A program made the translations under genes and the position numbers. DNA of 63,944 nt, the filler included, from Octopus bimaculoides (Eukaryota): NCBI RefSeq assembly GCF_001194135.2. It is 6 parts of 6 records of this genome, joined end to end, with 100 filler letters (N's around TTAATTAATTAA, not from the genome) between each part and the next. Parts side by side here need not be neighbours in the genome. Positions count along the whole stretch, not along the records: positions 5,341 to 32,797 come from NC_069004.1; 5 more parts are not named here. One strand, written 5' to 3'. Of this stretch, positions 1-63,944 are shown in pieces (the stretch's first letter is position 1; the number at the start of each line of letters is the position of its first letter). A model generated the notes under the pieces. The model was not told the origin of the DNA, ran no database searches, and worked only from the letters and a program-made list of their open reading frames with translations.

Positions 1-232
1 GGCACATAAAAGACACCATTTCGAGCGTGGCCGTTTTCGTGCGGGTGACACGTAAAAGCACCCACTACACTCTCTGAGTGGTTGGCGTTAGGAAGGGCAT
101 CCAGCTGTAGAAACTCTGCCAAATCAGACTGGAGCCTGGTGTTGCCATCCGGTTTCACCAGTCCTCAGTCAAATCGTCCAACCCATGCTAGCATGGAAAG
201 CGGACGTTAAACGATGATGATGATGATGATGA
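1..232 (+). mobile_element. RTE-clade LINE 3' UTR copy ending in a (GAT)n tail
   Basis: Contains GGTTGGCGTTAGGAAGGGCATCCAGCTGTAGAAAC...CATGCTAGCATGGAAAGCGGACGTTAAACGATGATG. The same sequence is attached to an RTE-type ORF C-terminus at 52824-53100. Confidence 0.85.
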
Positions 233-922
233 TTAATAAATAAATTTTACAAATTTTATTTGTAGTAAATGTTTTCAATTCTTTTTTTTCAACAGTAACC
301 TGTCTCTATTATTAACCATTTATTACAAAACTAAAATACTTTTTTCACTAGTAATGTCTAGGAGGCTATAGAAAAATGAAAGATTCCAAAAGGAGCCATA
401 AGCCCCCAAAAAAGGGAGGGAACCAGTAATATAGGACATCAGCCAACAGCATCCATGCACAGGGACTGAACTCCTATGTGGTTAAAAAGTGAACTTCTTA
501 ACCACATAGCCATGTCTACACCTATTTTAAAATATTTTTATAACCATTTAGCTTCTATTCTCCAGCTACCAGGTTACTATTTCCTTTTTCCATGCTAATA
601 TAGGTAAGATGTTATGATTGTTTTTTTAATAAATATTTCCATATTGTCAAAACATGACTTCACCGTAAAGATCAATTAGATCTTACTATGAACTACAACA
701 GACCATATTGATAATATTAATAATATTAAATTAGATCTCAAAGATAGATATTGATTCCAAAATTTCTCAATTTCATTTCCCACCTGAAGGTATTTCAAGT
801 GCTTCTAAGAACAAGAGAATCAGATTTTATTCGCACATGCCTGAAAAGTATAGGTCATCTACTCCCTAAATTATAACAAACTACATCCCACACAAGATGA
901 ATTACTAAATGAGATCACTTAC

Positions 923-1045
923 TTTAACTTCCATACTGTATTTTTGTAGACAAATATTATTAAGTTTCAGAGAATCTTCCAGTTCCAGTATGTAACTTTC
1001 AAGCTTGCTTTTCTTTTGTCGATAATTAGCAGTTTCTTCAGTTAC
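923..1045 (-). CDS. SMC4: SMC4 internal exon (coiled coil after the hinge)
   Basis: Boundaries ttttcag|GTA and AAA|gtaagt; 123 nt, phase 0-0. Encodes VTEETANYRQKKSKLESYILELEDSLKLNNICLQKYSMEVK, in phase with the exon at 3535-3644. Assigned by position and coiled-coil character rather than by a motif. Confidence 0.7.
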
Positions 1046-1750
1046 CTGAAAACATTTCCAAAATGACATAAGAAATTAAAACAAAAGTTGTATTTGATGA
1101 AGCATTACTGGCAACTAGAGAATAAACATATCAGTGCTAATCTAACAATGCAGAACACAGAAATGTTAGTTTGTTGAATTTTAAAAACTGTTTTACATCC
1201 ATTTACTTGTAATCATCATCATCATCAAACATCTGTGTTCCATGCAGTCAAAAGTTGGACAGTTTGACAGGATGTGACAAACCACAGCAGGACTGCACCG
1301 AGCTCAAATGTCAGCTTTGGTATGGTTCCATGTTTGGATGCCCTTCCTAACACCAGCCACTGTAGAGTGTGTACCTGGTTCTTTTTTCATGATACTAGCA
1401 CTAGTGAGGCCACCAAGAAACTTGCAAGACAAGAAAAGAAAAAGGCACCTCAGCTGATTAGGACTGTATTTGAGAGAAGGGGAGGTGGCTTTATGCCAGG
1501 CTAAACTATGAAAGAGGGAGAAGCATAGGAGTCTTGCTATAGAAGAAATACGTGGCTACCCCACACTATATATAAGGGTTGGTGAAAATAGCTGGAAAGA
1601 AAATAAAGATGGTGGTGACATGGTAGCCAGAACACACTCGCAAATTATGAGAGAGTAAAAGAGAGATACAAACACTGGATCAGGGGGGGGGGGATAATCT
1701 TAGAAAAGTGTGTGCAAGGAGATAGGTGTGGGGATAGGGGTGAATGTAGT

Positions 1751-2168
1751 CATCATCATCATCGTTTAACGTCCGTTTTCCATGCTAGCATGGGTTGGAC
1801 GATTTGACTGAGGACTGTTGAAACCGGATGGCAACACCAGGCTCCAGTCTGATTTGGCAGAGTTTCTACAGCTGGATGCCCTTCCTAACGCCAACCACTC
1901 AGAGTGTAGTGGGTGCTTTTACGTGTCACCCGCACGAAAACGGCCACGCTCGAAATGGTGTCTTTTATGTGCCACCCGCACAAGCCAGTCCAGGGGCACT
2001 GGCAACGATCTCGCTCGAAAATCCTACAGGAGCCAGTCAGGCGGTACTGGCAACGGCCACGCTCAAAATGGTGCATCTCATGTGCCACCCGCACAAGAAC
2101 CAGTCCAGGGGCACTGGCAACGATCTTACTTGGCTTGCCGGGTCTTCTCACGCACAGCACATTTCCAA
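1751..2168 (-). mobile_element. RTE-clade LINE 3' end with internally repeated 3' UTR
   Basis: Near-identical reverse complement of 1-232, plus the repeated CCAGTCCAGGGGCACTGGCAACGATCT unit and the last ORF codons. Confidence 0.85.
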
Positions 2169-2451
2169 GAAAAAGAGTGGGAGTGTAGTTGATGGTAAAT
2201 ATCCGTAGAGAGAGGGGAAAATGAGACAGAAGTGACTCAGGAAGGAGGATGTGACAAGTGACAGCACAGGAAAGGAGGAGTGCAGCAGTATTAAACCTGT
2301 AGGTAGATCAGACTGCAGAGAAGTAATGTTCAGGGTGTCCAGAGTGGGAGGGGGAAGATGTGCAGTAACAGAGAGGACGGTCAGAGGTAAATAAGGATGG
2401 TTATAATGAGTAGGGAATGAAGGTAGGGACCTCACTTTTATTGTGATGGAT

Positions 2452-3230
2452 GAGTCTTCTCAAGCGCAGCTAATAGCTAATCATCTTAGTCTTTTGTCCT
2501 CTACTCCATGAGGTTCAATATCTTCTGATCTGCCTTTACTATTTTGTCCCATGTCTTCTTGGAACCCCCCCCCCTTCTACAAGTTCCATCTACTTAAAGT
2601 AATTAGCACTTTTTTTTATACAGCTGTCCTCATTCATGCACATCACATAACCACACCATCAGTCTTCTCTATTGCATGCTACATTTGATTCCTGTTACAC
2701 CTAATTTTTATCTCAATGTTTGCGCTTTGTCATGCAAGCACACTGACATTGCGCATCCAGGGGAGTATACTAGCTTCATCCTTTTCATGTCCTCTGAATT
2801 CAGGGCCTATATCTCACTATCATGTAGCATTACTGTACATACACAAGCATCATTCAATCTATCTTTCAGTCTGAGAGAAGGATATTTTGTTGCCAGCAGG
2901 GGCAATAGCTCTCTGAACTTTCTCATCCTATTCTTATTCTAACTGCTACACTTTTAGAGTATCCTCTCCCACTGCTATTTAGGTCACCTAAGTGACAGAA
3001 ACTATTTACTACCTCCTGAGCATTCAAAAAAATCTATTTCCCATGTGTCCTTTGTATTTATTGCTTCTGCACATCTACACACAAAGACTACTTTCTCTAT
3101 TAGCCTTTGTGATTCCATTGTACCTTGTGTGTTCTACAGCCTGCACCAAGCACATCATATGGAATTCCTAGCTAAATCTTTCCTACATATCAAGCAGGGT
3201 CATTTACCTGATGGGAATAGAGGCTTGTGT
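2452..3230 (-). mobile_element. Decayed RTE LINE, RT C-terminal region
   Basis: Broken frames read VAVRIRIG.EKFRELLPLLATK..SLRLKDRL.DACV..ML.DSE and VDGTCRRGG.KKTW, typical of the RTE ORF C-terminus. Many stops. Confidence 0.7.
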
Positions 3231-3534
3231 TTTCCTGCTCACTGGAACTTTTATACTTTAACTCATAAGAAATTTACATATTGTAGCAGAACTTTTTATT
3301 CACAATTGAATACTTTACTTTTTACTCTGGAGTGCCTACTATTTCTGAGATAAATACTTAAGTTTCATTAAGTTTCTATGCTGCAGAGAGAAAATTTTTG
3401 CAGACCAATCCATTCCACTATTAGTTTGCTTGGAGTGTTTTTCTTTTTTTTTTTTCTTTTAAATAATTATTTTCAAAAATACTAAAACAAATTCCATGTT
3501 TATTTTTACTGCTTTTAACCAAATGAATATTTAC

Positions 3535-3644
3535 CTTTAGTAAAGCTTTTTCTGCTTTCTCTAATTCCTTAGGGTCGATTTCTTCAATAACAGAAGATCC
3601 CATCCGACCTTTTAAAACAGTGTTGCCTCCACCACTTATGGTAC
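3535..3644 (-). CDS. SMC4: SMC4 internal exon (end of hinge)
   Basis: Boundaries atttcag|GT and AAG|gtaaat; 110 nt, phase 1-0. Encodes (G)TISGGGNTVLKGRMGSSVIEEIDPKELEKAEKALLK, matching the SMC4 GTMxGGG..V.KGRMGSS motif. Confidence 0.93.
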
Positions 3645-4525
3645 CTGAAATCATAAATACAATTTATAACCATATTGTAATGTGACAAAAAAATGAGCTT
3701 ATGATCAAAGCTAAATTTGAACATTGCAAAATGATGAAAGATTCCAGAAGGCCAAGTTCAAGTCAAATCATTATGCCTCAATAACCCAAAGGTATACAGA
3801 ATATTCAGTTTATACAAATAAAAGGCACCATTGAAAAAGAGCCAGTGTTATATTAGAAACTGGATATGATTAAAGTTGTTCATGAAGTTTCCAGAAATAA
3901 ATTTTATCCTTTAAAGATGAGATCCAATAATAAACTGAATGAAAAATTTTCAGAAGACTCCAGTCAATACCAGTTTCATGAACAGCAAGAAAATTTTAAA
4001 AAGAAAAATGAATTTTTGCAATCTAATTCTAAAACAAAACTTTTTAAAAAAACTTTCCATTTCAAGTACAGAAGTTTACATAAAAAAAAGTTGATGCAAA
4101 GGAAAAATAAGTTTTCACACAAGAGGGAAAACCATGCAGAAAATTAAAAAAGAAAAAAAAAAGATAAGAAACATTAAATCAAGGAAGAACAGAGAGAAAT
4201 AAAAGGTAAAAGAAAGGAGTAGTGATTGAGTGAGTAGTGATTGAGTGAGTAGTTTAGTGAGAAAAAAATGTAGGCAATTTTTGTAAAACTATGTGAACAA
4301 AACAATAGTAAATATTTTTATGCACGATATGGTCTAGATTACATCAGATTTAAAAAAGCAAAAACTAATGCTTCATTCTGGCTTAATCTAGATAAAAGGT
4401 TAACTTCACTGTGAGCAACAGAAATGGGACAATTATTTGTGACTGGTTCTGTTGCAGTGGATGAAAAATACAAAAAATGATTTAACTTAATTATATCCAG
4501 AGATATTTTAGTTTCACATACTGAC

Positions 4526-4710
4526 CTGATATATCAATAAGTGCTCCTTGTAAAGTAACAACTTTGTAGCGAGTTTTGCCATAGGCAATGCGGGTAGCCT
4601 GGTCAAGATCCTTTGCAACAAGTGTATCACGTAGGGCAAAGTAAAATGCTGGTGCAATAGTAGAATCTTTTATTTTGACAAGATCAAAAAGACGAGGAAC
4701 AGATTCAGGT
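4526..4710 (-). CDS. SMC4: SMC4 internal exon (hinge domain)
   Basis: Boundaries ttcaccttcag|A and G|gtcagt; 185 nt, phase 2-1. Encodes PESVPRLFDLVKIKDSTIAPAFYFALRDTLVAKDLDQATRIAYGKTRYKVVTLQGALIDIS, matching the SMC4 hinge signature PRLFDLV...AFYFALRDTLVA..LDQATR.AY...VVTL.G. Confidence 0.95.
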
Positions 4711-4849
4711 CTGAAGGTGAAATGAAGAAATTTTACAATAGTATGGAAATCCATATTCTACAGATATAACAAAATTAGCACAATTTGTGTGACCATTTCC
4801 AGAAATTACAAATAATTTATCAGTTCATAAACAATGTAGATTTTATATT

Positions 4850-5240
4850 CAGGCTTGGAAGGACTGGAAGAACGGTGGTAGCAGGGAATTGTACCAATGT
4901 GCCAGAAGGGACGCTAGGCGACAGGTTTATTTAGCCAGAGGGGAAGCAGATAAGAAAAGATTTGCCAATGTTCTGCGCATTGAGGACCAAAGACTCGAGG
5001 TATTTCGTGTTGCAAGACAGTGTAGGAGAGAGAATAGTGATGTCGTAGGAGAGAAATGTGTTCGCATGGATGATGGTACGCTTGCACTAAATGAGGATGC
5101 AAAGAAAGAGGTCTGGAGATGCCACTACGATAGATTGCTTAATAAAGAGAATGAATGGGAGGAAGAGAGCCTGCCGTATGTCAACCCAATAGAGGGACCA
5201 GCTATCCGAGTTGATAGTACCAGGGTAGATAAAGCAATTA
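4850..5240 (+). mobile_element. RTE LINE ORF fragment running into a gap
   Basis: Reads RENSDVVGEKCVRMDDGTLALNEDAKKEVWRCHYDRLLNKENEWE. A paralogous fragment lies at 13290-13740. Confidence 0.8.
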
Positions 5241-5340
5241 NNNNNNNNNNNNNNNNNNNNNNNNNNNNNNNNNNNNNNNNNNNNTTAATTAATTAANNNN
5301 NNNNNNNNNNNNNNNNNNNNNNNNNNNNNNNNNNNNNNNN
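5241..5340. other. Scaffold join marker (N44-TTAATTAATTAA-N44), true gap size unknown
   Basis: An identical 100-nt construct with six-frame stops recurs, with its core at 5285-5296, 32842-32853, 46926-46937, 54541-54552 and 62222-62233. Assembly artefact. Confidence 0.9.
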
Positions 5341-5360
5341 TATATGTATATGTATATATA

Positions 5361-5396
<36 letters not shown>

Positions 5397-5449
5397 AAGA
5401 GAGATAGAGAGAGAAAGAGAGCTATAGAGATTTATTCACACGGATGGAT

Positions 5450-5750
5450 ATCATCACCATCGTTTAACGTCCGCTTTCCATGCTAGCATGGGTTGGACTA
5501 TTTGACTGAGGACTGACGAACCAGATGGCTGCACCATGTTCGAATCTGATCTGGCAAAGTTTCTACAGCTGGATACCCTTCCTAATGCCAACCACTCCGA
5601 GAGTGTAGTGGGTGCTTTTACGTGCCACCAGCATGAGGGCCAGTCAGGTAGTATTGGCAATGGCCACGCTCAAATGGTGTTTTTTATGTGCCACCTCCAC
5701 AGGAGCCAAGTCCAGCGCCATTGGTAATGACCTCGCTCGAATGTTTTTTC
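5450..5750 (-). mobile_element. RTE LINE 3' UTR copy
   Basis: Contains CATCGTTTAACGTCCGCTTTCCATGCTAGCATGGGTTGGAC...CCCTTCCTAATGCCAACCACT. Confidence 0.8.
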
Positions 5751-6714
5751 ACATGCCTATATATATNNNNNNNNNNGGTTCTGGGTTCAGTCCCACTGCA
5801 TGACACCTTAGGCAAGTGTCTTCTACAAGTCTCAAGTCAACCAAAGCCTTGAGTGAATTTGGTAAACAGAAACTGAAAGAAGCCCATATATGTATAAGGT
5901 TTGCGGTAAATTCCCTCAGGTAAATTCCACCATGGTAAGTTCCACCCATGGACAGACTTGCAATATAAGCTATTCCTGCTAATAATCACTGTGGTCAGTT
6001 TCTCTAGACTGGGTCAATACTTATGTTATTTAATCTGTCTGTCTCTCAAGTCTTAAGAAGAGAGAGAGAGTCTGAAGGTGAGATAGAAAATAATCTTTAT
6101 AATCTACTTGAATTGAGATGGGATTACTTTAATGTACTTCCACTGAGCAAGAATCTATGAAAAAGACTCATCACAAAATCTCAAAAATAATATAATTTGG
6201 GATAAAGAAAGAAAAGATTAAATTTTAGCAGACATTTTATTATAACAATAGGATAAAAAATAAGAGTGAGTACGTTGTGAAGCAGAGTTAGGATAAGAAA
6301 GTTAAATTTATTTTTAAAAAAATTTCTTACGGCAAATTGTGTGCAATACTCCTTAAAAATTGTAGAGGGTTTTCATTTAGATATTCCTGAACTAGCGTCT
6401 TCAATCATGCATCAATAATTTTATAGGGACAGTGCTCAGGGAAGAAGGATTGGCCATAGTGGTTACATTGTGTGTGAGTAGTTGATAAAATAAATGATGA
6501 GAAAAGGAGAGTCAAGTGGAGGTAGCTTATGACCAACCAGCTCCAAAAGAACAGAGGCCAATGGATTAATGAACAGTAGGAAAAAACAGAGTAAAGAGAC
6601 AGTGTCAGAACTGGAGTGTTAACACACCCCACTGCCGACCCACAGATACACTGTCTCCTTGCTCTGTCACTGAAGACTGACCTCAGGACACTGAACCTTT
6701 CAGGTGAGATAACA

Positions 6715-6985
6715 AAAGGCAGTGATGCTTGGCACCTTGTTGCACTCAAGAAGACCCATGCTATACAGCAGAAGTGTAAGACTGGTCCCTCTGATGTAAA
6801 GCACTCATGGTGGCTTCATGTAAAAGCACCCAGCACACTCTGTGAAGTGGTTGGCGTTTGAGAAGGGCATCCAGCTGTAGAAACCATGCCAGATCAGACT
6901 GGAGTCTGGTGCAGTCGCTCAGCTTGCCAGCCCTGGTCAAACTGTCTAACCCATGCCAGCATGGACAACAGACATTAAATAATGA
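6715..6985 (+). mobile_element. RTE LINE 3' UTR copy (older subfamily)
   Basis: Contains GTGGTTGGCGTTTGAGAAGGGCATCCAGCTGTAGAAACCATGCC...CATGGACAACAGACATTAAATAATGAT. Confidence 0.75.
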
Positions 6986-7122
6986 TATTTATTTAAATAT
7001 CAGAGAAAAAAAATCAGATCTTAATTGGTATGTATAATTATATTGTTTTGAATATAGACATATGTAATAAATGCATATTATTGTAAGCTTATTTATAATA
7101 TAAACAATATGTGAGATCACTA

Positions 7123-7350
7123 TATGGATCCCTTGTATGCTAGAAATAGATGTCAAACCGTCTTATCACTAAATCTGTGTTCTCAACTTAGTAAGACGCT
7201 AGATGTTTACGAGCTAGACAAATGAAAAGAAATAAACATAGCACTTTCCATTTGTCTAGCTCCTTAGCATCTAGTGTCTTACTAAGTTGCGAACACAGAT
7301 TTAGTGGTAAGATGGTTTAGCATCTATTTTTAGCATACAAGGGATCCATA
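7123..7350. repeat. Foldback/MITE-like inverted repeat with ~105-bp arms and a short spacer
   Basis: Left arm TATGGATCCCTTGTATGCTAGAAATAGATG...GAGCTAGACAAATGAAAAG matches the reverse complement of the right arm CTTTCCATTTGTCTAGCTC...CATACAAGGGATCCATA, with scattered mismatches. Confidence 0.9.
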
Positions 7351-7654
7351 AATAGAATTCACGGTCCTTGGATGCTTCTAAGTATGCTGACCACGAGTTG
7401 AAGTTGATATTATTTAATAATAATTTCTACTCTTATTATTTATAAGATATTCGATTTTTGTGTATAGCTTAATGTTTTGTGTTTAAAACAACTCTTTTAT
7501 AATAATATAATCATTAGGAAATAGTCATTTATACATTAATTACATTGATTTGTTATGTAATTATTTCTATAATCTAGTGTGTTGCTCCACAACAAAGAGA
7601 GAGAGGCAGAGAGAGACACAGACAAAGAGTAGGGAGAGGAAAAACTTTTCTTAC

Positions 7655-7830
7655 CTGAGGCATTGTGTAACTTTGTGACGAGATTCATATCAGAGTTCTG
7701 TGCTAGACTTTGATAAGCTTCATCTTCTTCCTGGCTTATGATTCTGGGCAGTTCTACAAGAGACTCTAGGCAGGCTTGACCGATGCTACTACTGGGCACT
7801 ATGTGGAGCGGAATTTCAATACGTTCAAAT
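7655..7830 (-). CDS. BRCC3: BRCC3/BRCC36 exon (C-terminal region)
   Basis: Boundaries tttgcttcag|A and G|gtaaga; 176 nt, phase 2-1. Encodes FERIEIPLHIVPSSSIGQACLESLVELPRIISQEEDEAYQSLAQNSDMNLVTKLHNAS, matching BRCC36 YERIEIPIHIVP...CLES.VELP.I..QEE..AY...VTK.HN.S. Confidence 0.93.
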
Positions 7831-8346
7831 CTGAAGCAAAGAAGACATCATCTTACAACTCATATTTTGGTAATTCCAATAAGGTAAAATTCATAACATA
7901 TGGCTCCCAGTAATTTTCATAGCTCTGATCCTGTCCCCAACACTGTGCATCTCTGCCACACTGCCCACACTTCATGTTACCTGTGCTGCCACCTATAGCC
8001 ACCACCTCCTTTCTAAAGTGATATTTACCATTGACAATGCTACCACTCATGTTCCTCACTCACAGCATTCACCTCTACCTCTATCCAGGGACAGATTAAA
8101 ACCTAGAGGGGCCCTAAGCACTTAAAAGGTTTTGGTGCTCCCACCCCCATATATATATATANNNNNNNNNNNNNNNNNNNNNNNNNNNNNNNNNNNNNNN
8201 NNNNNNNNNNNNNNNNNNNNNNNNNNNNNNNNNNNNNNNNNNNNNNNNNNNNNNNNNNNNNNNNNNNNNNNNNNNNNNNNNNNNNNNNNNNNNNNNNNNN
8301 NNNNNNNNNNNNNNNNNNNNNNNNNNNNNNNNNNNNNNNNTATATA

Positions 8347-8495
8347 TCATCATCGTTTAACGTCCGCTTTCCATGCTAGCATGGGTTGGACGATTTGACT
8401 GAGGACTGGTGAAACCGGATGGCAACACCAGGCTCCAATCTAATTTGGCAGAGTTTCTACAGCTGGATGCCCTTCCTAACACCAACCACTCAGAG
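8347..8495 (-). mobile_element. RTE LINE 3' UTR copy (truncated)
   Basis: Same CATCATCGTTTAACGTCCGC...GGATGCCCTTCCTAAC motif. Confidence 0.8.
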
Positions 8496-8654
8496 AGTAT
8501 ATATATATATATATATACATGCATGTAAAAAAATAATATACATACATACAGGTGCAATGGGTAAATTGTTAACATTTCATAATTTTAATTTCACATGTGC
8601 ACACTGTTTTTCATTTTGTAGACTACATACTATAGTAGGGTCAGTTGGGCACTG

Positions 8655-8985
8655 TCTGTGACCTCTGCCTGTGGCACGTAAAAAGAACCTTTCGAGTATT
8701 GGGCTTCACAGAGGCAATGACAAATGGTCAAGACCTTTGGCAATATGTTGTGCGAAGGAAGATGCATCAGACCAAGTGTAATCGTAGTCGTGGAAGATTC
8801 TGGTGTCATGCAACTGGCACCTGTGTCAGTGACATGAAAAGTACCCATTACATTCTCAGAGTGATTGGCATTAGGAAGGGCATCCAGCCATAGAAACCAT
8901 GCCAAAATAAACTGGAGTCTGGTGTAGCCCTGGTCAAACCGTCCAAGCTATGCCAGCATGGACAACAGATGTTAAATGATGCTGA
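8655..8985 (+). mobile_element. RTE LINE ORF end plus 3' UTR
   Basis: Reads RVLGFTEAMTNGQDLWQYVV, followed by GGCATTAGGAAGGGCATCCAGC...GATGTTAAATGATG. Confidence 0.75.
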
Positions 8986-9093
8986 TGATATACATACACA
9001 CACACACAAAGAAGCAAACTTCTTAAAACTCCTCAGTTATGCCTGTGATTACAATATGACAAGGACATCATAAATATAGAAGCAAAGACTTAC

Positions 9094-9152
9094 TGATTCT
9101 CAGATAAACTGCTCTTTCTGGACTGAAAACAAGTTGTTTGGATTTTATTTTG
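9094..9152 (-). CDS. BRCC3: BRCC3/BRCC36 exon
   Basis: Boundaries ctatttcag|CAA and CA|gtaagt; 59 nt, phase 0-2. Encodes QNKIQTTCFQSRKSSLSEN(Q), containing the BRCC36 TCFQS motif. Phases fit both neighbouring exons. Confidence 0.9.
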
Positions 9153-10094
9153 CTGAAATAGAAGGAAAAAATAATAAAATTTCCCACTGGGTCAAATAGA
9201 AAAAAGAACCCCTACCCATCAGGTTCCCCAGGTAGCAGAGAGAAAAACAGCCTTGAGATATAGAGGTTCATGGTAAATATATTTCACTTGTACCTTGACT
9301 TCACATCTCTCTCTCCAGATGGAGGAAGCCATATATTCTTCACGCACCTGTTTCTGTCATCCCTCCATCATACTTTCATATACTTCAATATCATACCTCA
9401 CTCAGTTGAGGGGTTTTGTCTTGCACCCTCAAGACTCGGTGAGTTCACCAGTGCTGGTGCCATGAAAAAAAAGCACCCAGTACAGTCTGTGAAGTGGTTG
9501 GCATTAGGAACGGCATCCAGCTGTAGAAACCATGTCAAAGCAAACACTGGAGCTTGATACAGCCATTTGGCTCATCAGTTCATGTAGATTTATCCTACCT
9601 ATGCCAGCCTGACAAAAGGGACATTAAAGCACGTAGAAAACTCAGATATACAAAACAACTATTTTTTTCGAGGAGTGACAGGACATTCACCTCTGTTAGG
9701 AGGTGGTCACCACCTTCCTCACCTTAATTAATATACTTTCTTCCTAACTTCTGAATTCTGTGTCCTTGTCACTAATTATAAATGTTCAAGTACATTGACC
9801 CTAGATAAGGTACTTCTTTCCCCTCTCTCATTACTACAATTCTTTAACTGGTACATCTCTCTCTCTCTCTCCTTTCAATTCAAGGTATAAAATTTATCTT
9901 GTGTGTATTTTTAGAAATACAGTAGTACCTCGGTTTTTGAACAACTCTTATCACGAATATATCGTGCTTTAAATAACTATATATATATATATATATATAT
10001 ACACACAGATAATTAGCGTTGCAGCCTGGCCACAATCCAGTTAACAAAACTAGCAAAAATATAAAATAAAAATCGAAAACTTTGCAAATCTTAC

Positions 10095-10183
10095 CTTTGA
10101 GTTTTTGTCTTCATTAAAAACGGAAAAGATGAGCCCAATGAAGCCTGGTTCCATCATTTGGTACATGGCCTGAGTTTGGACGT
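10095..10183 (-). CDS. BRCC3: BRCC3/BRCC36 exon (JAMM Asp and following segment)
   Basis: Boundaries tattcccaag|AC and AAG|gtaaga; 89 nt, phase 1-0. Encodes (D)VQTQAMYQMMEPGFIGLIFSVFNEDKNSK. Confidence 0.95.
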
Positions 10184-10349
10184 CTTGGGAATAAAAGAAA
10201 ATGTAGAAGATGCAAAATACAGTTGCTGCTTCACCAATACTATTCTACAGCTCAGCTCTGCCAGTCATCTCCTACTTTCCCCCACATCTCTCTCTGTCTC
10301 CACTCAATCACTCCCACCCTCTCTTCTAAAATATGAGCAGTCATGTACG

Positions 10350-10900
10350 GTTGTGAGTTCAATTCATGGTGGTGCGTTGTGTCCTTGAGCAAGACACTTT
10401 ACTTCACATTGCTCCAATTCCGTTCAACTGGCAAAAATGAGGTGTGCCTGCATTTCAAAAGGCCACCCTTGTCACATACTGTGTCATCCTGAATCTCCCT
10501 GAGAACTACACGTTAAGCATATGCATGTCTGCGGAGTACTCAGCCACTTGCATGTTAATTTCATGAGCAGGCAGTTCCATTGATCAGATCAACTGGAACG
10601 CTTCTTGCCATGACCAATAGAATGCCAGTTTATATGTGTATATATTCCTGGTGATGTGTTGTGTCTCTTGAGCAAGACACTTTATTTCCGTTCACTCAGC
10701 TGTCAAAAATGAGTAGTACCTGTAATTCAAAGGGGCCTGCCTTGTCACATTCTGTGTCACGCTGAATCTCCCTGAGGACTACACATTAAAGGTATGCATG
10801 TCTGTCGAGTACTCGGCAACTTGCAGGTTAATCTCACGAGCAAATTGTTCCGTTGATCAGATCAATTGGAACCGTTGTTGCCATAACCGATGGAGTGCCA
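10350..10900 (+). mobile_element. Two tandem copies of a tRNA-derived SINE
   Basis: GTTGTGAGTTCAATTC...GTCCTTGAGCAAGACACTTTA...CTGAATCTCCCTGAGAACTAC...TTCCGTTGATCAGATCAACTGGAAC occurs twice here. Related copies lie at 36170 and 58795. Confidence 0.75.
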
Positions 10901-11532
10901 CTATAGTTGCACAATCAAATATGCGGTTTTCCAGGTGTTTGGAACTGAGAATGGGAGCCATCTTGAAGAAGAAACAGTTGCACTGAAGCACCAGTTGAAG
11001 CAGCCCATTGAAGAATACAACAATATGGAACAAATTAGACCCTGATATACAAAAAGATGGGATGGTCATGACTGGTATGTCTTTGGTCCTATTCATATTC
11101 AATCAGGAGTAACTCAGGACTAAACAGCAACATCAGCCAATGAGGGAGCCTCTACATAGTAAATTTGCCACAAAACAACAACCAAGTCTTCCTCAAATCA
11201 TGCCCTACCGTCATCATTTTAACATTGACTTCTCCATGTTTGTAGGGGTCAAATGGAAATTGTTGTGGTGGGTTTTTTTTACAGCTGGATGCCCTTCCAG
11301 TCACCTAACCTTACATATTTCCAAGTAAGATAATATTTTCCTCTAACCAGATAAGTTTTCCACAGAAGACTGGAAATGAACAATCCTTGCTTGCCTGACC
11401 ATGCAATTTAAACCCTAAAACTACCCTCAAATAAATGACACAACCCCGCCATTTTAAAGTGATCTTAATTAAAACTGTCTCTCAAAATTTCCAGCACCAT
11501 CTTGACAATAATTAAGTTAATTTAATAAATTA

Positions 11533-11950
11533 TCATCATCATCATTATTTAGGTGTCCACTTTCCATGCTGGCATGGGTTAGATAGTTTGACTGGAACTA
11601 GTAAGCTGGACACCTGTACCAGATTCCAGGCTGATTTGGCATGGTTTCTATGGTTGGATGCCCTCCCTAATGCCAACCATTTCAAGAGTGTAGGGTTAGG
11701 GTTAGGGTTAGGGTTAGGGTTAGGGTTAGAAAGATATTGATGTTCGTGGAGCCGCAAAGCGTGCAGCACCGTCGGCCTAGCGCACTGTATTCGGGCGGAC
11801 GCAGGCTGGGTGAAAACATGTCAGTGGCACGGGTACCCTCCTTACGTGTCACTGGCATGGGTGCCCCCTTACGTGTCACCAGCACAAGTGCCTTTCACAC
11901 ATCACCAATCTTCTCAAGTAAGGCAAATCGCCAAAGGTCTATTAACTGAA
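11533..11950 (-). mobile_element. RTE LINE 3' UTR copy interrupted by a telomeric insertion
   Basis: CATCATTATTTAGGTGTCCACTTTCCATGCTGGCATGGG...CCCTAATGCCAACCATTTCAAGAGTGTAG, then the insertion, then TTACGTGTCACTGGCA-type repeats resume near 11816. Confidence 0.8.
11691..11729 (+). repeat. Interstitial telomeric repeat: host TAG plus (GGTTAG)6
   Basis: Read directly: TAG GGTTAG x6. TTAGGG is the common metazoan telomere repeat. Confidence 0.95.
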
Positions 11951-12194
11951 AGGCAGTGTATTTCAATAGAAATATGGTAACAAAAGGGTCAAAGTGAACT
12001 AAATTAAAACTTTCCATCAAAATTTCATGTTAATCTATGTTCCAAACAGAAACTTGATAATGACAAAGTTACTTTACTAAATTCTTCCTTATTTTCAAAA
12101 TTAATTGAAACAAAGGCAATGTATTTTAGTGGAAACATGATAAAAAGAAGGTTAAATTTGTTAATGTAAAAAGCCATAATTAAAGAAAGCTTAC

Positions 12195-12282
12195 CAACAT
12201 GAGATGGCCAAACTGTGATGTGTGGGTGTGAATGGTACCAACCAAGTACCCTGAGGGGTTGTTTAAGTTCTATGGCTAATTC
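12195..12282 (-). CDS. BRCC3: BRCC3/BRCC36 exon with the JAMM HxH motif
   Basis: Boundaries attttacag|GAA and G|gtaagc; 88 nt, phase 0-1. Encodes ELAIELKQPLRVLGWYHSHPHITVWPSHV, containing the canonical GWYHSHPHITVWPSHVD. Confidence 0.96.
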
Positions 12283-12403
12283 CTGTAAAATAAAATTTAG
12301 TGAGATTAAAAATTTTGAAGTGAAAATAATAATTCCTTTCTGCTATAGGCCCAAGGCCTGAAATTTTGGGGAGGAAACAAGTCAATTACATTGACCCCAG
12401 TGC

Positions 12404-12800
12404 TCAACTTTCTCTTTTACCTTTTACTCTTTTACTTGTTTCAGTCATTTGACTGCAGCCATGCTGGAGCACTACCTTCAAGGGTTTTTGTTGAACAATC
12501 TGATCCCAGGACTTAATTTTTTTTAAGCCTGGTACTAATTCTATCGATCTCTTTTGCCGAAATGCTACGTTAACAGGAATGTAAACACACCAACACCAGT
12601 TGTCAATCAATGATGGATGGACAAACATAAACACACAAATATATATATATATATATATATATACATGATGGGCTTCTTTCAGTTTCCATCTACCAAATCC
12701 ACTCATAAGGCTTTGGTCAGCCTGAGGCTATAGTAGAAGACACTTGCCCAAGGTGCCATGCAGTGGGACTGAACCCAGTACCATGTGGTTGGGAAACAAG
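12404..12800 (-). mobile_element. tRNA-derived SINE (full-length type, as at 34829-35240)
   Basis: Reverse complement of GGTTCAGTCCCACTGCATGGCACCTTGGGCAAGTGTCTTCTACTATAG...CAGCATGGCTGCAGTCAAATGACTGAAACAAGTAAAAGAG. Confidence 0.85.
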
Positions 12801-12850
12801 CTTTTTACCACACAGCCCAAAAAAAAAACAAAAAAAAGGGGTGAACAAAC

Positions 12851-12929
12851 CTCTGCCTTAATAGATGCAGCTGACAGTTGTTCAGGGGAAATTTCAACAC
12901 GATCAGCTTGTTTGTCAGATCTTCTCAGC
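12851..12929 (-). CDS. BRCC3: BRCC3/BRCC36 exon, 5' part lost in an N gap
   Basis: Encodes LRRSDKQADRVEISPEQLSAASIKAE and ends GAG|gtttgt. Matches BRCC36 LRRSDKRKDRVEISPEQLSAAS.EAE. Confidence 0.93.
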
Positions 12930-13289
12930 NNNNNNNNNNNNNNNNNNNNNNNNNNNNNNNNNNNNNNNNNNNNNNNNNNNNNNNNNNNNNNNNNNNNNNN
13001 NNNNNNNNNNNNNNNNNNNNNNNNNNNNNNNNNNNNNNNNNNNNNNNNNNNNNNNNNNNNNNNNNNNNNNNNNNNNNNNNNNNNNNNNNNNNNNNNNNNN
13101 NNNNNNATCATAATTCATGAAGGAAGGAAGGGAGTGAAACCTAAGATTTGGAGAAATACCCTTCACTGAAAAAAATATTACATTTTCCATCACAGCACAC
13201 TAATAGAGACAGATTTTTAAAATTTTCTTTGTTTTTTGTTGTTGTTTTATTTTGTCTTTTTTTTTTTCTTTTTTTGTCAACTTTGACAG

Positions 13290-13740
13290 AAAAAAACAAA
13301 CAAACATGAGTTCTCTACATTTAGTAGCCTCCCATAGTAGCACTTCCACACCACTTTCTTTGCAGGGTCACAAACTGCAAGTGAACCATCATCCATGCGA
13401 ACACACTTCTCTCCAACATCACAATTTTTTCTGGCACAAGCCGCTCGTCCTCATGCTTCAGATCATTGGCAAACTTCTTCCTTTCTGCTTCACCCCTGGC
13501 TGAGTATACCTGCTTCCCTTCTGGATGCCAGATATAGCTCCTTGCTACTGCCACCCTTCCAGTCCTTCCAAGCTGTTTCTTTGCTCTAATGGCCATGTTA
13601 ACTACATTGTTCCACCACCATGTCCATCTAAGTCTGGTTGGGACTTTGCACCACCCACAAATTTGGTCTGAGACTCTCACTAAGTTGTCTCGTAAGAACC
13701 TCCAGTTATCTTCTATGTTGCAAGTCTGTGACTCCTCCAC
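13290..13740 (-). mobile_element. Decayed RTE LINE ORF fragment
   Basis: Reads NWRFLRDNLVRVSDQICGWCKVPTRLRWTWWWNNVV and, in another frame, MDDGSLAVCDPAKKVVWKC. Confidence 0.8.
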
Positions 13741-14343
13741 CTTTTCAGACAGATAGAGACAGACAGACAGATACAAAGTCACTTTAATGTCCACATTTCC
13801 TTGCTTGCTACATCAGGTTATATAGCGTTTCCATTAGAATTTCACCCTAACACTACCATCACCACCAATAACAGAAATCAATTCTATTGATTTCTTTTTC
13901 CCCTCCATGTACTCAACCGTACTCAAATAATTGACATTGTATTGAACTGAAAAAAATAAATATTTATCCAAAACAGTTAATTTTTCAACATTGACTTAGG
14001 GAGTAAAACCCTAGAGACGCCCTCAGCACAAAAATATAATAGTTAAGCTACTGCCTTTATATTTAATGAAGAAAATTAAATGTAATAATACTTATGTGGT
14101 GGGGATGGGAGAGACCAAAACACTGGTGCCCTCCCTACTCAAACAACTAATTACATATCGTAATTTAACTGAATTATTTTAAACTTGGTTTTAACAGCAA
14201 AACTAAGGGGTAGAGCTAAAATGGTAATCCTTTGGTATTGGTCTACAGAGTGTCGGTGTGAGGAGACGACATCATTCACTTTTTCATCCTTGCCTTTTTA
14301 TGTCATGAGGGAAGGTTGAATGTGGGTGAATAACAGGTGAATC

Positions 14344-14919
14344 TCTGTATTAACACCCACACGATTTTCATTAAGAAAAAAAAAAAACTCAGATTTTTTG
14401 GCATGGAATCAAGTACAATGACCCCCTAATACGCTGCAAATCCCTTATTTTGGTTCAGAAATGGAGGAGGGGGTGAAGAGGGGGGGACCCCTGCATCCCA
14501 GAATCATTAGAAATTTGTTTTTTTTCCTTCATTGAATGAATTCCTGTGACCTCCTAATATGCTATAAAACCCTTTTGGGGGGTCCGAAAAACGGGGTGGG
14601 ATGACGTGGATGCCTTGGAAATTTCACCCCCACTGATCTTTTCACCCGCACGATTTTCACTAATAAAAAAAAAAAAATCGGATTTTTTGGCATGGTATAA
14701 AGTACCCCGCCCTCTAATATGTTGCAAATCCTTTATTTTGGTTCGGAAAAAGCGGGGGCTCCCCACCTTTTTTAAGAGGTCACAGGAATTCATTCAACGA
14801 AAAAAAATGTCCAATCATTCCGGGATGGGGGAATCCCCTCCCCACTTTTTTCCTATTCCACGCAAAAAATTCGATTTTTTTTTTTTCCTAAGTGAAAATC
14901 GTGCGGGTGTTAGTACAGA
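14344..14919. mobile_element. Composite foldback/MITE element
   Basis: TIR TCTGTA(T/C)TAACACCC(A/G)CACGATTTTCA at both ends. An internal direct repeat of the left end lies near 14642. A perfect 21-bp internal inverted pair is TGAATGAATTCCTGTGACCTC / GAGGTCACAGGAATTCATTCA. Confidence 0.75.
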
Positions 14920-15069
14920 AATTTTACCCTTAAACTTGGGGTATGACCTACACAAGTAAATACAATAATTAGAACGTTGACCTTCTCTATAATTAATGCG
15001 CTAGAACTAACTTTACTAATCTTTCGGTAGACGTGTCAATAACCTAAGTAAACAACGACCAACTCTTTT

Positions 15070-15241
15070 TATGAGGGGGTGTTGAAAAGTTCCTGGCTTT
15101 AAGGGTGCCTGATTGGAGGCCCAACCTTCCGAGTTCTTTTACAGGGCTTAGAAAAACTGAAGGAGTGCTGCTAAAAGTATGTGAATCTGAGAGGGGGGAT
15201 ATGTTGAATACAATCACGGAACTTTTCAGTACCTCTCTGTA
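15070..15241 (+). mobile_element. Mariner-derived MITE
   Basis: TA-flanked TIRs (...TGAAAAGTTCC / GGAACTTTTCA...). The interior encodes a mariner C-terminal remnant, LQGLEKLKECC*KYVNLRGGYVE. Confidence 0.75.
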
Positions 15242-16080
15242 AAAAAAAACGGTGGGTACTACATAGAAACGACATGCTGGGTTCCCCCTAATGTCTCCCC
15301 AATAAAGTGTTGTTTTCTTGTTTATAATATCTATTACATAACGATAATTAAGTTAGTTTAATTAGTCTTAGTAACTACAGGCACCGTCAGAGACTCGTAA
15401 ATTATTACATACACTACATATCTGTGGAATCCCAGAAATGTCTATAAAAATTCCAAGGTGCGTTGCTTTATGTCTGTAGAAAATCCATCATAAAACGGCA
15501 ATTAACTCAGTTTAATTATAATTAAGGTTTGTAGTCACTTATATTACGATGATTTAATCATTAAATGGGTGAATGCAACGTCGTTTCTTTGTGGTCCTTT
15601 CTGCCTCATTAAAGGCCGTTGTTTACGTACAAATTCAACAATTTTCTCCATCTTTCTATGGAGCGTCCGACTAAATGTCTTTTATCTGGTAGGTCCCTTT
15701 ACGTTCTGAGTTCGAATTTCACCAAGGTTAACTTTGTTTATCATCGTTATGAGGTCAATATATTAAAGTGGCAGTCAAACAACTGACTTATAGCCCGTTT
15801 CTCTCTTAAAATGTGGCATTCAGCCAACGTGAGCGATTAATATTTCGAAAATGTTGTATATAGATAGCTAGATAGAGTACATAAACATACATACATACGT
15901 ACAATTATACACAATATGACATACATCATACACACTATATATACATGAACACACACACAATATATATATATATATATATANNNNNNNNNNNNNNNNNNNN
16001 NNNNNNNNNNNNNNNNNNNNNNNNNNNNNNNNNNNNNNNNNNNNNNNNNNNNNNNNNNNNNNNNNNNNNNNNNNNNNNNN

Positions 16081-16127
<47 letters not shown>

Positions 16128-16329
16128 GTGTCAGAGTTTTATTTAGTTTTAGAGACGGATAAATCGTGAAAATCAATATTTATTCTATAAAAATGCCTAT
16201 ACATGTTAAGGATTGAAGTGAAACAAGTACTTAAATGATAGACATCAGATTGGATCGAATCAACTTGTAAGCAGCTCCTTTAATCGAAGTACATTCAGTG
16301 AAATATTCAGGTGATGTATACAGATAGCT

Positions 16330-16740
16330 TAACCCTTATGAGATTTTTAATAGCCTATGGGCTAATCCAAAAGCGTACGTTGCTTTGGTCAGAATGTCCG
16401 ATGGGTTGAGATCCCAGAACACAGGACCTGGAGCCAGTTCTGCTTCTCCTCAGTTCAAAGATTTGAGCAAAGTCGACTCCAACATCGGGACCAACTTCGT
16501 GCAAGCATGAAGGCCCACTGGCGAAACGCTGCTCCTCTAAATGGAAACCTTACGTGTCCTTGTGGTTTTGTAGCACGAAGCAAAACAGGCCTTTACGTCC
16601 ACTCAAGAAAACACATAGTAAATGATCCCCAAGCATTCGAGCAAATTGAGTCCTCAACTTGTTCCGTTTGCCAAGAGGTTTGCAAGCCACCAGCAGGCCT
16701 CAAGAGACACATTCGTGTCCATAGAATATGATTACTGCCT
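16330..16740 (+). mobile_element. RTE LINE 3' end with C-terminal zinc-finger-like motifs
   Basis: Reads EHRTWSQFCFSSVQRFEQSRLQHRDQLRASMK...CPCGFVARSKTGLYVHSRKH...CSVCQEVCKPPAGLKRHIRVH. Confidence 0.7.
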
Positions 16741-17206
16741 GAAGCCTCATTTGTCGTTCACGACAAGAAAATCCATTATATATATATATATATATATAAT
16801 AGGCTTTACCACACTTTCAGTTTACTAAATTCATTCACAAGGCATTAGTTGACTCGGGCCTATCGTAAGATACTCGCCCAAGGTTGTACGCAGTGTGGCT
16901 GAACCCGAAACCATGTGATTGTAAAGCAAGCTTTTAAACTACGCAGCCACGTATATTGTAATAGTTTTGAAAGTAAAAAATCAGAAGTTTATATATAAAT
17001 GAACTCGTCCAGTATTTTTTTTATAAGTAAAAATAGTTTTAAGTTTTGTTGAGATGCGAACTAAAATCTGTTTTCTACGCCAGTTTTCTCAATATAAGGA
17101 AGATATTTTCGTTACTTTGATTCTTTGTTGAAATGTAGGTTAGTTTCTTTCTGTCATTTATTTCACCTACTTAAGTCTAAAAACGTTTCTATTTAATTCC
17201 TCGGCC

Positions 17207-18763
17207 ATGTTGCAACTTACCAATCATGTAATGAAAACACAACCTCGTGAAATAACACCCGACGATCTACCAAATAAGGAAGACCACGATAGAAAATACG
17301 GCCGAATAAAAACTGAAAACCATATTTATTCGGCTACTATTGCAGGTAAAGGACCTGCGAAACATTTGGTTAACGATGTAATGTCCATAGCGATACCGGA
17401 AAATCCCGGATCGTTCCCTGAGCAAGGCCACTTGGTATATGTACCGTGCATTCGATGCACTCTCTTCTATCATTGTAAGTCTGAAACCACGAGCAACGCA
17501 AACGTTTTTAAGTGTGGAAATCATATATACATCAACCACTGGGTGTTTTTCCGTTGTTCCCAATGTCCAAATGGCTCCAATTCGCTTGACTGTTATAATA
17601 CCTACCAAATGACAATTCCATGTCCTCTTCCTTACTTGCTAAGAATTTCAAACTTTTATATAGAGCACAACAAAATCTGCACCGGTGGATCAAGATGTTC
17701 TCATTTATTAGCAAACCCGAATGACTATCAATGCTGTAACGATGTCGCTTTTAGTAAGACGAGCATTGAAAAATCTTTGTATCCTAAAACAATAAAAACT
17801 ACACTGGAAACCCTCCCAGCCGTCGATCTGCCGACGAAAATTCATCACAGTTCTCATGACTGTGCTATAGATGGATGCATTGATTATCAAATTTTAATGG
17901 AGACTTTAAACAATGTATCGTGTCAGCTTACTGGCGACATGTGGGTCGGGTCTTTCACAAGGATTTTCAAGGCGGTTAACCTCCACAACAAGGAAGCTTT
18001 GTGCATTAAAGCCGTATGTCTGCATCATTACAAAAACACTGTTTGTCATTCGGTCGATACGGAATTGACGCTTTTCAAACAAATGAACGATAAAGACAAA
18101 ACCAATGAAGATGTTTTATCTCTGTTAGGGGCATTTCGTTTGGAAGACACTGTATATACGGTGTCGTATCTACAGGAGAACGGTTCTTTGATGGAGTACT
18201 TAACACGAGTTGGCTACCTCAGCGAGTTTGAATATATATCAATGGTGGAGGAAATATGTTGCGGAATATCATTTCTTCATTCTCGCAATATTGCCCACAG
18301 AAACCTGACTTTAGAGAATATATTGGTTGGTAAAAATGGTAAATTAAAAATAGCTGGTTTCGGCTCCTCTTGCTTTGTCGCACCCGATAGATATATGAAT
18401 TATCCGTTTGTTACATATACATACGCTGCTCCAGAACTGTTCCAAACACGAAGTTTCGATCCTCTAAAACCGGACATTTGGGCTCTGGGCATCATATCTT
18501 ATTACTTATTTAAACGTGAACATTTATTTCCCGATTCGTGTATTCGTTCTCAAAGTTATTGGCCTCTGAAACAATGGAACCATACAGAACTCAGTCGGAA
18601 TTTTATCGAACATTTGTTAAACCGTGATTTTATTCAACGCCCTAATATAAGCAGTGTGTTGACACATAGCTGGTTCAGTCTTGCCCTCTATGAGATTTAT
18701 TCTGTCAAAAAAAAATACACAAATTCCTTCGAGGGTGGAAAAAAAATTATTGTAAAAAATTAA
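17207..18763 (+). CDS. Intronless TSSK-like Ser/Thr pseudokinase with a Cys/His-rich N-terminal extension (518 aa)
   Basis: Uninterrupted ORF. Kinase subdomains: LCIK (II), DTEL (III), FLHSRNIAHRNLTLEN (VIb), LKIAGFG (VII), YAAPE (VIII), FDPLKPDIWALGI (IX), RP (XI). Subdomains VIII-IX and the lack of introns resemble testis-specific serine kinases; that family call is inference. Confidence 0.88.
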   Translation: MLQLTNHVMKTQPREITPDDLPNKEDHDRKYGRIKTENHIYSATIAGKGPAKHLVNDVMSIAIPENPGSFPEQGHLVYVPCIRCTLFYHCKSETTSNANVFKCGNHIYINHWVFFRCSQCPNGSNSLDCYNTYQMTIPCPLPYLLRISNFYIEHNKICTGGSRCSHLLANPNDYQCCNDVAFSKTSIEKSLYPKTIKTTLETLPAVDLPTKIHHSSHDCAIDGCIDYQILMETLNNVSCQLTGDMWVGSFTRIFKAVNLHNKEALCIKAVCLHHYKNTVCHSVDTELTLFKQMNDKDKTNEDVLSLLGAFRLEDTVYTVSYLQENGSLMEYLTRVGYLSEFEYISMVEEICCGISFLHSRNIAHRNLTLENILVGKNGKLKIAGFGSSCFVAPDRYMNYPFVTYTYAAPELFQTRSFDPLKPDIWALGIISYYLFKREHLFPDSCIRSQSYWPLKQWNHTELSRNFIEHLLNRDFIQRPNISSVLTHSWFSLALYEIYSVKKKYTNSFEGGKKIIVKN

Positions 18764-20139
18764 TCTAAAATTATAGAGAACGGTTGGTTTGTCTTGCCGA
18801 CAATGTGACACTGAACTACTAACTTAGAGAAAAGATAAATTAAGAAAATAATTAAAATTATTATAATTACATTATTTGTTATAATTAATACGTAGCAATG
18901 CCTCAAATTAAGTTTATAGAACTTTAACTTATTTAAAATAACTTTATAAGACATTTTATAAGTTTAAATGCAAATTGCTTTGTAGAGAAAAATGAATTAC
19001 CTCATGTAACCGCTTCAAATTGTTAATCTCTTTGGTCAGATATTTATCTCTCCTTTCTTAAAAACTGCAACATATTTCAAATCAGAAACAAAATGCTTTA
19101 TTTTATCCCGATTTTTCTACATTTTCCCCGCCGATGTCGTCAAGTGTGATTTAGCGTTTGAAATCTTCGAAATCGAAATCAGAAATCTGGATTTTTATCA
19201 TGGTTATCGATTAAAATCGATGACCATAATACCCTTCCCCTCCTTATACTTGTGAACGTAAAATATCTTTAATTTTGAAAATAGAACTGGGTGTAATAGT
19301 ATCGAGGCGATGTTTTACCTCGTTTGCCGAGTTTACGATATGGTTTCGATTCCCTAGATATAATTACATTTAATTTTATGTACGTTTCTGTTCTGACGTC
19401 TTTGAAAAATAGTATGAACGCCACAACATCCAATATGCTCTTCTTTGAATGTATCGCATCAAAAGGAAAGAAACCTATTTTAGAACAAGAATCTAACCAT
19501 TTTGTTATAATTTAAAAGCATTGACTTTAAAGTCACTCACTCTCCCCCTCTTGGATGTTTATACAAAAAAATCTTGAATTATTCTGGGTAATTAATCTCC
19601 TCTATCTCTCTCTCTCATACACACATTCATTAGTAAGTAATCACTAATTGAGTTTAGATGCTCGTTTTTGTTTTGCTTTTTTTGTCCTTGTTGAAACTAA
19701 TTTAATATATTTTTGTAGAATGATTAACATGAGCAATTAGTCTCGTCTAATTTCTTGCATCTCCTTAGCTACTCAGATTCTTTTTGAGAAACACTCAACA
19801 AGAAATGTCCATTTAATTTATTTTACCCTTTGCTTGTCACGTGCATCACATGTGGTACACTGGACATATTTGCTTGGTGTCCATGCATCAAATATGATAC
19901 ACATTCAGAAGTTGTTGTTTTTTCTGTTTTTTTTTTTTTTTAATTTTTAACCACCAGAGTAACTTGAGACTTTTGAAAGGAAAACTTTATATTATTCAGA
20001 ACGTATGAAACAAAGGCTAACTAAAAAATAAGGTAACAAGCATGCAATGGCGGATGCAGGGATGTTGCGCTAGTTGCCCGGGCAACACCCTTTATAGATG
20101 AGCTGACACCAAAAAGAAAATTGGAACCAAGCATTTTCG

Positions 20140-20530
20140 GGCAACTGTTTCATATACGAGACATGACGAACAACAGTTAAGTCAAATAAGCAAATACAAT
20201 CATTCATCAACAGATGCTTGCGTAGTATACTTAAAATCAGATGACCCGAACACGTAAGCAATATGGAGCTATGGCAAAGAACAAACCAAGTTTCGATTAG
20301 GGAGCAAATATTTAAGAAAAAGTGGAAGTGAATTGGTCGCACAATTAGAAGAGACACAGCAAATGTAGCGGGAAGTGCTTTACCGTGGAATCCGGATGGA
20401 TATAGAAAGAGGGGTAGGCCTAAGAACTCGTGGCGTAGATCAACACAAGAGGAACTAGAGAAAGGGGGACATTCATGGCAGAGTATAAGTACAGAGGCGA
20501 AAAATTATGCGACATGGAATTCAATTATAA
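20140..20530 (+). mobile_element. RTE LINE ORF C-terminus (second family)
   Basis: Reads QSFINRCLRSILKIR*PEHVSNMELWQRTNQ...KWK*IGRTIRR...ALPWNPDGYRKRGRPKNSWRRS. Confidence 0.85.
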
Positions 20531-21598
20531 GTGGCTTATACTCCGCGTTGGAGGGTTAAAGGCAAGGAAGGAAGGTTTCATATACAAATGGTCTGCAACA
20601 ACAAAGAATACATAAAAATGAAACCATTTGTTACAAATTGCGATTCACCCACTTATCTTGTATTTTTTTTTTCGAAACTTTTGGGCAACAGAACCCCCAC
20701 CCCAAATCTTGGCTCTCCTCCTGAGCATGGACGTTTAGGACAAACTTATGGAAGTGCTTTGGACATATCATCCTGGTGTCCATGCATCATATACAGGGTG
20801 GTCGCTAGAAGACCGGAAAGTTTGAAGGCAGAACTAACAATCGTTAATTAGATCAGAGCTGGCAGAAACGCCGTCATACCTATTTCGTTATTGCCCACAA
20901 GGGGCTAAACATAGAGGGAACAAACAAGAACAGACGAACGGATTAAGTCGATTACATCGACCNNNNNNNNNNNNNNNNNNNNNNNNNNNNNNNNNNNNNN
21001 NNNNNNNNNNNNNNNNNNNNNNNNNNNNNNNNNNNNNNNNNNNNNNNNNNNNNNNNNNNNNNNNNNNNNNNNNNNNNNNNNNNNNNNNNNNNNNNNNNNN
21101 NNNNNNNNNNNNNNNNNNNNNNNNNNNNNNNNNNNNNNNNNNNNNNNNNNNNNNNNNNNNNNNNNNNNNNNNNNNNNNNNNNNNNNNNNNNNNNNNNNNN
21201 NNNNNNNNNNNNNNNNNNNNNNNNNNNNNNNNNNNNNNNNNNNNNNNNNNNNNNNNNNNNNNNNNNNNNNNNNNNNNNNNNNNNNNNNNNNNNNNNNNNN
21301 NNNNNNNNNNNNNNNNNNNNNNNNNNNNNNNNNNNNNNNNNNNNNNNNNNNNNNNNNNNNNNNNNNNNNNNNNNNNNNNNNNNNNNNNNNNNNNNNNNNN
21401 NNNNNNNNNNNNNNNNNNNNNNNNNNNNNNNNNNNNNNNNNNNNNNNNNNNNNNNNNNNNNNNNNNNNNNNNNNNNNNNNNNNNNNNNNNNNNNNNNNNN
21501 NNNNNNNNNNNNNNNNNNNNNNNNNNNNNNNNNNNNNNNNNNNNNNNNNNNNNNNNNNNNNNNNNNNNNNNNNNNNNNNNNNNNNNNNNNNNNNNNNN

Positions 21599-21637
<39 letters not shown>

Positions 21638-22050
21638 GGTAACTGCATACTCAAACATCTGCCAAGTCACTTTGATAACAGAGCTGTGTGAACGATCAAT
21701 CGACAATCAACGGCCCGTGTCTAATGGCTGCTAAGCTTGTTTCTCACAGATCTCGTTTCGTCGAAAGTTAGATATGCTCACATCAACTATCCATACTGTA
21801 GCACCGAAGTGACTACTAACCGTAATGTCGATATCATTACAGATGTTTCTAACGGTGTTCTTTATGTTTTGCATTTATCAGATACTGCGGAACCGAAATT
21901 ATGTGCAGATGTGTCATGAAACAATTTGGGTTCGCACCAGAGCCGTAGCCAGGTTCCAAAGTTAGTGAGAACGAGCACATAATAAAAGGGCGTTGTGACA
22001 CATATCAAACATTATTTAATTCATTTCTCTTATATTAAGCGAAATATTTC

Positions 22051-22442
22051 ATTATCACCTCCACCTTCGCTAAGGCGAAGGTATTGTTTTCAGTCGCGTT
22101 TGTTTGTTTGTTTGTTTGCTTGTTTGTCCGTGGACAAGATATCTCGAGAACCGCTGGATGGATTCGGATGAAACTTTCAGGGATGTTTGGCCTCGTGACT
22201 GGCACGAATTGATTAGAGTTTCAGATCGATCCGGTACCTGACAAAGATTCTAGATGATATTTCCTGTTTTTCTTTTTTACTTAATTTTTGAGAGCGGTCG
22301 GGTTCATTTTTAGTATTCTCGTTCGTGAGAGCAGTCGAGTTTATTTCAGATATTCTCATTTTAAAAATCATCACCGGCTAATCGTTGAGAGGACATTGGT
22401 GTCGCCCTGGCAGAGGTTTGCGCTCTCTGAGTGTTCTTGTTT
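22051..22442 (+). mobile_element. DINE-1/HINE-like non-autonomous Helentron derivative
   Basis: 5' ATCACCTCCACC with a nearby inverted GGCGAAGGT, a (TTTG)n microsatellite, the ATATCTC core, and a 3' subterminal GGCAGAGGT followed by a short hairpin and a T-rich end. Confidence 0.7.
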
Positions 22443-23010
22443 ATAATCCTTTCTTTCTACTAAAGGCATAAAGCCTGAAATTTGCGGGGATGGGATTAGT
22501 CGATTACATCGATCCCAGTACTTGNNNNNNNNNNNNNNNNNNNNNNNNNNNNNNNNNNNNNNNNNNNNNNNNNNNNNNNNNNNNNNNNNNNNNNNNNNNN
22601 NNNNNNNNNNNNNNNNNNNNNNNNNNNNNNNNNNNNNNNNNNNNNNNNNNNNNNNNNNNNNNNNNNNNNNNNNNNNNNNNNNNNNNNNNNNNNNNNNNNN
22701 NNNNNNNNNNNNNNNNNNNNNNNNNNNNNNNNNNNNNNNNNNNNNNNNNNNNNNNNNNNNNNNNNNNNNNNNNNNNNNNNNNNNNNNNNNNNNNNNNNNN
22801 NNNNNNNNNNNNNNNNNNNNNNNNNNNNNNNNNNNNAGAATACACTTGCCCAAGGTGCCACGCAGTGGGACAGAACCCGGAAGCTTCTTACCACACAGCT
22901 ATATCTGTTACGATAAATGTCTGTGCGCTTAGCACTGCACGTTTATACGAGGACCTCTCAAGGCGAATACCGCAGTATTCGGCGTTCTAACATGACATCC
23001 ATGCTTTTTA

Positions 23011-23047
<37 letters not shown>

Positions 23048-23524
23048 GAAACTATTCTCTTAGAAAATCTCTGTTCGAGATAGAAGTAGTATACGAACCA
23101 AAATGTATTGATTATGGCCACTTTAATGTGGTTGTCTAAGAGACGACAATACTGTCATTTAACTCGAGGAAGACATCTCCAGCTGGCTAATTCAGTGGAT
23201 ATTTATTGCCAGCGGGAGATAACTCCTGCTACCCTAGCTTTAAGACCACCAAACCACGTGGTTTCGATCCGTCATGGATCTGCTCAGTGGTGGGTACTCG
23301 TTGCCAGGCATGGCTGCAGTTTTTACTTCGCTTGCTATATATAGAAAACACAGTGTCATGCAAATCACTGACTTTGTAACTAGGAAACTAATCCGTTAGA
23401 AAATCTCTCTTCGAGATTGAAGCCGTATACCCACCGCCGACGGTTCTACTTGCTCACCACTTCCCCTCCCCTTCTGACAACAACAACAACAACAACAATA
23501 GTAATAACAACAATAATAATAATA

Positions 23525-23740
23525 ATCCTTTCTACAGAAAGCACAAGGCCTAAAATTTGGTGAGAGGGGACCAGTCGATTACATTCACACCAGTGTTTCA
23601 CCGATACTTATTTAATCGACCCCGAAAGGATAAAAGGCAGAGTCGACCTCGGCAGAATATGAACTCAAAACGTAAGGACAGACGAAAAGCCGCAAAGCAT
23701 TTCGCCCGGCATGCTAACGATTCCACCAACTCACGACTTT
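23525..23740 (-). mobile_element. tRNA-derived SINE with a conserved central domain (Nin-like)
   Basis: Contains ATCGACCCCGAAAGGATAAAAGGCAGAGTCGACCTCGGCAGAAT. Copies lie at 34625, 62495 and 63355. The domain name is from recall. Confidence 0.75.
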
Positions 23741-24858
23741 TGTAATAAAGATACTAATGATTTCAAACTTTAACACAAGGCCAGCAGTTTCGGGGTAAGA
23801 GAGCAAAAGTCGATTGCATCAACCCCAGTTTTCAACTGGTACTTATGTTATTAACCCCGAAATGATAAAAGGCAAAAATCGACGACCTCGGTGGAATTCG
23901 AACCCAGGACATACAGAACCAGAAGAGATATTGTCAAGCATTTAGTCTCGACTCTCCAATCAATCCTTCATTACACCCACAGAATGGTAATTTTATGCTC
24001 AAACATCTACCAAGTCGCTTTGATGTGAGAACTGAGTGAGTGTATGGAAGATCAATTGACAAGCAATGACTCGTGTCTAATGGCTGCCAAGCGCTTGTTT
24101 CTCGCAGAATCCATATTGTCAGGTGGATGTGTTGGATTGGATTGAGTTCTTGGTTTTTAGTCGTGGAATGTTTTTTAAAAAAATTGTGATTACAGAACAT
24201 GTCGAGGACGGAGTGAAAGAAGATTTGTTTTTCACCCAAAATATATAGAGAGAAATGAAGCAGTTATTGATCACTGGATCCAAAATAGTGGTNNNNNNNN
24301 NNNNNNNNNNNNNNNNNNNNNNNNNNNNNNNNNNNNNNNNNNNNNNNNNNNNNNNNNNNNNNNNNNNNNNNNNNNNNNNNNNNNNNNNNNNNNNNNNNNN
24401 NNNNNNNNNNNNNNNNNNNNNNNNNNNNNNNNNNNNNNNNNNNNNNNNNNNNNNNNNNNNNNNNNNNNNNNNNNNNNNNNNNNNNNNNNNNNNNNNNNNN
24501 NNNNNNNNNNNNNNNNNNNNNNNNNNNNNNNNNNNNNNNNNNNNNNNNNNNNNNNNNNNNNNNNNNNNNNNNNNNNNNNNNNNNNNNNNNNNNNNNNNNN
24601 NNNNNNNNNNNNNNNNNNNNAATATCATGGTTTGATGCTCATGATACTCGCGCATGTCCATATATATATAAATACGATATATAACATTTATCAAAAGCGC
24701 TGAACATACGTTTGTTTGTCTTTGTAGTTCATATTCATCTATATGCAACTGGCCACTCTGAGTTTTTTTTTTTTTCTCTCATTTTCGTTTAATCTATGCA
24801 AATTACTGGGCCATAAATATATTCTATTACGTTTTGTGTATATATCTGTTTCGTTTTT

Positions 24859-25147
24859 CTGGAGATAAGGTAAAGCAACTGAAGCTCTGATGAGGCTTGC
24901 TGAGGTAGAAACATGTTCACTCTGTCCTCTTGTCTCTGGACTCTAGCCAGCAGACTCTCTTTTTCTCAATGACATCTCAATTTTGAAGAATCTCCTGGAG
25001 ATAAGGTAAAGCAACTGAAGCGCTGATAAGGTTTGTTGAGGTACAAACACGTGTCCACTGCTGTTCTCTTTTCTCCGGTCTCCAGACAATCAAACTGTCT
25101 TTTCCTTAATGGTATGTCAATTTTGAAGAATTCTTCGTTTTGGAGAT
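24859..25147 (+). repeat. Diverged tandem repeat with ~136-140 bp units carrying hammerhead-like motifs
   Basis: CTGGAGATAAGGTAAAGCAACTGAAG starts at 24859 and 24995, and both units end TCAATTTTGAAGAA. A third start (TGGAGAT) lies at 25141. Confidence 0.85.
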
Positions 25148-26403
25148 TGTCACTTCTCATTTGGAGCTGGTCTCAGTTACCACCAAACGATTGTTCTATC
25201 TTCTCTCGAAGAGGAGGAGATTTCAGTAATTTATGAATTCATCTTGGATTGTATCTAATGTGCCCCTTTCCACGTTTTCTTCTTGAAATACACATCACTA
25301 GCCTGCTTGAGTTATTTCTCTTAGCTTATTTTGTATAATTGTTTTGTGTGTGTGTGTGCATGTGCGCGTGAATGTGTGTATGTGTATGAGTATGTGTGTG
25401 TATGTAAGTGTATGTAATAGATGTATGTATATTTATATATGTATGTGTATGTGTGTGTGTGTATATCTATTTAATACAGAAGACAACGGACGAAATTGTG
25501 ACACTCCACCCAGTATGTGTGTGTGTGTAAGTGTGTGTATCTATATATACGTGTATATATATGTATATTATATGTATACATGTGTATATGTACACTTATA
25601 TGTATATAAGTAAGTATGAATGTTATATGCAAAAATACGTAATTTCCATTGAATTTCGAACACTGATTAATAGGAATGTCGCCACACAATCTACCCCCCA
25701 CACACCCCCACCCCGCACACACACAACACACACATACACTCACCTTCAATGTACTACCTTCGTTTGAACTCCGGTCTAAAGCATTATTCGATTCCATCAT
25801 TTATTGATAACATATTGATTTTGATCTTACGACCGTCTGCTTGAAATCTGTGTAAAAAAAATAGAAAGTAAAAGAAACAACAAAAGCAAAATATTAGAAG
25901 ATAAAGTGACAAAATTAGGGGAAGAAAGTGTGTGTGAATGGGAGAGAGAGAGAAAGAGTCAGAAAGAAATGAGGGATAGAAAGAGCAAAGCAAAGAGAAT
26001 GAAACGGAGAAAGGAAAAGAAAACAAAAGAAAAAAAAGAGAACAGAGAAATAATATTATTTTGTTGTACAAGGAAAAATTAGCAAATGTCAATCCGATCA
26101 GTGTAGCCATGGCGAAAACATCCTATTGGACGAAAACAAACACATTAATATTATATAGCACAGTAGAGTCAACAGCATGGCAAACAGCAATGGGTTAAGA
26201 AGAGAACAAGGACAAACATAAAAATCCAACTAATCAACTTCACCAGTTATTCCTATCTCCAGGAAAGAAACTGGGTAAAATATATGTACCTGTGGAGGCA
26301 CAGTTCACCATTCATTTTTTTTTTTTTAACTTGTTTCAGTCATTGAACCGCTGGCCATGCTGGGAGACGGCCTTGAACGGTTTTTTCAAATGAATGATCC
26401 TAG

Positions 26404-26463
<60 letters not shown>

Positions 26464-27130
26464 NNNNNNNNNNNNNNNNNNNNNNNNNNNNNNNNNNNNN
26501 NNNNNNNNNNNNNNNNNNNNNNNNNNNNNNNNNNNNNNNNNNNNNNNNNNNNNNNNNNNNNNNNNNNNNNNNNNNNNNNNNNNNNNNNNNNNNNNNNNNN
26601 NNNNNNNNNNNNNNNNNNNNNNNNNNNNNNNNNNNNNNNNNNNNNNNNNNNNNNNNNNNNNNNNNNNNNNNNNNNNNNNNNNNNNNNNNNNNNNNNNNNN
26701 NNNNNNNNNNNNNNNNNNNNNNNNNNNNNNNNNNNNNNNNNNNNNNNNNNNNNNNNNNNNNNNNNNNNNNNNNNNNNNNNNNNNNNNNNNNNNNNNNNNN
26801 NNNNNNNNNNNNNNNNNNNNNNNNNNNNNNNNNNNNNNNNNNNNNNNNNNNNNNNNNNNNNNNNNNNNNNNNNNNNNNNNNNNNNNNNNNNNNNNNNNNN
26901 NNNNNNNNNNNNNNNNNNNNNNNNNNNNNNNNNNNNNNNNNNNNNNNNNNNNNNNNNNNNNNNNNNNNNNNNNNNNNNNNNNNNNNAAAGCAATCAAAGA
27001 CAAAAAAAAACAAGTGTCCAAATGACGTTCACAGTTAATAATATGTTGACTTTCAAAGAAGGAAACATTGTTACAGAGTAAACTTTACAGAGTAGATCTA
27101 TAACGTTTCGGACATGGCCCGTCGTATATA

Positions 27131-27870
27131 CAGGGTGTCCCCCAAAAAATGTACCCATTTAAATGACAATTAATTCAGTGCTCACTGACTTAGAAACAAG
27201 ATTAATGTAATGCTTCAAATTTACAAATACATGGTCAAAAAATGCACTCACTCTTTTAAATGAGAATAGATACATTGTTTATTGGCAATGATTAATGGTT
27301 AAACGCAGAATAGATAAATGCATTTTAAAAAATGTTCAAACTGACGACCACTGCTCTCCAAGCACAACCGATACCGCGGACCAATGGATTCAAAAACGTT
27401 ACGAATCATTTTATTTGGAATCGTGAGAGATAGTCTTTCAATTTCCTCTCTCAGCTCTTCGACTGTTGCTGGTTTTGGACGGTAAACTTTATCTTTGAGA
27501 TATCCCCATAAAACGAAGTCCGTTGGAGTGAAGTCTGGTGAATGCGCAGGATATTCAACATTGCCTCTTCGCCCAATCCATCTGTTCGGAAAAGTTGCAT
27601 CGAGGTAGGTTCTTGCATCACAGTAGTAGAGAGGGAAGGTGCTCCATCTTGCTGAAAATAAATTTCTTCATCAGCAAACAGTTCTTGGACAAATGAAACG
27701 ACGGATTCCTGCAACAAGTTTCCCCATTGACAGTTTGGTCAAAAGAGAATGGCCGTAGGATGCCCAATGCTGATATTCCATACCACTCTGTGACACCTGG
27801 TAAGTTCAAATGGTGTTCCACAGTAACATGCGGGTTTTCAAGAGCCCAGTAGGAGTAACTGTGACGGTGG
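27131..27870 (-). mobile_element. Tc1/mariner DD41D (rosa-type) transposon 3' half with right TIR, frameshifted
   Basis: TA|CAGGGTGTCCC TIR. The repaired frame YFQQDGAP..YYCDARTYLDATFPNRWIGRRGNVEYPAHSPDFTPTDFVLWGYLKDKVY has 41 residues between the second and third Asp, and the protein ends GRQFEHFL. Confidence 0.85.
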
Positions 27871-27879
27871 AAGCTTAGT

Positions 27880-28430
27880 TGCTCCGAGCCGCGAGTTTGG
27901 TGTCAATGAATTTATCATTCGTTCCATTTTCGGATCGTAAAGATACACCCATTTTTCATCCTCTGTCAGAAGATCCGCGAAAAACGTGTCTTCACATTGG
28001 CTTCAAACTATTCTGGCAGATCAGCCTATCTCCTTCACGAGTAGACTTCCAGTTTTCCCTCCTTTAAAATCGAGTGTCTTTTGTTGAGGTACTCACTTTC
28101 CACACATTTTCCAGACTTTTACCTTCTTCTCTAATGTATTGTGGCCGCAGTCTTGGTGTACAGCAAACTGCCGGATTGTGACATGTCTGTCTACGTGATT
28201 CAATTCACCCACCTGTTGATGATTCGTGTCAATGGTCGCAGCTGATGGTGTCCTACTCCGTGGTTTAACTTCAGTTATGGTTTCCACTTCTTTAAACTTC
28301 TTCATCCATCTGTGAACATTGTTCTTATCGATGGTGCCATCGTCTTAAAACAACATGCAGCCGTCTGCGGATGATTGACGCCTTACCCTACTCTTTAGTC
28401 AAGAACGCAACGGCGACACGTTGCTCTTGT
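27880..28430 (-). mobile_element. Mariner (DD34D-type) transposase 5' half, decayed
   Basis: Reads KQEQRVAVAFLTKE...NVHRWMKKFKE...KPRS..PS...DRHVTIRQ...LTEDEKWVYLYDPK (HTH plus the first catalytic motif). Confidence 0.8.
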
Positions 28431-28919
28431 TTGGAACCCGTTATTTGTCTGCTTGTAAATAACTCTCTGTACAGTCATGTGTGTGCGCGCGCGTCTGTAT
28501 GCACGTGAGTGTGAATGTGTGTAAGTCTGTGTGTGTGTATGCGTGTGAATGTGTGTATGAGGCTGTGAGTGTATGTGTGTGTACGCGCGAGAGAGAGAGA
28601 GAAAGAGAGGGTGCGTGGGAGTGCGTGTACACACAGCGCTATGTTTCTGAAGCTCTGCCGAAGCTGTAAGGTAATACACAAGCACACGACTCTGAGTGCA
28701 TTGTATCTTACAGTAGAAACGTCTGTAAGCTAATGAAATACATAGCATAATTTCTAGTTGCTCCGTCATTTATGTAATTTTCCATATATAGATACACAGA
28801 CATGACAGAAGTAAATAGACACCACATAGAACATCGTTTTATGTTTATTTTAAATTGAAAAAGGTTTATACTTTTTATTAATTGACATTTTTATGTTTCA
28901 GGTTCTATATGTGGCTGTT

Positions 28920-29115
28920 TAATCATGCCACGTACAAAAGAAGCCTTGGAACAGTCAAATTTCAAAGAGGCCGTATTGCGGGTCAATCTGAAGGTGGACC
29001 TGGTCAGCGTAAAACAGCAAGAAACATTGGGATCCCGCTTTCTAAAGTTAATAGAGTGATTGTGCAATTCGCCAGAGAGGATGGAGTCCACATCACCTCG
29101 CCCAGGTCGACCAGG
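28920..29115 (+). mobile_element. Tc1-like transposase 5' fragment
   Basis: Reads MPRTKE...[39 protein letters not shown]...TSPRPGRP (paired-like HTH). Confidence 0.75.
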
Positions 29116-29134
29116 GCCCTATATATTTCTGTCC

Positions 29135-29345
29135 GGCAGTCGCCATGATAGATCGCTGACCACGACATTCAAATTTTTTTTTCTCCGTGTTTTTCTCCTT
29201 GTTTTTCTCCTTATTCTTTCTGTTGAAGAGCGTAGCTCGAAACGTTAAAGACTTTCTCTATTCCCAAGCGTTAAACTAATACATCCTTTTGTTGTTTACT
29301 CCACTTGTCCTCGTCTGTTGTTGTTTGTTTCGTAAATTCTCCCAT
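29135..29345 (+). mobile_element. Penelope-like terminal repeat fragment with a minimal hammerhead motif
   Basis: TCTTT-CTGTTGA-A-GAGC GTA GCTC-GAAACGT-T-AAAGA at 29215-29251. A related copy lies at 33004-33040. Confidence 0.6.
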
Positions 29346-29838
29346 ATATNNNNNNNNNNNNNNNNNNNNNNNNNNNNNNNNNNNNNNNNNNNNNNNNNNN
29401 NNNNNNNNNNNNNNNNNNNNNNNNNNNNNNNNNNNNNNNNNNNNNNNNNNNNNNNNNNNNNNNNNNNNNNNNNNNNNNNNNNNNNNNNNNNNNNNNNNNN
29501 NNNNNNNNNNNNNNNNNNNNNNNNNNNNNNNNNNNNNNNNNNNNNNNNNNNNNNNNNNNNNNNNNNNNNNNNNNNNNNNNNNNNNNNNNNNNNNNNNNNN
29601 NNNNNNNNNNNNNNNNNNNNNNNNNNNNNNNNNNNNNNNNNNNNNNNNNNNNNNNNNNNNNNNNNNNNNNNNNNNNNNNNNNNNNNNNNNNNNNNNNNNN
29701 NNNNNNNNNNNNNNNNNNNNNNNNNNNNNNNNNNNNNNNNNNNGACGGCGATGGGGAGGAAGCGACACCCGTCAGATGATGTGACGCCGAATCGTGTGCT
29801 CTTTAGAAAACATAAACTGTATACTGACTAGAATTCTA

Positions 29839-29895
<57 letters not shown>

Positions 29896-30138
29896 CTGTG
29901 TGTATGTATGTGTATGTGTGTGCGTTTGTGTGTATGTGTGTGTGAGTGTCTATGTATGTACTCTCAGAAACAAGCATATAGGTATATATATATGTCTACA
30001 GACATGCATCTTTCTATCTCTCTATCTCTCTATCTGTCTGTCTGTCTGTCTTCTATCTATTTATCAATCTGTCTGTCTCTCTATTTATCTATCTACCTAA
30101 AAATCTCTCTGTCCATCACCTGTCTGTCTACCTATCCG

Positions 30139-30172
<34 letters not shown>

Positions 30173-30330
30173 CCTATCTATCTATCTATCTATCTATCTA
30201 TCTCTCTGTCTTTCTGTCTGTCAGTTTGTCTGTCTGTCTACGTGTCTGTCCGTTTGTTTTCGTTTTTCTTTCTGAGTATGTGATGCATATATTTTGTGTA
30301 TACATGAGTATCTATCTATTACTCTCTGTA

Positions 30331-30375
<45 letters not shown>

Positions 30376-31500
30376 TACACACACTCCATCTATTTATCTA
30401 TACACGCAAACACACACACATACACTCACGCATGACAACATACGTAATGCCAGCTTGCACATTCGAACAGATTTCAAATTCTTCTCTGGAGGATGCTCGA
30501 AGCTGGAACATATTCTTTTCTNNNNNNNNNNNNNNNNNNNNNNNNNNNNNNNNNNNNNNNNNNNNNNNNNNNNNNNNNNNNNNNNNNNNNNNNNNNNNNN
30601 NNNNNNNNNNNNNNNNNNNNNNNNNNNNNNNNNNNNNNNNNNNNNNNNNNNNNNNNNNNNNNNNNNNNNNNNNNNNNNNNNNNNNNNNNNNNNNNNNNNN
30701 NNNNNNNNNNNNNNNNNNNNNNNNNNNNNNNNNNNNNNNNNNNNNNNNNNNNNNNNNNNNNNNNNNNNNNNNNNNNNNNNNNNNNNNNNNNNNNNNNNNN
30801 NNNNNNNNNNNNNNNNNNNNNNNNNNNNNNNNNNNNNNNNNNNNNNNNNNNNNNNNNNNNNNNNNNNNNNNNNNNNNNNNNNNNNNNNNNNNNNNNNNNN
30901 NNNNNNNNNNNNNNNNNNNNNNNNNNNNNNNNNNNNNNNNNNNNNNNNNNNNNNNNNNNNNNNNNNNNNNNNNNNNNNNNNNNNNNNNNNNNNNNNNNNN
31001 NNNNNNNNNNNNNNNNNNNNNNNNNNNNNNNNNNNNNNNNNNNNNNNNNNNNNNNNNNNNNNNNNNNNNNNNNNNNNNNNNNNNNNNNNNNNNNNNNNNN
31101 NNNNNNNNNNNNNNNNNNNNNNNNNNNNNNNNNNNNNNNNNNNNNNNNNNNNNNNNNNNNNNNNNNNNNNNNNNNNNNNNNNNNNNNNNNNNNNNNNNNN
31201 NNNNNNNNNNNNNNNNNNNNNNNNNNNNNNNNNNNNNNNNNNNNNNNNNNNNNNNNNNNNNNNNNNNNNNNNNNNNNNNNNNNNNNNNNNNNNNNNNNNN
31301 NNNNNNNNNNNNNNNNNNNNNNNNNNNNNNNNNNNNNNNNNNNNNNNNNNNNNNNNNNNNNNNNNNNNNNNNNNNNNNNNNNNNNNNNNNNNNNNNNNNN
31401 NNNNNNNNNNNNNNNNNNNNNNNNNNNNNNNNNNNNNNNNNNNNNNNNNNNNNNGTGGAATGGGGGTACTATTGAACAGGGATAGAAGCTGTGCAAAAGC

Positions 31501-31553
<53 letters not shown>

Positions 31554-32085
31554 TCTTATGTTATACCAGGCACTGGCTCTCATGGCTTCCCATCTTAACT
31601 GATTTGAAGTGTTACCATGAACATGTTTTGTCTTGGCGCAAAAAATGCTCAACACCACAAATTTGCTTGTCAGTTGCTTGACCTTAACAAGCTGAGCATG
31701 TCCCTTAATGGATGATGTTATGTGCATCTCTGATCACGAGCAGAAGTAGTGGGGAAGCATCATAGCCATGTGTTGAGAGGAATTCGTTGGGGTTTGAATA
31801 ATTGACCTTTCGTAGCATGAGCGTTTCGTTCAACATCCTTAAACAACCGTTATTCAGGGACCTTTTGAGCAGGATGGGTCACTCAACCTGAAGAAAATTC
31901 TAACTGGGCCCCACCTGCAAGGTTATGCACTGTTAATCTTGATATGAGATCACCATATCGCGCACATATGGTTGTGATGCATGTGCCTGGTGTACCCTTA
32001 TCAGACGGGTAGTCATGATAGGTACACTGGGCTTCGTATATTTGTACCTCAGTCGTCTTTGATGACATGCACTACACTCTCACTC

Positions 32086-32148
<63 letters not shown>

Positions 32149-32797
32149 TTATTGTTTTATAACCACAAGAGCTCACATACAAAAGCATTTAATAACATAA
32201 AACAACGTAAAAACAAAAAAATGGGACGATACAATGGGTTTTCCGCGTGTAAACAATAAACATAACAATAAAAAGATGAAACAAATTAAAAACCCCAATA
32301 GGAGAGGCGCTTTAAGGTCCTCGTGCGAAAAATCCACAGAAGCCACGGGTGCCTGATCAACAGGACAAGAGCCCTTCTCCCTTAATTTTTTCACAGGTGC
32401 ACGCTCAGAATTGGTTCTTTCATACTGGCCATTATTCCAACATTCACCCACCTTTCAACAAACTTGCTACAAGGCAACACTTCCTTCTCCACCCTCAACT
32501 CCCTTTTCAAGTGAAACTTGAAAAAGTTGATGAGGGCTTTGGCCAAAGAGGAAAATGTCTGTCTTCAGCCCTTTCAAACGGGTCCACCGCACTACTTCTT
32601 TCGCTACAGCCACTAGACAAATAAAAGTTGCCTGCCCCTCTCGACTAAAATAGAGCGGCGGGGCAATCTTCACAATGGATTCAGCTGAGAGCCGGATCCA
32701 TCCTATACGCGACAGTAGGTGTCCAACATAAACCCAAAGGTCAGCAATACTCGGGCACTGGGCTAGGGTGCGCAGAACAGTTTCATCGTTCTGGTGC
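32149..32797 (-). mobile_element. Tx1/L1-type LINE 3' end
   Basis: The repaired frame reads FICLVAVAKEVVRWTRLKG...GQSLINFFKFHLKRELRVEKEVL...FVERW. It ends in AATAAA followed by (TTA)n. Confidence 0.6.
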
Positions 32798-32897
32798 NNN
32801 NNNNNNNNNNNNNNNNNNNNNNNNNNNNNNNNNNNNNNNNNTTAATTAATTAANNNNNNNNNNNNNNNNNNNNNNNNNNNNNNNNNNNNNNNNNNNN

Positions 32898-32937
<40 letters not shown>

Positions 32938-32984
32938 ACTACACACGTGCTTTTTTTTGGTGGGGGGGACATTTTTCTTTTTCT

Positions 32985-33075
32985 CCGAGTTGTTCCTTAC
33001 TCCTGTTTCTGACGAAGATCCATGCTCGAAACATTAATCACCCACTCTTTTTCTATCTTGTACTGAGCGTCAACC
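32985..33075 (+). mobile_element. Penelope-like terminal fragment with a hammerhead core
   Basis: TGTTT-CTGACGA-A-GATC CAT GCTC-GAAACAT-T-AATCA. Confidence 0.5.
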
Positions 33076-34624
33076 TAACACACACGCACATGCGCACACG
33101 CACATATGCGTATGCATGAGTACTGTATTATGCTTGAGTATGTTTATGCGAATGTGTTTGAGTACGTGTATGTGTGTGATCATACGTTTATCTGTTATCA
33201 GTTAGGTGTTGCTGTTCACTTGTGTTTATACCTGGGTAGATAGTTTCATGCACGCTTGTTTATATGTATTGGAATATTTTTTAATACGTACGATAGTGTT
33301 AGCCTGTCTTTCCTTGTGTGTATATATGAGTGTATGCCTCTATGTGTGTCTCTTCTTGCTTGAGAATCCAATAAAATTCTTATCAGGCAACAAAATTATA
33401 TATAAAAAAAAAGATACATTCATTTGCATTTGAAGCCTTAAGTGTGTTGTCAGACACATACTCTAATTGGAGGATGTATTACTATATACATGAATATATA
33501 CATACATACATACATACATAAATGTACACATACATATACATACGTACATAAATATATACATATATATACATACGTACATAAATATATACATATATATACA
33601 TATATATACATATATANNNNNNNNNNNNNNNNNNNNNNNNNNNNNNNNNNNNNNNNNNNNNNNNNNNNNNNNNNNNNNNNNNNNNNNNNNNNNNNNNNNN
33701 NNNNNNNNNNNNNNNNNNNNNNNNNNNNNNNNNNNNNNNNNNNNNNNNNNNNNNNNNNNNNNNNNNNNNNNNNNNNNNNNNNNNNNNNNNNNNNNNNNNN
33801 NNNNNNNNNNNNNNNNNNNNNNNNNNNNNNNNNNNNNNNNNNNNNNNNNNNNNNNNNNNNNNNNNNNNNNNNNNNNNNNNNNNNNNNNNNNNNNNNNNNN
33901 NNNNNNNNNNNNNNNNNNNNNNNNNNNNNNNNNNNNNNNNNNNNNNNNNNNNNNATATATACATGCATGCATACATACAAACATACATATAATGTGTGTA
34001 TGTGTTCGTGTTAATTACTGATATTTCGAATCAAACATACACATTTCTAATTAGTTATTGAATTCAGTAAATTACAAATATTATAATGACTGTACATGTA
34101 TTTTTGGGAAACTGTGTTTTCATGCATATATGTCTATCTTCCTATGCGCTCGTATATACATGTATGTATAACTGTATGTTTTTTTAATCTGAATTTATAG
34201 AGGTTTGTTGTGTGCATTTAAAAAATTAATATAATTATAACAGAGATTTATCAGCTTTGCAATTTGTAAAGATTAGTACTCGTTACATATTTGAGTAGTG
34301 TTTGCAGGATTAGCAGAAATGCTAGAGAGGCAGACAAAATGCATTGCCCTCTTTCTTCCAACTATTCACATTCTGCGTTTGCACTTATATCGAAGGTAAT
34401 TTTATCTTTCCTGTCCTTTAGGATGGTTAAAATGTAGTATTAGTCCATTACTGGGATCGATTTAAATGTTTGTAATCTTCCCCTGAATCTTCTGGTCGTG
34501 TTTCTTAGCTAGGAAGTGTTATATATTGTATAATGTTATTTTCTGCTAAGATAGGATAACTTCTCACATTCAAACTCACACGTAAATTTCATAAAGACAC
34601 GGCATACTAATCATCTGTTATACC

Positions 34625-34820
34625 ATATGCACAAGAGCTGAAATTTTGAGAGACGGGGGCCAGACGACTGCATCGACCCAAGAACGCGACTGGTACTGGT
34701 TTTATCGACCCCGAAAGGATGAAGAGAAAAGTCAACTTCGGCGGAATTTGAACCGAAAACTTAAAGAAATGCTGAAGAACATTGTCCTGCGTGGCAACAA
34801 TTCTGCCAGCTCGCCACTTC
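34625..34820 (-). mobile_element. tRNA-derived SINE (Nin-like family)
   Basis: Contains ATCGACCCCGAAAGGATGAAGAGAAAAGTCAACTTCGGCGGAATTTGAAC. Confidence 0.75.
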
Positions 34821-34828
34821 AATATAGG

Positions 34829-35240
34829 CGTAGGAGTGGTTGTGTGGTAAGTAGCTTGCTTACCAACCACATGGTTCCGGGTTCAGTCCCACTGCGTGGC
34901 ACCTTGGGCAAGTGTCTTCTACTATAGTCTCGGGCCGACCAAAGCCTTGTGAGTGGATTTGGTAGACGGAAACTGAAAGAAGCCCGTCGTATATATGTAT
35001 ATATGTATGTATGTGTGTGTGTCTGTATGTTTGTGCGTCTGTGTTTGTCCCCCAACATCGCTTGACAACCGACGCTGGTGTGTTTACGTCCCCGTAACTT
35101 AGTGGTTCGGCAAAAGAACCGGTAGAATAAGTACTAGGCTTCCAAAGAATAAGTCCTGGGGTCGATTTGCTCGACTAAAGGTGGTGTTCCAGCATGGCCA
35201 CAGTCAAATGACTGAACAAGTAAAAGAGTAAAAGAGTAAT
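34829..35240 (+). mobile_element. Full-length tRNA-derived SINE with Pol III A/B boxes
   Basis: A box GGTTGTGTGGTAAG, B box GGTTCAGTCCC, CORE-like ACCTTGGGCAAGTG, an internal (TG)n, and a GTAAAAGA-type tail. Confidence 0.88.
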
Positions 35241-36169
35241 ATTAATAATACAAATAATAAACGAGTAATGTAAATTTACATATCTTGCAACAGGGATTTA
35301 ACTACTGAATGTTTATTATTATCCATGAAAACGTCACGTCTCTGAAACCAAATATAATTTTTCTGAACATAAATCATTACGCTATTGGTAAACAAATTTT
35401 TCACCATTCCTCGCTTAAATAATCGAATCAGATTCGTTTAAAGACATCAAAGAATAATGGCCGTTTATAATGGACAAATACGAATTTAATACAAATTAAA
35501 AGGTCATCATGAATAACCCTTCCATTATTTTTTTTCCTGTTTTCGTGACGTCAGTAGAGCTAATTGTAGAGAACCATAAATCTGGTTCATGATTATGACG
35601 GAGATTTAACAGTTTTCTCCAAATTGCAGATATTGATGTTCTGAGAGCGGCGTGCTAGGACAATCATGAATGCTTTAAAAAATATATAATTTACAGTAGT
35701 TGTAACGGTTTTTATATCCCGATTTCAAATCCCGTCGAGATCAACTTTGCATTTCAGTGTCAATAAAATACAAATCAAGTAATTGAATTCATGACATCGG
35801 CTAATTCGCTCTTCGTCTTAAGACATGTTAACACAGGGCAGTTGCTTGGTGTCTTCACGAGTCTCAGGGACCTAAATACCATCTGTAGACTCTGTGGCGT
35901 ATTGTCAGTGAATACCTTCATGCCCAATGCATTGATTTGCCTAGAGATCTTACGGGTCTAGCAGCCCAATTCTACTCTACTTATTCTGTTGCTTGCTGTC
36001 AATAAATAAATACTATAGGACCCAGTGCATTGATTTGCCCAGGGTCCGTAATGCTGCTAGGACAGCCCTACCCTGATGGGGCTCATAAAATAAATAACCA
36101 GTCAATTACTGGGTTCAATTTAATTTACTAACTCTTCGTTTAATTTTCTTGTCTTTTTCCTATGTTGTG

Positions 36170-36450
36170 AGGACACGTGGCTTAGTGGTAAGGGGCATTC
36201 GGCTCAGGATCGCAAGGTCATGAATTCGATTCCAGGCGGTGCATTTGTGCTCGACCAAAATACTTTATTTCACGTTGCTCCAGTCCGCTAATCTGGCAAA
36301 AATGAGTAGTACCAGTATTTCGAAGGGCTAGCCCTGTCGCACCTTGTGTCACGCTGAATCTCCCTGAGAACTACGTTAAGGATACGTGTGTTTGTGGAGT
36401 GCTCAGCCATTTGCACATTCATTTCTCGTGCAGGCTGTTCCGTTGATCTA
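36170..36450 (+). mobile_element. tRNA-derived SINE (family of 10350-10900)
   Basis: Head GTGGCTTAGTGGTAAG...GAATTCGATTCC and body CTGAATCTCCCTGAGAACTACGTTAAGG. Confidence 0.8.
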
Positions 36451-36723
36451 GTTACCTATGTTAGAAATCATATTCTGCAGTACGAATCGACAGATTTACA
36501 AGATCGTTAGAGCGTTGTACAAAATGACACGCGGAAATTTTTGTGGCTCTAATTTCTGAGTTCAAAATCTGCTAATGTCACTGCTGTCTTTCAGCTTCCT
36601 AGGGTCGATAAGATTACTAGCTAACACTCACCTCTCAGATTTCTGGTCATGTGTTTATGTATTGAAGTCTGCAGATATTTTGCAAAGATCAATTAAAGTC
36701 TACTAATACACACGTGCACGTAA

Positions 36724-36794
<71 letters not shown>
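36724..36794. repeat. (CA)n microsatellite, representative of many dinucleotide, trinucleotide and tetranucleotide arrays in the window
   Basis: Read directly. (AT)n, (AAT)n, (ATC)n, (TCTA)n, (ACAT)n and (CT)n arrays are abundant and flank most N gaps. Confidence 0.95.
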
Positions 36795-36798
<4 letters not shown>

Positions 36799-38131
36799 TT
36801 TGAATTAAAAGGTGTCAGAAATTATCAGGTTTTAAAATAACAAACTGTGGATTATACTTAAAGGAGATATATCGTTGAAATACCTACCAAACTGTTATTC
36901 GTCCAGAGAAACCATCTCTTATAAACGTGTAATGTAAAAAAATCATGGAAACATATAAGCAGCATACAAAAATAATTCAGCAGCCGCGATGGTATTGCTA
37001 CATACATATTTATGCTGCTTGAGCTTCATCAGTAGTAAGTATTTGCTGACAGTGCATGCTAAGAGAAAATCTGCCGTTATTAATACAGTAAAACAATGAT
37101 TGAAAAATCATTGATCTGGCAATTTGCTGGCAATCTGAATAAAAATTCGTTATCAGTGACGGTAGGAGTGCTAGATCAAAATAACAGATATATTGTTCGA
37201 AGTTTGCTAAACTGCAGTGTTCGTGTCGAGAAAGAGTCTGTTATAAATGTACAGTGATGAAATACACAGAAATATATAGCAGTATTTTTTAAACACTATA
37301 CGTCTATAAAGTCTGTTTTATCGAAACAAATTCCGCTAAATAGCAGGCTTTTAACAATAAAATTAATTTAAGTATGATATATTGTTTGTTTTGTTTTTTT
37401 AACTAATTAATACAGCTTCCATCATTAATAAGTAATTTTTTAACGATTTTATTATCTTTAATTTCCCATGTATCTGAATCAGAAGCCATCATTACCGACT
37501 TCTCACAGGCAATGAGCTTGAAGAATCGGTAGGGCGTCGGAAAAGATGTCATATGCCATGGAACTGACTGATACATCTCCTTCTAAACTGCTAATTTTGT
37601 ACTTAAATTGCAAAAATTTGAAGACATTATGAATGACTTCTCAAAAGTTGTATGCTGTCAGAATTATCAGAATATGAGGAAAATGCCTTGCGGTATTATA
37701 TTATCTTCAAATCCTGCCGAAGTCGACTTTGCTTTTATCTTTCCGGTTTCTAAAAAAAAAAAAGAAATACTAGTCAAGTACTGGGATTGAATTATATTGC
37801 ACTCCTTTAGAATTTAGGGTCTTGTTCTAATATTACAAATTATTAAAAGAGATGAGGCAGAATTTGAAGAGCGACGGATTTTGCGGTATTCGGTTTCAAT
37901 ATTTTTTGTATTGGGTTCAAACCCACTGTCATCCTTCTGTGAGCGATAAAATAAAATATAGTTTTTTTTCTTTCTTTCTTTCTTTCTGTTACTTTGCATT
38001 TCCCACGCTTTTGTGCAGCGTCACATTTTATCGTCCTCTGTCATACACAATCTTTTTGCGAACACTTAGTGGTTGATAAACTAGCAGCAGCAGCAGCAGA
38101 AGCAGCAGCAGAAGCAGCAGCAGCAGCAGAG

Positions 38132-38170
<39 letters not shown>

Positions 38171-38184
38171 ACTGCTATTTACAG

Positions 38185-38221
<37 letters not shown>

Positions 38222-38235
38222 TATCATTATTATTA

Positions 38236-38288
<53 letters not shown>

Positions 38289-39054
38289 GTTCAGTGGTTT
38301 TATTTTTTTTAACGTGCTTTCACATCACTACCGAGCGCAGCTCTGTGTGCCTTGGGTATGTGCTGTGGTTTGCTGTGGTGCTCTTATGTTTACTGTATTG
38401 AAAGTGTTTTGCGTAGGATGTGTGCAGTGCCCAGTAGTGCAATTTTCTGTATGTTATATATATTTGTAAGTCCTGGTGTTTTTGTTATGTATTTGTCTGA
38501 ATATTTTTTTATACCTAAGGCACCTNNNNNNNNNNNNNNNNNNNNNNNNNNNNNNNNNNNNNNNNNNNNNNNNNNNNNNNNNNNNNNNNNNNNNNNNNNN
38601 NNNNNNNNNNNNNNNNNNNNNNNNNNNNNNNNNNNNNNNNNNNNNNNNNNNNNNNNNNNNNNNNNNNNNNNNNNNNNNNNNNNNNNNNNNNNNNNNNNNN
38701 NNNNNNNNNNNNNNNNNNNNNNNNNNNNNNNNNNNNNNNNNNNNNNNNNNNNNNNNNNNNNNNNNNNNNNNNNNNNNNNNNNNNNNNNNNNNNNNNNNNN
38801 NNNNNNNNNNNNNNNNNNNNNNNNNNNNNNNNNNNNNNNNNNNNNNNNNNNNNNNNNNNNNNNNNNNNNNNNNNNNNNNNNNNNNNNNNNNNNNNNNNNN
38901 NNNNNNNNNNNNNNNNNNNNNNNNNNNNNNNNNNNNNNNNNNNNNNNNNNNNNNNNNNNNNNNNNNNNNNNNNNNNNNNNNNNNNNNNNNNNNNGATTTA
39001 TTGTTTCTTGTCCATCTCCACAAATTCTGCAGTTACTTGTTATGTTTCTTCTTT
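38289..39054 (-). mobile_element. R4/Dong-like RLE retrotransposon, 5'-truncated, spanning a gap, inside (AAT)n
   Basis: The 5' end reads NCRICGDGQETIN (start of the CCHC knuckle). The 3' part reads GALGIKK...IQKIALLGTAHILRKTLS, with the same 3' UTR as 43581-43982. Confidence 0.85.
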
Positions 39055-39056
39055 AC

Positions 39057-39113
<57 letters not shown>

Positions 39114-41475
39114 CAACATCGTCGTCGTTGTTGTTGTTGTTATTATTGACATAATAGAGACCCGGGAAAATGCTTTGTTTTATTTTGTTCCAGTTCTTTC
39201 CTCTCTGAATTCCATACACTGCCAAAGTCAACTTTGCCTCTCCTTCCTCCAAGGTCAACAACACGATATATCAATGAAATATTCGAGTCGATGTAATCGA
39301 CTCACCTCTTCCACTCAAATTTTCTTGGTTCAAGTTTAAATCAGAAAGTTATTATTATCACAAATAGAAAGTTATTATTATCACAAAAGTTCTATGATAC
39401 CAAAGCTGAGGAACAAATATACAAACTTCGTGAATTGTCGAAAAAAAATCTATAAAATTGTGGTTGCAACAATATTATAATAAATATAAGATGTGTTATA
39501 AATATAAATATAATAAATATAAGATGTGTTATAAATATAAATATAATAAATATAAGATGTGTTATAAATATAAATATAATAAATATACACATAACTTTTG
39601 GTAACAACAGAAGCGAAAATATTTAACCAATGCAAAATGTTTAAAATGGTAAAAAAATTCATTTGGGTAAATTTCAGATTTTTTTTTTTTTCTTCTGACG
39701 AAATGGAAAGGATTACCTTTGGGTATTTACGCCAATATGATTGTATTGATTTATGTGACATCGATTGTGTCTCCTGGTTTTACTTTTTGCATTGACTGAT
39801 TGATCTCGTATAACAGTAATGACCTGAAGGCCTCTTTCTAACACAACGGGCATCACGTCACTTTCACACGATCAATCATTTATTTTCATTAAAGGACGCT
39901 GTTTTTTTTTTACCTATTTTGTTTTTATGCTATTCACTTCACGGAGGTAAGAGCACAACTCGGTGAATTTTGTTCAATTTTGTTGTTGGAAAAGCGTTTT
40001 ATTACAAAAGAAAAAAATTCGATTGAATTACCATGCATATGTTTCAGTAAACATGTTTAAAGTGTTGAACAACAACAACAACAAAAACAATAACAGACAC
40101 TCATTTTCTAATGTATTGGTTATGCGTTNNNNNNNNNNNNNNNNNNNNNNNNNNNNNNNNNNNNNNNNNNNNNNNNNNNNNNNNNNNNNNNNNNNNNNNN
40201 NNNNNNNNNNNNNNNNNNNNNNNNNNNNNNNNNNNNNNNNNNNNNNNNNNNNNNNNNNNNNNNNNNNNNNNNNNNNNNNNNNNNNNNNNNNNNNNNNNNN
40301 NNNNNNNNNNNNNNNNNNNNNNNNNNNNNNNNNNNNNNNNNNNNNNNNNNNNNNNNNNNNNNNNNNNNNNNNNNNNNNNNNNNNNNNNNNNNNNNNNNNN
40401 NNNNNNNNNNNNNNNNNNNNNNNNNNNNNNNNNNNNNNNNNNNNNNNNNNNNNNNNNNNNNNNNNNNNNNNNNNNNNNNNNNNNNNNNNNNNNNNNNNNN
40501 NNNNNNNNNNNNNNNNNNNNNNNNNNNNNNNNNNNNNNNNNNNNNNNNNNNNNNNNNNNNNNNNNNNNNNNNNNNNNNNNNNNNNNNNNNNNNNNNNNNN
40601 NNNNNNNNNNNNNNNNNNNNNNNNNNNNNNNNNNNNNNNNNNNNNNNNNNNNNNNNNNNNNNNNNNNNNNNNNNNNNNNNNNNNNNNNNNNNNNNNNNNN
40701 NNNNNNNNNNNNNNNNNNNNNNNNNNNNNNNNNNNNNNNNNNNNNNNNNNNNNNNNNNNNNNNNNNNNNNNNNNNNNNNNNNNNNNNNNNNNNNNNNNNN
40801 NNNNNNNNNNNNNNNNNNNNNNNNNNNNNNNNNNNNNNNNNNNNNNNNNNNNNNNNNNNNNNNATGTATGTATGTATGTATGCATGCACAAATATATATA
40901 TTATTAATATTTAGCAGAAATAACAGATTTACTCAAGGTCAAAGAGTTTCGTAGAAACACAAAATCGAATTGATATTGATTCTTATTGATCGATGTCTGA
41001 AAAATAAAGATACCATTTATCTTTTACCGTATTTGTACTCAATGACTCCAAACCCTCCAATCGAAATAGTAAGATCAGCTAGTTGTTGTTTAACTTCAAT
41101 TCAACCTTGAATGAGCACAGCCCGATAATAAACATTCCATATATGACTGTATTGAAAGAGAAAAAAATCATAGATAATAAAATCTAACGTTTCTTTTATG
41201 CTTAAGACAGTTGTGTAGTGAGATATGAGGGAAACCAGGATACTGCTTCTAGCAAGTTCAACCGTCACGGTGAGACCTTCATTGTTGGCAGAAGAACTGC
41301 CGTTCTACTGCCTTGCGTTACGGAACCAGCCACCTAGTAGGCCAATAATAATTTTTTCTGACTAAACACAGGGCACTACGTTGTGAGAGGAGAGGAAACA
41401 AAATTTAGCTTGTCAAGCGATTTTCCATTGATGGTGGCCATATTTACACCACTAATCATCATCATCATTATTATC

Positions 41476-42125
41476 ATATGTTTGACTTTTGCTTTGTATT
41501 TGTACAAGTTGACTCCAAGTCTCACTCAGAGGCCTCAAGAGACAACAATTAACAGTTTAAGTTGGTATTATGCCTAGGATGTCATATATTTGGTTTTGCA
41601 CATAGTATTGTTCTAGAGAATGTTTGAGAAAATTATAAGTTTGTTTTAAAATTTAAAATTACACAGACAGCATTTTACGTAGGATATGGGCAGTTCCCAT
41701 GAGTACTATCTTTTGAATTTCTGCCATTTGAGGGTTTCCTGGTATCAGAGCTAGGTAGGAATCAGCCCCTTTTGCTATAATTCCTAGGGCATCTATGACA
41801 ACAGGTATTGCTTTAGTTTTCAGATTCCACATTTTGCTAATTTCTATTTCAAGATCTTTATACTTGCTCAGTGTTTGGTAGGTCTTGACATATACGTTTA
41901 TATCGATTGAGACAGTCCTATCAATGAGAAGGCATGATTTTTGTCTGAAGTCTTTCAATATGATGTCTAGCCTATTCGCATCTATCTTTCTGTCAGTTTG
42001 AACTATGAAGTTCCGGAGGAGTGATATGTGATCATTTTCAAGCACTGGAGGTGGTTTGTGTTCCCACCAGCTTTTATCATGGAGCAGGTCCAGGTTTTTG
42101 CAAATTACCCAGCTTTAACACATAC
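41476..42125 (-). mobile_element. R4/Dong-like RLE retrotransposon 3' end (second subfamily)
   Basis: Reads WWEHKPPPVLENDH...QTDRKIDANRLDIILKD...LLID...SKYKDLEIEISKMW...IPVVI.ALG...IQKIVLMGTAHILRK, a PD-(D/E)xK restriction-like endonuclease domain. Confidence 0.88.
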
Positions 42126-43519
42126 CTTTTGCTTGATAGTCTATGATAGTATCGATGTCAACTATGGTTTTCATATTTTTTTTCTTTAATTTTCGGATTT
42201 TTGTTGATTTGATAGTCTTGTCGTACACAAAGCATAAAACATCAATCGTCAGCTTTTGTAGGGGGCCTCACTAACAATTCTCTAATGGGGCACCACGCTT
42301 CTTAGTGTCTACCCTAACAATATATGACAGGATAATAACATTGCATTGATATAGCAAACAGGAATATTATAAAATTGTCTTAGCTTGTGAATGACCTATT
42401 GCAATTCTGTTAGGTATAGATTCTAATGATACGAATCCGTACAGCTGAGCTCTTTTAGTTCATTTTCAAAATACGAAACTTTCAGTGGTGTCTTCACTAC
42501 CTAGTTGTTTATAGGATTAATCATCAGCATTCGATAATATATAATGCATCTACTCCTATAATAGTATTAGGTACTTCAAGGAAATGTATTATATTAACTT
42601 AGGGGTAGTAGATTGAATCAACTTACTAGGTGACTGATGATAATGATGGTAGTCCCACGTAATCCAAGAAAGACGGCTCTGCAATTTCATACTGAGCTAC
42701 TCGCACAAATTATTTACGTATTTATGGTGACAAAATGAATGCGCTTTCCATTAGTTCACACACTCCATCAAATCGACCTTGCCTGAATACTTGCACGATG
42801 TGCAACTTGTCAGGTGTCGAAGTGATCACAGACCAACCGAAGATGAAGAGTTTTGCTCAAGAACACAACGCGCTTCACGTGATCTTGAATGCAACACCCT
42901 AACCACTTGGCCATACACCCTCACACTATGTGACTAGTACTTATCTAATAGATCTTACAATAATGAAAGAGACTCGGTTAACGTCCCCCAGGGTTTGAAC
43001 TCACTGGAGCTTAGAATCAAACTACTTTAAACAACGTAAAGCATCCGGTGGACTCTTTATGGTATATCATAACGGTGATATCCCCATTATAATATAATGC
43101 ATCCGATTGATATTTTTTTATACAAATACTCTAATCGCTACTTCACCATGATTACTCTACACCTTGCTGGTTGATTATCAATAAAATATGACAGGTTACT
43201 CACATGGAAATTGCATATAGTGTTGTCATTCCTGCTTGGATGTAAAACAGTTGCCGTTGTCCACAAATGATTTGTTTTCTAATACTGTTCATATTAATAC
43301 TTTTTCCGACAGTCGGTGAATTCCATGTGCTTGGTCTGATCATAATGGTTGTAATGGTGATGGTGATGATAATTCTTATGGATATGGCAATGGTAGGAGT
43401 GGTGAACGATTGCGTAATCAACGACGATGTTGTTAGTGGAACTAGTGATACCAGTAGTTGTGTGAATCACACTGTTCCCAGCGATAATAGCCACACACAA
43501 TGAATTGATGATGATGATG

Positions 43520-43580
<61 letters not shown>

Positions 43581-43581
<1 letters not shown>

Positions 43582-43982
43582 GAAAAAAAAGGGGAAAAAT
43601 TCTTTCTAATTGATGTATCAATACCAGCAGATGACAACGTTTCCCTAAAAGTAATGGAAAAACTTTCAAAATACAAAGACCTGGAAATAGAGGTAACTCG
43701 AATGTGGAATCTAAAAACAGAAACAATTCCTATCATAGTAGGTGCCTTAGGTATAATTAAAAAAATATTCAGACAAATACATAACAAAAACACCAGGACT
43801 TACAAATATATATAACATACAGAAAATTGCACTACTGGGCACTGCACACATCCTACGCAAAACACTTTCAATACACCAACCATAAGAGCATCACAGCAAA
43901 CCACAGCACATGCCCAAGGCACACAGAGCTGTGCTCTGTAGTGAAGTGAAAGCACGTTAAAAAAAAAATAAAACTACTGAAC
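43581..43982 (+). mobile_element. R4/Dong-like RLE retrotransposon 3' end inside (AAT)n
   Basis: Reads FFLIDVSIPADDNVSLKVMEKLSKYKDLEIEVTRMWNLKTETIPIIVGALG...GTAHILRKTLS. (AAT)n arrays lie at 43521-43580 and 43983-44084. Confidence 0.88.
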
Positions 43983-44086
<104 letters not shown>

Positions 44087-44610
44087 TGTCGGTAGTAAAG
44101 AGGTGACAATGGCGGAGACAGTAAGGGGTGGTAACAGCAGGGTTAGTAAAGACTGTATTAGAAACAGTCTAACGATGGAAGGAATGTAAAGTGATAATGA
44201 TATTTATTATATTAATAGGTTAATAAATTATTCTTGTGTAACAATGGTGTTGATATTAATATTAATGTTTCTGAAGATGATATAGAATAGTGAAGAATGA
44301 TAGTGGTGAGAAAGACTCTAATAGTATAATAAGCCATTTTGGTCTATGAAGTGAACAGAACTATTTGTAGGAATAGAGTAATAGAATAGAGGGGTTGATT
44401 CGTTGGTGCGTAGCATGGTGACAGCGATGGTTTTAGTAATGTAATTAGACAATAAAATGAATTTGTTCTATGAATATGCGTTCGTGAGTTTGTAGAAATA
44501 AATACATGTATCATTCAAACGATCTACATCCATCCGTTCTCCGTTCATCGATCCATCGATCCACCCATCCACATACATACACACATACATACATACATAC
44601 ATACATACAT

Positions 44611-45001
44611 ATGTGATTGTTGGGGCATTGGGATATGTAACGAACTGCCTCAACAAAAACCTGGAAAAATTAGGGTTCTCAAAAGCTGAAAGAAAAAGGC
44701 TGATTAGAAGACTACAGATTCAAGCCATCAATGGAACTGTAAAGATATGTAAAACTTTCCAAATATTTAGCACATAACTACATATGCATACGCCTAGACA
44801 TGAAAATATAGACATAAAAACGCATCCAGAAAACAAACATAAAAATCTGCGCATACACTAACACCAAATACTGCACACACACACATATGCACAAATACCT
44901 AGATGATGTTGATAAAAGTTCCAATGAAGGAGCCTTGAATCTATGTTAGAGTCCGGCTCTTTCTCTATGGACAAGAAATACAGAAATGAAACTGATTGAT
45001 A
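44611..45001 (+). mobile_element. RLE-type retrotransposon 3' end of a third family, inside (ACAT)n
   Basis: Reads VIVGALGYVTNCLNKNLEKLGFSKAERKRLIRRLQIQAINGTVKICKTF*. (ACAT)n arrays lie at 44571-44610 and 45002-45017. Confidence 0.7.
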
Positions 45002-45017
45002 ACATACATACATACAT

Positions 45018-45880
45018 GTTGTTCGTCCGTCGGAACGACGAGGACCATCTGATCATCCTAAATTGGGGTTGGGAGGTCATCATTGGTGAGTTCGGAGATG
45101 GCTGATAAGCCCAATCCGCGCTTGGAAAGATCTGCTGCAGTAGGGACAGGGAATGGTAGTAGGTGCCGGGGGCTTCAAAGCATTGTTCTTTCTGTTCTGC
45201 CTGNNNNNNNNNNNNNNNNNNNNNNNNNNNNNNNNNNNNNNNNNNNNNNNNNNNNNNNNNNNNNNNNNNNNNNNNNNNNNNNNNNNNNNNNNNNNNNNNN
45301 NNNNNNNNNNNNNNNNNNNNNNNNNNNNNNNNNNNNNNNNNNNNNNNNNNNNNNNNNNNNNNNNNNNNNNNNNNNNNNNNNNNNNNNNNNNNNNNNNNNN
45401 NNNNNNNNNNNNNNNNNNNNNNNNNNNNNNNNNNNNNNNNNNNNNNNNNNNNNNNNNNNNNNNNNNNNNNNNNNNNNNNNNNNNNNNNNNNNNNNNNNNN
45501 NNNNNNNNNNNNNNNNNNNNNNNNNNNNNNNNNNNNNACGAGTGAGCACTTCTGTGTCTGGTATCCTTTGCTGCCAGCTTATTCCAAGTAGTTTCCTCAG
45601 CCTGGTGGTGTGGAAGTGATTTAGTTTTTTGGCGTGGCGTTGGTAGACGGTCCACGACTCACATCCATAGAGTAGGGTGGTGAGTACGACAGCTTTGTAG
45701 ACCTTGATCTTTGTCATGGAGGTGATGCCTCTTCTGTCCGAAGGCAGCACTTGCTTTGGCGAGTCTGGTCTTGATCTCATTGTCCGTGACTATATTGCGG
45801 GAAAGCGTACTGCCAAGGTAGGTGAATTTGTCAACCGCGTTGAGTCTTTGCCCGTTGATGGAAATGTTGGGTTCTACATA
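45018..45880 (-). mobile_element. RTE-BovB-like LINE 3' portion
   Basis: Reads GQRLNAVDKFTYLGSTLS...TKIKVYKAVVLTTLLYGCESWT...CPYCSRSFQARIGLISHLRTH*, with 3' UTR GGTCCTCGTCGTTCCGACGGACGAAC. Confidence 0.9.
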
Positions 45881-46345
45881 TAAACGAGAGGTAATCTCAC
45901 GGTTTTTTTCCCCAACTAACTTAATACCACAGCAAATAAAAAAAAAATTGAACCACTGTCAAAGAGATTATTGTCAACTATTGTCATCCTAGTGTCAAAT
46001 TAAAAGCCGAACTCGAAGCAATTCAATGGTGCTACATCAAGGTTGCTTCATTGACGTTTCTGCCAGCTCGCTTCCCCCTTAACATTTCATATATTAAGCT
46101 ATAATAATATTTATTACTTCCACGGCAATGTTTTACCTTTTCTTTTCTCTCTTTATTCCAAGTTTTCTCTCTCGCTCTCTCTCCTTTCTTTTTTTAGCCT
46201 TTCCTTATTACTCACTAACTCTTCCTCCTCTTCCTTTATCTCCTCCCCCTCCCCCCTCTCTCTCAGTCTTTGCCATTCATATTTATAGTTTTTATCCCCT
46301 CTTATTGCTGTACGTTTACGCTTTCAATGATTTCCTTCTGCACTC

Positions 46346-46380
<35 letters not shown>

Positions 46381-46408
46381 CTATTATTCTTTATATTCTT
46401 TTTCCCTC

Positions 46409-46470
<62 letters not shown>

Positions 46471-46830
46471 ACACACACACACATGTATGTATGCAGAATA
46501 TAGGTACAAACGCATTACTACTGCGACATACTCGCATTTAATCAGAACGCCCACACACACACGCATACACACACAAATACCCACATACCCACACATTCAC
46601 TCATACATACAAATACGCTTACACACACGCACACGGATATGCACAGACACACGCACACACAACAAAAGCGCTTGTTTTCTGAAACATGCATACGCCTCCA
46701 CACACATCTGTATACATACATACATACATACATACGTGCACACGCACACACAAATACACACGCACAGACACACATACACATACACATACACATACATGGT
46801 ACCACCAGTACCACCACTACCAGTACCACC

Positions 46831-46861
<31 letters not shown>

Positions 46862-47983
46862 CCATAATCACCATCACCGCCNNNNNNNNNNNNNNNNNNN
46901 NNNNNNNNNNNNNNNNNNNNNNNNNTTAATTAATTAANNNNNNNNNNNNNNNNNNNNNNNNNNNNNNNNNNNNNNNNNNNNATATGTGTGTGTATAAATA
47001 TATACTAGTTCTGAAACCGCCCTTTGGGCAGTGTTCCAACTAGCTCCTGTGGAGGGTACCTTTAAGGACTTTGGCCCCCACTATTGGGCAGCTTCACAGT
47101 CCTCTACCCTTGCGTAATGAAATATATTTCTGCAAATGTGCTTAGCACGGTTTCATAAATAAGTGTAGGTGTGACGTAAATGGATCAGTGGGTCCCCATT
47201 TAAGCAGCCCTTCAGGAATTGAACCTCCTTAAGACACTCCCTGAGAGTTCATGGTATATCTCCTGTGAGATAATATAGGGTCCCTTGATTACAATGCAAA
47301 CTTCATTTGATTAAGGCATATTTGGGCAATTACATGAGATTCTGCTAGTTATGAAGTATATCTCGCCTGGATTTTATCCACTTCATTCTCTAAATTTGCA
47401 TTTTTATTCACATATACAGCAACCCCAGCTGCTAACCGTGAACTATGAAATAACTTTTATTCAGCTTATTGAACTTTGATATGGGAAAAATTTACAACTT
47501 TCTACGTCAATGAAGCACTATTGTTTCTGAAAGTTGTCTTTTATATCTTCTACAGACTGCTTGAAGCTTACTAACTTCCTACACCTTGATCCTTTAGATA
47601 CATATACACACACATAGACATCTATCTTTCATTATAAATATTTATACTTTGGATAAGTTGAGTCATTCATGTAAAAAGTTACGTTTACATTTTATGAAGA
47701 TAACATTGTAAAATTTCTACTGTTGAATCCCAACTTTTTAAGTGTCCCCTATATCTTATTCTGTTTATCATTTCAGAATATCAGAGGCCATTGACAGAAC
47801 AGAATTGTTAACTGCAGTCACATCATCGTTATTATCTTCTAAAGACAAAGAGAAAAGATGTACAGAACAGATATAACTTTTAACCTTGTTTTTATAAATC
47901 CATGGTGAATTTTGTTTAATCTTGTGGAAAAAGAAAATCACTTGGAAATTTATGTGAGAAATTTCACGGAGTTTCCTTGAGAC

Positions 47984-49339
47984 ATGCCAAAAGTAATACG
48001 AAAATTATACAACTGTGACGTGTGTAAAAGGTCATTTTGTAAGGCCATTACACTCACTACTCACAAATGTATTAATTCCCATCACTGTGATGTCTGTAGT
48101 AAATCATTTTCTCGTGCAGATAGTTTGGCTTCACACAAATATATTCATACTGGAGAAAAGCCACATAGCTGTGGAATCTGTGGTAAATCATTTTCTCATA
48201 AACATCATTTAGTTAGACACAACTATATTCATACAGGAGAGAAACCACATCATTGTGACATCTGTGGTAACTCATTCTCCGATGGAAGTACCTTAACTAA
48301 ACACAAACGTATTCATACAGGGGAGAAACCATATCGTTGTGATATCTGTGGTATATCATTCTCTCAGATTATTCACTTAACTAGACACATAACGAGTCAC
48401 ACAGGAGAAAAACCATACAAATGTGATTTCTGTGATAAATCGTTCTCTCAAACATATATTTTAGATAAACATATACGGACCCATACTGGAGAAAAGCCGT
48501 TTCACTGTAACTTCTGTGGTGAATCATTTTCTCAAAACAGTCACTTAACTACGCATAAATATATTCATACAGGAGAGAAACCATATCACTGTAGTATCTG
48601 TGGTGAGGGATTTTCTCAAAAATGTTACTTAACTGGACATGAGTATGCTCACGCAGGAGAGAAACCTTATCACTGTGATCTGTGTGATGAATCATTTTCT
48701 TTAAAGGGAGATTTAACTCAGCACAGACTGACTCATGTTGGAGAAAAACCTTGTTACTGTAACATCTGTGGTAAATTGTTCTTTGATAAAAGTGTCCTCC
48801 GTAGTCACAAAGAGAATCATGAAGAGGCAAAGCGCTATCGCTGTGATATCTGTGGCAAATCATTCTTCGCAAACAGCAGCTTAACTAACCACATTCGCAG
48901 TCACACAGGAGAGAAACCGTATCAGTGTGATGTCTGTGGTAAATCATTTTCTGTCAGAAGTAATTTAAGAAAACACAAATATATTCATACTGGAGAGAAA
49001 CCATATCCCTGTGATATCTGTGGTAAATCATTCTCTTTAAAGAGTAACTTAACTAGGCATAGGTATATTCATACAGGAGAGACACCATATCACTGTGATG
49101 TCTGTGGTAAGTCATTTTCTGGCGGAAGTAACTTAACTAATCATAAACGCATTCATACAGGGGAGAAACCATTTCACTGTGATATCTGTGGTAAATCATT
49201 TACCGTAGCAAGTAACTTAACTAATCACAAACGTACTCATACAGGAGACAAACCATATCACTGTGATATCTGTGGAAAATCATATTGTCAAATGAGAAAC
49301 TTAACTAGACACAAATCCATTCATACAGAAGAGATGTGA
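47984..49339 (+). CDS. C2H2 zinc-finger protein, 15 complete fingers plus one degenerate N-terminal finger (451 aa)
   Basis: Tandem CxxC...HxxxH units with TGEKP linkers in a single exon. An upstream acceptor (ttatcatttcag|) at 47776 suggests a spliced 5' UTR. No KRAB or other effector domain is seen. Confidence 0.93.
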
Positions 49340-50008
49340 TATCATTGACAGGTGTAGCAAATCCTCTCACTTAACTATACAAAAGCTAGACACATGGTAA
49401 GACGGATAAATTTCCATTTACATGAAGCTTCAACAGCCCAACAACAAGTTGCATCAACATTTAGTGTTGAAATATCAGTTTCAAATTTTGGCTCAAGGCC
49501 AGCAATTTTGTGGGAGTGGTTTAAGTTGATTACTTTGGGCCCAGTGATCAACTGGTACTCTTTTTTTTTTTTTATTGACCTCAAAAGGATGAAAGTCAAA
49601 GTTGATACCAACAGCATTTGAACTCAAAGCATAAAGCCAAAATAAATTCCACCAAGCATTTTGTCTGCCATGGTAATTCTACCAGGTCACTGCTTTGAAT
49701 TGCATTAATATCAAATCTCATTCTATGAAATTAATATATAACCATCAACATTCAGACTCATCATCATTAGTATCTTACGAACACGAAATATTTCCCTGTA
49801 CATTCCTTTTGTGTGTATAATTTCTGAATATATAAGATATACAATATACATAGATGTAGGAGTGGTTGTGTGGTAACAAGCTTGCTTCCCAACTACAAGG
49901 TTCTGGTTCAGTTCCATTGCATAGCACCTTGGGCAGGTCTTCTACTATAGCTTCAGGCTGACCAAAGCCTTGAGTGGATTTGATAGATGGAAACTGAAAA
50001 AAACCCAT

Positions 50009-50051
<43 letters not shown>

Positions 50052-50259
50052 ATATTATATATATATGTGTGTATACTTTTATTAAAAATCAAAAAAAATA
50101 TTCACAAACTGTTACTCAGAGTTTCATATTAATGCTTGTCAAACAGTTCTAATCACAGTTGTCCAATGAAAGTGTAATAAATGCATATTACTCTATCTTT
50201 CGTATTCGAGTACTAGTTTTTCCCCCACATTGTTTTGCATTACTCACGTATACATATAC

Positions 50260-50293
<34 letters not shown>

Positions 50294-51704
50294 TTGTGTC
50301 TCCTTGTCTCAATATCACATGATAGTAGTAAATAATTGTCGCTGACGTACAAGCATTGAGAACACAACTGGCCTTGGGGATACAATACTTTGCTGGGCAG
50401 CAGGAAGAACATCTGGCTGTGCAAAATCAGCCATAATAAGCTTTGTCTGACCCATGCAAGCTTGAAAATGGTGATGATGATTTTCAGGGATGCTAGGAGG
50501 TATATATTTTACTATAAGAAACTTTGCAGCATTTCATTTTAACTGCTATTTTGAATTATGGATTTTTAAGACAATAAAAAATTGTATTTAACAATGTGTT
50601 TTTTTTTTTTTAATTTTTAAAGAATTGCTCTGTACCTTGACATTTTGTGATGATTGACAGATAGGTAAGTGGAGTGACCCCGGCTATGACACTCAGACTG
50701 CCAAAGCTGCACACACCTTCGTATTTCAATTCCTTCCCTTTGTTGATTGAAACATTCAGGAATGTACCCCTCTTGGCAACTCATTAGACACTGTCTTGCT
50801 TTGTGTAGAATTATGATAATTGGCTGTGTTTGCTTCTGTCCTGACATACTTATATGCAGATGAGACTATGTGAGTTGTATACATGTGTTTGTGTGTATTT
50901 ATATATGGAGGATGAACGGCAAAATCGACTTAATTGAATTTTGAACTCAGAACATAAAGATAGACAAAATATTGCTCAGCATTTTGCTCAGCCTGCTAAC
51001 AATTGTTAACTCACTGCTTTCATGGCTGGTGAAATATTGCCAAAATGTAGATAATTTTTTTTTTCCATTGGATTTCTTCTATACAGATCCAGTAAGTAAA
51101 AACAAACGATAAATTGAAATTTTGGTAATGCGAGTGGAGAGAAATCATCGCAAAGCAAGACTACATACAAAAGCTAGAGACATGGGTAAGAATGATAAAT
51201 TTCCATTTACATGAAGCTTCAACAGCCCAACAAGTTGCATCAAATAAGCTGTTGTCATAAGAGCATCCAATCATTCCATCACAGGCAAAGAATACAGGTG
51301 TAGATTCTTCAGGTAAGTAACTATGCCAGTTTAAGTGGAGTAGGCATATCAATAGCCGAGAAATGGTGGGGTAACATGAAGTATCCAGAATATGTGACAG
51401 AGTTAAGCTTAGATTAGTTGTAGGTTAATCCTTTTACTACAAAAATCAGATCTACCATTTTCAAAATTTATTACCCTTAACTGTAGAAAGGGGTTTTATA
51501 TAAATCTAGAAAATACCAATTCTATGTTTGATATTTAACATTTACTGGAACGATGCAGGCATGGCTGAGCAGTAAGAAGTTTGCTTCCCAGCCACATGGT
51601 TTCAGGTTCAGTCCCACTGTGTGGCACTTGGACAGGTGTCTTCTATTATAGCCTTCGGGTTGACCAAAGGTTCGTGTGTGGGTTTGGTAGATGGAACCTG
51701 AAGA

Positions 51705-52000
51705 CGGACAGGAAATACTACGAGAGGCCAGGATGCACAAGGTGAACGGACTGTGGTGGAGCTAGCAGAAAGTGAAATGGAGGGGGATCTTTGCATCATG
51801 ATCGACAAAGGGCTGACCTTCAGGAACCACATCAACGACTTCCAAGGCAGAAATACGAGAGGACACAGCCTGAAATTGGAAAGATCACACTACAGGCTCA
51901 ACATTAGAAGCTGCTTTTTCAAACAGTGTGGTCGCAGCTCCATGAGTCAATGCCTTCAAGAACAGGCTTGACACACTGGAGGGAGCTTATACAAATACGT
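51705..52000 (+). mobile_element. CR1-type LINE fragment with internal deletions
   Basis: Reads EMEGDLCIMIDKGLTFRNHI and RNTRGHSLKLERSHYRLNIRSCFF...SVNAFKNRLD. Confidence 0.8.
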
Positions 52001-52123
52001 CCAAAGCTCATTAGTTAAGAGACTTCCACAGGTGAAATTCACATACATCTTGAAAAAAGTCTTTTACTCCTTCCACACAAGTAATCCAAAAGTTCATAAT
52101 TAGCAGACTTCACAGGTCAAATT

Positions 52124-53100
52124 CGACATTCATCATCATCATCATCATCATCGTTTAACGTCCGCTTTCCATGCTAGCATGGGTTGGACGATTTGACTGA
52201 GGACTGGTGAAACCGGATGGCAACACCAGGCTCCAGTCTGATTTGGCAGAGTTTCTACAGCTGGATGCCCTTCCTAACGCCAACCACTCAGAGAGTGTAG
52301 TGGGTGCTTTTACGTGTCACCCGCACGAAAACGGCCACGCTCGAAATGGTGTCTTTTATGTGCCACCCGCACAAGCTAGTCCAGGGGCACTGGCAACGAT
52401 CTCGCTCGAAAATCCTACAGGANNNNNNNNNNNNNNNNNNNNNNNNNNNNNNNNNNNNNNNNNNNNNNNNNNNNNNNNNNNNNNNNNNNNNNNNNNNNNN
52501 NNNNNNNNNNNNNNNNNNNNNNNNNNNNNNNNNNNNNNNNNNNNNCGACATTCATCATCATCATCATCATCATCGTTTAACGTCCGCTTTCCATGCTAGC
52601 ATGGGTTGGACGATTTGACTGAGGACTGGTGAAACCGGATGGCAACACCAGGCTCCAGTCTGATTTGGCAGAGTTTCTACAGCTGGATGCCCTTCCTAAC
52701 GCCAACCACTCAGAGAGTGTAGTGGGTGCTTTTACGTGTCACCCGCACGAAAACGGCCACGCTCGAAATGGTGTCTTTTATGTGCCACCCGCACAAGCTA
52801 GTCCAGGGGCACTGGCAACGATCTTACTTGGCTTGCCGGGTCTTCTCACGCACAGCCCATTTCCAAAGGTCTCGGTCCGTAGTCATCGCCTCGGTGAGGC
52901 CCAATGTACGAAGGTCTTGCCTCACCACCTCAGCCCAGGTCTTCCTGGGCCTACCTCTTCCACGGGTTCCCTCAACTGTTAGGGTGTGGCACTTTTTCAC
53001 GCAGCTATCCTCCTCCATTCTCACCACATGTCCATACCAGCGCAATCGTCTCTCTTGCACGCCACAACTGATGCTTCTAATGTTCAGCTTTTCTCTCAAG
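52124..53100 (-). mobile_element. Young RTE LINE 3' end (ORF C-terminus plus 3' UTR), apparently duplicated across a gap
   Basis: Intact REKLNIRSISCGVQERRLRWYGHVVRMEEDSCVKKC...GRGRPRKTWAEVVRQDLRTLGLTEAMTTDRDLWKWAVREKTRQAK*. The 3' UTR occurs twice, starting at about 52125 and 52547. Confidence 0.9.
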
Positions 53101-53489
53101 ATATATATATATCTATGGCCATTTCGGGAGTTCACCAACGCAGATTATCTACACTAACGTGCAACGTGGCGATGTATTAAGATAAACAGGAGACACGCAC
53201 AGATCTTTTAAGAAAAGCTAATATAATTTAAAAGAAAAATCCATAAACGGACCAGTTCAATATTTCTAATTAAAAAAAGGCATAACTACAGGGTTTTACA
53301 CCACCAGACTTTGGGAGGTCATAATTTTCAGAAAAATGAATNNNNNNNNNNTTTGTCCAAAGACACTTGGAAAAGGTTTAGTTTTTGAAAGCATTATATT
53401 TCGGTTGCCTAGTTCCATGAGAGTTACCTTGTCTGTTGGAATACGTTTCTAGATTACTGGCGTGTACAATACATGCTCACACATGTATG

Positions 53490-53533
<44 letters not shown>

Positions 53534-53899
53534 GATAATAATAAAGTGACAACAAAAGAATGAGACCTCAATATTAGGTAAATATAGCATTATTTATATA
53601 TGTATATAGATAGGACAATCAGTAAGTTGGCATAATAGTGTTTGGAGTGTGGATATGTGTATACATATGAGTACGTACATGCACATATATGTTTGTGTGT
53701 GTATGCCCATATACATGTTTGTGTGTGTATGCCCATATACATGTTTGTGTGAGTGTGGATGTTATGAACACAGGAGGTGTTTCTTTCTTTTTTTTTTATA
53801 AATCTCCTTTTACAAAACCACTGCATTATAGGGATGTCAAAAAACCGACACCGGCCCCTAAGTGATGGCCTTGAAAAATTCGAATTCAGCACTTATTTT

Positions 53900-54130
53900 G
53901 GTCTGCTTTGCTGAACTGCTAGATTATAGGAGCATAAACACCAACACCAGTTATCAAGCAGTGATGGGAGACAGACACGCAGACATGAGGAGACACACAC
54001 ACATATATATTCGATGGGCTTCTTTCAGTTTCCATCCACCAAAACCACTCACAAGGCTTTGGTCGGCTTGAGACTATAGTAGAAGACACTTGCTCAAGGT
54101 GGCACGCAGTGAGACTGAACCCAGAACACA
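53900..54130 (-). mobile_element. tRNA-derived SINE (family of 34829)
   Basis: Contains GGGCTTCTTTCAGTTTCC...AAGGCTTTGGTCGGC...GAAGACACTTGCTCAAGGTGGCACGCAGTGAGACTGAACCC. Confidence 0.8.
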
Positions 54131-54596
54131 TAATATATGACAAAGATGGTGGGATAGGTTGGAAGTATAAGGTATGTGATGACGTATGAACGGTCAAGGG
54201 GCCTTGTAAAAAGGACAACTAGTGTGTGTGACTTTTGCTTTCGGGACAGACATGGTGACCCCGCAAGAGTTCAGGGAAATTGGCGTTAGGTTCTGGCCAG
54301 AGGTTAGGTCGGTGTATCCTAAGTGGACAGTATAAATGTTGCGAGAGGACCCATGTGAAAGATGAACCAAGCTTTTTAGCCCATTTCACACACTTGCTGT
54401 AAAGTGGTTGGCATTTGGAAGGGCAACCAGCTGTAAAAACCTTTCCAAAATTGACCTCCCCCTGTGCTGGTGCCACGTAAAAAGCACTCAGTCCACNNNN
54501 NNNNNNNNNNNNNNNNNNNNNNNNNNNNNNNNNNNNNNNNTTAATTAATTAANNNNNNNNNNNNNNNNNNNNNNNNNNNNNNNNNNNNNNNNNNNN

Positions 54597-54637
<41 letters not shown>

Positions 54638-55243
54638 TGTATATGTTACGTTCTTACGTCACCTATTTTAGTATACTTTACAAACAGAGGTGTTTATTAA
54701 ATGAAAACGGTGGTGAGATGGATGTATAAAGAAATAATAAAAAAAAATAAAAAAAGTATTCAAGAACGAACAGTAATCACAACAAGAACACAAATAATAA
54801 CAGCATAGATTAACGGAAAGCGCGCACACACACACACTCATGAACACACGCAAACACACGAACACATACACATGAATATAGGCTCCCACAAACAAACAGA
54901 GACACAACATAACAAAAATAGTTATATGTAAACATGTATATAGGTATAACCACAAGCACCCTACACACACACTTACACCCGCACATACACACACACACAC
55001 ACACACACATGTCGATATAAACCATCCACATACGAAATTCCAATAAAAGAAGGGTAAGAGGATGTGTGTGTTAAGGTGGATACGGTATGTGTGTATGTGT
55101 GTGTGTGTGTGTGTGTGTACGTGTGGAGGGGTTATTGATGCTATTAGTAGTCGTAGAATTGTTGTTGTCGTTGTTGTTGTTGGCGGTGGTGGTGGTGATA
55201 ATGGTGGCGGTAGCGATGTTAGTGTTGACGTTAGTGCAATCAA

Positions 55244-55296
<53 letters not shown>

Positions 55297-55363
55297 TATT
55301 GAAGAAAACCATTCATTTATATTCCCAACATCAAACCCCGCCATTTTTACTGTTGTTGTTGTT

Positions 55364-55446
<83 letters not shown>

Positions 55447-56617
55447 NNNNNNNNNNNNNNNNNNNNNNNNNNNNNNNNNNNNNNNNNNNNNNNNNNNNNN
55501 NNNNNNNNNNNNNNNNNNNNNNNNNNNNNNNNNNNNNNNNNNNNNNNNNNNNNNNNNNNNNNNNNNNNNNNNNNNNNNNNNNNNNNNNNNNNNNNNNNNN
55601 NNNNNNNNNNNNNNNNNNNNNNNNNNNNNNNNNNNNNNNNNNNNNNNNNNNNNNNNNNNNNNNNNNNNNNNNNNNNNNNNNNNNNNNNNNNNNNNNNNNN
55701 NNNNNNNNNNNNNNNNNNNNNNNNNNNNNNNNNNNNNNNNNNNNNNNNNNNNNNNNNNNNNNNNNNNNNNNNNNNNNNNNNNNNNNNNNNNNNNNNNNNN
55801 NNNNNNNNNNNNNNNNNNNNNNNNNNNNNNNNNNNNNNNNNNNNNNNNNNNNNNNNNNNNNNNNNNNNNNNNNNNNNNNNNNNNNNNNNNNNNNNNNNNN
55901 NNNNNNNNNNNNNNNNNNNNNNNNNNNNNNNNNNNNNNNNNNNNNNNNNNNNNNNNNNNNNNNNNNNNNNNNNNNNNNNNNNNNNNNNNNNNNNNNNNNN
56001 NNNNNNNNNNNNNNNNNNNNNNNNNNNNNNNNNNNNNNNNNNNNNNNNNNNNNTGTATATATTTATATATATATATATGTAATCGTGTAATATTTTCTCC
56101 GTTTTCTCGTTTTTTTTTTGTGTGGGTTGTCGTACACATTCGCTTGCTTCTTTCCAAAAATTTAATGCTCTTAGCTTAGATTTTGGGGGCCTACCAATTT
56201 TGAATAGTATCAAGTGTAACAGGCCGAAACTGTAATGATAATTGGACACTTGACTGATGAACAGAAGGCCACGAATTTTCCGTCCTGTTTTTTTCCTGTC
56301 CCTCTTTGTATCGTCTTATTTGTGCGTATGTTATTTTTTTGTCATCCGTTACATTCTCATTTTTTTTTTTATTTATATATATACATATAGCGGCGTACGT
56401 ACACCTTTTGCTCACCTTGTAAATATGTATCTAATTTCTGTACGACTGTTTTCTCCTTCTTTTAGTCCCCCTTATACTTTCTTCTTTCTTGTTTTCTTTT
56501 TCTCGCTCTCCCTCTTTTACATTTCTTGGCATTCTCTGTCTTTAATTTCTCTACTTTCCTTCGTTATCACCCCTGTACCTTTTCCTCTGTCTCCTCCTCA
56601 CTCTGTTTTTCTCTCTC

Positions 56618-56685
<68 letters not shown>

Positions 56686-57572
56686 GTTCCTTCCCTAATT
56701 CTTCAATCACTCTTTCCCTTCTTCTCTCTGTTCCTTTTACGTGACCTGTGTTCAGCCCAGCATGATCTTGCTTTCTTGGCCCGACTGCCGCCCGTACGAC
56801 ACCTTATTTTCCTGTCTCTTGACCTTCGGATATGCTGTGCTGTAAGGCTTTCACTCCAGACGCCAGCTCAACATAACTTGTCCTTATTAGTCGAAAAACA
56901 CCTGTCATTTTCGTGTTATTTGTATTTGTAATCGACATTTTGAATAAACAGCGTTTCTTCCTTCACGATACCAGCAGACCATTTTTTCCCCCTCTACGTC
57001 AACAACGCCACTAAAATTTATTTCAACCTGAAACAGTATTTCAACCAGTTTACATATGAAGTTTCAAATCTCAGATTTGTTAATATTTCAACATCCTTTT
57101 TCGTCGCAAGTACAGAAACCAGCTCATTTCAACATCCTGCTTTGTTCAGAGTATGGCTTCTACCGTTTTTACCACCGCAAATCCAGCTTCTCATGATCAT
57201 CTTCGCACCAGCTCAACTTTTGCCACTGCAAGTTCATTGCTAACTTTCAGCGTTACAGCTTTTGTCATAATGTCATTTTCTTTTTATCATGAAATGGCGA
57301 AACTTAATTTCTCGGCCATCTAAACTTTTTCAGAAGAATTTTCCTGCATGTACTTTGACAATGCCTTGCACTACTGTTTTCAGTATGCGTGCGCTATATA
57401 CATATAATGTATATACTTAGTGGAGGCGCAATGGCCCAGTTGTTTCTCATTCAAATTTGGAGGAATAAATCTTATGTTGCTCAACTTTAAGCTTGTTTAG
57501 TTTCATTTCCTTTGACTTTGTAGTTTCTGTGATATTTACATTTCAAATGATATCAATATTTTTGAAACACCT

Positions 57573-57612
<40 letters not shown>

Positions 57613-58794
57613 ACATTACTCAGTTTTGCTTACTGCAATCGTTGTATTTGTTTTTCTTTACAGGTGGCTGTAGAAGTAGCATTAATTTATTTTCCTAGCA
57701 TCATCATCAACCTTATCATAGTTGTCAGCAGCAGTAGCAGTAGCAGCATCATGAACGCCATCAACGTCATCATCTTCATTATTATTCAATTCACCACCAA
57801 CACCAACACCACCATCACCACCACTACCACCACCAACATAGCCAGCATCACCATGATCATCATCTCCTTATCCATTTTTTTCTTTTCTTGTATTTTTTAT
57901 TTTTTCGTGGGACCAATGTTAAATAAAAACAAAAAAAAAAACAAGAAATAAGGAAAATATAAACCCTAAAAAACCCCAGAAATAAATAGAAAATAAAATA
58001 AAATATCGCATAAAAAACAAAAACGCAAAGCATAAAGAAAGTGACGATGATGTTGCGTAAAACACATTTATAGATGACGTCAGAGCCAACATTGCCAAAT
58101 AAACAACAGAAACAAAGAGACAGTGCAACCTTTTTTTGATTGATAGACTTTCTTCCGATTAGATCGCAAATAAACATTAACCTTACTTACACCGAAACAC
58201 ATACATCTTTCTATACACACACTCACATACACCAACAATATGTACACTTATATACTCATACATATGGACATAAATATTTATGTAGATACATATATATAAA
58301 TATATACATATATGTATATGTATAATTACATATACGTATTATATATATATATATATATATNNNNNNNNNNNNNNNNNNNNNNNNNNNNNNNNNNNNNNNN
58401 NNNNNNNNNNNNNNNNNNNNNNNNNNNNNNNNNNNNNNNNNNNNNNNNNNNNNNNNNNNNNNNNNNNNNNNNNNNNNNNNNNNNNNNNNNNNNNNNNNNN
58501 NNNNNNNNNNNNNNNNNNNNNNNNNNNNNNNNNNNNNNNNNNNNNNNNNNNNNNNNNNNNNNNNNNNNNNNNNNNNNNNNNNNNNNNNNNNNNNNNNNNN
58601 NNNNNNNNNNNNNNNNNNNNNNNNNNNNNNNNNNNNNNNNNNNNNNNNNNNNNNNNNNNNNNNNNNNNNNNNNNNNNNNNNNNNNNNNNNNNNNNNNNNN
58701 NNNNNNNNNNNNNNNNNNNNNNNNNNNNNNNNNNNNNNNNNNNNNNNNNNNNNNNNNNNNNNNNNNNNNNNNNNNNNNNNNNNNNNNNNNNNNC

Positions 58795-59160
58795 GGATTC
58801 GCGGTCATAGGATCGCGGTTTCGATTCCCAGACCGGGCGTTGTGAGTGTTTATTGAGCGAAAACACCTAAAGCTCCACGAGGCTCCGGCAGGGGATGATG
58901 GTGGCGAACCGTGCTGTACTCTTTCACCACAACTTTCTCTCACTCTTACTTCATGTTTCTGTTGTGCCTGTAATTCAAAGGGTCAGCCTTGTCACACTGT
59001 GTCATGCTGAATATCCCCGAGAACTACGTTAAGGGTTCACGTGTCTGTGGAGTGTTCAGCCACTTGCACGTTAATCCCACGAGCAGGCTGTTCCGTTGAT
59101 CGGATCAACTTGAACCCTCGACGTCGTAAGCGACGGAGTGCCAACAACAACAACAACAAT
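58795..59160 (+). mobile_element. tRNA-derived SINE (family of 36170) with a (CAA)n tail
   Basis: B box GGTTTCGATTCCC, body GAGAACTACGTTAAGGG...CTGTTCCGTTGATCGGATCAAC, and a CAACAACAA tail. Confidence 0.8.
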
Positions 59161-61540
59161 ATCATTGCGTACCATTTCCCTCTCAATCAACGCAGTCCAA
59201 ATCTTAGTTTTTTTTTTTAAAGAATAACCCCCACACAAAACCATAATGATATGCTAGGGTTCAAAAGTTAGTTTGCTGTGTTTTTCATCTTGATTTTGAC
59301 AATAGTTACTGAGAACTCTCAGCAGAGGACTCAACTAAGTTAAGCTGAATGTATGGTTTATATAATAGTTCATTTTTATTGGGACCTCTTCACAATGAGG
59401 TCAGTCATCGCAATGTCAAGATAGTTAAGGTCCTTGCGTAGCTGGTACTCTTCATCCGCCTCATACTTAAATCAATAGTGCAGAAATTTCCGGTCATTAG
59501 TTCTCAGCTTCTCTCTGATATCTACAATCTTCGTTTTTATTCGTCGCCATTACGTTTCTGCTTTTTCTTCTGTTTTTGTGTATCATTTTCTCGATTCGGA
59601 TTTTCTTGCCAATGAAGTCTGCAGTAGACAAAGAGATTTTATCAAATCTCCTACACTTGACCTCAGCGGAACATCAACATCAGCACCATAATTGCTACGA
59701 ATATATATAGAGTTTCGCTGGCGNNNNNNNNNNNNNNNNNNNNNNNNNNNNNNNNNNNNNNNNNNNNNNNNNNNNNNNNNNNNNNNNNNNNNNNNNNNNN
59801 NNNNNNNNNNNNNNNNNNNNNNNNNNNNNNNNNNNNNNNNNNNNNNNNNNNNNNNNNNNNNNNNNNNNNNNNNNNNNNNNNNNNNNNNNNNNNNNNNNNN
59901 NNNNNNNNNNNNNNNNNNNNNNNNNNNNNNNNNNNNNNNNNNNNNNNNNNNNNNNNNNNNNNNNNNNNNNNNNNNNNNNNNNNNNNNNNNNNNNNNNNNN
60001 NNNNNNNNNNNNNNNNNNNNNNNNNNNNNNNNNNNNNNNNNNNNNNNNNNNNNNNNNNNNNNNNNNNNNNNNNNNNNNNNNNNNNNNNNNNNNNNNNNNN
60101 NNNNNNNNNNNNNNNNNNNNNNNNNNNNNNNNNNNNNNNNNNNNNNNNNNNNNNNNNNNNNNNNNNNNNNNNNNNNNNNNNNNNNNNNNNNNNNNNNNNN
60201 NNNNNNNNNNNNNNNNNNNNNNNNNNNNNNNNNNNNNNNNNNNNNNNNNNNNNNNNNNNNNNNNNNNNNNNNNNNNNNNNNNNNNNNNNNNNNNNNNNNN
60301 NNNNNNNNNNNNNNNNNNNNNNNNNNNNNNNNNNNNNNNNNNNNNNNNNNNNNNNNNNNNNNNNNNNNNNNNNNNNNNNNNNNNNNNNNNNNNNNNNNNN
60401 NNNNNNNNNNNNNNNNNNNNNNNNNNNNNNNNNNNNNNNNNNNNNNNNNNNNNNNNNNNNNNNNNNNNNNNNNNNNNNNNNNNNNNNNNNNNNNNNNNNN
60501 NNNNNNNNNNNNNNNNNNNNNNNNNNNNNNNNNNNNNNNNNNNNNNNNATATATATATATATACGTGCACACACATTTAACACAGGCACAAGCAACGTAC
60601 AAACACATACACACGTACACGCAAAGACATACACATGCAAATAGATACAAATACACTCGCTAACATGCTCATATATTCTTCAAGCACAGAGAGGGGGGAG
60701 GAAGAGAGGGATGGAGAGAGGAAGGGAGAGACAGAGGTAGAGAGAAGAGGGAGATGAGGATTCGAAGCAACAAAGAGAAGTGATGAAGCCTTGAAAATTT
60801 TAGATAAAACCATGTTTTTAGCTATTTGATTTACTTCCGTGATAAATTCGATGAGTGACGTAATTTCCCCTCTCCCCTCCCTCCGATACCATCCTTATAT
60901 GGTAAAAATTATTATCTTATGCTGCAGGATGCATGTTCATCCTGGTTCTTCATATCAATGCCTTACCAAAAATACAAGCTCGTTTTTGAAGTTCATTTGG
61001 CGTCTTAAAATTTGAACTTTTATTCTATGTGAATATTTCTCTGCGGATTAGTCGTTGATAGAAAAATGCAAAGCAAAATACATGTAGCATGATAGCCACA
61101 TGGTAAAATCAATGCATTGGGCCCTAAAGTGTTTTTTTACGGATAGCAAGTCACAGTATACATAGATCAAAATGGCACCCTTAAAACTGTGGAGCTTTCG
61201 GACTCTTTGGCCCACTCGGATGCGTATGGAGTAGTGTTAGCGTTGATATGTGGATTAGATTCTGGCCTAGGTTAGCTCGTCATTTTTCAGTCAATTGTTT
61301 ATATAAAAAATGTCGCTTTAAATAGGAGTATATATACATGTTATTATCCTTGTATATTATTATATAGTTATTATTGTATATATACTTTTATTCTTTTATT
61401 TGTTTCAGTCATTTGACTGCAGCTATGCTGGAACAGTGCCTTTGTATACACACGCAAACACACACTATCTATCTATCGATCGATCGATAGATAGATAGAT
61501 AGATAAAGAGAATGAAGGATTTGAGCATTCAGACTGTTTA

Positions 61541-61717
61541 TTTACTGTTGATTTATTCATAATAACTGTCCGACACGTGTTTCGATTTCATTATTTCCAT
61601 ATTGTTGCATATTCATATGCGGATATTGCATATTTTTGCATATAAATATGCAACAATATGCAATTAACGCGATCGAAACACGTGTCGGACAATTATTATG
61701 AATAAACAAGCAGTAAA
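61541..61717. repeat. Nested inverted repeat (hairpin element)
   Basis: 35-bp arms TTTATTCATAATAA(C/T)TGTCCGACACGTGTTTCGAT (one mismatch) at 61552-61586 and 61672-61706, plus a perfect inner 16-bp pair CATATTGTTGCATATT / AATATGCAACAATATG. Confidence 0.92.
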
Positions 61718-62494
61718 TGAGCGTAAAGTTTGTATTTCAAATTCTCCTTTCCCTTTATTATCACTAAGTAACCAAGAAGTAAACTTCAACATCATATGTT
61801 CTTTATCTATTTCCTTAACTTCTTGGAGTAGCTTCTCTGCTGGAGTGAACACAACATGTTCTTTGTCTATCTCCTTAACTTCTTGGAGATTTTAGGTATA
61901 ATTATACTAGTGTGTCCATCTGTTCTAATTTAATTAAATTCTATGTCTTTGTGCAGCTGAGGATTGCTTTGCAATTTAAATCGATGTAATGATTGCATTG
62001 TTCAATTAAATGGAGTTGCATGAAACGATCGTACTGCATTACCTCTGGATATCCTTGTTGCTCATTTTGATCTGAATCACTTACTTTGAAATTGTATGGA
62101 TAATACCGTACTAAATTCTGATGCGTCAACTTAAGTACCATATTCAACTGGATCTATCTATTTATCTGTCTCTCTGTNNNNNNNNNNNNNNNNNNNNNNN
62201 NNNNNNNNNNNNNNNNNNNNNTTAATTAATTAANNNNNNNNNNNNNNNNNNNNNNNNNNNNNNNNNNNNNNNNNNNNTCTCTCTCTCTCTCTCTCTCTCC
62301 CTCTCTCTCTCTCTCTCTCATATCTATCTATCTACCTATCTATTTATCTACAATTGTATACTTTGTGCAGTGTGTCCGAATTTTCTGGAGAGAGTGATCA
62401 ACGTAACGCGATGCAGCCATGATATTGTAACCAACCCAAATATTTCGGCTACGTTTGGAATATTTTGTCGGTACGTATTTTGGTTTCTCTGTAT

Positions 62495-62720
62495 TCTTTT
62501 CTACTCCAGGCACAAGGCCCGAAATTTTTGGGGAGGGGGCCAATCGATTAGATCGACCCCAGTACGCAACTGGTACTTAATTTATCGATCCCGAAAGGAT
62601 GAAAGGCAAAGTCGACCTCGGCGGAATTTGAACTCAGAATGTAAAGACAGACGAAATACCGCTAAGCATTTCACCCGGAGTGCTAACGTTTCTGCCAAAT
62701 TCGCCGCTTTTGCTTCCCTT
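62495..62720 (-). mobile_element. tRNA-derived SINE (Nin-like family)
   Basis: Contains GAAAGGATGAAAGGCAAAGTCGACCTCGGCGGAATTTGAACTCAG. Confidence 0.85.
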
Positions 62721-62744
62721 GTATTGTCACAATATATTTGCAGC

Positions 62745-63100
62745 CACGTGGTTTCAGGTTCGGTCCCACTGCGTAGCACCTTGGGCAGCTGCCTTCTACA
62801 GTAGTCCCGGGCCGATCAGTATGTTACGATTGAATTTCGTAAACGGAAACAAGGTAGAAGCCCGTCGTGTATATATATATGGTTTTGTCGTTGAGTTTGT
62901 TCACCTTAAGGATTCACAACTGGTGTCGGTTTGTTTATGTCTGCTTTAATTTAGCAGTTCGGCAGAAGTTCCCGATAGAAAACCCACCGGACATAAAAAG
63001 GAAAAGTATGTACTGGGATCGATTTGTTCGACATAAAACCCTTCAAGGTGGTGCCCCAGCATGGCCGTAGTCCAATGACTGAAATAAGTAAAAGAAGATA
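62745..63100 (+). mobile_element. tRNA-derived SINE (family of 34829)
   Basis: Contains GGTTCGGTCCCACTGCGTAGCACCTTGGGCAG...CCAGCATGGCCGTAGTCCAATGACTGAAATAAGTAAAAGA. Confidence 0.8.
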
Positions 63101-63237
63101 AAAGAGGGTATGCTTGTAAATGTTGTTGTTGTTGCTTCCGCATCAGATCATCTCGAATTACAGCAACAAACCAACACCGGTTGTCAAGCGGTAAAGGATT
63201 AAGGGTGACACACAAACGCAAAAGCACACACGTACAC

Positions 63238-63296
<59 letters not shown>

Positions 63297-63354
63297 AATC
63301 TATCTGTCTGTCAGTCTGTCTGCCTGCTTGCCTGTGTATCTGTCTACCTTATTT

Positions 63355-63580
63355 CTTTACTGCCCACAAGGCGCTACACACAGAGGGTACAAACAAGGAC
63401 AGACCAACGGATTAAGTCGATTCTATCGACCCCAGTGCGTAACTGGTACTTATTTAATCGACCCCGAAAGGATGAAAGGAAAAGTCGACCTCGGCAGAAT
63501 TTGAACACAGAACGTAGCAGCAGATGAAATACCGCTAAGCATTTTGCCCTGCGTGCTAACGTTTCTGCCAGCTCACCGTC
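63355..63580 (-). mobile_element. tRNA-derived SINE (Nin-like family)
   Basis: Contains ATCGACCCCGAAAGGATGAAAGGAAAAGTCGACCTCGGCAGAATTTGAAC. Confidence 0.85.
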
Positions 63581-63609
63581 TGATCTGTCTACCTTACCAA
63601 CCAACCTAC

Positions 63610-63669
<60 letters not shown>

Positions 63670-63944
63670 TTTACTCTTTTACACGTTTCAGTCATCTAAC
63701 TGCGGCCATGCTGGAGCACCGCCTTTAGTCGAACAAATCGAACCCAGGACTTATTCTTCGACACCTGACGCGTGGTAGACAGAGTAACTGTTCAGGCAAC
63801 GTTGATTTGATGGAGGGAGTGAACTCCTGTACGACACATACATTGGATCTCTATAAACAAATCATTTGTGCAGGGTTGTACGGCAAGGCTGAACACCTAC
63901 ACCTCTTCCGACGAGAGAGTCCTTCACACACACACACACACACA

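What the first reader, a model, noticed from the sequence alone, without database searches (positions are those of the whole stretch)
11685..11820. Candidate telomerase footprint: (GGTTAG)6 added on a host TAG, then an 86-nt GC-rich orphan that could be telomerase-RNA read-through
Seen: the host LINE UTR consensus reads ...GAGTGTAG|TGGGTGCTTTTACG. In this copy, GAGTGTAG is followed by exactly six GGTTAG units (11694-11729) and then AAAGATATTGATGTTCGTGGAGCCGC...GGCTGGGTGAAA (11730-~11815) before LINE repeats resume. About 10 host nt are missing. The orphan is GC/CpG-rich, unlike its surroundings, and I saw it nowhere else in the window. Established: vertebrate-type telomerase primes on short telomere-like 3' ends and ends each round at GGTTAG. 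Template-boundary bypass copies the U-rich linker 5' of the template, giving A-rich DNA right after GGTTAG. Telomerase-RNA-derived insertions beside interstitial telomeric repeats are known in rodents. Inference: the minus strand, ...ACAUCAAUAUCUUU-CUAACC, looks like a linker plus template, so a healed break may have captured the 5' leader of this animal's telomerase RNA. The orphan lies 3' of the G-strand, which is not normal subtelomere orientation. Caveats: 86 nt is a long pre-template leader, and the 5' end of a telomere-targeting retroelement is an alternative source.
Basis: partly seen in the sequence, partly recalled or inferred. Interest (0 to 1): 0.75.

Follow-up and report, generated by a model that had tools for sequence, protein, structure and literature searches.

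The report
Telomere-repeat repair scar, octopus intron
A perfect (GGTTAG)6 run plus a 77-base CpG-rich foreign segment sits cleanly inside an old dispersed repeat in an intron of the Octopus bimaculoides BRCC3 gene, which is the known footprint of a chromosome break patched by telomerase; whether the foreign segment copies the octopus telomerase RNA could not be tested here.

Summary
(GGTTAG)6 is exact at 11694-11729 and is the only telomeric run in the piece. It follows a host TAG that is in register with the repeats, and a 77-nt GC/CpG-rich segment (11730-11806) found nowhere else in the window comes next. One detail needs correcting. Host sequence most likely resumes at TGGGTG (11807), so little or no host DNA is missing. 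Only AAAA in place of CTTTT (11813-11816) remains unexplained.

The window is Octopus bimaculoides chromosome CM046624.1, about 6.3 Mb from the chromosome end. The insertion lies in a 2-kb intron of BRCC3/BRCC36. Joining the flanks restores the continuity of a 71-80%-diverged dispersed repeat.

This pattern matches the short interstitial telomeric sequences that telomerase inserts at double-strand breaks in vertebrates. The geometry fits that claim, but I could not test it. The putative leader is long and has no hairpin next to the template, which counts mildly against the claim.

Verdict: a real, young, telomerase-type repair scar, and a cheap lead to the octopus telomerase RNA (about 0.3).

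The parts
11532..11693 (+). Left arm of the host dispersed repeat (an old copy, 71-80% identical to five other copies in the piece). It ends ...CAAGAGTGTAG.
   Evidence: All three consensus CpGs in this arm have decayed to TG/CA, and the arm's CpG o/e is 0.
11691..11693 (+). Host TAG in register with the added repeats. This is the inferred 3' end of the break that primed telomerase.
   Evidence: The host consensus GTAG is present in copy 5605-5608. TRF extends the array to 11691.
11694..11729 (+). Interstitial telomeric sequence: (GGTTAG)6, 36/36 perfect, with the G-strand on the + strand.
11730..11806 (+). The 77-nt 'orphan'. It is GC 59% with 9 CpG, unique in the window, and its source is unknown. 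Its reverse complement would read 5'-GCCUGCG...AUAUCUUU-3' directly upstream of CUAACC.
   Evidence: No Rfam, peptide, prokaryote, metagenome, viral, plasmid or literature match was found.
11807..11816 (+). Right junction zone. TGGGTG (11807-11812) equals the host consensus directly after GTAG. AAAA (11813-11816) replaces the host CTTTT and is unexplained.
11817..11945 (+). Right arm of the host repeat, including its 27-28-nt tandem units (11819-11892). The far end is approximate.
12196..12285 (-). BRCC3/BRCC36 exon (..ELAIELKQPLRVLGWYHSHPHITVWPSHV) upstream of the intron that holds the insertion.
   Evidence: annotated gene with JAB and BRCC36_C domains spanning the site; tblastn.
10095..10184 (-). 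The next BRCC3/BRCC36 exon (DVQTQAMYQMMEPGFIGLIFSVFNEDKNSK). The intron is about 10185-12195.

Best explanation
This is the scar of a germ-line double-strand break in a BRCC3 intron of Octopus bimaculoides, repaired with the help of telomerase.

Shown: the host repeat is interrupted between ...GTAG and TGGGTG... by 113 nt, made of six perfect GGTTAG units plus a 77-nt foreign, CpG-rich segment. There is no target-site duplication and essentially no loss of host sequence. The insert is much younger than the repeat copy that carries it.

Inferred: the 3' end ...TAG paired with the CUA of the telomerase RNA template, and telomerase added six repeats, stopping in the GGTTAG phase. The nascent strand was then extended by a further 77 nt copied from an RNA. 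That RNA was either telomerase's own, read past the template boundary, or a second RNA reached by template switching or capture. The new strand was then joined to the other break end at TGGGTG by end joining.

The insertion has no evident function. It is a neutral intronic scar. The source of the 77 nt is unresolved; my estimate is about 0.3 for the telomerase RNA 5' leader and about 0.4 for some other GC-rich RNA or DNA.
For: The repeats are exact and unique in the piece. Joined flanks restore continuity with four other copies of the repeat. There is 3-nt in-register microhomology at the break, as in mammalian telomerase-inserted ITSs (PMC2246262). The break site GAGTGTAG|TGGGTG is G/T-rich. 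The orphan is absent from the five other repeat copies and from the rest of the window. Its composition is an extreme outlier for this locus, so it is not random local DNA. The left arm of the host copy has lost all its consensus CpGs while the insert keeps 9, and the repeats are 36/36 perfect, so the insertion is young. One-step insertion of telomeric repeats plus adjacent retrotranscribed sequence is documented at 41 vertebrate loci (PMC8537989). The locus is interstitial, at about 29.87 Mb of a 36.17-Mb chromosome, so this is not a subtelomere.
Against: No orthologous empty site could be obtained, so 'insertion' rests on the repeat consensus alone. The sequence comes from a single assembly and no read-level confirmation was possible. 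AAAA in place of CTTTT at 11813-11816 is not explained by a simple join. Telomerase involvement is inferred from the pattern, not observed. Capture of a pre-existing telomeric DNA fragment would give a similar picture.
Confidence: 0.7

Rival explanations
1. The reader's reading, which is a sub-hypothesis of the best explanation. The orphan is a cDNA of the 5' leader of the octopus telomerase RNA. After the last repeat, TERT ran through the template boundary to the 5' end of its own RNA. That would make this a 'type B TERC-ITS', the first outside vertebrates, and a sequence tag for the still unknown cephalopod TR.
For: The orientation and the seamless GGTTAG|AAAG junction are exactly those of the four type B loci (two in simian primates, one in fugu, one in a shark) in PMC8537989. 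The RNA-sense strand reads as a GC-rich leader, then an AU/U-rich linker (..AUCAAUAUCUUU), then CUAACC, which resembles the human TR layout (my own knowledge of hTR). The 77-nt length falls within the 25-98 bp range of TERC-like fragments. The GC/CpG-rich, apparently low-copy composition suits a conserved ncRNA gene. The orphan is not part of any predicted protein or any known Rfam family.
Against: No homology test was possible. Known mollusc TRs place the template near nt 33, with the P1.1 boundary hairpin abutting it, and a single inserted A shifts the boundary (PMC8480181). Here the leader would be >=77 nt, and the nearest predicted hairpin ends 15 nt upstream of the template. The fold is no better than shuffled sequence (z -1.45 and -0.88). 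The geometry does not discriminate, because any filler added after telomerase extension lies 3' of the G-strand. Telomerase products usually end in the GGTTAG phase anyway. Type B loci are rare: 4 loci in 30 vertebrate genomes.
Confidence: 0.3
2. Telomerase added the repeats, but the 77 nt is an unrelated templated filler. It would be a fragment of another GC-rich nuclear RNA or DNA, such as a 5' UTR or CpG-island transcript, an rDNA spacer or expansion segment, or an unannotated ncRNA, captured between the extended end and the other break end during end joining.
For: Sequence additions accompany about 17% of rodent and 16% of primate ITS insertions, and most of the rodent additions are not TERC-derived (Table 1 of PMC2246262). 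Captured filler would sit in the same position. The composition points to a special, CpG-rich source class rather than bulk genome. No TR-like structural signal was found.
Against: No source was found. The orphan is not in any annotated or predicted CDS in 5.8 billion protein clusters and matches no Rfam family, including the rRNA cores and snRNAs. The additions exemplified in those papers are short (7 and 17 nt), and 77 nt is long by comparison. The junction has no extra nucleotides, which is simplest if one polymerase continued on one template.
Confidence: 0.4
3. The 113 nt is a fragment of a telomere end carrying a telomere-attached or telomere-targeting retroelement. This could be the 3' end of an endonuclease-deficient Penelope-like element primed on the G-overhang, or the 5' end of a SART-like LINE. 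Alternatively it is a copy of another ITS-containing locus, captured as DNA or as an endonuclease-independent cDNA at the break.
For: Such elements give a G-strand followed by non-telomeric sequence, which is the otherwise 'wrong' orientation seen here (PMC8557442). Octopus genomes carry Penelope-like elements of the Naiad group.
Against: EN-deficient PLEs carry a hammerhead ribozyme next to their reverse-complement telomeric repeats. No hammerhead or other Rfam family matched at E<=10 on either strand, and the orphan contains neither CUGANGA nor GAAA. No RT or other element ORF adjoins it. Peptides from all six frames, including the ATG-initiated frame, match nothing. In the paper read, the EN-deficient clades (Athena, Coprina) are not reported for cephalopods, although that paper does not survey their host range.
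Confidence: 0.12
4. This is not a real insertion event at this locus. Either it is an assembly chimera in the Illumina-based, gap-rich assembly, or it is a feature inherited from a repeat subfamily or segmental duplication that already carried it.
For: There is a single assembly with many N gaps in the piece. Read-level checks were not available. Only six copies of the repeat could be inspected.
Against: Both junctions fall at consecutive positions of the repeat consensus, which a chimera would not be expected to reproduce. The site lies in an N-free stretch running from 8341 to 12929. Five other copies lack the insert.
Confidence: 0.06

Closest known systems
Short interstitial telomeric sequences inserted by telomerase at double-strand breaks (Nergadze et al. 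2004/2007; PMC2246262)
   Same: The array is a few perfect hexamers (36 nt here; the primate mean is about 46 nt). It sits inside an otherwise continuous sequence, here a transposable-element copy. There is no target-site duplication, the break end is in register with the repeats, and extra sequence may be added.
   Different: The host is a cephalopod mollusc, whereas the described cases are vertebrates. The empty site is inferred from the repeat consensus, not from an orthologous locus. The added segment (77 nt) is longer than the 7- and 17-nt additions given as examples.
TERC-ITS, type B organisation (Sola et al. 2021; PMC8537989)
   Same: Telomeric repeats are followed, on the G-strand, by non-telomeric sequence inserted in the same event. 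The proposed mechanism is telomerase continuing beyond the template into the adjacent 5' part of its RNA.
   Different: Membership requires homology to the species' TERC, which could not be tested. The leader length and the lack of a hairpin next to the template differ from known mollusc TRs.
Endonuclease-deficient Penelope-like elements (Athena/Coprina) attached to telomeric G-overhangs
   Same: The G-strand repeats are followed by sequence copied from an RNA that carries reverse-complement telomeric repeats at its 3' end.
   Different: There is no hammerhead ribozyme motif, no RT ORF and no terminal location. Only 77 nt is present.
Templated sequence insertions, or filler DNA, at repaired breaks (RNA- or DNA-derived patches captured by end joining)
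   Same: A short foreign patch of tens to hundreds of nucleotides, without target-site duplication, at a break site.
   Different: Here the patch is fused seamlessly to telomerase-type repeats, and its donor is unknown.

Membership tests
Telomerase-inserted short ITS | A run of canonical telomeric hexamers at a non-terminal site | tested here: met
   (GGTTAG)6 is perfect. The locus is at about 29.87 of 36.17 Mb on CM046624.1. That TTAGGG is the cephalopod telomere motif rests on established knowledge and was not tested here.
Telomerase-inserted short ITS | The insertion interrupts an otherwise continuous ancestral sequence (empty site) | tested here: met
   This was consensus-based only. Joining 11693|11807 restores alignment through the joint to four other copies. 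The orthologous empty site was not obtainable.
Telomerase-inserted short ITS | [quoted passage not shown] | tested here: met
   Host TAG gives 3 nt in register. The chance expectation is <=1.56% (PMC2246262).
Telomerase-inserted short ITS | No target-site duplication or poly(A); end-joining-type junctions | tested here: met
   No duplication flanks 11694-11806. The right junction shows a small anomaly (AAAA for CTTTT).
TERC-ITS type B | The flanking segment is homologous to the species' telomerase RNA immediately 5' of the template | not testable with these tools
   No cephalopod TR appears in PMC8480181 or in the literature search. Rfam telomerase families gave no hit.
TERC-ITS type B | The segment lies downstream of the TTAGGG strand, in the orientation expected for read-through, with a seamless junction at the template end | tested here: met
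   GGTTAG|AAAGAT at 11729|11730, compared.
Mollusc telomerase RNA 5' region (Logeswaran et al. 2020) | A P1.1 hairpin immediately 5' of the template acts as boundary element, with a short leader (template about nt 33 in Pomacea) | tested here: not met
   The putative leader is >=77 nt. The nearest predicted hairpin ends 15 nt from the template, and the fold z-scores are -1.45 and -0.88. The prediction comes from a single sequence, so this is weak evidence.
EN-deficient Penelope-like element 3' end | A hammerhead ribozyme motif adjacent to reverse-complement telomeric repeats, plus an RT ORF | tested here: not met
   No Rfam hammerhead at E<=10. No peptide match in any frame.
Subtelomere-telomere junction fragment | Unique sequence lies 5' of the G-strand repeats | tested here: not met
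   The orphan lies 3' of the G-strand.
Host repeat subfamily sequence | The orphan is present in other copies of the repeat | tested here: inconclusive
   It is absent from the five other copies in the piece and from L002/L003. Genome-wide copies were not searchable.

The most novel reading that the evidence does not exclude
The 77-nt orphan is a reverse-transcribed copy of the 5' leader of the Octopus bimaculoides telomerase RNA. That would make this the first TERC-ITS, meaning telomerase read-through during break repair, found outside vertebrates. It would also be the first sequence handle on a cephalopod telomerase RNA, which homology searches that recovered 21 other mollusc TRs did not report.
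Probability: 0.28. Interest if true: 0.7.

Novelty: new member of a known kind. Interest (0 to 1): 0.4.

Why it matters
In itself this is a neutral intronic scar of a well-described kind, and it adds only an invertebrate example.

Its value is as a lead. If the orphan is the telomerase RNA leader, one BLAST of 77 nt against the octopus genome would locate the cephalopod telomerase RNA gene. That RNA is fast-evolving and hard to find, and the published survey of animal TRs contains no cephalopod member. A positive result would also show that RNA-templated break repair by telomerase read-through operates beyond vertebrates.

If the orphan maps elsewhere, the locus is simply an ITS with captured filler.

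Tried and rejected
1. Rfam at E<=10 on 11400-12100, and at gathering threshold on the whole piece. This gave only a spurious snoR79 hit on the ATC-rich start of the repeat, and no telomerase, hammerhead, rRNA or snRNA family.

2. Peptides from all six frames of the orphan, concatenated and searched against 5.8 billion protein clusters. Nothing scored at E<=10, so the orphan is not a fragment of any predicted CDS or TE ORF in that database.

3. Exact 23-mers from the orphan, and from the orphan/repeat junction, searched against prokaryotic genomes, JGI metagenomes and IMG/VR. There were no hits. blastn against plasmids found none either. Exact matching makes these weak negatives, useful only against contamination.

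4. Full-text search of papers for 20-mers from the orphan found none. A search for a cephalopod telomerase RNA in the literature found none.

5. A local template for the orphan in the window was not found, which rejects a nearby templated patch.

6. The orthologous empty-site test failed. Kinase homologues are only 48-52% identical (Argonauta and unnamed assemblies). L002 shares only the coding similarity. The O. sinensis BRCC36 hit is an intronless retrocopy inside a kinesin gene, not the orthologue. Other hits are non-octopus mollusc transcripts.

7. Independent contigs for the locus, sought via small window ORFs, were not on record.

I did not try to reach reads another way.

9. A subtelomere-junction origin was rejected on orientation. 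A mitochondrial origin was judged unlikely on composition only (59% GC, 9 CpG) and was not aligned.

10. ARAGORN found no tRNA-like head in the host repeat, so I could not classify the repeat as SINE or LINE.

Full report
WHAT IS THERE

The sequence reads ...CCAACCATTTCAAGAGTGTAG, then (GGTTAG)x6 at 11694-11729, then AAAGATATTGATGTTCGTGGAGCCGCAAAGCGTGCAGCACCGTCGGCCTAGCGCACTGTATTCGGGCGGACGCAGGC at 11730-11806, then TGGGTGAAAACATGTCAGTGGCAC.... Tandem Repeats Finder gives 11691-11729 as period 6, 6.5 copies, 100% matches. GGTTAGGGTTAG occurs five times, all within this array, against 0.09 expected from shuffles.

WHERE IT IS

The 518-aa kinase ORF at 17207-18763 is identical to a gene on chromosome CM046624.1 of assembly GCA_001194135.2. 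That accession is Octopus bimaculoides, which I know from the accession itself rather than from any tool. The match places the window at about 29.87 Mb of 36.17 Mb, so the site is interstitial.

The same look-up shows an annotated minus-strand gene with JAB and BRCC36_C domains spanning the site. tblastn places its exons at 12928-12851, 12285-12196, 10184-10095, 9155-9093 and 7832-7656. The insertion therefore lies in the roughly 2.0-kb intron between the exons ending ...HITVWPSHV and starting DVQTQAMYQ....

THE HOST REPEAT AND THE EMPTY SITE

The flanks belong to a dispersed repeat with five further copies in the piece, near 5572+, 6864-, 8466+, 8862- and 9495-. All the informative copies read ...GAG(A/T)GTA(G) TGGGT(G/A)CTTTT....

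I joined the two flanks in a script. When 11694-11806 is removed, local alignments to four copies run through the joint into TGGGTG and score higher (118->130, 150->156, 91->101, 79->88). When the join is made at 11817, the alignments stop at the junction.

So the insert is best defined as 113 nt, made of 36 nt of repeats plus a 77-nt orphan. Host loss is close to zero, not 'about 10 nt'. One oddity remains: AAAA at 11813-11816 where other copies have CTTTT.

There is no target-site duplication. I could not classify the repeat as SINE or LINE, and ARAGORN sees no tRNA-like part.

AGE

The host copy is 71-80% identical to its relatives. All three consensus CpGs in its left arm have decayed to TG or CA, giving a CpG o/e of 0. 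The insert has 36/36 perfect repeat bases and 9 CpGs in 77 nt (o/e 1.35). The insertion is therefore much younger than the repeat copy. This is an inference, because I have no dating.

THE ORPHAN

It is unique in the window; the best other match is an 11-mer. It is absent from the two other cephalopod loci I fetched.

It is a compositional outlier. No other 77-nt window in the piece has 9 CpG, and only 1 of 22,874 combines GC>=0.58 with >=7 CpG. Random genomic filler is therefore unlikely, and the donor is probably a CpG-rich, possibly constrained sequence.

Every search for the donor failed:
- No Rfam family on either strand at E<=10, which covers telomerase, hammerhead, rRNA and snRNA models, and none at gathering threshold across the piece.
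- No match for peptides from all six frames among 5.8 billion protein clusters.
- No exact 23-mers in prokaryotic genomes, metagenomes or viral contigs.
- No plasmid hit and no hit in paper texts.

MECHANISM

The pattern matches short interstitial telomeric sequences inserted by telomerase during double-strand-break repair in primates and rodents. Those are arrays of tens of nucleotides, inserted without target-site duplication, often inside transposable elements, with the break's 3' end in register with the repeats. Three or more in-register nucleotides occur in about 33% of such loci, against <=1.56% expected by chance (PMC2246262). Here TAG gives three. The break site GAGTGTAG|TGGGTG is also G/T-rich.

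I therefore hold, at about 0.7, that a break in this intron was extended by telomerase from ...TAG, received 77 further nucleotides, and was joined to the other end at TGGGTG.

IS THE ORPHAN TELOMERASE RNA?

It accounts for 4 of 41 loci, with fragments of 25-98 bp (PMC8537989). Geometry, seamless junction and length all fit. The RNA-sense strand has a GC-rich leader and an AU/U-rich linker before CUAACC.

Three points keep this from being evidence:
- Any filler attached after telomerase extension lies in the same position, and telomerase products usually end in the GGTTAG phase. Geometry therefore does not discriminate.
- Defining membership requires homology to the species' telomerase RNA. 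The published animal TR survey has 21 mollusc TRs, all gastropod or bivalve as far as its text and table show. No cephalopod TR turned up in the literature search. I could not search the octopus genome or RNA-seq.
- In mollusc TRs, the P1.1 boundary hairpin abuts the template, and the template lies near nt 33. Here the leader would be at least 77 nt, and the nearest predicted hairpin ends 15 nt upstream. The fold is no better than shuffles, with z of -1.45 and -0.88.

I put this reading at about 0.3.

RIVALS

- A non-TR templated filler, such as a 5' UTR or CpG-island transcript, an rDNA spacer, or an unknown ncRNA: about 0.4.
- A telomere-attached or telomere-targeting retroelement fragment, or a copy of another ITS locus: about 0.12. 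[quoted passage not shown]
- An assembly artefact or a repeat-subfamily feature: about 0.06. Both junctions fall at consecutive consensus positions, and five copies lack the insert, which weakens it.

WHAT FAILED

The best O. sinensis BRCC36 hit is an intronless retrocopy inside a kinesin gene. Kinase homologues are only 48-52% identical, and their locus shares only the coding similarity with the window. Small window ORFs near the site are not on record in any other assembly.

VERDICT

This is a real, young, telomerase-type repair scar. It is a new member of a known kind, and I know of no described invertebrate case, though I did not survey this systematically. The telomerase-RNA reading is a legitimate and cheap lead, since one genome BLAST would decide it, but it is unsupported so far.

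Noticed in passing
window 10185-12195 (- strand intron); exons 12285-12196 and 10184-10095: The break-repair scar lies inside an intron of BRCC3/BRCC36, which is itself a DNA-damage-response deubiquitinase gene. This is probably coincidence. On the gene's sense strand the insert places six CTAAC branch-point-like motifs about 390 nt downstream of the splice donor.
   Followed up: partly
window 11813-11816: AAAA replaces the CTTTT that every other copy of the host repeat has after TGGGTG. Neither a simple join nor point mutation explains it. It may be a repair-associated change.
   Followed up: partly
window 17207-18763 (+): An intronless 518-aa protein-kinase ORF (Pkinase, E 9e-40). Its only homologues in 5.8 billion clusters are 48-52% identical cephalopod sequences (Argonauta hians and two unnamed assemblies). 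It appears to be a lineage-restricted single-exon kinase with a long, cysteine-rich N-terminal half that has no Pfam match.
   Followed up: partly
L003 5001-5663 (Octopus sinensis CM016862.1, 80.04 Mb): O. sinensis carries an intronless 220-aa BRCC36 copy inside the span of a kinesin gene. It is a processed retrocopy with an intact reading frame, 88-96% identical to the O. bimaculoides exons.
   Followed up: partly
window 11819-11892: The tail of the host repeat contains 27-28-nt tandem units (GGGTRCCCYCCTTACGTGTCACYRGCAY, about 2.2 copies). Other copies show looser versions of these units.
   Followed up: no
window 16507-16731 (+) and 13321-13794 (-): There is a 74-aa ORF with a C2H2 zinc finger (E 3e-6) and a 157-aa ORF with no Pfam match. 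Both lie between BRCC3 and the kinase and are possibly decayed transposable-element coding fragments.
   Followed up: partly
window 8162-8340, 12930-13106, 15981-16080, 20963-21598, 22525-22836, 24293-24620, 26464-26986, 29350-29743, 30522-31454: There are nine N gaps of 100 to 930 nt in the 27-kb piece. One of them truncates a BRCC3 exon at 12929. The assembly is fragmentary here, which matters for any claim that rests on this single assembly.
   Followed up: no
window 16081-16122, 26406-26463, 31501-31550, 32086-32148: Perfect or near-perfect trinucleotide microsatellites, (TAA)14, (ATT)19, (AAT)17 and (AAT)21. Several of them abut assembly gaps.
   Followed up: no
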